Shown: positions 1 to 64,000 of the stretch, piece by piece
Layout of the letters: each line of letters opens with the position of its first letter
How positions within the stretch are numbered: the stretch's first letter is position 1
Assembly: GCF_011745625.1 (NCBI RefSeq)
Contig: NW_027191454.1
Location: forward strand, 682,001 to 746,000
Direction: 5' to 3'
DNA: 64,000 nt
Origin: Cladosporium halotolerans
Taxonomy: Eukaryota
Notes under the pieces: model-generated
Told to the model about the DNA's origin: nothing
Databases searched by the model: none
Seen by the model: the letters and a program-made list of their open reading frames with translations, nothing else
Position numbers and translations under genes: made by a program

Positions 1-550
1 TGGTAAGCCGGATCGAGTCGTGGTCATGATGCCGCGCTAGCGGTATGCGCTGGTGAGTGTCTGGATAGTCATTTTCTTGTACGGAGACACACGCCATGGC
101 TACACTGCAGCTGCCCGAAGACAGCGAGACAAGTCCCGCGCGCGCAAACAATCTCTCGAACGTGTCTCGAGCCAAAACGCGATTGCGATGAGATGGAATT
201 CAAAACGTCGCTCATGTTTGTTGACAGTCATACACATTAAGGTATCTGAACTCTAGTGCGCGATCCAAAACGAAAAAACAGGAAAAAAATGGCTGCGACG
301 AATATCACCGCGCCAAAAGCAACGCCCATTCCAGCCGAAAAAAGGTCCGCTGAACGTGCCGTGATATCGTGTACCAGATACAAAGAAAGGTCCAGAGACT
401 TTGATACGAAAAAAGGTCCGCGCCGCCCTCCGTCGTCATGACGTTACAGCGTGACAGTCGATGCGCGCGCGCATGCTTCGGCGTAGTCGCGAAAGCCACG
501 GGTGGCGTGCGACTGGTGTAGCTTTGCAAAGCTCGCCCAATGCAATGCTC

Positions 551-1181
551 TTACACCTGGCTCATAGCCGGGCCGCTGCGGCGGATGCCACCGGGGCGGA
601 CGTTGGCGCCGCCGCGGGTAGCGAGGCCGCTCATGACGGTGGAGGCGAGGAAAGCGGCGAAGGCGAACCAGAAGAAGGCGGTGGAGGCCTGGGCCTCACG
701 GCAGCGGGAGCCGGAGCCGCGGGTGATGATGTTGCTGTCGAGGTAGTCCTGCCAATATTGTTAGTGAATGTTCCGCGGCGCATACTTTGCCAGGAACGAA
801 TGCTTACCTGGTTGCTGCAGCTGTGCACGTTCAGGTATGCGGCAGTGGCGATACCGGCGATAAGGGTGAAGATGGTGCAGAGGATGTCGAGGGTCAGAGG
901 GAAGGCAGGGTGGATGGTGAACGACTCCTTGACCGAGACGAGAATGAGGTAGAAGAGCGACAGCATGCAGAAGACGGCCACGAACATGTCGTAGTTGATG
1001 ACGGAGGGACCGCTGCTGATGGCGAGCATGTTACCGATGAGGGCCATGCAGAGGAGGATCCAGAGGAACTGTAGCATGGTCGTTAGCCGCTGCGCCTGGT
1101 GTTTTGGCATGCGCATTCAGATGCGCCTGCGCGCTCGTCGCGTACCTGGAGTCCTCGCAGACCGACTTGGACGATGGACAT
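551..1181 (-). CDS. NCE102: Non-classical export protein 2 / MARVEL-domain eisosome (MCC) membrane protein
   Basis: Exons 1181-1146, 1068-808, 748-551; GT-AG introns 1145-1069 and 807-749 with CTAAC branch points. Spliced protein MSIVQVGLRGLQFLWILLCMALIGN...PSVINYDMFVAVF...LNVHSCSNQDYLDSNIITRGSGSRCREAQASTAFFWFAF...GPAMSQV* has four hydrophobic segments and the CREAQASTAF motif typical of Nce102. Confidence 0.9.
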
Positions 1182-2707
1182 TGTGGCGGAGTGTGTGAGG
1201 TATGCTCGGTGTAGCGAAGCTGCAATATGAGTACTCGACTGTAATGTCGCGAGTGAGGTCGTTGTCGCTGTTTGGTGGATGCGAATGGAGGAACGCAGGA
1301 CAGGCGCCGTGTGATGCGACTCCGCAGGCCTTATTACGAGCTATGGGCAGGCGCGACTGCCTACGACGTCACCTCCGGCGCGAGCCAAGTCAAAGCAAAG
1401 TCTAACTCGTATGACGGCACCGACACCACCCAAATGCCAACCGCTCCACCCGTGAGCCGCGCGCTGCTGCTGCGGTGCGCCAGGCGATGCCGCCATGGGC
1501 TCGTCTGGGCTCCGCGATGATAGCATCGAGCGCAACTGCGCCAATGATCCTTCCAAGCAAGCACGGCAAGCTGCTCTCTCACTTGAGCCTCGTTGTTGTG
1601 GCGTTCGGATCATCTGCTAGCCTGACGCCCACCCTGCTACCGCGGTAGCATCCTGCTGTAAGGCTGCTGTGGCGCATCACTTGCCGCATCCCTACGCGAC
1701 CATTTGCTCATGCTGTGGCGAACACATACGCTTTCACTTCAGCACCTTCTCTCTGGTCCTCTAGCGATACAGTCCGAGACACTCCCGCTCCATCCACTGC
1801 TGTCTGTGCCAGAACGAAAATCTCGAATGATCTTTCGCGACAAAGGCGCGCGGGCCATCTCAGGCTCCGGCTAGGCCGGCGATCAAGCTTCCGCACAGAC
1901 ACGCGATCGCAGTCCGCTCGCTCGACATCGGGGGAGGAAGTGTGCTTGGGTACATCATCGCCCATAACACCTGGGGAATCCTCAGTCGATCGCCGCGACC
2001 GCCTGGCCACTGCGCTGCTTCCATTGACGCCATCCTTAGTGGCCGTAGACACGATAAAGGGACAGCACAATAGAAAAGCCTCGTGCTGGAACACGTCTCA
2101 TGCAGGCTTCCTTCAGCTCCTGCTGGGGTCCCTTGTCTACTTATGTACAGCTTGCCCATGCCTCGCTGCGACGAGGCTCATGCTTAATATGTTGTACGGG
2201 CAACATCCGATCATAAACCCAGTCCGAAAGCCGCGTTTGTAGGGGAAAATGCTTGAAAAATCCGTGATGATCGTCACATAACCTCTATTGAATAACTGAG
2301 GTGCATCATGCACGCAAAATCAATCTGGGCTGTCGCGGTAACGCTGACGTTGGTACGACCGCGACCAGCCGCGCATTCTTACAACCGCAACTAGAACGTT
2401 CGACAAGCATTCCCAGAACCTCTTCCAGCCCTACAGGTTGCGGGACGATGCCCGCAAAACACAACGCTATCTTCAGCACAATTGCAAGATTATACCTGAC
2501 GCGGATGATCGGAACGGCTTGATGCCGTACAGCATCACCAATCCAAATGCGCAAGACTCTCTTCGAGAATGGAATACGTCCGGCTGGCCAAGACGATCTA
2601 TGCTTGGACATGTATCGAATGAAAACCAGGTTTTCAGTGCGCATATACATGCGCAAATCTTTCCGCAACTCTTCTGCCCCAGCTCAACCCAACTCAATGC
2701 AAAGCCC

Positions 2708-4407
2708 CTACAATCCCAAACCCTCCAACAACCCCTCAATCGACTGCACCTTCGGATAATCCGGAAAAGCAGGCTCATAAACCTCCCTACAAACCGCATC
2801 GAACTCCCCCATCCTCCCCTCCACCCTCTCCCCCTCCTCGCCCTCCCTCCCCAACCCAACCACAACCCCATCCTCCCCCCTCACCCTCTCCCACCCCGGC
2901 CCCCGGCCCGGCTCCTTCACCCACTCCACAAACCACCCAAACACCTCGTCCGCCAGCGCCTGCTGCGCCGCCGTAACATTCTCCAGCCCGGAAAAGCACT
3001 CGTTCCCGCCGTGGAAAAACGGCACCTCCGTCCCATGCGTCGGCGCCGTGCCCGGCACTCCAACGACATTGTCGTACGCGCCGAAAAACCTATACGCCCA
3101 CGTCTTCTGCGCCGCCGCACGCATGCGCAGCAGGTACGTGACCGCGCAGGTGAAGCGCGCGTCGCCGTACTGTCTGCCGGCGCGCTGGGAATCGGTCGAG
3201 GCGTTGGTCGCCGGGTATGCGGCCAGCAGAGTCTGGGGCGGGATGTGCGCGACGTCGGCGTCGAAGGAGCGGATCCAGGAGGAGAAGTTGGCGTTTTCGG
3301 CCGCGTAGACGAGGGCGAAGATCGCGCCTTCGCCGGCGGAGGAGCCGGTGAGGAGGGGCACGTGCGAGGCGTAGGAGCCGGCTGCGAAGCGGGTGGCGTA
3401 GTCTGCGTGCCGGGTTTTGTTGTCGATCGCAGGGGTGAAGAGGGTGTTGAGGGTTTTGTTGAAGGTGGATGTTAGGAGGGTGGAGGCGGGGAGGGCGCGG
3501 AGGCAAGCGATGGCGCCGGACCCGTCGAGGGGGCAGGCGTGCTCTGCGGCGACGGCGTTGAGGGCTTCGCTGCGGGGCGCGAAGGCCGGGCCGGAGAGCG
3601 CGTTCGCGCTCATTTGCACGGCGCCGGCGAGGGTTGTGTTCGGGTGGTTCCAGAGGTAGTGGTCGACTTGCACGGAGCCGGAGGAGTGGCCGCCGAAGAC
3701 GATGTGGGCGGGGTTGCCGCCGAAGGCAGCGATGTTGGCCTGGATCCATTCGAGAGCCTTGTCGACGTCGAGGATGCTGAAATTCTGGGACTCGTCGGGG
3801 TTCTCGCGCTCGAGCTCTGCGGAGTGAGGTGAGGCGAAGATGCTCTCGCGAGTGTTGAAGTTGACGTAGACGACTCCGTTGCGGGCGAAGTTGGTGCCTT
3901 GCAGTTGGGTGTTGGCGTTCGAGCCGGTCACCATGGCACCGCCGTACATGTACACGAATACGGGCAGGTTGTCACCTGAGGGCGGTGCCCAGATGTTCAG
4001 ATTCAGACAGTCTTCGGACAGTTCGGTGAACGCAACCTGACCAGGGGCCTGCGGGCATGTCGCTCCGTATGATGTGGCGTTGAAAGGTCGAGAGGACTTG
4101 GGCAAGTCCTGGGGCGGACGCCATCTATTAGCGCTGCGTGAGTATAGATGGAGTGTGTCTACGAAGGAACATGGCATAGGTACCGGTTCTCGCCACCTGT
4201 CGATGCTGCGAAGGGGATGCCGAGATACACCGCGTTGCTGTGAGTGTCCTTGAATCCATGGATAACTCCTTGGTCGATGGTCGCCATAGGGGCGCCATTG
4301 CTGAAGCCATAACTTGCATTGATTGTCGTGTTTGTTGAGAGCGCTATGCTGGAAGTGAGCATTCCCGTGCAGGCGGCTGCCTTGTAGATGCCTCGTGCTG
4401 GTGCCAT
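2708..4407 (-). CDS. Carboxylesterase type B (lipase/cholinesterase-like), possibly secreted
   Basis: Exons 4407-4184 and 4124-2708 (intron 4183-4125). Motifs YLGIPFA...NRWRPP, SEDCLNLNIW, YGGAM oxyanion loop, GHSSG nucleophile elbow, GEG acid, PTHGTEV His; weakly hydrophobic N-terminus. Confidence 0.88.
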
Positions 4408-5279
4408 ACTCGACGTGCGGTAGGCCAGGGGAGTAGTATTGTCAATGGGTATCCAAGAAATGTCAAAACCAGGTCACCGAGAAGATTTATGCCGAAAGAT
4501 GCTGGATGCAGTGTTAACGGCTATCCTGGGAAAAATGCATTGACTGCTTGTCTAGACCGCCTTAATATATTACATAGCCGACCTTTTGCCGGGTTTCATT
4601 GTCAGTGCGAAGTCATGAAGCCATTTGCAGCTTTCGAGATCTTGCGAAACGTTCATCCAAAATCAGAAACACAGCGACAGCGCTGCATGGACAATAAAAT
4701 GCCGTGTTGTGGCGGCGCTCATGCTGTTTGAACGGTCACGGCTCCCAAAACGCTTGGAGAATAGCACCAGAGGACGGGAGTTGAAGCGCTGTCTGCGTTA
4801 CATGGCTCGCTGAGCGACAGAATGTGGTTTGTCCTTATCGTGAGCGCATCATAAGTGTAACGACAAAATCGATAGAACGTCGTCTGGTACACCGCCTTTG
4901 CAGAAGCATGTGGACCATCAGTCAGCATGCCGATCACAGGGAGTGCCACCGCGTCGCTGGGACCGACTTCAGCACCAAAGCTTGCGCGTGCGGTGTTGGT
5001 GGGGGCTTTCTGCCGTCCCTTAGTCCAACGGCCTTTTCTCACCATGATGCTCCCCGTCACACACACTAACCGTGGAGAGACAAAGCACATCGCCAGCACG
5101 GCACATCCTATAGTGGAGACCATGAGTGATGTTCACCCCAAGGGCGAAGCTTGTGCCAGAGCGCAATCGGACCCTAGGGTTCGGGAGATGATCCTACTGC
5201 TGTGGTTCATATTTCTTTAAGGTAGACTTTAGATAATCTTTTGAGTCCAGAGAAAACAGACAGCGATTGTGTGTGGAAA

Positions 5280-6867
5280 ATGGATTCGCCGGACGCTGAG
5301 AAAGCGGCCAACCGCCCCTCTGATGACTTCGACAAGACCGCGACAAACCCAGCAGACTCGCAACATGAAAAAAGAACTCTTCTCAAACTCGATCTCCTGC
5401 TGATCCCAGCAATGAGTATCTTGTATCTTCTGGCTTTCCTTGACCGCACCAACATTGGCAATGCTCGTGTCGCTGGACTGCAGGAAGATCTGGGCATGAG
5501 TGCATATCAATATTCGACAGGTACATCCCGCAATCTTTGCCATCCATTTGATATCTCCACTCACACCTTGACCAGCAATCACGGTGACCTACGTGCCATA
5601 CATCGCCGCCGAGCTGCCTTCGAATCTGCTCCTGAACAAGATCGGACCTCGCATTCTCCTCCCTGCAATTTGCGTCCTTTGGGGCGTAGTATCGACTCTC
5701 CAATCTCAGGTCAGCTCCTACAGCGGCCTACTCGCCGTTCGCTTCTTCCTCGGACTGGTCGAGGGTGGTCTTTTTCCCGGCATCGTCCTCTACCTGTCTG
5801 GCTTCTATAGGCGCCACGAGCTCCAAGTGCGCGTCGGACTCTTCTTCTCGGCCGCCGCAGTGAGTGGTGCTTTCTCCGGCTTGCTCGCAGCCGCCATCAT
5901 CCAGATGGACGGGCTCCGGGGCATGCGCGGCTGGCAATGGGTGTTCCTGCTCGAAGGCGTCTTCACCGTCTGCTACGGCTTCGTGATCGCCGCCTTCCTG
6001 CCCAACACACCTCGCGACGTAACGCTCTTCACGCCCGAAGAAAAAGAGCACTGCATCAAAAGGCTAGAAACGGACGGCCCGGCGAAAGAGAGCGGCGAAT
6101 TCAACCTCAAAGCCATGCTGTCGACCTTCCGCAGCCTGCACATCTGGATCCTCTGCCTGGCCATCTTCGCCAACGGCGTCGGGGTCTTCGGCCTGGCGAA
6201 CTTCACTCCAAGGTAAGTGGCAAATCCCCCTCTCAAACCCCCCTCACAAACCCCTACTAACCCCCAATCCAGCATCGTCCAATCCTTCGGCTACACCGGC
6301 GCGCGCACCCAACTCCTCACCGTCCCCCCATTCGTCCTCGCCTTCATAGCAACCATGATCTCCGCGCCCCTCGCCGACCGCTACCGCGCCCGCGGCCTGA
6401 CCGCCATAATAACCAGCATCCCCGCAATCGCCGGCTTCTCGCTCTTCCTCGCGCGCTCGAGCCTCGGCGCGCGCTACACGGCGCTCTGCCTCATGATCAT
6501 GGGCGTGTACTCGACGACGCCCAGCCTGGTCAGCTGGGTGCCGAACAACACGGCGACGCGCACGCGGCGCAGCACGGCGGTCGCGATGGCGTTCGTGAGC
6601 AGCAACTCGGGCGGGATCCTGAGCACCTGGATCTACCCCGACGAGGACGCGCCGGACTACAAGCTGGCGGCGGGGCTGACGCTGGCGTTCATGGTTGTTG
6701 TGGTGTTTGCGGCGGCGGGGGAGGTGGGGTTGTTGAGGTGGTTGAATAGGCGGAAGAGGGAGGAGGGGTGGAGGAGTAGGGTGCTGGGGGGTGTGGAGGG
6801 GTTGGGCGTGCAGGGCGAGTATGAGGTGCTGGGGGATGGGCATCCGGATTTTGAATATACCTTGTAG
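5280..6867 (+). CDS. MFS transporter, anion:cation symporter (allantoate/nicotinate permease, DAL5/TNA1-like) family
   Basis: Exons 5280-5520, 5576-6212, 6273-6867. Motifs LKLDLLLIP, FLDRTNIGNARVAG, ELPSNLLL, RFFLGLVEGG, GWQWVFLLEG, C-terminal HPDFEYTL. Confidence 0.88.
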
Positions 6868-7202
6868 GGGAGCGATAAGAGAGAAATGATGTAGATGTTC
6901 GGAGTCCAATTCGTTCTTATTTTTGGTGGTTTTCTTCTTCGTGTACTTTTCATCTCGCACGTCTCCCCTCCCGTGAGCTCACAAACCAGCGCGAGCTGAC
7001 CGCCATCTCAATCTGACTCCCGTGCGAAAGAGGAAGGGAAAGAAAAATAAGAACAAGAGAAAAACAACGCGCAACCTCCATCAAAGCAGGCCCCCGGCCG
7101 ATAATTTTGGTATCACAATTCGCACTTCATGCCTCGTAAATGATCTGCCTCCCAGTCGTCACCATGCATGCATTCTGTCGCGCAGCAAGCTCCGCCACCC
7201 GT

Positions 7203-9755
7203 TTAGTCCGCCGCCTCAGCCAGCTGGATGATCAGCCTGCTCGCGACGTCCAAGAACGGGAAAGGCGAGGAAATGTCCTTCTCATCCGCGTATCTGCCCT
7301 CGCCCACAAGATCCTCGTCCTCATCCTCATCGGCACCCTCGCCATCATCAGGGTTCGAGCCCTTCCGCGACCCCATCTCCGGCTCCTCGCCGCCGTTGAG
7401 CTCGCGCCCGAATCTCCTCACCAGACGCTCGTAGCCCGCGCACTTGAAGTCGACGAGGTAGAAATCCTTCTCGATGGCGTACAGCTGGATCGTCACGTAG
7501 ACCCAGACCTTCTCGTCCGGGCGCGGCCAGCCGCGGCCTTGGAGCGAGTTGGTCGCGGAGAGCGGCGGGCCCGTGGCAGCGACGTTCTCCGAGCTACCGG
7601 TGGCGGACGCCGCGGCGCTGGAGACCGTCGAGCTGCGACGGCGGGCGTTCTCCGCGCTGAGGTCGACGCGCGAGGAGTGCGTTGACGAGGGATGCGCGAC
7701 GCCCGGCGGGTACATGCCGTCTTTCAGGAAGCGGGCGTTGAGGCACCAAGGGTCTTCGGGGATCTCGTAGCCATAATCGTTCCAGCGGCCGTAGCGTTCG
7801 CGGCCGCGGCGCTCGGAGCCGTGCGAGCGCTTCTCTCTGCGGCGCTGGCGGCGGCGCTCTTGCTCCGAATGCGTGGCGTACTCGGGGTCAGTGCCGGCAT
7901 CGGGGTCCGAGTCGCTGTATTCTGGGCTCTCGTCGCCTTCGCGGTGGCGGTCGGGGCTGCGGTCACGTTCGCTACGCTCTGCGCCAGGCTCTTTGGGCTT
8001 CGGGACTTCCCACTCGGCGCCCATTCTGCGCAAAGCCTTGTAAATGGCGAGCATTGCCTCCGCAGGCGTATTACGACTACGGATTCCGAACTGCCATTTG
8101 GTCGGGCGCTGCTTTTTCGCTGTCTTGTCGGGAAGGCTTGTCATGGGTTCCGGCTTCTCTGCGTTGCGATGCATGTTGGCCGAACTCTTGCTGTGAGGTT
8201 TGAGGCGCTTTGCCGTAGCCTCTTGCTCCTCCTTAGTGCGAGGATGGTCGTGCTCTGGCTCCCTGTCGTCCGGCTGCGCAGAAGGTGTGGATTTAGTGAC
8301 CTGTCCCTTCATGTATGCAAGATGGTACTCGGGCAGAGACGTTGGAAGGATACCAATCGAGGACCCCGGCGACCTGGCTTCCGAGATAGATGCAGAACCC
8401 GTCGAGCCATGACGCGGATGTTCCATGGATTGCATGGGAGACGGTGGTGGAGCACGTTGGTTGGTTGGACGCGGCGACATCTGCATCTGGGGCTGGAAAG
8501 CAGGCGGAGACTGAGCCATGAAAGCAGGTTGATCTTGCGCGAGGTTCGGGTTGGCCCTCATAAGCTGATTCTCCCGCACAATCAAGTAAGCATCCTTGAT
8601 TGCACTCGGCTCGTTCTTCGAAAGTGCCTCCTGAACATCGTCTGGTGCGTAGCCCATGGTCTTGCCAAGCTTGCTCACTACAGTGGTGTGAAGCTTCTCT
8701 TGTAGGGCTACCGGCTGAGTCTTGTCCAGGGTTTGCGGGTCGATGGGCTTGTTGGGATCGACGCCAGTGTCGATGAATTCCTCGACCGGAGGCTGCAGGT
8801 ATTCGGCGAGATCCTTAGTGAACCACGGGTCCTGACGAATCTCCTGGATAGTAATTCTGTTGACCGGATTCACTTGCAGCATGCGCTTAATGAGCCGCAC
8901 GGCTCCCTGGGACAGATAGTTGGGCACTGAGTAGTTGCCCTGGGCGATCTTCTTAAACAGCGCCGGGATATATTCGTCGTCAAAAGGCAGGCGACCGCAG
9001 AGCAAGACATATAGAATGACGCCACAACTCCAGACATCGACTTCCGGTCCAGCGTACAACTTGCCGCTGATGACTTCTGGAGCTGCATAGTTGGGGCTTC
9101 CGCAGCTAGTCTTGAGGAAGTTGCCATCCGTCATGATGTTACTCAAGCCGAAGTCAGCAATCTTGACGTTGAGCTGGTCGTCCAGTAGGAGGTTCTCCGG
9201 CTTCAAGTCACGATGGACGATCTTGTGTCTATGGCAGTACTCCACGGCGCAGACGATCTGCTGGAAGAATTTCCTGGCCTGGCTCTCCGCGAGTTTGCCG
9301 TGCGTGACGATGTAGTCGAAAAGCTCCTTCCCGGCGTATTCCAAGACCATGATGATCTCACTCGGAGTCGTGATGACGGTGTATAGCTTGATAATGTGTG
9401 GGTGGCGCAAGAGCTGCAAGTATTGAATCTCCCTTTCAATTCGCCCTGCCATGTCCCTTGTAACCAGTTTCCGTCTCGAGATGATCTTCAAAGCCACCTG
9501 CTGCTGGCTGATTTCGTGGACAGCCAGCTTAACTTTGCCGAACGAGCCCTCTCCCAGCGTCTTCACTATTTTGTACTGGCCGAGTCGCTGAGAAGCTCGA
9601 GAGACCGGCGGTCTCTGTGGTTGAGCGCGAGGCTCGTTGGGAATTGGGTTGACGGGACCGCCATTTTGCGGGCGGTTGTCCTTGGAATTGCGGCGCGCGT
9701 TTGAGCTCGAGGAAATGGAGAGGGACAGGTCCTCATCATCGAGGGCGGAGGTCAT
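7203..9755 (-). CDS. SNF1: Carbon catabolite-derepressing AMPK catalytic subunit Snf1
   Basis: Uninterrupted 850-aa ORF; GEGSFGKVKL, HRDLKPENLLLD, DFGLSNIMTDGNFLKTSCGSPNYAAPE, KWQFGIRS and IQLY...YLVDFK in the C-terminal domain. Confidence 0.96.
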   Translation of the reverse strand: MTSALDDEDLSLSISSSSNARRNSKDNRPQNGGPVNPIPNEPRAQPQRPPVSRASQRLGQYKIVKTLGEGSFGKVKLAVHEISQQQVALKIISRRKLVTRDMAGRIEREIQYLQLLRHPHIIKLYTVITTPSEIIMVLEYAGKELFDYIVTHGKLAESQARKFFQQIVCAVEYCHRHKIVHRDLKPENLLLDDQLNVKIADFGLSNIMTDGNFLKTSCGSPNYAAPEVISGKLYAGPEVDVWSCGVILYVLLCGRLPFDDEYIPALFKKIAQGNYSVPNYLSQGAVRLIKRMLQVNPVNRITIQEIRQDPWFTKDLAEYLQPPVEEFIDTGVDPNKPIDPQTLDKTQPVALQEKLHTTVVSKLGKTMGYAPDDVQEALSKNEPSAIKDAYLIVRENQLMRANPNLAQDQPAFMAQSPPAFQPQMQMSPRPTNQRAPPPSPMQSMEHPRHGSTGSASISEARSPGSSIGILPTSLPEYHLAYMKGQVTKSTPSAQPDDREPEHDHPRTKEEQEATAKRLKPHSKSSANMHRNAEKPEPMTSLPDKTAKKQRPTKWQFGIRSRNTPAEAMLAIYKALRRMGAEWEVPKPKEPGAERSERDRSPDRHREGDESPEYSDSDPDAGTDPEYATHSEQERRRQRRREKRSHGSERRGRERYGRWNDYGYEIPEDPWCLNARFLKDGMYPPGVAHPSSTHSSRVDLSAENARRRSSTVSSAAASATGSSENVAATGPPLSATNSLQGRGWPRPDEKVWVYVTIQLYAIEKDFYLVDFKCAGYERLVRRFGRELNGGEEPEMGSRKGSNPDDGEGADEDEDEDLVGEGRYADEKDISSPFPFLDVASRLIIQLAEAAD

Positions 9756-11768
9756 GGTTCAGGCTTGGAAGTGGCCGGGTGGACCGGCCCAAACCGCTAC
9801 AACGGTGATGGATGCTCTGGCGATGCAGAGCAAACTGTTGCGGGGCAGGCGGTTGGGAGCTGAAGTCGGGCAGAGAGGAAGTGATGTGGTGGGTTTTGAC
9901 AGTGGCTGTGCAAAGTTCACGGGAGAATTACTGCGCCTGCAGCTTGCCGTCGGAGGGTGAGTGCGGGACCAGGATTGAGAAGTGGTGTGTGAGGTGCAGC
10001 AGTGGAGGAGCGGTGCTTCGGAGCCGACGGGCTCTAAGAGGATGGAGTCGCGGGCGGTGTTCGTGGGGAAGGTCGGTGGCACGCGCCTGTATGTGGCTCG
10101 TCGGCGTCTATCGAGATGCGGGCAGTCGATTCGAGGGGAAGAGGTGTCGCTGGATGCAGAAATGGCAAGGCCCCGATTCGCATCGCATTCGCTACGATTG
10201 GCCGCGGGTCATGTGTATTGGAGAGAGGGGAGAGCGGAGGGCAGGGCCGGCTCGAGCCTCCGCCCATCGCTTATGCGAAAGTTTGTCAGCTTTTTAACAG
10301 TCACTCGTGCAGACAGTCAACACGAATGCTCTGCAGGAAATGGCAGCAAATCGACTTGTACTCAGATGAAGAGGCGTCTTTGACCCTTATGCTTAGATCT
10401 CTCAAATTCGTGAACTCAAAGCTGTGCTATCATTCCCTAAGGCAATCTCAACATGCATGTTCGTCAGAGAGCCTACCATTTCTGCGCGCCACAAACTTTC
10501 AGTCGGCCGTGAGAAGACTCACCACGTCGGAGCCCGAGCTCCGAAGAGGGGTGGTCTGACGTACGCCAATTCACCGTCTTGTGTATGTACGGCTCACGGG
10601 TCGTGTGCAGACGTGCTGCTAGACTGTTTACTGCTGATCAACACCAGACAACTCTACGTGATTTTGCGCACGCAGAGGCAGGATGAATGCACATGCCAGC
10701 AAAGGCACCTACACGGAGTAAAATTTACCGTGACACCAGCAGGTAGCCCAACCAGCACACGCCAGGACGCCTATCCTCGCTGCTGCATTTGATGGGAATT
10801 TTGTGGAGCCTGTGCATGCGGGCTATGCCTCTTCCAAGACTGCTTGCATACCGTAGAATGCGAGGCCAAGCCTCCGTGAGCATCTCTAGCAAGCAGCAAG
10901 ATGCGCGTGATGAGGATGGGAAGATTACTGGCATACAGTATACACCACCCAGGTACTGGCGGGCAAGCTTATTCGGCATCGCTTCGAAAGAATCATCCGA
11001 GGCCTGAGCGTAAATTATGAGGTACACGGCGTATGTCGTGCATGTGCACCTCTGGAGTATGCTGAGAAATATCAGCGGCAAAGTAAATGATCTTTCTACC
11101 TAGCCTCTCACATCTACGCAGTGCAGGGTGCACGGAGTCACCTCGTATTCGCACACGGCCAGGTCGCTATCAGCGCAAAGACATCCGTCGGGCAGGCGAT
11201 GTGCGTGTGCATGGTGAGCCTTGGTGCATCGTGGCATTTGACGTGCAGCAGCGAAGCTCAGGGCCAGAGATGCACCATGACGGCGCTATGGAAAAGACAC
11301 GGGAATTGCATGCGCCAACGCACGTGATGGCAGGCGGCATGGCGACAACGCTAGGCGCCGTTCATCTCGCAGCAGGACAGGACAGGCCTGCAGGTTGGCA
11401 CGTTGGCAGCGGCAGAGACAAAGCGATGCTTGCAAGGGACCGTCGCGAGGGCGCGGCCGGCGATTCTAGTCGATCGAAAGCCGGGATAGGCCTGGTGGTG
11501 GAGGGGTTGCTGAAGCAATTCTGGCGCCCGTGCGCCAGACAACAATCAACAGAGCCCCCACCGTGGACGTCACTTCCAAACACCCAACCCGCCAGCCCGG
11601 CCTGCGACACTCGCTTGTTGATCCTTCGTCGGGCACCACTGTTGACCTTCTCGTCCGATTTCCTTTCCAAAACACTCCCTTCCAATGGCATCGCCTTTCG
11701 CAACCGGCGACGCCAAAGACTTTCTCCCCATCCCCCCGCCTCTCACCCACACTCGCTCAACAAACAAC

Positions 11769-13769
11769 ATGGACTCCGTACTCGCCTCCCCCTCACGCGA
11801 AGATCCGGCTTTCATATCGCCAGTGCAGACGCCTCAAGGAAGTCCGAGCAAAAATCGCATGCCTCCTGGAGCATTCGATCTCCCCGATGTTTTCTCCAAC
11901 GCCATGAAACTGCTGCCCACCCAGGGCCAGCCAAACAACAGTGCTCTGCAAGCGAAACAGCAGGGCTCTGCATCTCCCACCAGACAGACAGACTACGACC
12001 CTTTCACTTCACATGACGCAAAGGCAGGCGCACCGGGAAGCCCGACACGCAAGAACGGCAAGGAGAACACACCGCCTGCGTACAGGCAACCCGCTCCTCC
12101 ACAGAGCAGCTACCTCGCCGAAGCAGCACAGAACCGGCAAAACGTCTACAGACCCCGCGAAGACCACTCTCCGACCAGGCAGAAGCAGTCTGTAATAACA
12201 GGCCTGCCTACCCCGGAGGAGCAAGAGAAGCTGCAGAGGCCGAGCGTTAAGAGACTGGCGAACGTGACACAACTCTATTTCCTCGACTACTACTTCGACC
12301 TGTTGTCGTACACTGCGAGCCGGCAAAAGCGTCTGCAACTTTTCAAGGAGCATAATCCCCCGCCAACAGCAAGCACCGCAGAGCCTAAGAAAGAGGAGTA
12401 CAACAAGAATTGGAAGGTGTATCTGGATCACGAGCGGACGAACCTCCGCGAACGCCGCACTAAACTGCAACATGGTGACTTCCAGATTCTCACCCAAGTC
12501 GGACAAGGTGGATACGGTCAGGTCTACCTGGCACAGAAGAAGGACACTCGCGAGGTCTGTGCTTTGAAGGTCATGAGCAAGAAGCTCTTGTTCAAGCTCG
12601 ACGAAATCAGACACGTTCTGACCGAGCGCGACATCCTGACAACGGCTAAGAGCGACTGGCTGGTGCGCTTGCTATACGCCTTTCAAGACGATAGCAGCAT
12701 CTATCTTGCCATGGAATACGTGCCTGGAGGCGACTTCCGCACGCTGCTCAACAACACTGGTGTTCTGCACAACCGCCACGCCCGTTTCTACATCAGTGAG
12801 ATGTTCCTTTGCGTCGATGCACTGCACACTCTTGGATACATTCACCGCGACTTGAAGCCCGAGAACTTCCTTATTGACGGCACTGGTCATGTCAAGCTCA
12901 CCGATTTTGGTCTCGCTGCCGGTTTCCTCGCCCCAGCGAAGATCGAAAGCATGCGTATCCGTCTGGAGGAAGTAGGAAACCTGCCCGCTCACGCAAATCC
13001 ATTCGGCGTCCGTCCCACCGAGGATCGATCTTTGAAGGAGCGCAGAGATGGTTACCGCTCTCTCCGCGAGCGCGACAGGAACTACGCCAAGTCCATCGTC
13101 GGATCGCCCGATTACATGGCGCCGGAGGTCCTCAAGGGTGAGGAGTACGATTTCACTGTCGACTATTGGTCTCTCGGCTGCATGCTGTTCGAGGCCCTGG
13201 CAGGCTACCCACCATTCGCCGGCGCCTCGGTCGACGAGACCTGGCAGAACCTGAAGCGCTGGCAGTCCGTCCTGCGCAAGCCCGAATACGAGGACCCCAA
13301 CTACTTCCTATCCCGTCGCACTTGGGACCTCATCACCCGCCTCATCAATGTCAAGTCGGGCCGCCTGCAGAACATCAAGCAGGTGCAAGACCACGACTAT
13401 TTCCGCGAGGTGTCTTGGGACCGTCTGCGCCAGGAGCGCGCCCCGTTCGTTCCCGAGCTCGACAGCGAGACCGACGCGGGCTACTTCGACGACTTCGGCA
13501 GCGAGAAGGACATGGCCAAGTACAAGGAAGTGCTCGACAAGCAGGAGGCGCTGGAGCGCATGGCGGACCGCGAGGGCAAGATGGACAAGTCGCTTTTCGT
13601 CGGCTTCACTTTCAGGTATGTGCCGAAATTTTGCGCACCCACGAAAATCAGAAATACTGACCGGAATCACTCCAGGCACCGCAAGCCCACCGTCGACGAG
13701 GACGGCAAGCCCTCCAGCCCGCGCAAGCCCCTCAGCAACATCGACGACAGCTTCGGCACCATCTTCTAA
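11769..13769 (+). CDS. DBF2: NDR-family mitotic exit/septation kinase Dbf2/Sid2
   Basis: ANVTQLYFLDYYFD Mob-binding region, GQGGYGQVYLA, HRDLKPENFLID, SIVGSPDYMAPE, hydrophobic motif FVGFTFR. One 60-nt intron 13616-13675 (GTATGT..ACTGAC..CAG). ATG 11769 has better context (AAC ATG G); an in-frame ATG at 11685 is also possible. Confidence 0.93.
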   Translation: MDSVLASPSREDPAFISPVQTPQGSPSKNRMPPGAFDLPDVFSNAMKLLPTQGQPNNSALQAKQQGSASPTRQTDYDPFTSHDAKAGAPGSPTRKNGKENTPPAYRQPAPPQSSYLAEAAQNRQNVYRPREDHSPTRQKQSVITGLPTPEEQEKLQRPSVKRLANVTQLYFLDYYFDLLSYTASRQKRLQLFKEHNPPPTASTAEPKKEEYNKNWKVYLDHERTNLRERRTKLQHGDFQILTQVGQGGYGQVYLAQKKDTREVCALKVMSKKLLFKLDEIRHVLTERDILTTAKSDWLVRLLYAFQDDSSIYLAMEYVPGGDFRTLLNNTGVLHNRHARFYISEMFLCVDALHTLGYIHRDLKPENFLIDGTGHVKLTDFGLAAGFLAPAKIESMRIRLEEVGNLPAHANPFGVRPTEDRSLKERRDGYRSLRERDRNYAKSIVGSPDYMAPEVLKGEEYDFTVDYWSLGCMLFEALAGYPPFAGASVDETWQNLKRWQSVLRKPEYEDPNYFLSRRTWDLITRLINVKSGRLQNIKQVQDHDYFREVSWDRLRQERAPFVPELDSETDAGYFDDFGSEKDMAKYKEVLDKQEALERMADREGKMDKSLFVGFTFRYVPKFCAPTKIRNTDRNHSRHRKPTVDEDGKPSSPRKPLSNIDDSFGTIF

Positions 13770-14578
13770 TCAACCCTGGCTGGCTGTCCGCAGGTCTCGG
13801 CGATACCGTTCGCTTCTCGCACTGGCTGCTTGCACTTGTACCCCACCTCGAAGGCTTTCTTTCCTTCTTTCTTTCCTGTTGTTATTTGATTCGAGCGCAC
13901 AGCATACGGCGGCGTTCCTTTGGTGAACGTACGTCCAGGGACAGACTCCTGTGGAGGCAGGGAAGGCGTAATGGAAGGGAGAAGCGTCGTTCGTCGGCGC
14001 AACGGAGTAACGACTGTTTGACTCGGGTCGGCCGAATTTGCTCTTTTGAGCGTCTACTTCTTGTTCAAGTTCGCTTGTTTTAAGTACCTCTAGCAATGCA
14101 ATGCAAGGCAATATTGAAGTACCCGTCACCAATTCAGACATTGAATGGTACATAGTGGCTGCTGAGCGAGGCGCGCATGCAAATCTCCGCCATACCTCGC
14201 ATGGAAAGGTTAGGGTGTAGACAAATTGCATTGCCATACAGCATATCGCGAACGCATCGCTTGGTTTGCCTCTCTAAATCTGGTACCCCAACCCTAACCC
14301 TAGTCCTCACGCCACAGGCTGCACGATGCTTCTGAAATATATGATCACAACCAGATATCTTCCATTTCAACCGCTTAAGTAAAAGAAGGTCGATCTTTTA
14401 ATATTGCTGTAATCTCAATGTTTGCACAAGGGAATCGTCCTGGCCGAGGTTCCGGTCTCCAGACCGGCAGCAAATTGCCGAGATGGCCGACGTTCGACAA
14501 CATGACCTAAAACGCGCTCACTTCACGGACATCACCTCTCACGCTGCACTGCAATCGCTAGTGTATTGAGACCGAACA

Positions 14579-15682
14579 ATGTCCGCAGGCAGCAGTACCT
14601 TCACATGGGGTCCCAACCTCACCCTTTCCTCCGATAAATCGCCTTTTGATTCGCCCTTGCCTTCGACACATTCGGGATTCAAGAACACACGCCCTGTATC
14701 ATGGAAGCGCTTCAACATCGCCGGCATCTTAGTAACCGTATACGGACTGGATGAGCTGCCCTCCAACAAAGACTCAGTCACATGCCTCTGGCTCCTGCAT
14801 GGCCGAGGCGACACCCAAGATTCCATGTCCTTCATCGCCGCCGCCATGATCGAAGCCTGGACCACCAACAAACAATCCAGCACCAAAAACCTCATCTGCG
14901 TCTCCTTCGACCAGCGCAACCACGGCTCCCGCATGATCGACAATCGCGCCAACGACTCCTGGAACGGCGGCAACCCCACCCACGGCCAGGACATGTACGC
15001 CCTCTTCTCCGGCACCGCGCAAGACGTCTCGCAGCTCATCACCCTCCTCCCCTCGTACCTCTCTTTCCGCCCTACAGACCACATCTGCAGCGGCGTCAGC
15101 CTCGGCGGCCACGCGACCTGGCACGCCGTCCTGCACGACCCCCGCGTCTCCGCGGCGCTCATCATCATCGGCTGCGCGGATTACACGCGCTTGATGAAAG
15201 ACCGCGCAATCCGCGGCAAGCTGGCCTCTTGCACGGGCACAGAGCCTCCAGGCCGCGATTTCCTCGGCTCCAAGGACTTCCCGCCCTCTCTGCTCGAAGC
15301 CATCCGCCAACGGGACCCGGCGGGCTGCCTTCTGGGAGAGTTGGACGAGCCTCAAGCGCATGACCGCGAGCCGTCGGAAGCGGAGAAGGCGCGCCTGCGC
15401 CCCATCATGCGTGAGAAGCTCGCTGGGAAGAAATTGCTCGTGCTGAGTGGCGGAAAGGACAGGCTCGTGCCGTACCAGCAGAGCGAGCCGTTCATGGCTT
15501 GGTTGAAGCGGGCGGTGGACAAGGAGTCCGGGTGGTTCGGGGACTGTGGGACCGAAGTGGAGGATATTTTGGACCCGGAAGCGAGGCACGAGTTTTCTGT
15601 CACGATGCGCGCGGAAGCGGAGCGGTGGCTTTGCGAAGTCATGGGGGGTAGGCGGACGGGGAGGAGGAATAGCAAGATTTGA
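14579..15682 (+). CDS. Alpha/beta-fold hydrolase, uncharacterised
   Basis: 367-aa ORF; LLHGRG, FDQRNHGSR, nucleophile GVSLGG, GGKDRLVP (Asp), ARHEFS (His); ends in -SKI. Confidence 0.82.
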   Translation: MSAGSSTFTWGPNLTLSSDKSPFDSPLPSTHSGFKNTRPVSWKRFNIAGILVTVYGLDELPSNKDSVTCLWLLHGRGDTQDSMSFIAAAMIEAWTTNKQSSTKNLICVSFDQRNHGSRMIDNRANDSWNGGNPTHGQDMYALFSGTAQDVSQLITLLPSYLSFRPTDHICSGVSLGGHATWHAVLHDPRVSAALIIIGCADYTRLMKDRAIRGKLASCTGTEPPGRDFLGSKDFPPSLLEAIRQRDPAGCLLGELDEPQAHDREPSEAEKARLRPIMREKLAGKKLLVLSGGKDRLVPYQQSEPFMAWLKRAVDKESGWFGDCGTEVEDILDPEARHEFSVTMRAEAERWLCEVMGGRRTGRRNSKI

Positions 15683-15753
15683 TCTCGGGGAAAGAGGTTT
15701 TCGTGGCTGCAACTACGATGCACGCTTTATTATTTAGGGGTTCGCGCCGATTC

Positions 15754-16248
15754 TCAGGCACACGAAGCCTTTTGTATCAACTCCGCGTGTTTGCCGGGGT
15801 GGTTCTTTTCGACGTTTCCCTTGGCCATTCTGCGAGCGAGCGTTCATTAGCTCAGTGGAAGTATTGAAAGAAGAAAGCGGCGGACTTACCTCTTCGTCAT
15901 AAAGTTCCCATCAATGATCACATCCTCTATCAATTTCCCTTTCTCGACCCGCCACTTCGCCTTGATCTCCAGTTTCCCAACAGGCGGCTTCGGTTGCACG
16001 AGCGTGTCGACTCCGTCGGCCAGGTTAGTGATCGTGAGGGGATACGTCGACGTCCCAACAGGCGTTGGTGCCGTTACATGGTAGACGCATGGCGAGCCAT
16101 TCATTGATGAGTTGCCGGAGATGTACTGTGAAGAGGTGTTGCCAGGTGCCAGTGCGTCGATGATGTTGCGATGGCTGTGGAGGACTTTGATGAGGGAGGA
16201 CTCGGTGACGTTAGATGGGAAAGGAGTGATGACGGATGTTGTTGACAT
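15754..16248 (-). CDS. Small fungal hypothetical protein (DUF7053/START-like fold suspected)
   Basis: Exons 16248-15890 and 15829-15754 (intron 15889-15830, GTAAGT..GCTAAT..CAG), giving ...GNFMTKRMAKGNVEKNHPGKHAELIQKASCA*. The pattern LHSH..I near the N-terminus and W.V...L.EDV.I near the C-terminus resembles DUF7053 from memory. Confidence 0.6.
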
Positions 16249-17316
16249 GTTGGCCAAAATCGAAGGAAGATTTTCTTTGATGACAGGACGTCTGGATCAG
16301 CTGTGGGATACTGCAAGGCAATGCAAACGGAATCAACGAGAATCAATCGTTCAAGCGGCAATTCCAGCAGATAGCGAACCTCAGGTATATTATATACGTA
16401 GAAGCCTCGTAGTCACAGACATTGGCCAGTCCAATCTCATGAAGGAACACTGCATCAAAATCGTACCCACAGAGGGATGTTGTGCGTTTCGTCCATGTTC
16501 GATCGCTCGCGGCCCAGCCTAAGTGTTTTCTCAAGCAGCGCATCGATCATTTGGCGTTGCAATGGGCTCGATGCCGAGCCACGACTGGGGCCGGGAAGGA
16601 CCCAGACCCGTGTATCGAGCACTAAGAAGGGTTTCTTAGTCTTGTCGAGTCATGGCCATACTTCGGAACTTCAACTAGTGGTTTACATAGGTCTTTGGAC
16701 TAATAATCTGTGCTTCGCTCGACGAAAGCGTAATGAAGGTCTCCGTCATTGACGCAGTGGCCGTGAGATCAGAATGTCAGGGCGGCCGTGGCTACATTGA
16801 TAGAAGACAGTAATGTCCAGCATGACGCCAATAGCATCACAATTTCAGAGAAAATAGTAACCTGAAACATCTCCCAAACTGGATCTCCTCAACCCGAAAG
16901 CCTAATCATCCTTGAAACAGAACCGCCGGCACAAACGAATCCTGAAATATCAGACACGCTTGACGATGACACGGACCCAGGGCGTGCTGAAATGCTGATA
17001 ATCCAATTATAGGTATTGAGACTAGGCTCGTAGTGTACAGAAAGCAGCCCATCGCAAATCCACCTTCTCCCAAAAGTGCAGTATGCGTTTTTCCAGCCCG
17101 TTCCAGGATCAAGCCAAGACGCCTTCGCTTGTTGTTTTCTAATACAAAGGTTGCAATACCCAGGAAACCTCCCACGCAATTGAAAGGTGTGTTACAAAAG
17201 CCCGCTACCTATGCAAAAAGGAGACCGGCGCGCAGATGCAAGTTCGAGCGCGAAAGCGATTGACAAAGAAAAGATGACTTCGGTGACAAATTGAAGAGCG
17301 CGAGTCGCCTTCGCGC

Positions 17317-20300
17317 TTAGTTGTAGATTTCGAGCGGAGCCAGCTGGTCGACCGCGTAGAGCCAGTTGCTGCCCTTTTCTTCCTTGGCAAGCCTGAAAGC
17401 AATGTTAGCGACCTCGTCGAAAAGTAGATTGAAACTGGAAAGGGCGACGTACCAATCATACGGCCACTGCACGAGGTGACCTTGGATCATGTTCAGCAAC
17501 TCCTCCGCGTCTTCCTTGCTCATGATGTCTTCGACCATCGTGGGCGGGCGAGCGCTACTCTTCGTGGTAGCACGGCGCCTGCGCTTCTGGCTCATGGCAG
17601 GCTGCAAGCCGGGGCCATTGGTCGTGTTCGACTGCGTGGCGGTGGTCTCCGGAGCGTCATTGAGGTCAGTCGCAATGGTGATGGTACGTTGGCGAGTGAC
17701 GTGGGAGTCATCTGCGTTGTTTGGTTCCGGCTTGTTTCCCTGGGCGGGAGAAAGGTTGCTCTCAGTTGAAGTGTTCTGTTGTTCCGCATCCGCTTCCTTG
17801 GCGGCGTCCTTCTCATCAAACTGTCGATCTTCAGGAGTGGGTACGGCAGTAGGTGAGCTAGAGACGCCAGACTCGGGCGAGTCACCTGTCTTCTCGTTGA
17901 GTTCTTGGGATTGAGGTTGGCTGTCGTTCGACTTCTTGCTGCTGGGCCGCTTCTTGTTGGTAAGATTCCCAAAGATTCCGCGCGACTTGTCCTTGGCGAC
18001 CGTAGTCTTCTCGTCCAATATCTGGGTCATCAAGGAATCTGTGCCAGCCGAGCCAGGCGGACCAGAGCGCGGAGGAGCATCCTTCGGAGGCCTGGGCTTG
18101 CTATTGCCTAGGCCTTGTGACTGCATGAAGCGCTCGTTGTAATCGTTGAATCGCTTATAGTCATCCCAATCCAGGACTTCTGAGTCGGGCATGCTTCGAA
18201 AAACTTGGCGGTAGATCTTAGTGTTGTTCTCCGCAACTCTCTCCCAGATGTCCTTCATGAAGTTTGGTGCCAAGGGATCTGTCATGCAATCCTCGGTGAT
18301 GTCAGCCTTTTGCAACGTGTGCAGCAAAGGAGCCAAAGTCCTCCTAGTGGTGACTCTGCTAAGCTGTTGCGTCAGTGGCGGCCCGCCAATATCGGTGTCG
18401 TCTTGCGCAGGCAACTCCGGCAGCTGTGAGCGTGGGGCGAGGCCGAGTTCGACTGTATCGTTGCGCTGTAATGGCCAAGGAGGCCTTGGAACTCCACGAG
18501 CGCCCTTATCTTCGGCGGCAGTTTGCTTCTTGGCGTGCGCACTCTCCAGCTGTCTGATACGCTCAATGTCCGGAGCGTCTCGCGACCTGAAGACCTCGTG
18601 TCCCTGCGTGTTGATGTATGTGTCGCGAAGACCGATGTCACCGGCTTGCTCGAGTTGCTTTTCATTGTCAACGCCGTAGCCTTCCACGTCTAGGTCCCGC
18701 TGCCTGGAGTTACCGGCATGCTTCTTCTCCTTGTCAACATTGTCTGCCTTGCTCGCAGAGTCATCGCTGTCTGCACGTGTGGAGCGAGCCTTCTTCACCC
18801 ATCCTCTGACGTCTGTTTGCTCGCCGGCAAAGCCTATTGCACTGGCTTGAAGGTTGGTATTGGTGAGTGCCTGAGGCCCTGGAGTCTGAGGAGGCGTGAA
18901 GAAGTAGTCCTCACGCCCAGCAGCCGGTGTCGCAAAATCATCGCGATAGATGCGGTCCATCTCCATGTCCTGCTGCTCACGTTCCTTGCTCAGTTGGTCA
19001 CGTCGATAGATATCATCGACGTCGAGACCAAGATGCTCTCTCATGAGACGCTTGCGCAGGCCATGGGCAAACTCGCCAACCATGTAAGGCCTGCCAGCCA
19101 TCATACTCGGGATCATCATGTGATCAGTGACAATAGAGGCAACCTCCGAATCTCGCGAGCCCAACATCGAGCGTTCGTTGATGTTGGCAGAACCAATGAT
19201 GACGTGACGATCGTCCACGACCATGCACTTGGCGTGGATGTAAAGCTGCTCGGTAGTTAAGCATTTCTTCGGTCCAATTTTGCCCCATTGGCGGAGCGAG
19301 AAGAACTTGATGTACTTCTCGGGTTCGACGCCTGCAGCTTTCAATCGTCCCCAAAGCGAAGACTCGCCACGGCAAATGCTTCTGTACTGGCATTGCATGA
19401 TCAGACGGACACTGGTGCCATCTTGAGAATCGACACTGTTCTGGAAACCAGGCATGAGAGGAATGATCAAGCATGCTTGCCAGTCCTCTCCATTCTCGTG
19501 GGCGCGAATGGCGCGCTCAACAAGCGCGTCGCCGATGCCGTTGTGGATGATCGTGCCGTCGACAACAGAGCTCGAGACGTAGAATTGATTCTCAATGTAG
19601 ATGAAGTGGTCGGATGCCTCGATCAGAGAGCAATACGCGTTCATGATGCTGTGCTCGACCTTGTTAGGTGTGCCAATGGACCAAGGCGAGCAGGATCGTA
19701 GGATCTGCACTTGGCACGACCCGGTCATACCAAGTCGCTCGAGCTCACCATGCTCATACTCGGGCGGCGGCATAAGCACAGGCGTAGGACGAGAAGGAAT
19801 TCGCTGACGCAGAACATAGTTCCAGCGTTGCACGAAATGACGACCAACATCGCGTGCAGGCTGTCCGACGATTTGCATCGCAATGTCGTGCCATGGCATG
19901 CGAGGGACCTTGGTCCGATCGTACATCTCTTCGTATGGTCTGTCCAGAGCGTAGAAATCCTGCACTCTGGGATTGCTGTAATCTTTGCCTGGCCACACCT
20001 GGCAGTGCTCCGCGTCGCGTGGGCCTTCATGATCGAGTTCGAACCCAGTGAGCTTGTCGTCTGTGAGTGCGTGGCAAGGGTCGTCCCAACGACCGAAGCA
20101 GAGATCGACGCCTCCAACGAAGGCCATCATGTTGTCAACGACAACTATCTTCTCGTGATGTGCCCAGAAGAACTGATTTTGCCTGAACTGGTTCGGCGAT
20201 CTCTGAACGCAGATGTTCTCATGCAAGTCCAACAAACTCCACTTAGTATACTCCGAATCTATCGGAATCGCGGATTCGATGTTCCTGTAAACGACGACGA

Positions 20301-22743
20301 AAATTTTGACACCTTCGTCTGCCTTGCGTTGCAGTAGGCGATCAAGACGCCACTTCTGGCTGATGGCAGCAGGCCTTCGCAGATACAGTTCTGGGCTTAA
20401 CCACCAATCATGAATGTAAATGCAGTCCTTGGCGTTGTCTATCGCGCGAGAGACCTGCCACATGTGATCTCGTGCGTCGACAAGCCACCTGCACCAAACA
20501 TTGTTGCGGATCGGGGCAAAGCTGCCAAAGCGTTGTTTTTGTGACCAGATGGTGTTCGACGCCATGTGTTCTATGGATTCTTTGAATTGATGATACTGTC
20601 GCTCGTTCCTTGCGATGAGCTTGAGCTTTCGTTCAGAATTGTATAGTCGGAGAATGTGGTGCTTCGTGTGCGTAGAGTCCGCAGCGGTCTTAGCCATTTC
20701 TTGTGGCGTCTGGTCGCGCAACCTTTTCTTGCCTTTGTCGGTCGTGAAATCAGAGTCCACGAGGAACACTTCGTAAGGTACAAGTGACTCCGGCCCATCG
20801 ACCATGACGATGTAGCTATGTCTGACAAGTGCCCACCGGGGTCGATGTCTGTCGGTGAATCCTTGCGGTCCGCGTAAGGCAGTACGTCTCAACTCTCGAT
20901 TCTGTCGAGATGCAATGGTGAGGAGACCCTGTTTACCAACGTAACCACCCTCGGACGAGAGACGGATTGATAGAGCGGAAAGCTCCAGGAACTTGCACAA
21001 TCGCGTGCTGTCCGGTCGGAAAATAAGCCAGCGGATCATTTGCTGCAAGTACTTCTCCAGCTTCTTACGCTGGCGTTCATTATAGAGGTTGCGCTCCCGG
21101 GCCTCTCTTTCGGCGGTGTTAGCACCGGAGTCACCTCCATTAGCGATGCTCGATTGCCTCCTAGCCAGCACGAACGAGGACCGCCTTCGACGATGCTTGC
21201 CGGGGCGTTCAAGTGGCGTGGCTTCTCCATCGCGGCCGCTCTCTTCTGGAATTTCATCCTCGTCCGGCTCGTCGTCAAGTCCAGCGAACAACCCTCGAGC
21301 ACCACGAGCGTAAGGGAATGCAGTCTTCGGAAAGTGCGGAATCTTGGGCTTCAGCTTGTCGTCGGTGCCACGGAGAGTAAGTTTTTCCGTCTGGCCTTGC
21401 ACTTTGTATTTGAGATGGAGGTTGACGAAGTCACGAAGGTTGCGGTAGATGACCCAATTCATGCGCGCAGGTCCGTTGCCGTATTCGAGCTCGATGCGGA
21501 AAATCATGTGCCGATCGCCGGATTTGGTTTCCTTCGTTTGGCTTGAAGGTATCCTGATCTTCAATTGCTCTAGGAGCACCGGGATCTTGCGGTGATCGTG
21601 CTCGTCGCGCTGGAACATACTGGCAAACACTAAAGCTGCCGGGGCACCAGCAAGAAGCTCTGCCATCAGTTGGGCAGATTTCTGGTAGTCCACTGTGGCA
21701 CGCTCGTCACGCTTTTTCTGGCCCAGCATTTTCAAGCCTGCTTTTACTTGACGCCATCGCTGTGCACTACCGCTTCCACTGCCATGACGATCGGTGCGCA
21801 TACGAAATGGGGAGTTCACCGCGTCCATGCCCGTGAGACGACGAAGGTTGTTTGGCCGCTTTTCACCGCCTGCCTCCTCACCTTCATTGTTGCGTCGTGT
21901 GGTGTAGCTCATAGCTCTTGCGCCCTCGATGCCTCTCTTCCACGCGTTACGAATTTTGTCTCTGCCTTCGTCTTCCGAGACACCAGCTCTTCTCGATTCT
22001 TCACCGGCGTCCGATGCGCGTCTGGAGGAGGATTCCGGCCGATTGCTCGAAGGGTTGTGGTCTTTGAGAAACGAGGCGAAGCGTGTTGCCATCGGCGTCG
22101 ATGCCGCGGGGGCAGAACCATCAAGCTGCGGTCTCTTGCTCTTTTTCCGACGCCTCATCCTTGAAGGGCCGGCTTTACGCTCGTCGTTCGACTCTTCTTC
22201 CGCGTCCGCATCCTGGTTCCCATCTTCGTCCTCGTCTTCGTCCAGCACCGGATACAGCGGTTCGCTGCGCTCGGATTGCGGCGATAGAGCGGCCGTCGGT
22301 GTCAACATGCCGGTAGTGTTGTTGCTCGAGGATCGCACGTGGAAGGATGAAGAGGCCGGCGATGCCAGCGCCTTAAGCCGGCCCATGAAAGATGCCTGGC
22401 GCTCTGAGCGCTCCCTGGCTCGTTGTTCTGCAGTCTCATCCTTCTCTCCCCCCTCGTCTTCGGTTTCCCATGTCGGCGTGCGCTTCAGGGGGTTTTGCGC
22501 AGCGTCGTTGTCTGCATTATTCCGGACAAATTGTACGCTGCGCCTGCCGGATGGTGTTACTGAGCCCGAGGAAAGCGGCTGCGGTCTCCGTCTTGCAGTT
22601 CCCTTAGGACTTTGTTCGGCGGAGTCGGTTTGTAGGCGATCGGATGCGAGGGGGCGGTCGAAGAAACCCGTACGCGTGTCGGGCGTAGTACTTTCAGTCG
22701 GCTGCTCGACCTGCTCGGTGGTCGATGCCGAGGCAGATGCCAT
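17317..22743 (-). CDS. SPO14: Phospholipase D1 (PX-PH and two HKD domains)
   Basis: Two HKD motifs (HHEKIVVVD, HAKCMVVD...GSANINERS), IYIHDWWLSPE, PRMPWHD, YIENQF, PX-like region. One 60-nt intron 17452-17393 near the C-terminus. Confidence 0.95.
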   Translation of the reverse strand: MASASASTTEQVEQPTESTTPDTRTGFFDRPLASDRLQTDSAEQSPKGTARRRPQPLSSGSVTPSGRRSVQFVRNNADNDAAQNPLKRTPTWETEDEGGEKDETAEQRARERSERQASFMGRLKALASPASSSFHVRSSSNNTTGMLTPTAALSPQSERSEPLYPVLDEDEDEDGNQDADAEEESNDERKAGPSRMRRRKKSKRPQLDGSAPAASTPMATRFASFLKDHNPSSNRPESSSRRASDAGEESRRAGVSEDEGRDKIRNAWKRGIEGARAMSYTTRRNNEGEEAGGEKRPNNLRRLTGMDAVNSPFRMRTDRHGSGSGSAQRWRQVKAGLKMLGQKKRDERATVDYQKSAQLMAELLAGAPAALVFASMFQRDEHDHRKIPVLLEQLKIRIPSSQTKETKSGDRHMIFRIELEYGNGPARMNWVIYRNLRDFVNLHLKYKVQGQTEKLTLRGTDDKLKPKIPHFPKTAFPYARGARGLFAGLDDEPDEDEIPEESGRDGEATPLERPGKHRRRRSSFVLARRQSSIANGGDSGANTAEREARERNLYNERQRKKLEKYLQQMIRWLIFRPDSTRLCKFLELSALSIRLSSEGGYVGKQGLLTIASRQNRELRRTALRGPQGFTDRHRPRWALVRHSYIVMVDGPESLVPYEVFLVDSDFTTDKGKKRLRDQTPQEMAKTAADSTHTKHHILRLYNSERKLKLIARNERQYHQFKESIEHMASNTIWSQKQRFGSFAPIRNNVWCRWLVDARDHMWQVSRAIDNAKDCIYIHDWWLSPELYLRRPAAISQKWRLDRLLQRKADEGVKIFVVVYRNIESAIPIDSEYTKWSLLDLHENICVQRSPNQFRQNQFFWAHHEKIVVVDNMMAFVGGVDLCFGRWDDPCHALTDDKLTGFELDHEGPRDAEHCQVWPGKDYSNPRVQDFYALDRPYEEMYDRTKVPRMPWHDIAMQIVGQPARDVGRHFVQRWNYVLRQRIPSRPTPVLMPPPEYEHGELERLGMTGSCQVQILRSCSPWSIGTPNKVEHSIMNAYCSLIEASDHFIYIENQFYVSSSVVDGTIIHNGIGDALVERAIRAHENGEDWQACLIIPLMPGFQNSVDSQDGTSVRLIMQCQYRSICRGESSLWGRLKAAGVEPEKYIKFFSLRQWGKIGPKKCLTTEQLYIHAKCMVVDDRHVIIGSANINERSMLGSRDSEVASIVTDHMMIPSMMAGRPYMVGEFAHGLRKRLMREHLGLDVDDIYRRDQLSKEREQQDMEMDRIYRDDFATPAAGREDYFFTPPQTPGPQALTNTNLQASAIGFAGEQTDVRGWVKKARSTRADSDDSASKADNVDKEKKHAGNSRQRDLDVEGYGVDNEKQLEQAGDIGLRDTYINTQGHEVFRSRDAPDIERIRQLESAHAKKQTAAEDKGARGVPRPPWPLQRNDTVELGLAPRSQLPELPAQDDTDIGGPPLTQQLSRVTTRRTLAPLLHTLQKADITEDCMTDPLAPNFMKDIWERVAENNTKIYRQVFRSMPDSEVLDWDDYKRFNDYNERFMQSQGLGNSKPRPPKDAPPRSGPPGSAGTDSLMTQILDEKTTVAKDKSRGIFGNLTNKKRPSSKKSNDSQPQSQELNEKTGDSPESGVSSSPTAVPTPEDRQFDEKDAAKEADAEQQNTSTESNLSPAQGNKPEPNNADDSHVTRQRTITIATDLNDAPETTATQSNTTNGPGLQPAMSQKRRRRATTKSSARPPTMVEDIMSKEDAEELLNMIQGHLVQWPYDWYVALSSFNLLFDEVANIAFRLAKEEKGSNWLYAVDQLAPLEIYN

Positions 22744-23371
22744 GGTCAAGTGGGAACGCTATTGCCGCAGCTTGTTCTGGAATCTCTGGCAAGAGCGTGC
22801 AATGCGCTGGGCGCGGGCCTTGAACCCGCAGGAACGCGCGGATATTTCTTGGTCGATGCGGTTCTTCTGATATTCCATGTCACCGGAGTTATGTTGTCAT
22901 GAGTGCAATTCTTGTGGCATGTGCATTCGTCTGAGTGTGTTGTGTCTTGGGTACCGTGATCTGGAAGTCCACATCAGTATGCACAGTAGGGGGACCAAGG
23001 GGACGGCTCGCTTGAGCTAAAGACATGGCCCCACGCGGGAGGGATCGGCCGGTCACGAAGGATCGACACTAAAACCGCGTATCTCCGCACCCCGTTGGGC
23101 CTTGTTATTATTAGCATGACATGCATGGTGGTACTGCATACCGCCGCATCTGTGCCTGAGAGATGTGCTCTATGAAGTGATAAAATGCGGTGTTCGTGTT
23201 ATACTCTGTCACAGAGTTCTGGCCTGATCGTGATCTCCGCAAGCTTCATCAATTGACCGTGCGCTACATCGCAACAGCCAGTTTAAAGGCCGGCACATCC
23301 GGAGTAAAGGTACTACGTCTAGTAGAACAACTTCCTGAAACGAACCTCAATCTTACAATGAGCCATACCCC

Positions 23372-24572
23372 TCATGCTTCATGGCCTGAGACTGGGAAGG
23401 TCTCGCTCATCCTTGCTTTCTTGCTTAATCCACCTCCCTCCTCGGTAGGCCTCTTTCGCTTGCCCCTAACACCACCGCCTCGGCCTCCCTTCGCCCTATA
23501 GGAGCCATCAGGATCGCGTGCTCGCTTCCTACCACTTCCCGGTGCGTCCTCTGGCGCGTGAAGCTCATCTTCGTCAAAACCGCTCGCGGCACTTGGGCTC
23601 ATGCCCTCGTAAGCGCGCTCCATAGCGCGGTCACCAACTTGCTTTGCCAGGTTCTTCCCACGTTTGCGTCCAGTCGGCTTGCCTCCGCCCTCATGGGAGG
23701 CGATAGATTCAGCATCGTCTTCCGGCATAGCTTGCATCTTTGTGTGCGTCCTGAGCCAGTTATGCTGGCTCTGCGGGTTGAGAAGCTCCATGTGCCGTTC
23801 GAGCTCGCGGGGAGTAAGCTCCGCTTGATGAGGAGAAGGCGGATGAGCAGCGCTGTCGAGGCTGAGCTGGTCGCCCAGCTTGGCATCTAGACGCTGGAGG
23901 TACTCGGCTTCTTGCGAGGAAGTTAAGTAGCCCGGTGGCTCTTCGCCACGGTCTTCTACTGGCAATTCTTCTTCGTTTGGCACGAGTGGGTGAGGAACGC
24001 TGCGCTCTAGTTCCTCCAGCGCTTGTACGTCGTGGGCGGCTAGCTGATCTTCAATCTGTTCGCGGATGATGTGGAGGTCGAGAGGTGGTATGCGTCCTTG
24101 GGAAACAGCTGACGTATATTCGGCCATAATTTCATTCGCATCCTCGGGCGTGATGTTCGACGGTACGATGCGAGAGGTGTCTCTTTGCGAGGGTAATCGG
24201 ACATCAAATCGCAAGTCTGCAGGAATCGCGGGGCTCTGGTTCATATCAAGCAGGATCTCCAGTAACTCACTATCGTATTGTCAGAATGTACGTCGCGTGA
24301 TACGTCGCGTGGACCTGTATGTCTTCCACTTACTCAAGCTCTTCCCTTAGCCTCTTCGCGGTACCCTCCAGCTTATGCTCCTGCTTGAAAAGCGTCTTGT
24401 TCTCCTCGAGCGCGCCATCAAACTTCACGCGCATCTTACGATACTTCTTCCGCCATGACTTGTAAGGTTGGCGCTCGCCCTGTAGAAGGTTCTGCTGTGC
24501 TTGTATGCTTCCAATGCTCTTGCCGCCCGTGGTGGGATGCGGCGCGGCCGCTGTGCTTTCTGAATCGCTCAT
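23372..24572 (-). CDS. IEC3: INO80 chromatin-remodelling complex subunit Iec3-like
   Basis: Exons 24572-24334 and 24269-23372 (intron 24333-24270). Motifs YKSWRKKYRKMRVKFD, LEILLDMNQS, GYLTSSQEAEY, NPQSQHNWLR, basic C-terminus. Confidence 0.72.
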
Positions 24573-24931
24573 GCTAACAGCTCGATGAGCCGCTTTGCGG
24601 TGAATGTTCGAGGTACTGTAAACGACCGACAGGCGGATGGTTGGATAGTCTTTGATGTGGTTGTTGGCGCGATGTTAAGAGGCGTGCTTGATGCGAGGGC
24701 TGGGCTGCATGCGCTTGCTTGCTTGCGACAGGTCGGGGTTGACGCGCGCCGAAGAGCCTCAAAGCCGAACCCACTCTCACATGCAATTCAGGCTGCAAGG
24801 CACAAACCGGCGACGCGCAGCGTGTCCCGCTGCGGATGTGGTCCAGCACCATGAAAAAACTACGCTTTGTAAAAAATGCAATGTAGATGACTACCTTTCT
24901 CTCAATGTCGCATTCGTTCGAGCATAAATGC

Positions 24932-26695
24932 CTACATCCTAAACACGCCAAATTCGGTCTTCTTGTCCTCAACGCTGCCTCCCATTGCAGCCTGCAAACC
25001 CATACCAAGCACCCGTCTAGTGTGGCTAGGAGGAATAACACCATCATCCCAAAGTCGGGCCGTCGCGAATAGCACATCCGATTCCCTCTCGATCCTGGCC
25101 TTTAGCTCAGGGTCGACCTTTCTTCCCACAGCCTCCATTACAGAGCTAAGCTGCTCAGGACCCATCACGCTCGTCTTCGCTGTTGGCCAAGCCCACAAGA
25201 AGCGAGGCGAGTATGCGCGACCGCACATGCCGTAATTGCCGGCACCAGCGCTCGAGCCAACGACGACAGTGAACTTGGGGACGTCTGCGCACGCGACGGC
25301 TGTCACCAGCTTGGCGCCGTTCTTCGCAATGCCGCCCTTCTCTGCGTCCTGGCCGACCATGAAGCCGCTGATGTTTTGCAGGAAGACGAGCGGGATATTG
25401 CGCTTGGAGCAGAGTTGGATGAAGTGCGCACCCTTGAGACTGCTCTCGCTGAATAGGATACCGTTGTTGGCGATTATGCCAACGGGGTGTCCGTAGATCG
25501 TTGCGAAGCCGGTGATGAGAGTGCTGCCGTAGAGAGGCTTGAACTCGCTGAATTCACTCCCATCGACAATGCGAGCGATGACTTCGTGCATGTTGATCGA
25601 TTGCTTCAAGTTGGTGCCGACAATACCGTCGAGCTCGGTGAGGTCGTGGATCGGTTCCTCCCAGTTCTCTTTCCGAGACACATTATTTGAAGTCGGGTAG
25701 TTGAGGTTTGAGATGCACCGTCTGGCGAGAACTAGAGCATGTGCATCGTCGACTGCAAGATAGTCCGTTACACCGCTGACCTCGCTGTGCAACTTGCCGC
25801 CACCGAGGTCTTCTGCGCTGACTTCCTCTCCCGTCGCAGCCTTGACAAGAGGAGGACCTGCGAGGAAGACTGTGCCCTGCTCTTGTACGATGATGCTCTC
25901 GTCGGACATGCTGGGCACGTATGCTCCTCCTGCAGTACAAGGACCCATGACAACACTGATCTGCGGAATGCCTTGGCTACTCATGCGGGCTTGGTTGTAG
26001 AAGATACGGCCAAAGTGGTCGCGGTCGGGGAACACATCGGCTTGGTGTGGCAGATTGGCGCCTCCAGAATCCACAAGGTAAATACAGGGCAACCGGTTCT
26101 GAGTCGCAATCTCTTGGGCTCGCAAGTGCTTTCGGACCGTCATGGGATAGTATGTCCCGCCTTTGACACTGGTGTATTGTCAGCCGTGCACAAGAGTACT
26201 CCTGGAAGCTCACGCGACTTACGTGCTGTCGTTCGCAACGATCATACACATTACACCCTCCACCGTGCCAATGCCGGTCACCATGCCCGCAGCAGGCACA
26301 TCCTCACCGTCATACACGCCATGTGCTGCCAGTGCGCTGAGCTCCAGGAACGAAGTCCCGGGATCTATAAGAGCCGTGACACGGTCTCTCACCAGCATCT
26401 TTCCCCTCTGTATATGTTTATCCCTCGCCTTCTGCGGCCCACCCTGGGATGTCTTCTCATGCAGCTCCGCGATCTTCTGAGTAAGCTCACCCAATGCAGC
26501 CGCATTCTCCCTGAATCCACTGCTGTTCTTGTCAACCGTACTCTGCAGGACCGAGATCTGGTTCGCCTGCTGCGGGCTCGTGTAGGTCGCTACACTTCGG
26601 CATTGTAGCTTCGTGGAAAGGCTAGGTTGAGCGCGAGCTGGAGCCTGAGGTAGTCGCCGCAGCGAGCGCGCAAGGGCGCGAGATCGAGAAGCCAT
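24932..26695 (-). CDS. mccB: 3-methylcrotonyl-CoA carboxylase beta subunit (mitochondrial)
   Basis: Exons 26695-26223 and 26168-24932 (intron 26222-26169). Arg-rich presequence, [50 protein letters not shown], ends FGVFRM. Confidence 0.95.
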
Positions 26696-26903
26696 GGTGC
26701 CCTCACATCGCCAGGGAGGACGTCGCACTCGGTTTAAAGGCCCTCGGGCGTCTTGTTGCGTCGCGAGACATTGACAGCAAGGTTGAACCGAGGTTCCATA
26801 AGCCGAGCTCGGGCGCGGCTTAAGCAAAAGCCGACGGCCCTCCACATTTCTCCAAAACAACCCCATGGGCAGACGGCGGACGACGTTCCTTCCAGTATCG
26901 ATC
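26696..26903. promoter_or_regulatory. Bidirectional promoter of mccB and ivdA
   Basis: Only 208 bp between the divergent ATGs; contains CCTCGG (26742-26747), CCGAGG (26788-26793) and the palindrome CCGAGCTCGG (26803-26812). Confidence 0.7.
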
Positions 26904-28264
26904 ATGTCTTTCCTTTCGCCTTGCAGGAGTGCGTTGCTCCAGTCGGCCAGGACGTCGCGGTCTCACGTTGCCAGCCGAAGTGCTCTCGCGGCTCAATTCT
27001 ACCAACAACGCTATGCGTCGACCAAGCATCCCAAAGGATTTGCCCCTCCTTCCCAAGATGATTTGGAGGAATTGAGGGAGCGAACCATTGAGTTTGCCAG
27101 GAGAGAGATCCCTCAAGAAGTCGCACAGAATGTCGATCACAGCAACGAATTCCCCAACGATATGTGGAAGAAAATGGGCGAGGCCGGCTTCCTCGGCATT
27201 ACCGCTGATGAGGACTATGGTGGTCTCGCCATGGGATATCAAGCCCACTGCACAGTTATGGAAGAGCTCAGTCGGGCATCAGGTAAGAAGACTCGAGGTT
27301 CAAGTGGCCAAGGGAAATTACTAACAGCTTGGATACAGGATCAATCGCTCTGTCATACGCCGCTCACAGCCAGCTCTGCGTCAACCAGCTTATGCTGAAT
27401 GGCAACGATGAGCAAAAGGCCCGCTTTCTTCCCGGTCTCATTTCTGGAGAGAAGATCGGTGCCCTCGCCATGTCAGAGCACACAGCCGGATCGGACGTTG
27501 TCTCGATGAAAATGACCGCCACCGAGGCAGATGGAGGCTACCTTTTGAACGGCACCAAGATGTGGATTACGAACGGCCCCGACTGCCACTATGTCATCGT
27601 ATACGCGAAGACGCAGCCTGACGCTGGCTCAAAGGGTATGACAGCTTTCATCGTTGAGACCGACCAGCCTGGTTTCGGAGTGGCGAGGAAGCTGGACAAG
27701 CTCGGCATGCGCGGGTCGAATACCGGCGAGCTGACATTTGACAACGTCCACGTGCCTAAAGAGAACATTCTCGGAGACATCAACCGTGGTGTGCGCGTTC
27801 TGATGGAAGGCCTCGACCTCGAGCGTCTGGTTCTTAGTGCCGGACCTCTGGGCCTGATGAGAGCGGCGCTGGACGTCACACTCCCTTACGTCCACGAGCG
27901 GAAGCAATTCGGGGAGCCGCTTGCCACTACACAGTTCATGCAGGGCAAGCTGTCCGACATGTACACCAAGTACCGCGCCAGCTCTGCTTTTACGTACTCC
28001 GTCGCTCGCGCGATCGATGAGAGCCACGAGAACCCTGTGATCAAGACTCAGGACTGCGCTGGCGCTATTCTGTACGCCGCCGAGAGAGCGACGGAATGTG
28101 GAATGGATGCGATCCAGTGCTTGGGTGGTATGGGCTACATGAACGAAATGCCTGCTGGTCGCATAATGCGTGATGCTAAGCTCTACGAGATCGGAGCTGG
28201 AACTAGTGAGGTGAGGAAGCTGGTCATCGGAAGAGCATTCAATCGCGAGTACGGCGTGAGGTAG
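26904..28264 (+). CDS. ivdA: Isovaleryl-CoA dehydrogenase (mitochondrial)
   Basis: Exons 26904-27282 and 27339-28264 (intron 27283-27338). Motifs [71 protein letters not shown]. Confidence 0.95.
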
Positions 28265-28717
28265 ATATAGTCACGAAATTCATTGAATTTTTGGTCATTG
28301 CCATTGATTCGCTATCTCTCATTGTCTGAACCGTCATTTCAACCAAAGCTATTGCCATACCGGATCACGGCGCACGCTATGCACTCATCAACGATTGAGC
28401 AGGCTGTGCAGCTCAGTCCGCGATCCTCAAAGTGAAAAAGAAAACACTCCACTTCCGAATCCCTTTGCCCCGTCCAGTGCCAGACCTTTCCCTCATCATT
28501 CCACGAGGGCTGACACCCAAAGAAAGCCACTTGAATGAAATTAAAAACCGAATAATCAATTTGTGGGTCTCACCGCGTCCCGAAGACAACGGGAAACAGT
28601 TCATAGGCCGCCAGTATCCAGTGGAGTCATCATGGCAGCGTCAAACCGCGAAGGTGGAAATGACAGCCGCAGAACAAACCAATCGATCCATGCAAGATCA
28701 TTAACCACGACTTGTTA

Positions 28718-30517
28718 TCAGGATGAAGCGCCCGATTTCTTCGCACGGCGCGCCTTGGCAGCCTCGCCAGCATTCGGTCCCGCGACCAGCCCAGAATTGG
28801 AGCTCCCGTTGTTCCCAACCGACGAGCGCTCCAGACTCTGCAGCTCCTCGGGCGACAGCAAGCTACGGAGTTCCATCTTGCGGATCCATAGACCACCGTT
28901 CTTCTTGCGCGGAGTTTCTTCGCCAGCGCCAGCCTTGCCAGCCGAGTGATCAGCTCCGGCGTCACTTGTGCCTGTAGCCGAGGCGGAAGGCTCAGTAATC
29001 GGTGCGGCAGAGGTTTTAGTCTTTCTGCGTGAAGCCGGCTGCTTTAGCTGCGGAGCCGGGGCAACCTTGCGCTTGGTAAGGGCTGAAGCTGAAGTGTCGC
29101 TCGTGGGATCAGTAATCATGCTCCCCGGGTTGTTGCTGAGGATGGAGTCGCTCTGGTGAGGCAAAGTGCCGGCTTTGGACTTAAGCTCTGCCTTGGAAGA
29201 GACCTTTCCTTCGTTCTTCACGGAGGCCTTGGTATCGTTGGAGGAAGCCGACTTCAACTTCTTCTGCTCGGGTTGAATACGCTGGAAGGAGGGCTTCTCA
29301 GGGGCGGGAAGGAGAGGCCGCATGCCGCTCATGGTTTTGCGCACCTTCACTGGTGCTACGTTTTGGGCAGGAAACGGCGAGCCCTTCAACTCCTGGTCGC
29401 TATCTTGTTTCTGTTCTTCGTTCCGCTTGCGCTTGGCGGATGGATTGCTCACAGCCATTCCCGTCATGCCTTCGTTGCCAGGCTTCTTGAACGGAATCGG
29501 CCCGAGCTCCCCAGGACTCAACAACGCTGGCGACTGCTCCATCTCATTCCTAAGCGATTCGGCGCCACTAGTCGTGCGAGTGCGACGTCCTCGCTGGTAC
29601 GGGTTGATGCCTTCCATAGGCATACTGGCGTTGGCCATCGAAAACGGCACAGGATAAGTTGGCGTCGGGGCCAAGATTCCAGAATTCAGAGCCTGTCTGT
29701 TGAACTGGATCGGATTGTAGTTGAAATCAGGTCTGATGGCGTACGGGAGCTCCCGGTTGTAGATGGACCGCGAAGGCGCAAGTGGAGCTTCGTTCGCAGT
29801 GAATGCGTTGCCAGGATTTCCGGCTCCCAACCCGAACTTAGTGTTTTTGTCGCCACCGTATCCAGCAAATCCCTGCTCTTCAAAGGCTGTCTGCTCGTTG
29901 TAACGCGGCGGAGGTGTGACAGGCGCCTGGTACGCGACCATGGGAGCCACCATTGGAGCCACCATTGGAGCCACCTTGGGAGCCACCATGGGAGCCACCA
30001 TGGGAGTGAAATCATTCGGAAGATTGTTGGCAAGGCGTAGAGGTAGCTGCCACTGTTGATGGGTGCCGTGATAACCAGCGCCGTCCATGACCAGTTGCGG
30101 ATCTAGGTTAGAACCCTGGCCATCGCCAACATGGCCGTCGAGCTGCATCGGCTGCCAAACATGTCCACTCATTCCCCTATCACCGCCACCCAGCAAATCG
30201 CCGCCTTCCATTCCGCTAGCCTCCATGCCGCCACCCTCCAAAATGCTGCCCGCCTGCTCATGCAAAGGAAAATTGGTACTCACGTTGCCAGCAACAGCGG
30301 AGGGATCGAATGAGCCGCCGATCGGATCTCCGTGGTTCTGGTTAGCAGTATCCTGACCACCTCCGAGCGAAAGGTCAGCCTGCCAGAAATCGCCGCCTGC
30401 TCCAAAGTATTCGTCGATCGACTGGGCGCCGTAAGTCCAAGCGACCTCTTCAGTTGACGGGTCGCGGTGGATGGCCATCTGCCAGTCGAACTCGGTCAAG
30501 TCGTCGGCGGTCGCCAT
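28718..30517 (-). CDS. Hypothetical low-complexity/disordered protein with PMVA repeat and basic (NLS-like) patches
   Basis: Long uninterrupted ORF (about 600 aa from ATG 30517, context AAC ATG G); acidic/Gly-rich N-terminus, Lys/Ser-rich C-terminus; no domain recognised. Confidence 0.55.
   Translation of the reverse strand: MATADDLTEFDWQMAIHRDPSTEEVAWTYGAQSIDEYFGAGGDFWQADLSLGGGQDTANQNHGDPIGGSFDPSAVAGNVSTNFPLHEQAGSILEGGGMEASGMEGGDLLGGGDRGMSGHVWQPMQLDGHVGDGQGSNLDPQLVMDGAGYHGTHQQWQLPLRLANNLPNDFTPMVAPMVAPKVAPMVAPMVAPMVAYQAPVTPPPRYNEQTAFEEQGFAGYGGDKNTKFGLGAGNPGNAFTANEAPLAPSRSIYNRELPYAIRPDFNYNPIQFNRQALNSGILAPTPTYPVPFSMANASMPMEGINPYQRGRRTRTTSGAESLRNEMEQSPALLSPGELGPIPFKKPGNEGMTGMAVSNPSAKRKRNEEQKQDSDQELKGSPFPAQNVAPVKVRKTMSGMRPLLPAPEKPSFQRIQPEQKKLKSASSNDTKASVKNEGKVSSKAELKSKAGTLPHQSDSILSNNPGSMITDPTSDTSASALTKRKVAPAPQLKQPASRRKTKTSAAPITEPSASATGTSDAGADHSAGKAGAGEETPRKKNGGLWIRKMELRSLLSPEELQSLERSSVGNNGSSNSGLVAGPNAGEAAKARRAKKSGASS
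29937..30006. repeat. 12-bp coding minisatellite (ACCATKGGAGCC), about 6 copies, encoding (PMVA)n
   Basis: Tandem units start at 29937, 29949, 29961, 29973 (variant, PKVA), 29985 and 29997. Confidence 0.9.
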
Positions 30518-32573
30518 GTTCGGAGGCTGGAGGATTGCTCTGAGATGGCGTGAATGATTGGGATGCTGATGGATGAAGATTTGGGTACGAAAGGTGGTGT
30601 TTTGTTTGGGAGAGAGAGGTGACGAGTGAAGGCATGGCAACCTCTCCGCGCGCGCACGCTTTTGTTGCCGGTGGCCGGCGCACTGGTTACTTCAACAACG
30701 ACTACAGCAGGAAGGTGCCGTAACAGGAAAGAGCGACCGGAAGTCGTCGATGTGAATGTTTCGCAGGCCTCATCTCATGACTGCGGGTTTGCCCCCAAAG
30801 GAGCAAGTTTGTTCATTCATTATTCACAAGCCATTAGTCCTACCTCTGCTGCCCATTCACCGCCCAAGTCGTTCAAAGAATTGAATTGTATCGAAGCGCC
30901 GCTCCTCCATATTCGCTTTCAGCTTCCAGGGTATTATACATCTCTTGAAGACGTCGTTCTAATATCTCGCGGCGTAAACGCTCGGATCTGCATCTCTCAT
31001 CCAGCGCCCTCTTCATACAGCGTCGTCAAAATGGTATCGCATTGCTTATTCTTCCCGACGTGTCGGCTGGATATGCGAGCATCTTCTTGCCAGCTTCTGA
31101 GACGCAGCAACCGCAGAAGATCGCAGCTGGCCAGCAAATGATCTGAGACACAATCAGAGACGCGCGAACGGAGTAAGAGTGAATCGTGAGGCATACAGCG
31201 AGGAGTATACCTAGAATGAAGCCAAGGGTGGGCCCAACAACTTTCACATGGCAAGGGTTCTGATCTTCATCATGTCAGTGCGCGTCGGCCGCACAGGACT
31301 TGGTGGGCTCACTTGTGCCGCATTGAATGCACACCACTGGCAGAGGGAGGAAGCCGCAATCCGCCATTGCGACAGTCGAAGATATCTGTTGCTAGACTTG
31401 AGAAGTGTTCGGGTTACAGATAAGGCGAGCGATTTGGTGCGATGTGCAAGATTACAAAAGCGCTGCAAAGTATGAGAAGGCAGACTCGACCTGAGTGATG
31501 CTCAAGAGGTGTATACTCTAGCTCGGCAGGCGTGAATGATGGTGAAGCTTACGCAGCTGCTCGAGTGAATGCAAGTCGCATAAACGCGTTGCAGACCGAG
31601 AAGTGACGTGTGTAAGTGAGCTAACGTTGAGCTTATTTCCAAAGCTTGTTTTTTGTGAGCCTCAGATTGCGTGCCAGCTTCCTAGAAATCCCACCCATCC
31701 ATGACGGCTAGCGCCATGCGCCAGATCGACTATCAACGACATCGCGCCGCTGCACGTTTTCGACAAAGGCTCAAAAATGGAGAGTGAAGAGGACCCTGGC
31801 TCAAACCCCCGAGTGGCTTTCGACTCTCCGCTACCTGGGTACGAAAGCCGTGCGGCCTCATCCAGTCTCGCGACCCTTATTCCCGAGATCGTTGCCAGCG
31901 CTGCACAATCAGCCGTTCTGGATGCATGCCTTAGCATCGAACCATATGCCCCAGCATTGAGCACCTCTGAAAGCATGCAGGCATGAGACAAGCGAGGATA
32001 CCTAGAACAAATCATGCATTTTCGGGTGCAAGTTCCAATGGCCGAGCACATGGGTTTTGAGCCTCAAGAATGGGCCCTATGGGGTCTTTGAAACAGGGCG
32101 TGACAATCAAGTGTCCCGCGATACATGATGAGTGATCAAAATATTCCGCCGCCCGAGGCACCGCCATCGCTGGGCTGGCAGCCCTAGCGCGTGTTTACTA
32201 TCATAAAGCTTAAAGAGGGGATAGCCGAGGCAGCAGGCTTTCCCTTTCGTACGAGTGCTCTTTCCCAGGTAACGCGCCAATTAATATTGATCAGGGATTC
32301 TTCCAATGTGGGGGACTAACTCACTGCCACTTGCGGACGTGAACCCTCGTCGGCTGTGACTTCGTTCAAGATTGCCTAGCGGGCCACATGGCCAAGGGAG
32401 CGGATGCCAATGCCGCGTACCTTTAACATCAATCGCTTTACCGGGCCTATTTCATCTTTCAATTTCTAGACGATATAAAAATATTGGAATGAGTCTTTGC
32501 CCACTTCTTGCACCTCAACTCAGCCGATGAAGGAGGCCACGGCCCAAGAACACAAAATATCACACCCATCGCT

Positions 32574-34249
32574 ATGATCAATGAAAGCACCAGCACCGGC
32601 GACGAAACCGAGACTAAGATGGATGCAATTGAGGCTTCCAGTCGCAGCAGCAGCCTTCGAAGGACTCACGGTTCTGGCGACCTCGAGAAGGCAAAAGTTG
32701 ATGCGGTTTCCTCTGAGCCGCTTCGTAGAACGATAACGGCTCAAGACTGGAACGGACCAGACGACCCAGAAAACCCGCTCAATTGGTAAGGCGTAACGAA
32801 GGAACAAGGCCATCACACTGCGTGTTTGCTGACTGACCAACTTCGCGTTACAGGAGCCTCATGAAAAAGGCTTATCACACAGCTGCAACCGCCTGCCTGG
32901 GATTCGCAGTGACGTGTGGCTCATCTCTCATTACGCCCGCAACGCCCGAAATTGCCGAACAATTCAATGTGTCGCGTACAGCTTCGATACTCGCTCTTTC
33001 GCTATATGTCCTCGGACTGGGGCTCGGGCCAATGATAGCTGCGCCTATCTCAGAGATGTACGGTCGATCCGTCGTGTACAAGGTGTCGTCATGCGTCTTC
33101 ATGCTCTTCATTCTGGGTGCTGGATTCAGCAAATCGTTTGGCGCTCTCCTTGTCTGCCGACTCCTGGCAGGCATTTTAGGCGGGCCAGTACTTGCAGTTG
33201 GTGCTGGTACGAACGCCGACATGTATACCAGCAAAAGCAGAGCGATCGCATCTTCCCTGTTCATCATGATGCCGGTAAGTACGGTACTTTTATGCACTGA
33301 AACTTCACTGACTCTCGCACAGTTCTTGGGACCGGCTCTGGGCCCCGTCATAGGCGGCTTCGCGGCGCAATTTCGAGGGTGGCGCTGGACACAATGGTGC
33401 ACCTTATTCATTGCTCTGGCTGTCACCGCCATGGTCATGTTCATGTCAGAGACCTACAAGAAAATCATCTTGATACGACGCGCTAAACGGCTCAACATCG
33501 CTGCTCCCCAACAGAACAGCCCGACAGGTCTTGCTGCTGTCAAGATGCTGATGACAATCACTCTGATACGACCTCTCAACATGCTCGCTACAGAACCAAC
33601 TGTATTCCTCTTCAGCCTCTACACTGCTTTCACCTTTTCGGTGCTATTTGGATTCTTCGCCGCTTATCCGTACACGTTCCAAAACGTGTATGGTTTCAAC
33701 ACATGGCAGTATGGGTTGACGTTCCTAGGGATTGGACTCGGCGTGGTCTTAGCAGTCGTCACGAACATCTTGGTCGACAAGCTCTACTACGCCAAACATC
33801 ACGCGCGGATCTTAAAGGAAGGTCGGACTGCTGTTCCACCGGAGTACAGGCTCATGTGCGCACAGATGGGTTGCTTTGGCATACCGATCGGCCTGTTCTG
33901 GTTCGCGTGGTCCGCACGCAGTGACGTACACTGGATCTCACCCGTCCTGGCCGGAATACCTTTTGCATGGGGCAATCTTTGCATCTTCCTCAGCGCTGCG
34001 CTTTACTTCATCGATACCTACGGTCCGCTCAATGGTGCCTCTGCAATGGCAGCCAACGGAGTCGCTCGTTACACGCTTGGAGCCGCATTCCCCTTGTTCA
34101 CGTTCCAGATGTATTCGCGGCTTGGGATTGCGTGGGCAACAAGTCTTTTTGGTTTCATCAGTGTGGCCATGGTGCCTATCCCGTGGTTGTTCTACAAATA
34201 TGGCGAACGTATTAGGGCGAAAAGTCGATACGATACGGTGAAGTTCTGA
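32574..34249 (+). CDS. MFS drug:H+ antiporter DHA1 family (TPO/FLR1-like)
   Basis: Exons 32574-32785, 32854-33274, 33323-34249. Motifs WNGPDDPENPLNW, APISEMYGR, FLGPALGPVIGG, MSETYKKIIL, PPEYRL, YKYGERIRAKS. Confidence 0.9.
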
Positions 34250-34701
34250 GGGCTTCTTTTGCGATACCTGCACAAAAACACAGGTTTCGGATATACGAGA
34301 TTTTCCATCATTTGTGTCTGGGTGTAGTAAGCTCAAACAAGTTAACATCCTACAACCACCCACCACGTCAATCAACTGCGTTCAAGCCAAAGAGTATTCT
34401 CTTTTGCCAGCGTGAAGCAATCTCTCTGTGACATGATTCTCATGGGAAATCGAGATCCTATGATTCTATATCACACAATCCATGTTACACTATTCCTACG
34501 TCCAAACGATACCAATCGTTCCATGCTGTGGTTGGAGATATGATGTACATGATTACTTGGCTGACTAAGGTATCTCTCAACGTCATCGCCAATTGTGAAT
34601 TCCGAGAGACCTGGAGTTGCAACAGTTCTGAGAGATGCGCGAGCAGCTACATTCATAGCAATTGCGATCACTCAAATTCGCCACACTATTCACTTCCAGC
34701 C

Positions 34702-35510
34702 ATGGCGACTGTATTAGCACCTAGTAGGACAATTCTGTCATTGCACTGCCAAAGACTCGCGCCGCGTATATCGCAATCCATACCCAAGCGCGCGGTGTCG
34801 ACCTTACCGAACAACAAGCACATTGTATGCAACGCAGATGCTTCACAGAGAAGACAGCAAGCTAACAGACGCAGTACGTTCACGAGCAGCTCGAGGCTAA
34901 GCCTCGCTCTTACCTGCTCTCGTTCCTCACCACCACGCCTCCAAACAGCTCGCTCGCAATTGGTACATCGACGACGAATCCTCCTACTCCCGAAACTCTC
35001 ACCGAAAACCCCGAATTCTTCAAACTCCTCCACTGGACGATCAAAGAGCATGCCGCGCAAGATCCCGACGTCCAAGCGGCAGCAGCCATGTACGCATCTC
35101 AAGCTGGCTCCGCACTAGGCTCTGGCGGCGTCTTCTTCCCTCAGCAGAAGCAGCGCAAGCGTCGCGCATCGAACCAGACATACGGCGGCGGCGGCGGCGC
35201 AGGAGGCGACGGAGCTGGCGGCGCCAGCAGCCAGGGAGGCATGGGAGGAGCAGGGCGAGGCGGGTATATTCACGTCAGCGACCAGCGGAACCCGCCTGAT
35301 TTCGGCCGCGTCGCGTGGCCTGAGGATATCTTCGGCAGCTTAGAAGTGGATGGCGAGGGCAACTTCACAGATGGTCATGGCAGGTACCAAGAGGCTGGGA
35401 CATATCGAGCGTGCACGAACGAGGGCGTGCTGGGACTCAGTCCGTTTCTCAGGGAGAAGCTGGTGCAAAGACTGAAAGAGCTCGATGCGCAGGCGAGACA
35501 ACACGGTTGA
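34702..35510 (+). CDS. Conserved fungal hypothetical protein, probable mitochondrial presequence
   Basis: Exons 34702-34824 and 34875-35510 (intron 34825-34874, GTATGC..GCTAAC..CAG). Arg/Ser-rich N-terminus, Gly-rich linker, GYIHVSDQRNPPDFGRVAWPEDIFGSLEVDG and YRACTNEGVLGLS. Confidence 0.75.
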
Positions 35511-35893
35511 AGAAGCGATTGAGTTGGTATTGCTCAGGCCGCGTATTGGATGAGCTGCAACACCGAAGGCATCAAAATGTACGGGTACAAGCACAGGGAT
35601 TTTCGTGGAGGAAGAAAATAGCCTCTGGGAGAAGTCAGCGTCCCACAAGTTATGACCAACAATTCCGCCACATGGGCCACACAACCATGGCTCTGGCGTG
35701 CATCTAAGGTGCTATCAATTGTAAGAATAGCTATGTACATATATGTCATTACTACTAATGAACCTTGATCAAGCAGATACTGAATAGGCCAACTGCAAAG
35801 TTGACCACAGTTAGTAAGCAGGTATAATGATTCTCACAGGAGCTTACCGCACTTTATATAGACATTTGAGTTACACACATCGAGCACGTGGAG

Positions 35894-36814
35894 ATGCAAC
35901 ACCTCAGAAGCTACTCATCATCAAATACACCAAAAAAGCCGAAATTGTCTGTGGCACTACCCGGCCTACGCAACTTCACACTCATGAAAGTGTTATTGAA
36001 GCGTGATCCCACCTACGAGATGCAACCAGGACCTGCTCCTGACGCTTACCTCCACAACACTATGGTGCCTCGACATTTCAGCAAGACACCGAAGCTGAAG
36101 TCTCTCCCTCCTGATTGCTACCTCAAGAAGACTCTGAGCCCGCGCGTCGGGGTAGATGTCCATGCGCTACTGAAATGGGTCTACACAAAGCATGAACTCA
36201 AGCACTGTCCTAAAATGGGTCTTTACTACGTCGGCTGGGAAGAATGGGAGAAGTACGACGACTGCGAGAAAATCATCGTTCTCGTGGTGGAAATGACCAG
36301 CGATCAAATTGGGCGCTGGAGAGTTATCGACGCAGACGTTATGGGGATTGTAAAATCCCTTCGGTTTGCCGGTATGCCCAGGATTCCCATGCGCTACTAC
36401 GTCTCGCCTGGCTATCCTCGCGCCAACAGGACCGTCGGGGTACCCTCCACCCCGCCCGTCAGGCCCACTGAAAGCATTGCAAATACGTGGGAGCAGTATC
36501 TGAGCGACCTCGCATGGGACTGGAACTACAATTGGATGAGGCTCGGAATGACGAACACCTGGCAAGACGGTACGCTCTCGACGACTAGACATAGGCAGCC
36601 CTCGCCGCGAGCCGAAATGGCTAGATTTAGGGCAGAAACTGCTAGGCGGCGACGTGCGGAGGCCGATTATCAGAACATCGTGGCTTCTGCGAGGCAGCAC
36701 GTTGCTGAATCGTTGCCGATTGTAGAGAGAAGAAGGATCCCCTATGACCCTAGAAGTGATTCATGGCTCAGGGACGACGAAATGGCACCAGCGATTCCGC
36801 GTCATGGACATTGA
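35894..36814 (+). CDS. Hypothetical (orphan-like) protein
   Basis: About 306-aa uninterrupted ORF with a globular-looking central region; no family confidently recognised. Confidence 0.5.
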   Translation: MQHLRSYSSSNTPKKPKLSVALPGLRNFTLMKVLLKRDPTYEMQPGPAPDAYLHNTMVPRHFSKTPKLKSLPPDCYLKKTLSPRVGVDVHALLKWVYTKHELKHCPKMGLYYVGWEEWEKYDDCEKIIVLVVEMTSDQIGRWRVIDADVMGIVKSLRFAGMPRIPMRYYVSPGYPRANRTVGVPSTPPVRPTESIANTWEQYLSDLAWDWNYNWMRLGMTNTWQDGTLSTTRHRQPSPRAEMARFRAETARRRRAEADYQNIVASARQHVAESLPIVERRRIPYDPRSDSWLRDDEMAPAIPRHGH

Positions 36815-37275
36815 CGGATAGTGAGCTGGAAAGTGGTGGAAATGCAGCTCTATCGTGCAGTCGAGTTCGACAAGCATGTCAGGCCTTCGAGAAGCCGCTC
36901 AAACATGTTGAGAGACTGATTGGTGAGTCAAAGTCAACACACGATTGAGTTGTGAAGGACCTTACATAAGTTGGATAGAGGCGATCAACATGAGCCCACT
37001 AATGCGCCCAATCTTGAACAGGAGCAGATTGGCGTTGAGAATATGAAGATATTGTAATGCTGGAGATAGTTGGAAGCAGTAGTCTTTACTTATTAGTCCG
37101 AGCTAGCATGGTAGAATAAAGATGACCTACCCGGGCTTATTTATCAATGAGCACCCATGATTTAGGAGCAGTTCTACATCAGAAAGTTCTTCAAACCAAA
37201 TCAGCAAGTAAAAAACAGCCTTTGCCGCGAGCATCACGCAGCCCGAACCCGTGCCAGCACTACATTAAAGTATGA

Positions 37276-38955
37276 TCAATCGGCTGCGTTCCCTCCCTCG
37301 GGTCGCCACAGCTCCACAATCCACCTCCCATCAGCCGCCCTCCCAATTCCACAAGTCTTCCATTTCGCATCAGTCACGGTCTTCCAAGCATCCCACTCGG
37401 CGCAACCGCACCAGTGGGCGTCATGAATCCCTGGCTCGCGCGAGCTCAACTGAGTTGATGTGCTCTTTCTCTCGCTGAACTCGAAACCAGGCAACAGCGT
37501 GTATCGATGGTTGGCGGGAACATGTCCGTGTCTCACGGTCTTGTGACGCTTGTTCTTACCACTAGCCCATAATTCGCCACAAGCCAGCATTCCTAGACCC
37601 GGTGGGGAGATGAGGCGGACCGCGCTGGCGCTGCTGGGAGACTTGAATTGGATGGTTTCGATCTGAGTCACGCAGTATCTGGAGTGCTTGCTCCATGAAG
37701 AGCCGACTTGCCTATACCCGTGCCGATTAGGCTTCGGTGGAGGCAGAGGCGGAAGGCAGAGCCCTACGTAGTCCTGGGCGCGGTTGCTGAGCAGAGGATG
37801 AAGGTCCAGTGGTGTTGCCGAGGCGGCCGCACGAGTACTGTTGATGCTTCTCACGAGGATGGTCTGCTCCTGCATAGTCGGTGGCTTTGAGGGTATGATG
37901 GAGTACTTGTTGGCTTCCTGTTGTGTCTGAATAAGTGTCGAGGGCGGAGTAATGCGGACACGAGGGACAGGCTGAGCCTGCGATGGGACTGGCTTCAGGG
38001 AGACGGACTCTTTTGAGGAGTTTGACAAGTCCAAGCCCGAGCCATTGGTGCGAAGAGCGGGGTGAATGTGGCTCTGATCGTTTACAGGTTGGGCTCCATG
38101 ACGAGGCGGGACAGCGAGATACTTGCCGGGATGCTCTGGGGTGCGCAAAGGCTGCGATATGACCGGTTTCTGGGCGACCTGCGCTTTTCTCCCATGCCTA
38201 AGGTTTTCAATGCGGCCCGAACGATGTTTGACGGGACTAGGTGCGCGCACATGGTCCTTCGTGCTCCTGGACACATCCAACTTCTCAGGAGCTGCCTGAA
38301 AACTCCATTTTTGGCGACTGTACCGCCAAGCTCTTTTTGCCATGGATTGAGGGACAGCCTCTGCTGCTTTGCTACCATTGGGCTGGTCAGACGCGTTCGT
38401 CTTCGGGTTCTGCTCGCGTCCAGATTCAATTTTCCACGTGCGAAGACTCCACCGCTTCTTGCGGCGATCTTCCGTTTGCTTGTTCCTAAGAGCAGCGGAC
38501 CTCTCCTTCCACTCGGCCTGCCTGTTCTCATGTCTCTTCAAAGTAGGCTCACTAGGCGCCGGAGGCGACAAAATGGGCGCAGATATGGTAATCTTTGTTC
38601 GAGTACGCAGATCTCCATCGGTTTTACGTCTCTTTAACTCCTGTTGCTGGTGCTTGGCATGAATGCCAAATATGGTGTCCATGTGACGATCTTTGCTCTC
38701 TGACAGGTCGAGGGAGCGACGGAGTAGCTTCCGGACAATGCTGAGTCTCAACGTGCGTGACCTCTGAGGCTGAGGGCTTCCAGGTCTTGAAGGAAAGATG
38801 ACCTCTCGTTTGCCAAGTCTGGTTCGAATCGAGTTTACTGATGTTTGTAGATCAAGATGTTCTGGACGTCGCACTACGGTCGCTGAATGGGGGACCACGA
38901 TAACGTTAGGCATGATGGAGAGACCTGGGGCTGGAAAAGTGTATGAGAAGACCAT
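37276..38955 (-). CDS. Hypothetical basic, Pro/Ser/Arg-rich protein
   Basis: 559-aa ORF, largely low-complexity, with a Cys/Trp-containing C-terminus; no domain recognised; exon structure uncertain. Confidence 0.45.
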   Translation of the reverse strand: MVFSYTFPAPGLSIMPNVIVVPHSATVVRRPEHLDLQTSVNSIRTRLGKREVIFPSRPGSPQPQRSRTLRLSIVRKLLRRSLDLSESKDRHMDTIFGIHAKHQQQELKRRKTDGDLRTRTKITISAPILSPPAPSEPTLKRHENRQAEWKERSAALRNKQTEDRRKKRWSLRTWKIESGREQNPKTNASDQPNGSKAAEAVPQSMAKRAWRYSRQKWSFQAAPEKLDVSRSTKDHVRAPSPVKHRSGRIENLRHGRKAQVAQKPVISQPLRTPEHPGKYLAVPPRHGAQPVNDQSHIHPALRTNGSGLDLSNSSKESVSLKPVPSQAQPVPRVRITPPSTLIQTQQEANKYSIIPSKPPTMQEQTILVRSINSTRAAASATPLDLHPLLSNRAQDYVGLCLPPLPPPKPNRHGYRQVGSSWSKHSRYCVTQIETIQFKSPSSASAVRLISPPGLGMLACGELWASGKNKRHKTVRHGHVPANHRYTLLPGFEFSERKSTSTQLSSREPGIHDAHWCGCAEWDAWKTVTDAKWKTCGIGRAADGRWIVELWRPEGGNAAD

Positions 38956-39716
38956 TTGGCAGGATGGGGTGGTTGTTGGTCACTGGGCGGCCAACACATC
39001 AGGTGGGGCGTAGTTTCTAGAAGCAGGGTCTTGACGATTAGAAGAACGTGATGTTGTCAGAAGATTGTAAACACTAGGAGTGTCTGCTGTGAGCATTTGA
39101 TTGCAAGAGATCACCCGTTCGCAATGATACATGTGCTTCTCAGGGTCATATGAGCGCAATCAGCAGAATTCGCCACGTTTGGTCCGAGTAGCATGGCCAT
39201 GTCACATGAATACAATCCATGTGAAATTGGATAGAGGTCTGAAGTCAGAAAGCTGTTGCGATCCGTAATCTGCCCGGATCCTGTGGACAGAAGTATCGAT
39301 TTCCGCAAGGTCTGCTCGAGAGACCTTGGTCACAGTCTGCTGCTGTAGCTGTCGAGCATCCTTTGAAGACTCGGCGACTTCTGCACTCCTGCTTCGCTTG
39401 TGGATCATCTTGGCCGGAAGCATCTTCTAGCTCTTTGCGAGCTCGAGCTCGAATTCGCCATCCTGTGAAGTCGACCTGGGCAAGGACTGTATGCGCCAGC
39501 TCCATCAAGAGCCAGCTCTGACGCGCCTTGTCGCAAACTTGAGAGATTTATGCCCCCCTGGACCCTGCGGTGCTTTTGATGCTATTCCCTCGAACCAAGC
39601 ACTGCCGACATGGTAGCATATCCTTGCTCGCATTATCGATGTGCGGCTCCAGATCAGCTCAGACACACTGAGCAACCATGTTCCAGAAACCTTCCCGTCA
39701 AGTTCTTTCCCGAACC

Positions 39717-40340
39717 TCAGCTCGCAGCCATCCTCCTCCTCTCCAAAATCTCCCCCTTCACTCCCTCCGCCGCAGCCAAAACCTCAATCAGCCTCCCCAC
39801 CCCCTCCCTCCACCCATTCTGCAAGCTCTCGACCTCCCCCTGAAGCCCCGCCTGCCTCTCCCTCCGCTCTCTCTCAACGCCCTCAAGCTCAATCCTCGCC
39901 GCCTCGATCTCCGCCTCCAGGCCCTTCAACAATCCCTCCAGCTGGCTATTGCCCACCAACCACGCATTCTTCCCGTACGTCTCCAGCAGCGCGAGGTTCG
40001 TCTCGCGGCCGCGCAGGTACTCGGCCGACGCGTACGCTTTCTGCAGCGTCGCGCGCCAGACCGCGACGTCGCTGCCGGCCGCGGGCGCGTCGAGGGCTTC
40101 GTACCGGCTGAGGTCGACGCCTGAGTCGCGGGGCTTGCCTTCGGATAGGAGCGCGTGCTCGGTGTCGACTAGGGAGGAGAATTGGGGTTCGCGGAGGGCT
40201 GGGATGGAGGCGTGCAGGGCTGTGGTCGATTCGGATGAGAGTTCGGCTTGCACGAGAGCGTTTGCTGCGGCGAGAGAGTCGGCTGAGGGCGCGGGGTCGA
40301 TGTAGGGGAGGTTGTCGGTTTGGCTTTGTATTAAAGGCAT
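39717..40340 (-). CDS. SPF27: Pre-mRNA splicing factor Spf27/BCAS2 (Cwf7), Prp19 complex
   Basis: DNLPYID N-terminus, GVDLSRYE, NLALLETYGKNAWLVGNSQLE, coiled-coil C-terminus. Confidence 0.9.
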   Translation of the reverse strand: MPLIQSQTDNLPYIDPAPSADSLAAANALVQAELSSESTTALHASIPALREPQFSSLVDTEHALLSEGKPRDSGVDLSRYEALDAPAAGSDVAVWRATLQKAYASAEYLRGRETNLALLETYGKNAWLVGNSQLEGLLKGLEAEIEAARIELEGVERERRERQAGLQGEVESLQNGWREGVGRLIEVLAAAEGVKGEILERRRMAAS

Positions 40341-40796
40341 TGTGGTCGTGGTGTTTTGGTGTGTTGTGGTGATGTTGCGGTGGTCTTGTGTTGGTGAGAA
40401 TTAGTTGTTGCGTTCACATGCAATCTAGCGATGCGCACCAATTGAGTGCAAGAAGCGAGGGCAAGTGAAGTCAAAAGAGTGATGAGAGCTACGTCGCATG
40501 TGATACGGGCTACGCGGCGCTAGTCTAGGCCCACCTCAGGATGAGGGTTGGGTGTCTGTGATCCATGCACCATATATTTCACTGGATATCAGGTCACTAA
40601 ATATTCACTAGAGCATGCCGTTGCAGCAAAATACAAAAAGGCCCCGTAGACCCATTTTGACAATGTCAGTACCGCTATCGAGCATTTCTAAGGAATGACC
40701 CATCTGACCACCTGTTGATTTAGCGTCTCCTTGATATTCGCGTTCTCGTTCACATACTGGTTTCTCACATATCAAACTCCTAGCCAAACAAACAAA

Positions 40797-41734
40797 ATGG
40801 GCAGCATAGATCGCAAATTCCAATATGAAGCCGTCACTGGCTACTTCATGCAAGACGACCCCAAAACCGACCCCGCCACCTTCGACTACGTACGCCCACC
40901 CAACCCGTCCCCCTCTATCCTAAACCAAATCTAACCCCCCTCCCTCAGACAAAACACAACTTCGGCCTCATCCCGCGCTCCTACCCCTCCCCCCCTCCCC
41001 CCTCCACGCCCCAAACCCAATGGCAGCTCTTCGCCGCCCACCTCGCCCACCTAACCGCCACCGCGCCCCCAGCGACAGCCTACAAGCTCCTCTACCTCGC
41101 CCGCCACGGCGAGGGCGAGCACAACGTCGCCGAAGCCCTCTACGGCACCAAAGCCTGGGACGACTACTGGAGCAAGCTGACCGGCGACGGGACGCTGTTC
41201 TGGGACGACGCGCGCCTGACGCCCGTGGGCGAGGGCCAGGCGCGCGACGCGGGCGAGTTCTTCAGGGCGCAGTTTGCGGAGCAGAAGATGCCTGTGCCCG
41301 GCGCGTGGATCGCGAGCCCGCTGATGCGCTGCCTGCGCACGGCCGAGCTGGAGTGGGCGGAGCTGGGGCTCGAGGCGTTTAGGCCGACGATCAAGGAGCT
41401 GGCGAGGGAGGTTATGGGCGAGCATACGTGCGATCGGAGGAGTAGCAGGAGCGTGATCCACGCGGCGTATCCGGATTGGCCGATTGAGGAGGGGTTCACG
41501 GAGGAGGATGAGCTGTGGCGGGCGGATCATCGGGAGACGTTCGCGGAGCATGATGTGCGGACGGTGAGGTTTTTGGACCAGGTTTTCGAGGGCGAGGGGA
41601 GGGAGGCGGGCGTGTTGAGCTTGACGAGCCATTCGGGGGCGATTGCGAGCTTGATGAGGGTTGTGGGGCATAGGGAGTTTAGGCTGGGGACGGGTGGGAT
41701 GGTTCCTGTGCTGGTGAAGGCGACGAGGCTGTGA
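40797..41734 (+). CDS. PMU1: Histidine phosphatase / phosphoglycerate mutase-like protein (Pmu1-like)
   Basis: Exons 40797-40889 and 40949-41734 (intron 40890-40948). Motifs GYFMQDDP, YKLLYLARHGEGEHN, DARLTPVG, SPLMRCLRT, HTCDRRSS, LTSHSG. Confidence 0.85.
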
Positions 41735-41819
41735 GGAGGTTCGGAGGGAGGACGATCGTTGTCAGACAGTGAGATAGAAAACTCCTTGATCTACTTCCAG
41801 TTATGTCACCTTTAATTTT

Positions 41820-42621
41820 TCATCTTTTGACACACAAATCACTCCTGATGACCCATTTCTCCCCTTCCGTCACTTCTTTTCCCTCGTGAAGCATGCAGTC
41901 CCTGCCGTGCCGATGAAGCAGCGCCAAACCCACCTCAAGGTTTGTGACTACAGGAGGAGGCGGTGCTTCACGCCTACTGGGCGGATCAGGGTAAAAGACC
42001 GTTTCGCCACCCTTGCAACCCGTGACTGGCGAAGTGAGATAGAGAAGCAAAGTCCACGTCGTCTTCGCCGGCACGGCGTTGTCTGAAGTGGCAGAGGGGA
42101 ACAACACATTATTAGAATCGTCGTCTAGTGTCTTGTCAGCATGTACGGGGACTTCGACGTCGTTTTTCAAACTCACAATGTTGATCGAAAAACTGCCCCT
42201 TCGAATAGCGGTATATGCGGATGTTCGCGTTCAGCCCCAAGACCTCACCACCCCACAGCTTGGGGTCCTCCGTGGCTGCAATCAGGTCCTTCAACCCCGT
42301 CTCGGACCAGAGTCTCTCAGCAAAGATCGGATCCTCAATCTGAAAACGGTCGTTCACTCTGACCGCGTCGCCCTTTTTGGGGATCCCGGGCGTTGTGGCG
42401 AGGGGCAGGGAGCGCAGGAAAGAGACGTATTTGGCGCAGAGGGTGGATGTCCAGAGGTTGGAGATCGTCACGATCTGGTTTGGGAGGACGGTTTCGAGGC
42501 TCAGCGAGTCTGCGGGCAAGACGGGGTTCATGGGCGGCCAGTTCGGGGCGGGTTGTTGGATCGGCCCTGTGGTGGATTTGGCTGGCTGCTTCTGCTTGGT
42601 GGATTTTGATTTGGGCGCCAT
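41820..42621 (-). CDS. 2OG-Fe(II) oxygenase, prolyl 4-hydroxylase-like
   Basis: Exons 42621-42177 and 42124-41820 (intron 42176-42125). Splicing creates the HxD motif FFDQHYDDS; also TLLLYL, GGETVF, distal His in MLHEG, KWVIRSD. Confidence 0.85.
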
Positions 42622-43772
42622 GGTGAGGCTTGGTGGTGCGTTTCACGGATGCTTATTCACCAGACGGCGAGGAAGATCTCAAATTCAAGGCGATTTGTGG
42701 ATTGTGGTGTAGTGGTGTGGCAGATCATAATATTACAAGACAGTCATGTGAAGTCTACGAAGAACCCGGCTCGGTCAGACTTCGAACCGCAGCATTGCTT
42801 CTCTGCATGCAATCCAAATGATCACGAACGGTGGTTCCGTACTAAAGGATAAGGAGAAGAAATTGCTTTTGGACTGGTGTAACTGTCTGACTTGATTCAC
42901 TCTTTGCATGGGACGCTGGACAGCACGTGTTCGCAATAGACAGTACACATCCCACCTGTTGAAGCTTGGACCCAACCCTTGCACCCAGCACCGCGCTGCC
43001 CTGACACGCCTGGTTAGCTGCAGCCTCGGCTTGCTGCATGTAACAGTCGCTATAGGTACCCGGATGCATGCTGAGGATTGCTTCGACCTTGCGCGGCAAT
43101 GCTCGTGGGTGCAGGCCGGCTCCTCGCTCGACCAGGCGTGCTCACAGTGTCCGTCCACTCAGAACAGCAGCGATCCTTGGTGATCACCAGCCGTCGTCAC
43201 GGTGCTGGGTCGCTGGCGCCGGCTACCAGGCAAACCCATTTTTCTAGGTTGCGGGAGGCATCGCTGGAGGGCCCGTCGGCGTCGAGTGGAAGCGGTGAAA
43301 ATTCTCGACGGGGCCCGCGCCCGCGACTCGCGCTTGCTTCAACCAACCGCCCGCCAGCCCGCCGAAGCGCAGGCCGCCAAAGCAAAGCCCGCGCAGGCCA
43401 GCAGAGCCAGCCGCCGGCTAGCAGCGCAGCGCAGGCTCAGGCTCTCAGGCTAGCGAGCGCCCTCTAACCTCTGCCCGACGTCGACTTTCTTCGTCCGTGC
43501 CACCGCCCGACATCTTTGCTGCCTCTGCCTCTGCCTCTGCCACGCCGCCCGCGCCCTCTGCCGGCACCTCGCCAATCGCATACGCCCCGGCTCCGTGCGA
43601 CCACCGCTCCCTCGCTGCACGCACATTGTCGCCGACCTTGCGCCCACCGCCCGTCTCACGCCCGCCCGCCGCCGCCGACTCGCAGCTGTTTCCGCGCCAG
43701 GAAGCGGCGACCTCCAACCACGTCCCCATACGCAATAGCAATGAAGCCGGTCCTCAGTCTCCACCACGAGCG

Positions 43773-46700
43773 ATGGAAAGCAGCGGAGCTGGCGCGCATG
43801 CCGTGCTGGCCACTCCAACACCCGTGCCCCAACCTCTGAACGACATTGGGGCCAAGATGGACTTTGACAACCTAGGCTGGATGGGCCTGGACGATGCCGG
43901 GACCGCGCAGGACAGCAACACCCTCCTGCAGTCCCCCTTCAACGACACCTTCGTCGCCAATCCCTTCCAATCAAGCAACTTGCGACAGAGCGTGGACGGG
44001 AATATCGCGAATGGCGCGCAGCAGACCGAGCAAGAAGCGTCTGCGCCGTCCAACTTTTCAGTCCCGAAGCAAGAAGAAATCGAAATCACAGATCCAGCTA
44101 CGGCACCTCTGCCCTTCGACGCTAGTATGGATAGCAACAATCTCGACACTGTGCCGGCGTCGCAAGAAGCCGCAGATTTTGTATTCGACGATGACTGGAC
44201 CCAAGCCCCAACAGTGCCCGAGACCTCACAGGCACCGTCAGAGCCGGAGAAGCCTGACGCAGCAGAAATGAACGGATTTGCGCAACTGAGTTTTCAGGAC
44301 GGAGAATTCCTGGTGACGACTACTCAAGTAATTCTTGGGCGCGACGACAAGTTCGCGAAGAAATATCAGCAGGAGCAGAAGCTGGCTAAGAGGAGGCTCA
44401 AGGAAGGAAGCCGACAGGCTAAAGAGGTCGAAGCTCAGGCAGCACTTCACCAATACCAACAAGAGCCGAGCCAGCCCTCAGCGCATGGCGAAGACCCATC
44501 GCCCAATTCAAGTTCACTTGAAGGCCGACCGGCGCGCGGCTTGGCCAGCGCTTACAGCGAACAAGGCGGTATCGTTGGATTGCCCGAGGATGAAAAGCGC
44601 AGGAGAAGGAAGAACAAGAAGAGAAGGAACCTGCTTTTCTCTGGCCAGTCTTCATCTACGACATCTGTCGCGCCCGCCAACCTTCACACGTTCAAGTACG
44701 ATATCTCACCTGGCCCAGACGACGATTCGGAAGATGTACAGAAACCCGTCTTCCTGCCGGTGCACCCGAACAATCCTGCCGACATCAAGCTCATCTCGAG
44801 AGAACACTTGCAGATCGAGTACAATTCTGACAACCAACGATGGGAGCTGCGTATCCTGGGTCGGAGCGCTTACGTGAAGAACGAACATTACTTCGTCGAA
44901 GTCGATGGTGCCGACGGCTGGGAGGACTGCGAGCCGAAGCTCATGGAAAGGGACGAAGTCGCAGTTCTCACACATTCCACGGAGATCATTGTCGCTTCTC
45001 TGCGATTACAATTCAAGCTTCCCCGTAACAAGGTCGTCTCTACGTTTGATAGTGACAGCGAATTGAGCGACGCACCCAGCAGTCCCGGCCTTGAAGCCTC
45101 CAATCGCTTGGGCGGCGAGGGAAGCGATTCTGATTTGAGCGATGAAGAAGACGCGCCTCTTCAGTCTGTCAAGCAGAAGAAGCAAAAGAAACACAAGAAG
45201 GAAGACAAAGCCAGATCAGGGAAGAAGCCTGTGGTCATTAGTCTCAAGAAACGCAAGGAATCTGACGCCTCGCCTACAAAGCCGCCGCCTGTGACTCCCA
45301 ATAAGGCTGAGAAGGGCAAGAGGCCTAAGAAAACGGTCGCTGCTGGATCGGAACCTCAGCCTCAACCGGCAAAGGAAGACAAGAAGGAAGCGCCTCCGCA
45401 ACCGATGACACTACATCTTCCACCACCTCCTACACCAGCTCAGGCCCAGGAACAAGCTCAGCCACAAATTCAGACCCAACCTCAGCAACAAGTGCAGCAA
45501 TCGTTCGACTCAGCGCCGCCAGAAACCCCTGCATCAGTCACTTCGGCTCCCGTTTATTTGCCTCAAGCTCCTCCTGCTGAGCCTGTAACTTTCGAGCCTG
45601 GCTCAATGCTCAGCGAAGTCCCCATGGACCAGCTGCCCGAGAAGCGTAAAGGTCCCGGTCGCCCTCCTAAGAACGGTCTCATCTCTAAGCGTGACATGGG
45701 TATCATTCGCCGCAAGCAGAAGGAGTTCGAAAAGCAGGGTATACCCGTACCACCTCTTGACGAGCTGGTGCGCATTGTTCGTACAGAAAACAAGGCAAAG
45801 GAAGCCGCCGCAAAGGCTGCTGCTCGCGGTGAACCAGCACCAGCAATTGCGCAGAACTTCCCGGTCATGCAGAGTATCGAAGTGAACCAGGAGCCCAGTT
45901 CCAGCCAGGGTCCTACTTATGTACCAGCAGTTCCAACGCCCATTCACCCTACACTTCGAGAGGGCGATTACACATCTGCAGATGCAGAAGCGAAGGGCTC
46001 GCCCAAGAGGCAAAGAACTTATCGTTCGCCTTCGCCGATGAAATCCAAGGAAGATTGTACTGAGGAGGAGCTTAAGAAGCCTAACCATACGTACTACACC
46101 ACGTTGGACGAAATATTGTCTGAAGGACCGCCAGAAGGACTCGAGCTGCAGCAGATCTACGACAAGATTTGCAAAAAGTACCCTTACTACAAGTATGGGG
46201 TGGATGGTCACGGTTGGCAAAGTAGTGTCCGACACAATCTCAAGCAGCACGACAGGTTCCAGCAGGTCACGAAGCAAGGCAAAGGATGGCTTTGGGCAAT
46301 CAATCATGAGATCCCCTTCGACAAGGAGAAGAAGAGGAAGCCCACCCCACCACCTGTGCAGCGGCCACCAATGGCTTACGGAATGGCGAATGGCATGGCG
46401 CACCAGCCAGGAATGCAACAGTACGGCAACCCTTATGCCTACAGTCAACCCATGCCCAACGGTCAGCCTCCATATCAGCAGCCTCCGGCGCAAGCCGGAC
46501 AGCAGTATGCATCGCCTTACGGCCAACCTGGGCAACAGCCTTATGCACAGCCTGGAGCACAGCAGTACATGCCACCTGGATCACAGCCTCCCGGAAACCC
46601 GCAATATCCCTATCAACCACAACAGCAGCAGGCCCAGCCGTCGCATTATCAACCAAACGGCGCCACTCACCCGCCACCGCCAGCTAGAGCAACCCCGACC

Positions 46701-48194
46701 GCTCCGCGCCAGGGATCTGGTACACCGCATCCGCAACCCGGCTTCAGTAATCTTGTCGACGAGATCATGGCGTATCGCAGTAACCACCTCCGCCCGTACG
46801 CGCACTTGCAGCACACCCCGCTCTACAAGGAGCAAGAGGACGTTTTCAAGAAATGTGTCGAATGGATCTCGGAGCTGCAGAGCAACGGCACACCTCAGCT
46901 CAATTTCGCCAACGACCAAGAGCGCAGGGTATTTACCGACTTGGAGAAGATCATGCGGAAGTACCAGAATCCGGCTCCCGCTCCAGCATCGACTTCTGCA
47001 CCGAGCGCGCAGCAACCAGGTGCCACTGCCTCGAATGCACCAGCGGCGCCGCAAGCGCCTGGCGCAACTGGAGCTCAAGCACCTGCGACAACTGGTACTG
47101 ATGGGACGGCAACAACAGCCACGGCCGATGCTGCTGCGGCCGGAACGAAGCGACCTGCGCCTGATAGCGGTGGCACTGAAGGGGCTGAAGGGTCTGAAGC
47201 TAAACGAGTGAAGGTGGAAGGCGACGGCGCACAACAAAACATGTCGACAGCAGCGCCGCAAGCGAATACTGTTGCAACTGCTGGCGCTCCAGCTCCGCAG
47301 CAGGCGACACAGACTGCAGATGGGAACAATCAAGCTCAAGCATCAGACAACGCAAATGCTCACTCGACGGATCCTGTCTTCGATTTCTCGAACCCGTCAG
47401 GTCCACAAGATCCTGTCTTCGATTTCTCGACGCCAGACAATCCGGCGGATCAATCTGCTCAGCCCGTGTTCGATTTCTCGCAGCCCACGACAGCTGAGCC
47501 TGTGCCTGCGCCGGCTTCTGCGCCTGCTGGACAACCGCAGATCCCGCAACCCCATGCTCCAGTCAACCAGATGGCCCAGCAGCCGCAGCAGCCTTATTCC
47601 CAGCCGCCCAGCCATGCCCCGACACCCCAGCCGGCACAGCAGCAGCACCCTCCTCCGCCGAGTAACATGCAGGCCTCCCAGCCTTATTCTCAGCCACCAA
47701 GTCAACCCCCGAGCTCTGCTCCGACACCACAGCCTCCTCAAACCTACTCACAGCCGCCATCTCACCCTCCCAGCGCTGCCCCGACACCGCAGCCTCACCC
47801 CCAAGCGCCATCCCACCCACCAAGCGCTGCTCCCTCACCCCACCCAGCTCAGCACTACTCTCAACCTCCACCTCAGCCCCCGAGCGCGGCCCCTACACCA
47901 CAGCCTCCTCCTCAACACTCCCAACCACCCTCCCAGGTCCCAAGCGCCACCCAAACGCCCCAGCCAACACAACACTACCAGCGGCCTCCCAGCAACGCGC
48001 CCACGCCCCAGCACGTCCAGCACGTCGGCAGCCAGCACGTCACGCCAATGCAATCCCCGGCTCCAGCGCACGCTTCGACCCCCCTGTCGATCGAGCACGC
48101 GGTCGAGACGATGCTTCCCGTGGCGACGAGCGGGCACAACACCCCGACGGGGTCCGGGACTGGTGGGCAGAACACGCCGGCGCCGCAGAGCTGA
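43773..48194 (+). CDS. FHL1: FHA- and forkhead-domain transcription factor, Fhl1-like
   Basis: Split FHA domain (GFAQLSF..VILGRD ... ISREHLQIEYN), AT-hook-like KRKGPGRPPK, forkhead KPNHTY..IYDKI..YPYY..WQSSVRHNL..GKGWLW, Pro/Gln-rich tail. First in-frame ATG is 43773. Confidence 0.8.
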   Translation: MESSGAGAHAVLATPTPVPQPLNDIGAKMDFDNLGWMGLDDAGTAQDSNTLLQSPFNDTFVANPFQSSNLRQSVDGNIANGAQQTEQEASAPSNFSVPKQEEIEITDPATAPLPFDASMDSNNLDTVPASQEAADFVFDDDWTQAPTVPETSQAPSEPEKPDAAEMNGFAQLSFQDGEFLVTTTQVILGRDDKFAKKYQQEQKLAKRRLKEGSRQAKEVEAQAALHQYQQEPSQPSAHGEDPSPNSSSLEGRPARGLASAYSEQGGIVGLPEDEKRRRRKNKKRRNLLFSGQSSSTTSVAPANLHTFKYDISPGPDDDSEDVQKPVFLPVHPNNPADIKLISREHLQIEYNSDNQRWELRILGRSAYVKNEHYFVEVDGADGWEDCEPKLMERDEVAVLTHSTEIIVASLRLQFKLPRNKVVSTFDSDSELSDAPSSPGLEASNRLGGEGSDSDLSDEEDAPLQSVKQKKQKKHKKEDKARSGKKPVVISLKKRKESDASPTKPPPVTPNKAEKGKRPKKTVAAGSEPQPQPAKEDKKEAPPQPMTLHLPPPPTPAQAQEQAQPQIQTQPQQQVQQSFDSAPPETPASVTSAPVYLPQAPPAEPVTFEPGSMLSEVPMDQLPEKRKGPGRPPKNGLISKRDMGIIRRKQKEFEKQGIPVPPLDELVRIVRTENKAKEAAAKAAARGEPAPAIAQNFPVMQSIEVNQEPSSSQGPTYVPAVPTPIHPTLREGDYTSADAEAKGSPKRQRTYRSPSPMKSKEDCTEEELKKPNHTYYTTLDEILSEGPPEGLELQQIYDKICKKYPYYKYGVDGHGWQSSVRHNLKQHDRFQQVTKQGKGWLWAINHEIPFDKEKKRKPTPPPVQRPPMAYGMANGMAHQPGMQQYGNPYAYSQPMPNGQPPYQQPPAQAGQQYASPYGQPGQQPYAQPGAQQYMPPGSQPPGNPQYPYQPQQQQAQPSHYQPNGATHPPPPARATPTAPRQGSGTPHPQPGFSNLVDEIMAYRSNHLRPYAHLQHTPLYKEQEDVFKKCVEWISELQSNGTPQLNFANDQERRVFTDLEKIMRKYQNPAPAPASTSAPSAQQPGATASNAPAAPQAPGATGAQAPATTGTDGTATTATADAAAAGTKRPAPDSGGTEGAEGSEAKRVKVEGDGAQQNMSTAAPQANTVATAGAPAPQQATQTADGNNQAQASDNANAHSTDPVFDFSNPSGPQDPVFDFSTPDNPADQSAQPVFDFSQPTTAEPVPAPASAPAGQPQIPQPHAPVNQMAQQPQQPYSQPPSHAPTPQPAQQQHPPPPSNMQASQPYSQPPSQPPSSAPTPQPPQTYSQPPSHPPSAAPTPQPHPQAPSHPPSAAPSPHPAQHYSQPPPQPPSAAPTPQPPPQHSQPPSQVPSATQTPQPTQHYQRPPSNAPTPQHVQHVGSQHVTPMQSPAPAHASTPLSIEHAVETMLPVATSGHNTPTGSGTGGQNTPAPQS
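47370..47480 (+). repeat. Three coding repeats encoding (D/Q)PVFDFS
   Basis: GATCCTGTCTTCGATTTCTCGA at 47370 and 47409; degenerate third copy at about 47463-47480. Confidence 0.85.
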
Positions 48195-49291
48195 GGGGTA
48201 CTGTGAGGCGGCGAGGTGACGGCCTGTCGAAGGGGAGCAACAACAGGCTGCGCAGCTTTTTCCAGCCAAGTTTTTCAAGCGTTTCTAGCGAGGAGTTCAT
48301 TTGTCTATTTGTGCTTCATGCGTGCGGTCTGGCAGCGCGCCCTCGACCAACCGAGTGGACCGCGCCCAAGAAGAAATCCGAAAGAAAAGCAGTGCTCTGC
48401 TCTTGTTATTAGGCAGATTTGCAAGAGATGGCGTTAATACCGTACCGATCGGACGGAGTCTGGTTTGAGTTTTGGCGGCGTTCTTGATTTCCTGGTTTGA
48501 CCGTACTTGAAAAGTTAAAGCGGTGGTGTCCACCGCGTGGCGCGAGCCGCGACTCGCCTTGCCATTGCGGAATGGAAGGCAGGCGGTTGTGCTCGGTGTT
48601 CTGCGACTTTTTTGTGCTTTTGCGAGGAAGGGGGGAATGGGGGTTAATGGGGTTTGACTTTTTTTGTGCTATTTCTTTGTAGATGAATTGACGACGATTC
48701 CGAGTTTACTTTCTGTGCTTTTCACTTCCGCAACGTTGCCTACCTTACCGTGACCTGTTGCTCTTGCTCGTATAGAGGGCGCCATTATATCCGAAGGTGC
48801 TGGGAGGGTCCATGAGAGGACGAGACTCGTCAGTTGGCATTTTGCTCAGAGCGTGAAAGCACGTTTGATGTTGAAATAATCTTTGCTCATTTTTTGGTCG
48901 GTAGATACTATTTACCTCACCTAGCGTCACGCGTGTCCGCGGACAATGCGTGCGCTGGTCACTGTTGAAATCGTCTTTCCCTATCCTCCTCTTCTTCCCG
49001 TTCTCCATCGCTTATGTACATGCTCGACAGTGTTCGTCGCAGCAGATGCTTTTTTCGTCGTTGCGTTGTGGTACCAGAGCCCTCCCTCATAAATCAATAA
49101 AAAAGACATTAAGAACCCGCAAGTCAGCGCCCCGAGCGCCGTCGCTATCACGTTGAGTGAAAACAAATCCCTTTCTCCTCCCGAGAAGGTCTATGGGAAT
49201 CCCAAAAAAACGCCGTGTGATACATGCGGACCCCGTGATGAGACGGGGCTGCACTTCTCGCCTGATCTCATTCTTGAGTCAGAATCTGAAT

Positions 49292-52200
49292 CTAGAACAG
49301 GCCCTGGATCTCGCCGGTCTCGAGGTCGACGTCAACATTCAAGTAACCCGGAGCGGTGGGCAGGCCCGGGATGGTCTGGATGTCGGCGGCGAGGGCGTAC
49401 AGGTAGCCGGCGCCGGCGGCCATGCGGACGTCGCGGATGGGGACGTCGAAGCCGGTGGGGGCGCCCTTGAGGGCGGCGTCGTGCGAGAGCGAATACTGGG
49501 TCTTGGCGATGCAGATGGGCAGGTTGCCGAAGCCCTGGGCGGCGTAGGTCTCGATCTTCTTCTGCGCGACGTCTGAGAAGGAGACGGAGGCGGCGCCGTA
49601 CATCTTCTGCGCGATGGCCTGGATGCGCGAGGCGATGTCGCCAGAGTCGGTCGGGTAGAGGAGCTTGAAGTCCTCGGGCTGGGACTTGGCGGAGGCGGCG
49701 ATGACGCCGTTGGCGAGGTCGACGGCGCCCTTGCCGCCTTCGGCCCAGTGGTTGGCGGCGATGGCGTCTTCTGCGCCGGCGGCGAGGGCTTCCTCGCGGA
49801 TGACGGCGACTTCGGCGTCGGTGTCGGTCTCGAACTTGTTGATGGCGACGACGACGTTCACGCCGTATTGGCGGGCGTTCTCGATGTGCTTCTTGAGGTT
49901 GATGCAGCCCGCGCGGAGGACCTCGAGGTTCTCCGTGCGGTAGACCTCGTCGAGCTGAGCGCCAGGCTTGATCTCAGGGCCACCGCCGTGGACCTTGAGG
50001 GCGCGGACGGTGGCAACGATGACGGCGACGTCAGGGATGAGACCGGAGTTGCGGCACTTGATGTTCATGAAACGCTCGCCACCCATGGTGAAGTCGAAAC
50101 CAGCTTCAGTGACGACGAAGCCGGTCTTGCTGTTGTGATCCTCATCGAGCTCGGTACCAGCAAGCTTCAGAGCAATGCGGTCGGCAATGATGGAGCTGTT
50201 GCCAATGGAAATGTTGGCGAAAGGACCAGCGTGGACGAAAACGGGTGTACCCTCCAGAGTTTGCATCAGGTTAGGCTTGATGGCGTCCTTCATGAGAGCA
50301 GTGAGGGCGCCACCGGCACCGATGTCATCGGCGGTGACAGGGGCACCGCTCTTGCTGCTGGCGACAACCATGCGACCAAGACGATCACGCATATCGGCGA
50401 GGTCAGTGGAAAGGGCGAGAACAGCCATGCACTCGCTAGCAACGGAGATGTCGAAGCCGGTCTCACGGGACTCGACCTTGCTCTCCGTGGGTGCTTGACC
50501 AATGGTGATGCCTCTGAGGTGACGGTCGTTGACGTCCAGGACGCGGCGCCAGGTGATGGTCTCCGGGTCAATGTCGAGACGAGCGAACTTGGCAATTTCC
50601 TCCTCAGTGAGCTCGTTCGGGTCGGTCTTCGTGATGCCAAGCTTCTGCAGACGCTTGAACATCACCGGCTGGAACTCGCGCTTGCCCTTCTTCTCCGGAA
50701 CCAGACGCTTGTAAAGAGGACCATCTTTCTGGGTAGCTTCGTGGAACATGCGGGTGTCAATGGCAGCAGCGAGAAGGTTGTTCGCGGCAGTGATGGCGTG
50801 GATGTCACCAGTGAGATGCATGTTAAACTCGTCCATAGGGATGACCTGGCTGAAGCCACCACCAGCAGCGCCACCCTTGATACCGAAAGTCGGACCCTGC
50901 GAAGGCTGACGGACGTTGGCGAAAGCAACACGGCCAAGCTGTCCGCAAAGAGCTTGCGTGAGACCAATGGTGGTTGTGCTCTTACCCTCGCCAAGCGGGG
51001 TTGGTGTAATACCGGCGACAAGGACGTAACGACCGTTGCGCCTGTGCTCAAGACGCTTCAGGACATCGAGAGACACCTTAGCTTTGTGAGCACCGTAGGG
51101 CTCAAGCTCATGCGGAGTGATGCCGATCTCGGCAGCCACCTTGTTGATCAGCTTGGGGTGCTGAGCACGAGAGATCTCAATGTCGGACGGGACGGGCTGC
51201 TGCAGCTTGAGGGGCAGGGGAGTAACGCCGCGTGACTTCTGGCGGTCAAAGTAGGTGTCTGCGCCGTCAACAACGTTCTGCATCAGCATAGCGACGGTCA
51301 TGGGACCGACACCGCCAGGAACAGGAGTGATGAACGAGGCCACCTCGGCAGCCGCCTCGTACTCAACGTCACCGACGAGCCTCTGGCCAGACTTCTTGGT
51401 GGAGTCGGGAATGTAGTTGGTGCCGACGTCGATCACGACGGCGTCCTTCTTCAGCCACTCGCCCTTGACGAAACCAGGCTTACCAATGGCAGCAACGACA
51501 ATGTCCGCACCCTTGACAATCGAAGGCAGATCCTTGGTCTTAGAGTGGCAGACAGTGACAGTGGCATCAGCGTTCTTCAGCAGGTAGCTGACAGGCGAGC
51601 CAACAATGTCTGAGCGGCCGACAACCACGGCGTTCTTGCCCTTGATGTCCACGCCGGTCGACTCAAGCAGAACCATGACACCCTTGGGCGTGCAGGGTGT
51701 GAAAGGCGGCTTCCCGCCCCTCTTGGCCAGCTCGCCAATGTTCATGGCGCCGAAGCCATCAACATCCTTCTCGTCGGCAACAGCACTGGTCACCTCGTAC
51801 TCGCGCAGGTGGCTGGGCAGAGGGAGCTGGACCAAGATACCGTGCACATTGGGGTCGTTGTTGTAGGCCTCGAGCTTCTCCAGGACCTCGATCTCGGTGA
51901 TCGACTCCGGCAGCTTGTCGAGGTGGCAGGCGATGTTGGCCTCCTCGGCGGCCTTGAGCTTCATGCGCACATAGGTGCTGCTGTCGGAGCGGTCGCCGAC
52001 CTGGAGGATGACCAGGGAGGGCTTGTAGCGCGGGTTCAGGGCCTGCTTGTCGGCGATGTCCTTGTTGATGCGCTCGCGGATAGAGCGGGCGATGGCAGTG
52101 CCATCGATCTTCTGGGCGGGCATTGCGGAGAGAGGGGTGGAGGAGAATGCACGGCGGGAGGAGTGCTGCGCATGCGGCGGCTGCGAGAGAGACGCGGCCG

Positions 52201-52399
52201 GGCGGGTGGAGGAGGAGTGAAGGTGGTGGTGGTGGTGGTGGTGGGAGAGGCTCAAGGCGCGGGCACCAGATGACTGTGACGACGCTGTAGGTGGGATGGG
52301 CGCGCGAGTTGAGGCACAGCTCAGCGCACGCAAATTCTGGCCCCGCTGCAGTCGCCGAATGCCGATCCTGCAGGCGGGCAGATGGGCGAAACGGGGCAT
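49292..52399 (-). CDS. ADE3: C1-tetrahydrofolate synthase (trifunctional; Ade3/Mis1)
   Basis: Intronless 1035-aa ORF; KIDG, YVRMK, HGILVQLPLP, KDVDGF, TPVPGGVGPMTVAML, TPLGEGKSTT, HAGPFANI, CIAKTQYSLSHD. Second in-frame ATG at 52123. Confidence 0.96.
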   Translation of the reverse strand: MPRFAHLPACRIGIRRLQRGQNLRALSCASTRAPIPPTASSQSSGARALSLSHHHHHHHLHSSSTRPAASLSQPPHAQHSSRRAFSSTPLSAMPAQKIDGTAIARSIRERINKDIADKQALNPRYKPSLVILQVGDRSDSSTYVRMKLKAAEEANIACHLDKLPESITEIEVLEKLEAYNNDPNVHGILVQLPLPSHLREYEVTSAVADEKDVDGFGAMNIGELAKRGGKPPFTPCTPKGVMVLLESTGVDIKGKNAVVVGRSDIVGSPVSYLLKNADATVTVCHSKTKDLPSIVKGADIVVAAIGKPGFVKGEWLKKDAVVIDVGTNYIPDSTKKSGQRLVGDVEYEAAAEVASFITPVPGGVGPMTVAMLMQNVVDGADTYFDRQKSRGVTPLPLKLQQPVPSDIEISRAQHPKLINKVAAEIGITPHELEPYGAHKAKVSLDVLKRLEHRRNGRYVLVAGITPTPLGEGKSTTTIGLTQALCGQLGRVAFANVRQPSQGPTFGIKGGAAGGGFSQVIPMDEFNMHLTGDIHAITAANNLLAAAIDTRMFHEATQKDGPLYKRLVPEKKGKREFQPVMFKRLQKLGITKTDPNELTEEEIAKFARLDIDPETITWRRVLDVNDRHLRGITIGQAPTESKVESRETGFDISVASECMAVLALSTDLADMRDRLGRMVVASSKSGAPVTADDIGAGGALTALMKDAIKPNLMQTLEGTPVFVHAGPFANISIGNSSIIADRIALKLAGTELDEDHNSKTGFVVTEAGFDFTMGGERFMNIKCRNSGLIPDVAVIVATVRALKVHGGGPEIKPGAQLDEVYRTENLEVLRAGCINLKKHIENARQYGVNVVVAINKFETDTDAEVAVIREEALAAGAEDAIAANHWAEGGKGAVDLANGVIAASAKSQPEDFKLLYPTDSGDIASRIQAIAQKMYGAASVSFSDVAQKKIETYAAQGFGNLPICIAKTQYSLSHDAALKGAPTGFDVPIRDVRMAAGAGYLYALAADIQTIPGLPTAPGYLNVDVDLETGEIQGLF

Positions 52400-53200
52400 A
52401 TTAGTACAGGCGAACAGGTAATCGTGCGCTTATCGTGTTGAACGGCGAGCAGAGGACGACCGAGAAGGGCAGGACGGAGCCCCGGCGGGTGGCATGGCGG
52501 AGGACCCGCGCTCTGACTAAAAATTATGTTCCATCGTGATGCTGAGACACGCTCCGACGCGCGGAGAGAGCACGGGCAGTGCGGCAGCGTAGAAAAATCA
52601 TCAAAACGGGCATCGGATCCAGCCCTGGAGCGCAGTTTGCGTTTCAGGGAACGATCGATCTAATCTGATCCTGTCGTCGAAAGCATCATTTGATTTTTCT
52701 ACTTCAAGATGCTGCTATAGTTGCTTTGGTATGCACCCAGTGTATGTTGATGTAGAGGGGCTCGTTCAAGACCGTCGAATGTGTTTTGGTCGATCGTCTC
52801 GTCCCAGATCGCACTCATCGCCTTATGGAAGGCTACAAGGAAATGATCGATGAGCCTCGGGCGAGATGACTCCAAAATTCTGCTACGGCCATTATTCACA
52901 CGAAATGAGTAGTCACAACTCATCTTGGATCCTGTGATATTCAATGCGACGAGATTGGCTGCCAGTCCAGGTTGCCAAAGTAGCCAACATGTGATTCGAG
53001 CGAAGGGGTGCACTGCCTGGAGAACGCTGCAGTCATACCGCCCAGAGCGGATTTGGCCCCGCGGTGTCACTCACCCTCGCTCAAGCGCTCAAACTGCGTG
53101 GGTGACAAAACTCTTGGCGTGTCTTTCGAAAGCCAGAGATATTATCGGTTGAAGACACCACCTACCGCGCCCGCACCCGCATCACATCCACACCGCCAAC

Positions 53201-54290
53201 ATGAGACCTATATTGCTTTCCGGCCACGAGCGCGCGCTCACCCAGGTCAAGTGAGTGCTCTGCGAAAAGCGAAAAGCCCTGCGCCCGCGCCCGCACCCGC
53301 TAACATCACACCCGCAGGTTCTCTAAGGAAGGCGATCTCATCTTCTCCGTTTCCAAGGATCACACCGTCTGCGCGTGGTACAGCGCAAATGGCGAGCGGT
53401 TCGGTACTTACAAGGGCCACGTCGGTGCCCTCTGGACCGTGGATGTCGACCCTCACACCCGCCTGCTCGCGACCGGCGGCGCAGACAACACCATGAGACT
53501 TTGGGAGGTGCAGACCGGCAAGCTGCTGAAGACTTGGGACTACTTGACCTCGATCAAGCGCGTGGAATTCTCGGAGGATGGCAAGCAGCTTTTGGGTGTG
53601 ACGGAGAAGCGTACCGGACAGCTCAGCCACATCGTCGTCTACGACATCGACTCGAACCCCGAGGCCGAGCAGCCCGACGAGCCCACCCTCCGCATCATCG
53701 TCGACGAGCTGCCCCGTGTCACTGTCGCAGGCTTCTCTTTCCTCTCCCAGTACATCGTTTCCGGCCACGAGGACGGCAGTGTCTCCCAGTGGGACGCTAA
53801 GACCGGCGAGCTCATCACCAACGTCTTCTCCCACGACGCCGACATGCAGGTCACCGATCTCCAGTGGAGCGCCGACCGCACCTACTTCCTCACCGCCAGC
53901 AAGGACAAGCAGGCCAAGCTGCACGACGCCCGCTCGATGGAGGTCCTCAAGACCTACGTCGCCGACACGCCCCTCAACTCCGCCGCCATCACCCCCGACC
54001 CTCAGAGCTACGTTATCCTCGGCGGTGGCCAGGCCGCCATGGACGTCACCACCACCTCCGCCCGCCAGGGTAAGTTCGAGGCCCGCTTCTACCACAAGGT
54101 CTTCGAAGAGGAGATTGGTCGCGTGCGTGGCCACTTCGGTCCCCTCAACTACGTCGCCGTCGACCCCACTGGCAAGTGCTACTGCTCTGGCGGTGAGGAC
54201 GGTTACGTGCGTGTGCACCATTTCGACCCGCCCTACTTCGACTTCAAGTTCGAGGTCGAGCGCGAGGCCGCGTCCCAGTCGCGCATGTAA
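53201..54290 (+). CDS. TIF34: Translation initiation factor eIF3 subunit i (WD40)
   Basis: Exons 53201-53250 and 53318-54290 (intron 53251-53317). [55 protein letters not shown]. Confidence 0.96.
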
Positions 54291-54682
54291 GTGTCGAGAT
54301 TAGGGAAGGTATAAAGCGAAGCGAAAAAAATCGGGCATGCAAGCTTGGTGCTTGGCGAGGCGTTGGAGGCGTATGTAAAGTCCAAAAAGGGGGAGCCCTC
54401 GGAGGATGGGCGGTCATTATTCCACGTTAGGTATGCATTAGATGTTTGAACGAAGCATGAGCATCATCTTTGCTGTGTTCTACAAGTACCATGATTTTGA
54501 TCGAGGGAAGATGAAGAGATACCGATCTCGGCATGAGGAGAAAGTGATTTATTCCATGAACGTGAAATGGCAGCAATTCGCTCCGTAGGGGTTATGTTGG
54601 CAAAGATTGCCTGAATCGACGCGTCGTTTAGAAAGAACTCCACCCAATTGTAACACCCGTCCAATCCAAGAATGCACCGGCC

Positions 54683-55498
54683 TCACATCGCCATCTCCGC
54701 CTGCAGTTTCCGCAGCTCTGCCTCTTCGTCGTCCTCCTCTGCATTCGGAGTGTTCTTTGCTACAGACAACCGTTAGCACTATATCCAGTAGCCCCTCATC
54801 AGACAAGCACAGAAGCAACTTACTCGGCGCATTCGGCATCCTCTGTATCTGATCGCTGACCGGCACGCTGCCCGTCTTGAGCATGCGCTCGTCGAGCTGC
54901 TCCTGCTGCAGCTCCGCCAGCTCCTCGTCCAGCTCGTCCTCGTCGACGCCCGTCGTCTGCGCGCCCTGCGTCAGCGCCTCGGCGATCTCCTCGCCGACCG
55001 CGTGCTGCTCGCGCAGGTCCTCCATCGTCTGGTCGACCTGGTCGACCGTGAGCCCGCCGTGGATCGTCTTCATCGCCTTGCTGGCATTCTTCATAGCATC
55101 CAGCGTCTCCTTGTTGATGTTTGCGGACTCGATCGACCCGATCTCCCGCTCGACGGTCATCATCTGCGCGGCTGTTTGCTCCAATTGGTGCTCGAAGGCC
55201 TTTTTTCGGCGGAGGGCGGCTTTTGCGACTGTTTGAGTACTGTGTTAGCGGGATATGCTCTTGCTCTTGGTTCCTAAATGGGGTCCCCTAGTCCAGGGCT
55301 GGCCGACTTACGGGTCTTGTTCGAGTTGACGTTCTTCCTCGCTATCGCATCCTGCTCATCCATCTGGTTCTGCAAGTGCTTCTCCCGCTTGGAGAGCATG
55401 TCAAGCGTGCTCCGCAGGCCCAGAATGGCATTCTTCGTGCTGTCCTTTTTCTTCGCGGCGTTGCCGCCCCATAGGCTGCCTAAACCCCAGCCCGACAT
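54683..55498 (-). CDS. SNF7: ESCRT-III subunit Snf7/Vps32
   Basis: Exons 55498-55312, 55228-54824, 54759-54683. Motifs AKAALRRKK, IESANINKET, VDQTMEDLREQ, DEDELDEEL, C-terminal EEAELRKLQAEMAM*. Confidence 0.94.
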
Positions 55499-56035
55499 GT
55501 TTGAAGTCGCTCACGAATTGCTAAAGATAGTTGTACTTGAACAGAAGGCTCTCTCGGCTCGTTGCCGCTCCAGGCACTGTGTCGTGTGCTCCTTTAGGTC
55601 GTTCGTGCACAGGCAGTCTCCCCCACGTTCCTGCTCTGAGTCTTAACCGGCCGGCTGGTCGTTTGCGGTGTGCAGCGCTGCGGTCGTTACCAGGCTTTGT
55701 AGGCTGGCGGTCAGGTGGTTACCTAATAAGTGAATGAGGTCGTTCGTGCACGGGTGTCTGTTGTCTTTACTGCCTGCGATGTGTGTTGTGCCTCGCGGGT
55801 TGCAGGTGGGCTATCAGTCTCGCCCGCGCCCGCATGACGTTCGAGCGCCGGCCGACGGCTTGCGGGAACAGCCGCCGCCGTCGCCTTTGTGCCCTATTGC
55901 CTGCGACAAGAAGGTTTGGCTGTTCCACTTCTTCACTTCATCACAGAGCTGGCGGCTGGGAAATGCATCAACAAATTCAAAGATTCTGAGCAACACATAC
56001 TTGTGATCACAATAGCGACCGGACCGCACGTGCCA

Positions 56036-56484
56036 ATGGATAGCGCTCCGGCGGCTAGCCACCTGCTGCTCCTATCACAATTGCCCACTGTCGCGGTAGG
56101 TACCAAGGTTAGATTTCTCGGATGGTAGGTTTCTGACTGTACCGTCATCTCGACTACGGAATCTGACGCTTCAACAGCGTTGAGACATACAACAACGAGT
56201 CGGCTGTGCTTGTGTTGAGGGATCGCTTTCCCGCCACCACCGCAAGCTCCGATGTCGTGCATGTCAACGTGGACCATATTCTGTCTGCTTTGAACATTCA
56301 ATTGACCCAGGTAGGCGCTTGGATTAACGTTGTTGGATACACTCGAAAAAAGTCGAACTTTCCAACTATGCATAATGCGCCCAAGCAAATGGCTTGCACC
56401 GTTGACGCAATCACGGTTTGGTCTGCTGGGGCGATCAAGCTGGACGAGTACGAAACGGCTGTGAAAGATTTGCAATCCGCCTGA
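56036..56484 (+). CDS. TEN1: CST complex telomere-capping subunit Ten1 (OB fold)
   Basis: Exons 56036-56124 and 56178-56484 (intron 56125-56177). GTKVRFLGCVETY, VNVDHIL, VGAWINVVGY, VDAITVWSAG. Confidence 0.85.
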
Positions 56485-57767
56485 TCACAATTCTGCAACT
56501 GCAACTGCGACTGCAACCTCATCTGGCCATTTTAGAACATCGAGGGGAACACTCCAGACCAACGCTGGCTCCCTCTACGTCCACTCTTCATGCCTGTCAT
56601 CCTTATCGTTTTCTGGTCTAGCTAAGTTCGAATCGAAGCCGAGGATGTATTTCTTTGAGACATTAAGAATGGCTGGAGACGAAGTGAGGGGAGAAAGCAA
56701 ACATCATTATCAAAGATTTGTTGAAGGCCGTACGAGAAAGAGCTCAGTCCAGGACCAGGGATGGGTTCTGGAGTCCCAACGCTCCTAGACGGGAAAATAC
56801 CGGAATTCGCCATTCTCAGATTGTTCGAGTTCTCTATGGCGAGGGTTTACACATCCTTCGCTACTGCGCTTGACAGATGACCAACGCACCCCACATTGTG
56901 GCGCTGCATGATACGGCTTCGAAGTAGCGACGTGAAACGTACTATAGTGAAAGAACTGTGGACGATCACGGGGACAGCGATAGCTCTCGGTATTCTCGGG
57001 GAGCCCGATCGCTTGTATCAGCACTGCCTAGTCGTGCCGTCCACTTGCCATGCCTGGAAAAGGCCTGCTGTGAGCTGGCAGCGCCTCAGGCTTCTCTGAA
57101 TGGTGTGTAGCCTCGAAAATATGCGCCACTCCCTGCAGCTTATTGATGCCGCCAGCCGGACTCACCGGATTCTTGCACCTCGTGATGCATACTTTGTCTG
57201 GCACCTAGACATCGCTCATCGAAGCATGGGACACACGATTAATCTAAATTGCCCGATACTTGGCACAAAGCAGGCCATGAGAGCGAATAACATCCCGCGA
57301 GTCCATGCGAGGAACCGTCACTTGGAAGAACTCAAGCGTGCAGAAGCGTCTGGCAGGCGACTCGCCATGAATGCTTGTACCCCAGGACCTCAAGGCTGGC
57401 GCCGGCACCCCGCATTCATTTGCGCTGTGTAACCAACGCGTGAGCTCCGACCTACATGATTGTTTGGACTTGGCCGTTTTAAGAAACGCCACACATACTT
57501 GTATGCATGCCTTAGCACTGCTGTCACACACCGCGACCCTCGCATTCTCAGTTGCATGCCCGTCCATGTCAGCTTTCCGCGCTCCCTGCAGCTTGGTGCT
57601 CACGAGTACCGTACCATGGTGGCCCTCGTCTTATTTGCATGAGCTGGCCCCCGCATACATATAATATGGGCGGCCTCGGTGCTTTCTCTGTCATTGCATG
57701 ACTCCTGGGCTCTGACGCATGACAAGTCCATACGGCAGAAAATTAAAGCAAAGTATTCGTTGACAGC

Positions 57768-60146
57768 ATGGCATCGCCAGCGTATGTTGAATTAAAAGAT
57801 TAAATTCCTTCTTTCGGCTGACGATCCGACAGTGAAGATGTCGCTGGCCTCACGAAGCAGCCTGAAATCGAGAAAGACGCTGGGTACGGTGGTAACGATG
57901 TCGTAGGCGGCGCCCAAACCCAGGACTGGCGAAAGCAGAGTGTGGTCGCAATGACCGAGAATGTGACGGGCGAAATCAAGAACCCTTTAGTCGGCATCCC
58001 AAAGGATCAATTGATGGCAGAAGTCGACCTATTTGCCATCAAGTACGGCTTCAATGCCGACACAGAGGTGCCTCTTCTGCGCAAGGGCGCCTTGGTAGCC
58101 CAAAACCCATCTGATTTCGAGAACATTCCCGAGCTGGACGAACCGGATCGTGATGCTCTTCGCAAAGAGGTTACACATCGTTGGAGGCACCCATGGGCTC
58201 TGTACATGACAATCGTTCTCAACTCAATCGCAGCTGCTATCCAAGGCTGGGATCAGACAGGCAGCAACGGTGCCAATCTGTCTTTCCCCGTCGAATTCGG
58301 CATCGGCGACACACCGCCGCACTGTGGTGACGACCCGAATGGGCAACTCTGCCAGAAGAATGCTTGGATCGTCGGGTTTGTCAATGCCTCGCCCTACATT
58401 ACCATCGCGTTTTTCGCCGGTTGGCTCAGCGACCCGATAAACCACTATCTTGGTCGAAGAGGGACTATCTTTATTGCCGCTATATTCTCTCTGCTCGCGC
58501 CCATCGGGTCTGCTTGTACTCAACACTGGGGAGAGTTGGTTGCTTGCCGTGTTATGCTGGGCATTGGCATGGGTCTCAAGGAGGTCACAGTGCCAGTCTT
58601 CTCCGCTGAGAATGCCCCTACAGGTAAGCTTCAACGAACGTAAAGTATCTATCATGCTTCACGCCACTGACAAGCGTCTAGTAAGTGTTATTGATCCCTT
58701 CACTGGAATTACCCAGCCGGGACAGCATTGGTTGCCAAGAACAGCACTTTATCCTCACGTCAATCACACCTCACCATAATCACCACACAAGATATACTCA
58801 TAATATCAAACACTGACCACACATCTCACCAGATTATCCGCGGAGGCCTCGTTATGTCTTGGCAAATGTGGACGGCATTCGGTATCCTACTCGGAACCAG
58901 TGCTAACCTCGCAGTTTTCGAAGTAGGCGACATTGCATGGAGATTGCAGCTTGGTTCTGCCTTCATTCCAGCGATCCCCTTGGTTCTGGGGATCTACTTC
59001 TGCCCTGAGTCAGTACTCACTTTCAAATGCACACTTCACTCTTGGATTTCAGGCCTCAGAGCTGACCGATTGAATAGATCTCCACGATGGTATCTCAAGA
59101 AAAAGCAGCCATACAAGGCTTACAAGTCTCTTCTCCGACTGCGCAACACACCACTCCAGGCCGCAAGAGACGTTTACTACATCCAAGCTCAACTGGATCA
59201 AGAGCAACGCATGGTCGAAGAGGCCGGCCTAGCAAAGAGCGACAACTTCTTCTCACGCTTCATTCAGATATTCACGATTCCGCGAAACCGCAGAGCCACT
59301 CAGGCTTCGGGCATCGTCATGATCGCTCAACAGATGTGCGGAATCAATATCATCGCCTTCTACAGTGCCACCATCTTCAGCAGTGCTGGATTCAACGAGC
59401 GAGACTCACTTCTGCTATCCTGGGGCTTTGGCCTCACGAACTTCGCGTTCGCTTGGCCGGCCGTTTGGACCATCGACAAGTTCGGACGAAGAGGCTTACT
59501 GCTGTTCACTTTCCCCAACATGGCTTGGAGTTTGCTAGTTGCCGGGTTTTGCCTCCTGATCGATGAATCAAGCAGAGCGCGTGTGGCCCTTGTGGCATTG
59601 TTCGTGTTCATCTTTGCAGCCTTCTACAGCCCTGGTGAGGGACCGGTGCCCTTCACATACAGTGCTGAATGCTTTCCACTGAGCCACAGAGAAGTCGGCA
59701 TGGCCTGGGCAGTGGCTACAAACAGTGAGTCTCCTGTTGTCTTGCTTACATTCGTTCAAGCCTAACAGATTATGGCAGACTTCTGGGCCGCCGTCCTCTC
59801 CATCTCTCTCCCCCGCATGCTCGCAGCATTCACGGGCACCGGCGTCTTTGGCTTCTACGCTGGCCTCAATGTCACCGCTTTCTTCTTGATCTTCTTCTTT
59901 ATGCCTGAGACCAAGCAGCGTACGCTTGAAGAGCTGGACTATGTCTTCGGAGTCCCAATGCGCACTCATGCTGCTTTCCAGAGCAGGAAGCAGTTCCCAT
60001 GGTGGTTCCGTCGCTGGATCCTACAACGCAAAGGCGAGCCGGAGCCGCAGCTGTATCACTTCGACAACGACGTCTTCATCGAGAGGACGGAGAAAGTTCA
60101 GGTTGCGCTGAGGGATGACGGGGATGATGGGGAGGTGAAAGTCTAA
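57768..60146 (+). CDS. MFS sugar porter (polyol/myo-inositol transporter-like)
   Basis: Exons 57768-57781, 57833-58622, 58833-59008, 59078-59724, 59779-60146. Motifs [89 protein letters not shown]. Confidence 0.9.
58623..58832 (+). other. [D1,2] spliceosomal twin intron (stwintron)
   Basis: Internal intron 58624-58681 (GTAAGC..ACTGAC..TAG) splits the donor G|TAAGT of an external intron (58623 plus 58682-58832; ACTGAC 58812-58817, CAG 58830-58832). Of the routes checked, only this one restores the frame. Confidence 0.85.
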
Positions 60147-60608
60147 CAAATCAATGTCAAAGGCAGTTAGGATGACCTTTGTCTAAGGCGAGTAAGCGGT
60201 CGCTACAGGAACAGTCTGTGGAGGGAAGCCAGGAGAACGATATCCTTGTTGTTTCAGTCTCATTAGTCCGATAATCAATTGAATGTATTGCTGCTTCAGC
60301 ATCTTGATTGAAGATGCCCTAAGTTAAGCGATAATCTACTGGACTCCGTTTTGGCAGTCTTCCTCCGTTGGGTGATGCTTCTTCGTGTCATGATTTCAAT
60401 CAAGTATTGAGGCTAGATCAATACTTGTTTTCTCGCATCCGAGGTTCAAGAACTAAAAAGCTCAATTAGAAACCCGATGACCCTGCAGCCACGCTTTCCC
60501 GCATCCGATGAGAGTGATGCCATCAAACAAGCAAATCCTCGAAACCCACCATGCAACCATTGCTCTCCGTCAGAGTGTATCGACCGTCAATTCCACGGTG
60601 CACCTGAT

Positions 60609-62486
60609 CTAAGCCCTCTTAGCCGCCCACCCAACCTTCGCAACTCGACTCATCAGCAGAAAAAGCCCACCCACCAGCAAACACGCCCCAGCAAACGCCT
60701 GAGCTCCCAGGTAAGGCTGGTCCGTTCCATGCTCCTCGATCCTCCAGGTAATCAGCGCGCCGCCAATAGGCGTGCCGATCAAGCAAGCAATCCCAATGCA
60801 AGAAAAGATCCCACCAGCTTTCACGCCCATCTTGTCCGTAGCCAATTGCGCTTGTTCGCCATCTGCAGCTCCTGTCCCGGGTTCCAAGCAGAAGGTGTAC
60901 ACTGTCGGCGCGTACAGCACCTGCACGCCGGCGCTCACGAAGCCGTAAAAGCATGCCACGACGGTCAAGCTCGCTTGGTTTGGATGGCCGCTACTCGCGG
61001 TCCAGAGCCAGACGACGGCGCTGGAGAGGAAGGCGGCGGGGATGATGGTATTGAGGGGGCCGATACACTTGTCGGATATCAAGGCGGGCACGAACCGGCC
61101 TGGTAGGTTTGCGGCCAGCATGTAGACTAGCAGGTTGGTTGATGCGGTGTCGGACAGGTGCAGGACTTCGGAGGCGAAGGAGACCATGTAGACGAAACCG
61201 AAGTAAACGCCGAGGAAGGTCAGGAACATTCCGGCTGCGGCGAAGAGGTAGGCTGGAGAAGCGAATGTGCGCCAGTTGAGAGACCTGGATGGTTTGGCTT
61301 TGTGTTGAGGTCGGAGGTGTGGCTGGTCGCGCATGCGGTACACCAAGTTCGGGGGAATCATCGTTCCTGTCGCCACGGCGCCAATGATGCGCATGGTTGT
61401 TGCAAAGCCTTTCTCGACTAAGAAGTGCCGTGCCAACAGCACGTAGGCAATCCCTCCGATGCAGCTTCCAGCGGCTCCCAAGCCCATGGCGACGCCCATT
61501 TTGCGCTCATCGAACCAGCTCATCAGCGCAAGGATGCCAGAGCAGAACACCATGCCCATACCTAGGCCCGTGATGAGACCCTGCGTGAGCCACAAGCTCC
61601 AGAACTCTTCGCAGACACTGCTCGTGAACAAGCCTAGCAGCATCAAGAAGGTTCCGCCGTGGAACATGGACTTGAAGAAGCCGATATCGACTAGCCTGCC
61701 GACGGGCACACCCAATCCAAAGACCAGGGCCAGTTGCGTGCTACCGATCCAAGCCACAGTGGAAGGTGGGGTTCCTGGGATATAGTAACGGGTGTAGTAG
61801 GCCTGGAAGAGGCCAAATGCATTGCTAACTCCCCAGCAGTTTCCAACGACCAAAACCGCAGTGAGAGCATGCAGCCACGCAATACGACCATTGAGTGGTG
61901 CAACAGGACGAGGCGGCAAAGTCTTATTGACCTGAGGAAGAGAGCCGGTCGATCCAGTGTCGGAAGGGCTAATTTGAGCTGGTTTCGGGGGAACAGGTGG
62001 CGGGTTTGCAGGGCGAAGGCCAAGGATCTTCTCGGCCTTGTGAGGTTCATCGTCGTAATCGTTGGGTGCAAAAAAACTCGGGTATGGAATCTCGCTCGGA
62101 GTCAGAGAGATGCGGTTCGAGAAGCGGTTGATCGAGTCGCGGATGTTGGGGCGAGCCGTCGGTGGCTGTTGCTGCGAAGGCACTATGTCCTCGAGTGGGA
62201 TGTCTTCGAAGCCGTGTAAGCTTCTACTGTTGGTGAGAGTGTGGGTCTGGCTAGTGCTGTAGTCGCCGCTGTATACCGTGGAGCGAGGGCGAGAGGCACG
62301 ATCCATGTTGTACCCGAGTAGCCACGATCGTCGAGTATTTTTCTGGTTTCGCGAGGGCAGTGAAGGTGGTGTTGAATAGCGCCTCGAATTATGTATAGCA
62401 GAGCGGTGAACCTCTCCAAACGACGAGGGTGTTCTCGACGACTCTTTAGAGGCATCCTTCTGGTTGGATCCCAGGTCTTCCGCCAT
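60609..62486 (-). CDS. MFS monocarboxylate porter family (Mch5-like) with long N-terminal extension
   Basis: GRIAW, WGVSNAFGLFQAYY, VAWIGSTQ, GRLVDIG, QGLITGLGMG, WFDERK, GRFVP, IGTPIGGALI; likely ATG 62486 (ACA ATG G). Confidence 0.85.
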   Translation of the reverse strand: MAEDLGSNQKDASKESSRTPSSFGEVHRSAIHNSRRYSTPPSLPSRNQKNTRRSWLLGYNMDRASRPRSTVYSGDYSTSQTHTLTNSRSLHGFEDIPLEDIVPSQQQPPTARPNIRDSINRFSNRISLTPSEIPYPSFFAPNDYDDEPHKAEKILGLRPANPPPVPPKPAQISPSDTGSTGSLPQVNKTLPPRPVAPLNGRIAWLHALTAVLVVGNCWGVSNAFGLFQAYYTRYYIPGTPPSTVAWIGSTQLALVFGLGVPVGRLVDIGFFKSMFHGGTFLMLLGLFTSSVCEEFWSLWLTQGLITGLGMGMVFCSGILALMSWFDERKMGVAMGLGAAGSCIGGIAYVLLARHFLVEKGFATTMRIIGAVATGTMIPPNLVYRMRDQPHLRPQHKAKPSRSLNWRTFASPAYLFAAAGMFLTFLGVYFGFVYMVSFASEVLHLSDTASTNLLVYMLAANLPGRFVPALISDKCIGPLNTIIPAAFLSSAVVWLWTASSGHPNQASLTVVACFYGFVSAGVQVLYAPTVYTFCLEPGTGAADGEQAQLATDKMGVKAGGIFSCIGIACLIGTPIGGALITWRIEEHGTDQPYLGAQAFAGACLLVGGLFLLMSRVAKVGWAAKRA

Positions 62487-62995
62487 TGTGACTGTGATGG
62501 AGTTTCCACACTTGCGATGGGTAAGTCTCGATGTTTCGAAGAGCAGGTGTGTCCATACGATGGATTGGTGGTATCTCAATCTTACAATGCTCGCGGTAAC
62601 TTCTGCAGGCGTGAATTAGATTGCGCCGGCTTGGCAAACATGTATGTGAATATGTTTGCGCAGGGGGTTGGCACAGCCAGTGAATAGGCCAAGCGCCACC
62701 ATTGTTCGCGAGAGGTCAGGCTATTGTCGGCAAATACTTGAGACCCAACTCATGCTATCAATGTGAAGGACCACATGCCGCTAAAACCGTTGTTGAGTGT
62801 CACTTGACATCTGTAATGCTCTTAGCTAACATGTGACTGATAGTTTCTTTGAGTGCAGGTATTGACGCCCTCGAGCGAGGCGCAATCAAAGATTTGATAC
62901 ACTTTGTCAATGGTGGCATCACTGATTGCTGGCCGTTGAAATATTCCCAAAGTGTCCCATTCCCCTAACGCCTTGCAGCAACGCTGACCGCAACC

Positions 62996-63858
62996 CTAGA
63001 AAATGCTGTTTACAAGGTTACCACCAATGGTAGCACCAGCACCGAAGATGGTGGCATTCCCCAACTTCTTGCCGAACTTCTTGCCGTTCTCCTCAAACTT
63101 GCTAGGAGCCTTGCCCTCGCCATTGCCCATACCTGATGTGAAGTCAGCCATCAAACCCGGTAACATGCTTGTGCATTTTTGAACTCACCAGAAACCTCGA
63201 GAGGCATGTTGCCGTAGTTGTTGGTTGTGCTGCTAGCCGGCGCCTTCTCCTCGATGACCTTGACGTACGACCGAGGGAAGATACCCTCTTGGCCGGTGCG
63301 GCTAGAACGGCCCTTCCACCATTCGGCGTTCATGTATTCAGTGACAGTAATGTGGTCGTTCGGCTGCAGCGCAAGATCGCCGGCGTCGGTGGAGTTGTAG
63401 GGGTAGAGTGCAGTTGCCTGGGCGAGAGGCGGGTAGTTCGCTTGCGGCGGAGGTCCAGGAGGAGCACCATAGGCAGGAGGAGGTTGCGGCGTAGCAGCGG
63501 GCTGATAATAGCTGTTATCCTTCTTCTCGTCCGTCGCGCGATTGGCACCGTAGCCGTTGTTCTGGAGGTTCATGTTGTTCATGGCGGAGGTGGGGGGCTG
63601 AATAGTGCCAGCCTGAGACTCCGGCGTAGGCACGGCACCGACAGAAAGAGGCGCATGGAGGGCGGTCTGCTGCGGCAGACGCTGAAGGAGATCTGAGAGT
63701 GTCTGTGGGGAGATGATGGCGGCGTCGGTGAGGTATTCGAGTTCCTAAGCGCCGTTTTAGCTAGTAACACTTGCAATCGGGCGGGCAAGACATACGGCCT
63801 TGATGGTACGGATGGACCGGTTCACCATGGCGGTGTGCATTTCTTCAAGAGGCGACAT
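62996..63858 (-). CDS. LSB1: SH3-domain protein, Lsb1/Pin3 family
   Basis: Exons 63858-63796, 63744-63189, 63132-62996. SH3 ALYPY..GDL..EWWKG..GIFPRSYV; C-terminal KKFGKKLGNATIFGAGATIGGNLVNSIF*. Confidence 0.87.
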
Positions 63859-64000
63859 GATGAACGAAGCGATTGGCAGCCGGAACACTACAAATCGCAA
63901 GCGGTCCCGAATGTAGTGGTTGGAAGTGTGAAGGTCGCGGTAGGGCTGGAGTATTAAGGTACAGTAGGTTGGCTCGGGCTGTGCACAAGGCGGATCGTCG

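Follow-up and report, generated by a model that had tools for sequence, protein, structure and literature searches.

The forward strand of the window, the 64-kb stretch of DNA analysed here, carries a gene for an MFS sugar/polyol porter at positions 57768–60146. Read from its open reading frames and sequence, the gene has a coding sequence (CDS) of 1995 nt in five exons, encoding 664 aa, and the spliced CDS contains no internal stop. Exon 1 (57768–57781) is followed by exon 2 (57833–58622), exon 3 (58833–59008), exon 4 (59078–59724) and exon 5 (59779–60146), all on the same strand. Three of the intervening intervals are ordinary GT..AG introns, namely intron 1 (57782–57832, 51 nt), intron 3 (59009–59077, 69 nt) and intron 4 (59725–59778, 54 nt), whose donors read GTATGT, GTCAGT and GTGAGT. 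The corresponding joints, 57781/57833, 59008/59078 and 59724/59779, are all present in assembled RNA contigs of three samples: X20, from the window's own organism, and X2 and X3, two runs from two studies on a relative that is about 97.7% identical. The gene is transcribed and spliced. Exon 2 and exons 3–4 both match the Pfam family Sugar_tr (PF00083; 1.3e-12 and 2.4e-48, respectively), with scores of 47.8 and 165.6 bits against a curated cut-off of 22.3. The top protein matches are Mycosphaerellales-like, and the closest full-length match in the protein collection is 78% identical. The organism's own full-length protein is missing from that collection; the sole 100% match (P0123) is a 230-aa ORF call that reads into the remaining intron, consistent with the suggestion of the initial annotation that this intron is unannotated.

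This second interval, between exons 2 and 3, departs from the ordinary pattern. Exon 2 ends in GAG AAT GCC CCT ACA (ENAPT), as placed by the sequence, the orthologue alignment and an X3 contig (contig 13) that matches as far as 58622 and then jumps. Exon 3 starts with ATT ATC CGC GGA GGC (IIRGG), a boundary carried by the RNA contigs of X20, X2 and X3. The spliced protein reads ENAPTIIRGG, in which the AP-x-x-x-RG motif of sugar porters is present. The intervening block, 58623–58832, is 210 nt long and reads GG..AG, with the GG at 58623–58624. Its precise removal is called for because the orthologues read SAENAPTxIRGG without a gap: SAE-x-x-P-x-x-[IV]RGG occurs with the same spacing in 118 of the 120 orthologues listed, the other two (P0040 and P0088) being gene models that skip part of the motif region. 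That exactly 210 nt must go had been claimed beforehand, and both the orthologue spacing and the RNA contig joints described below agree with it. Among the enumerated pairs, no single GT/GC..AG intron yields the joint 58622/58833. An intron running from 58624 to 58832 would be 209 nt and shift the frame, and it is accordingly absent from the frame-preserving GT/GC..AG combinations. With nothing removed, the reading frame meets a stop at 58641–58643. Micro-exon and other single-intron alternatives were also tried and rejected, as every in-frame single GT/GC..AG pair would either break up the conserved motif with tens of extra residues or remove it altogether.

Removal in two steps does lead to the joint. 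Enumeration of two-step GT/GC..AG solutions for 58622/58833 gave seven, all opening with an internal donor at 58624; every canonical two-step solution needs G58623, which serves as base 1 of the external intron and, during the first reaction, as the final 'exonic' base. Workable length and a consensus donor (GTAAGT) are combined only when the internal intron ends at 58681, as one of the remaining solutions is 22 nt long and the others regenerate GCNNNN or GTGTTA. The internal intron so defined (58624–58681, 58 nt) has the donor GTAAGC (58624–58629), the branch element ACTGAC (58666–58671, with the branch A at 58670, 11 nt upstream of the 3' end) and the acceptor TAG (58679–58681), and is similar in size to the ordinary introns of the same gene (51–69 nt). 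The remainder of the external intron (58682–58832; 152 nt including G58623) begins with TAAGT (58682–58686) and has its own ACTGAC (58812–58817) and CAG (58830–58832). Joining G58623 to TAAGT gives GTAAGT, a canonical donor for the external intron. If the internal intron alone is removed, an in-frame stop appears at 58777–58779. This arrangement is that of a [D1,2] spliceosomal twin intron (stwintron), and it is the only plausible canonical route to 58622/58833. The same reading had been put forward in the initial annotation, whose motif positions, stop codons and lengths (58, 152 and 210 nt) all proved right on re-reading, as did its exclusion of an [A2,3] route: such a route would need a G immediately after the acceptor, and 58833 is A.

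We assessed how readily such signals arise by chance by keeping the observed 5' end and the last 25 nt fixed and randomising the middle. A complete nested set, defined as AG/TRNGT plus an upstream branch motif at workable lengths, was present in 81 of 20000 mononucleotide shuffles and in 87 of 20000 first-order Markov simulations (about 0.4%). The scan for sister stwintrons proposed in the initial annotation for the genome was run over both strands of the 64-kb window, where 58623–58832 alone matched the nested pattern, against an expectation of 0.22 per simulated window. By itself the pattern is not rare genome-wide, and its exact fit to the block that needs removal is what counts. We also compared the block with the published [D1,2] screening pattern, GGTRWGY-N(25,120)-DYTRAY-N(4,24)-HAGTRWGY-N(25,120)-DYTRAY-N(4,24)-HAG, a search heuristic tuned to Aspergillus nidulans (PMC5587772). 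The block fits this pattern in all five motifs, and three of its four distances fall within the limits. The external donor-to-branch distance of 125 nt exceeds the limit of 120 set for A. nidulans, so that the literal pattern misses the site; with the limit raised from 120 to 130, 58623–58832 is the sole match in the window.

The mature junction is 58622/58833. An X3 contig of 3890 nt carries exons 1 to 5 in series with 58622 joined to 58833; the aligner reported this joint as 58622/58836 with ATA between, which corresponds to a synonymous ATT>ATA change. The same 58622/58833 joint is found in X2, from a separate study. The X20 contigs are identical to the window and spliced at introns 1, 3 and 4. 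One of them ends at 58617, the match of another (contig 10) begins exactly at 58833 with the preceding 7 letters unlike the intron, and none bridges 58617 to 58833. The complete junction is therefore seen in the relative alone (about 2.3% exonic divergence), and X20 fixes only the acceptor side, at 58833. Over the part of the external intron covered by contigs, the relative diverges by about 8%. These joints also bear on whether the main product might come from another in-frame canonical pair, such as donor 58624 paired with acceptor 58845. Splicing of this kind would keep the frame and meet no stop, yet it would delete IIRG, and with it the RG motif that 118 of 120 orthologues conserve, and it would rely on GAG, a poor acceptor. 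With an X20 contig starting at 58833 and both X2 and X3 joining there, we give this explanation almost no credence.

The mature junction alone is compatible with one step or two, and the RNA check envisaged at the outset came out in part: the mature joint was recovered in the X2 and X3 contigs of the relative, whereas the predicted intermediate junction, 58623/58682, was crossed by none of the X20, X2 and X3 RNA contigs. Both points could be reconciled with a non-canonical GG-AG intron of 210 nt that is removed whole in one step, in which the nested signals would be there by coincidence. We regard this as improbable. U2-type introns must start with GU, or in rare cases with GC or AU, and a competing perfect donor lies a single base downstream, at 58624. 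A complete nested set would moreover have to be one of the roughly 0.4% of chance occurrences, and the GG..AG architecture and the internal arrangement are common to three close relatives. A separate X3 contig of 165 nt covers 58680–58841, so that it starts at the internal acceptor with the external intron still joined to exon 3, which also argues against a single step.

The start of this contig deserves attention, as 58680 is the first base common to unspliced RNA (..CTAG/TAAGT) and the predicted intermediate (..ACAG/TAAGT). A contig break at this base is what would be expected where the assembly-graph paths of the intermediate and the unspliced form converge, and we take it as a hint of the intermediate. 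The same start is relevant to nested removal through a different internal acceptor, either 58624–58685 (AAG, donor GTGTTA) or 58624–58674 (GC donor). Formally, either route is canonical and would reach the same mRNA in two steps, but the donors that they regenerate are far from the GTRNGT consensus and from the ordinary donors of this gene, and the external-intron contig begins at 58680 rather than at 58684 or 58673; these routes thus appear even less probable than one-step removal. No X3 contig lies over 58624–58679, and none from X20 or X2 lies over 58624–58791; the ordinary introns likewise have no retained-intron contig. The gap in coverage would fit fast removal of the internal intron, a reading to which we give no weight, as contigs drop rare forms and contig depth does not equal level. 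For the same reason, mis-spliced products may escape view. Many further runs, with shares of 0.23–0.43, likewise carry no weight in this analysis.

A mistake of one base in the assembly (one extra G) would give exactly such an off-by-one picture, with the real gene holding a plain intron; alternatively, the locus could be dead, a decaying pseudogene. Over 57700–60200, a 147-kb DNA contig from an independent assembly of X19 (depth figure 33.7) matches the window letter for letter, without any indel, although X19 is possibly the data behind the window's own assembly. An indel error is an unlikely explanation because of this identity. The ORF cluster P0123 (14 contigs) continues from ENAPT into G-R-C-Q-R-T and stops after these six residues, as in the window's GG frame, while with one G fewer the frame would stay open to 58779; all that this read-through establishes is a GG at the first two bases and the retention of the stop. 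A single G would, in addition, leave G/TAAGC.. or 209 nt, still non-canonical in frame. As to a pseudogene, the spliced CDS is free of internal stops, and the X20 contigs, which come from the organism itself, carry exonic sequence with introns 1, 3 and 4 spliced out. Neither a genomic indel at 58623–58624 nor an untranscribed pseudogene, two of the hazards raised by the initial annotation, is thus borne out, and we consider an assembly error or a dead locus extremely improbable.

Taken as a whole, the evidence makes it very likely that this expressed sugar-porter gene carries a [D1,2] stwintron at 58623–58832. In the proposed mechanism, the spliceosome would first excise the 58-nt internal intron (58624–58681), joining G58623 to T58682. 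The resulting junction would read GTAAGT, a new perfect donor situated one base upstream of the first cut. This donor, together with ACTGAC (58812–58817) and CAG (58830–58832), would then allow the 152-nt external intron to be excised, leaving CCT ACA/ATT ATC, which encodes ENAPT/IIRGG. We infer this order of the two steps; with short introns recognised as units in fungi, the spliceosome would presumably favour the closer acceptor. Premature stops occur in the intermediate as well as in the unspliced RNA, and one may speculate about a regulatory role through nonsense-mediated decay. An intermediate that has lost just the internal intron has been termed a 'splinter' (PMC12403724).

Alignment of orthologous loci, as advised in the initial annotation, found no intron at the window's position in any of 80 related loci: 69 are without one (56 of these clearly genomic) and 11 are without a call. 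Since none of these loci has one there, the stwintron appears, by comparison of sequences, to have been gained recently in this lineage. Relatives carry GG..AG complex introns of similar overall size (about 200 nt) at three further positions of the same gene, with the same architecture and the same internal arrangement in three close relatives. Counted over the group of four relatives, complex introns lie at four positions (CDS nt 804, 845, 852 and 1514), with internal introns of 51–59 nt and external introns of 143–152 nt, and two of them, from different organisms and non-homologous positions, are clearly alike in sequence. One locus (L001) has a complex intron at CDS nt 845 and another (L033) a plain intron at 846, one base away; in L001 and L027, the [D1,2] and [A2,3] routes are both formally open. 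A blastn search for sequence-similar copies of the 210 nt or its parts yielded no match in the 80 related metagenome loci (331 kb) and, within the window, none beyond short chance hits, and global alignment of the window's intron with three complex introns of relatives gave z values of 0.6, -0.4 and -0.7. It is conceivable, though we would not favour it, that the window's twin intron arose when [D1,2] stwintrons were gained in a burst among related Dothideomycetes. If so, stwintron propagation would extend outside the Xylariales, and with the complex intron of L001 at 845 and the plain intron of L033 at 846, one base apart, the loci would form a natural series that bears on the 'one-nucleotide intron shift' model.

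Several hundred examples of [D1,2] stwintrons have already been published. Those described from Pezizomycotina include A. nidulans lipS and DHA1 as well as bioDA, and Hypoxylon sp. CO27-5 has 36 sister and 81 unrelated [D1,2] stwintrons (PMC5639578, PMC5587772, PMC9024468, PMC12403724). Like these, the window's block starts with 5'-GGT, has an internal U2 intron between donor bases 1 and 2, regenerates a GT donor when that intron is removed, provides each intron with its own branch element and acceptor, and is of a kind missed by gene callers. Unlike the examples listed, it is hosted by a sugar-porter gene in a Dothideomycete, a class seldom mentioned in the stwintron literature. Within the literature searched, the Xylariales are the only group for which sister stwintrons are reported, and a term search of the Xylariales papers returned no sugar-transporter or MFS host, in keeping with the earlier surmise that this instance is undescribed. 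The position of the window's intron is new and lineage-specific, as in reported sister stwintrons, but it has no similar copy in the window or the 80 related loci.

In Trichoderma reesei, DHA1 contains an alternatively spliced [D1,2]/[A2,3] stwintron; the one-nucleotide intron shift model is given in the same source (PMC5587772). The window shares the donor-side architecture of this stwintron and differs in having the [A2,3] route closed; L001 and L027 resemble it in having both routes formally open. The stepwise removal, in which the first reaction regenerates a 5' splice site, also recalls recursive splicing at ratchet points in long animal introns, where the new donor starts at the junction (AG/GTAAGT). 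In the window, by contrast, the G lies upstream of the first cut, so that the junction falls inside the donor (G/TAAGT), and the intron is 210 nt rather than tens of kilobases. Introner-like elements are known in Dothideomycetes. As with introners (PMC9860276, PMC12403724), an intron of roughly 200 nt seems to have entered a Dothideomycete gene recently, at a new position and in this lineage alone, but no second copy was found (64 kb plus 331 kb of relatives) and the fold is not unusually stable.

The comparisons give good support to viewing the block as a new example of a rare, already described intron type, not as a new mechanism; it would extend the [D1,2] cases to Dothideomycetes. For annotation, the porter would be predicted truncated, frameshifted or without its conserved motif because gene callers reject 5'-GGT. 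Two orthologue models in the collection already skip the motif region. For intron biology, the locus offers a clean, expressed and apparently recently gained [D1,2] stwintron whose close relatives have other complex introns at neighbouring sites, and it may therefore serve as a compact natural system for the origin, one-base moves and loss of nested introns. Folded in silico, the 210-nt RNA has an energy of -32.4 kcal/mol (z -0.5 relative to shuffles) and shows no special structure. Strong terminal inverted repeats like those of Hypoxylaceae sister stwintrons are absent in and around the block, which has only short imperfect repeats. One 14-nt pair, 79% complementary, links the internal acceptor/external donor region with the external branch region, as is to be expected because donor and branch consensus sequences are naturally complementary.

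The sugar-porter gene is spliced from exons at 57768–57781, 57833–58622, 58833–59008, 59078–59724 and 59779–60146 (+ strand) into a CDS of 1995 nt, encoding 664 aa without an internal stop, with introns at CDS nt 14, 804, 980 and 1627. Both halves of the gene score well over the cut-off for Pfam Sugar_tr. A protein search with exon 2 returned 1423 relatives, and among those listed the best full-length matches (76–78% identity) belong to Hortaea, Recurvomyces and other Mycosphaerellales-like Dothideomycetes. The motif SAE-x-x-P-x-x-[IV]RGGLVMSWQ occurs with identical spacing in 118 of the 120 listed proteins among these 1423; the two without the full motif, P0040 and P0088, are gene models skipping part of the motif region. 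Because this spacing is kept in orthologues, exactly 210 nt must be removed between exon 2, which ends in ...GAG AAT GCC CCT ACA at 58622, and exon 3, which starts with ATT ATC CGC GGA GGC at 58833, and the block is GG..AG.

To find how this block could be excised, we screened single GT/GC..AG pairs, none of which yields the junction 58622|58833; single in-frame GT/GC..AG introns were rejected as they insert or delete conserved residues. Enumeration of two-step canonical solutions gave seven, all using the internal donor at 58624, since the remainder can start with GT in no other way. One was rejected because an internal intron of 22 nt is too short, four because the GC donors they regenerate lack consensus, and one regenerating GTGTTA was set aside against 58624–58681, which regenerates GTAAGT and has its branch element 11 nt upstream of its own acceptor. 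The exon ends and splice motifs of the initial annotation all proved correct on the + strand: after the GG at 58623–58624, the internal donor GTAAGC starts at 58624, with ACTGAC at 58666–58671, TAG at 58679–58681 and TAAGT directly 3′ at 58682–58686, followed by a second (external) branch element ACTGAC at 58812–58817 and the external acceptor CAG at 58830–58832. The internal 58 nt and the external 152 nt, G58623 counted in, make up the 210 nt. The [A2,3] route is closed as had been claimed, because base 58833 is A. The block at 58623–58832 is therefore very probably the proposed nested [D1,2] stwintron, in which the internal intron lies between bases 1 and 2 of the external donor, and it would be removed in two steps. 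Excision of the 58-nt internal intron (58624–58681) would create the GTAAGT donor, which would then pair with CAG at 58830–58832 to release the external intron and join exon 2 to 58833; we infer this order of the two reactions. Both stops noted earlier are present in the translated frames, at 58641–58643 in the unspliced frame and at 58777–58779 once the internal part alone is removed. The exon flanks 58601–58613 and 58833–58845 are 85% complementary over 13 nt, which may be chance.

Four sequencing runs were compared with the window over 57700–60200. The DNA run X19 yields one 147-kb contig identical to the window with 0 indels; this assembly is independent, though the X19 data may be the source of the window. 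The window organism's full-length transporter was not found in the protein collection, where P0123 alone matches at 100%. This ORF call of 230 aa, present on 14 contigs, begins at an internal Met, reads through ENAPT and enters the intron, ending six residues later at the stop of the window's GG frame; the frame lacking one G stays open to 58779. The 5′ GG of the block is not an assembly slip, and the indel error at 58623–58624 that might have undone the reading does not exist. The RNA run X20, from the same sample as X19 and identical in sequence to the window, contains contigs spliced across 57782–57832, 59009–59077 and 59725–59778, all GT..AG introns. One X20 contig ends at 58617 and the match of another begins exactly at 58833, plus 7 further letters unlike the intron; none spans 58617 to 58833. 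X2 and X3 are RNA from two other studies and hold a relative whose exons differ from the window by ~2.3%, as counted on X3 contig 13 (48 of 2114 letters). One contig in each carries the joint 58622–58833, output as 58622|58836 with ATA between, a synonymous ATT>ATA change. Taken together, the contigs of these runs show that the gene is expressed and that the homology-predicted junction 58622|58833 is real, which, with the motif spacing, bears out the claimed removal of exactly 210 nt. The predicted mature junction CCTACA|ATTATC is seen in the relative's RNA, with ATA in place of ATT, and the window organism's X20 fixes only its 58833 side.

X3 also holds a separate 165-nt contig over 58680–58841, with 13 differences in 162 nt from the window, in which the external intron is still joined to exon 3. 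Its start, 58680, is the first base common to unspliced RNA, ..CTAG|TAAGT, and to the intermediate as predicted, ..ACAG|TAAGT. In an assembly graph, converging paths break a contig at that point, so this start is as the two-step model predicts. The contig does not read across the splice junction of the intermediate, and contigs cannot reveal RNA ends; the start is a hint of a splicing intermediate. Short X20 contigs with very high depth figures (841 and 2156) match the conserved stretches 58854–58886 and 59887–59926 in part before continuing into unlike sequence; expressed sugar-porter paralogues probably account for them.

With the first seven and last 25 bases of the block kept and the middle randomised, the full nested signal set arose in 81 and 87 of 20000 middles each. 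Our own nested pattern, run over both strands of the 64-kb window, matched this site and no second one (0.22 matches expected per simulated window). PMC5587772 gives a Fuzznuc pattern for [D1,2] stwintrons whose distances are capped at 120 nt, a value chosen for A. nidulans. All five of its motifs fit the block, and the external intron exceeds the limit by 5 nt, so the site escapes the literal pattern; once the limit is raised to 130, the block is the only match in the window. Over 80 metagenome loci encoding related transporters, the literal pattern matched once, at L008:5020-5256 (- strand), outside the transporter gene. Papers on stwintrons already describe hundreds of [D1,2] cases and, in Hypoxylaceae and Xylariaceae, families of sister elements; few of the papers searched mention Dothideomycetes, and one of those, to judge by its abstract, concerns old, conserved stwintrons. 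The main texts of PMC12403724 ('sugar transporter', 'MFS') and PMC9024468 ('sugar', 'transporter') do not mention these terms, and their supplements may list host genes. Against this literature, the block is taken as a newly found example of an already known type.

The 80 loci were found by scanning metagenome contigs. At CDS nt 804, 69 have no intron (56 of them clearly genomic, with introns elsewhere) and none is shown with one. To the 11 outside this count a K..W anchor test was applied: L005 and L026 are intron-free across the region, and L071 and L076 have introns at nt 828 and near nt 840, hence none at 804. Since no locus is shown with an intron there, the one at nt 804 is a recent gain, common at least to the window organism and the 97.7% identical relative. 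The close relative L033 has introns at nt 362, 846, 955, 1253, 1514 and 1627, unlike the window's set, and as the window differs in this way from its closest relatives, intron turnover in this group is high.

Complex GG..AG introns clustered in relatives are a more interesting lead than the window element itself. They follow the same off-by-one reasoning as the window block and occur at L001:2011-2212 (202 nt, CDS nt 845; internal intron 2012-2070), L027:1635-1831 (197 nt, nt 852/853; 1636-1686) and L033:4807-5009 (203 nt, nt 1514; 4808-4864), each with an internal intron of 51–59 nt that begins right behind the initial G and whose removal regenerates GTATGT as donor. The [A2,3] route is formally open besides [D1,2] in L001 and L027; L033 has the [D1,2] route only. 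L033, the closest relative, has a plain 51-nt GT..AG intron (L033:3900-3950) at nt 846, one base off the complex intron of L001, the same kind of discordance as is discussed in PMC5587772. The site of the L027 block holds plain introns elsewhere, at nt 852 in L004 and at nt 853 in nine loci that are more distant (L030, L031, L032, L044, L062, L068, L069, L072 and L075); the L027 block has the look of an old intron within which an internal one arose. The blocks of L027 and L033 resemble each other in sequence (alignment z 16.8 versus shuffles; 85% over 47 nt, E 2e-8), lie at different positions, and belong to organisms whose exons are only ~73–77% identical, making them candidate sister stwintrons outside Xylariales. 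By the same measure, the window block has no likeness to the L001, L027 and L033 blocks (z 0.6, -0.4 and -0.7).

Across the 80 loci and the proteins P0125, P0130 and P0183, intron positions within CDS nt 800–900 are unusually varied over ~90 nt: 804 (window), 828, 836/843, 845/846, 852/853, 884 and 891, with one at ~nt 807 in P0125 inferred from ORF read-through alone. Such variety suggests that this region is a hot spot for the gain and loss of introns. Also in this conserved stretch, L076:2890-3006 has plain introns at 2890-2943 and 2951-3006 around a 7-nt micro-exon (2944-2950).
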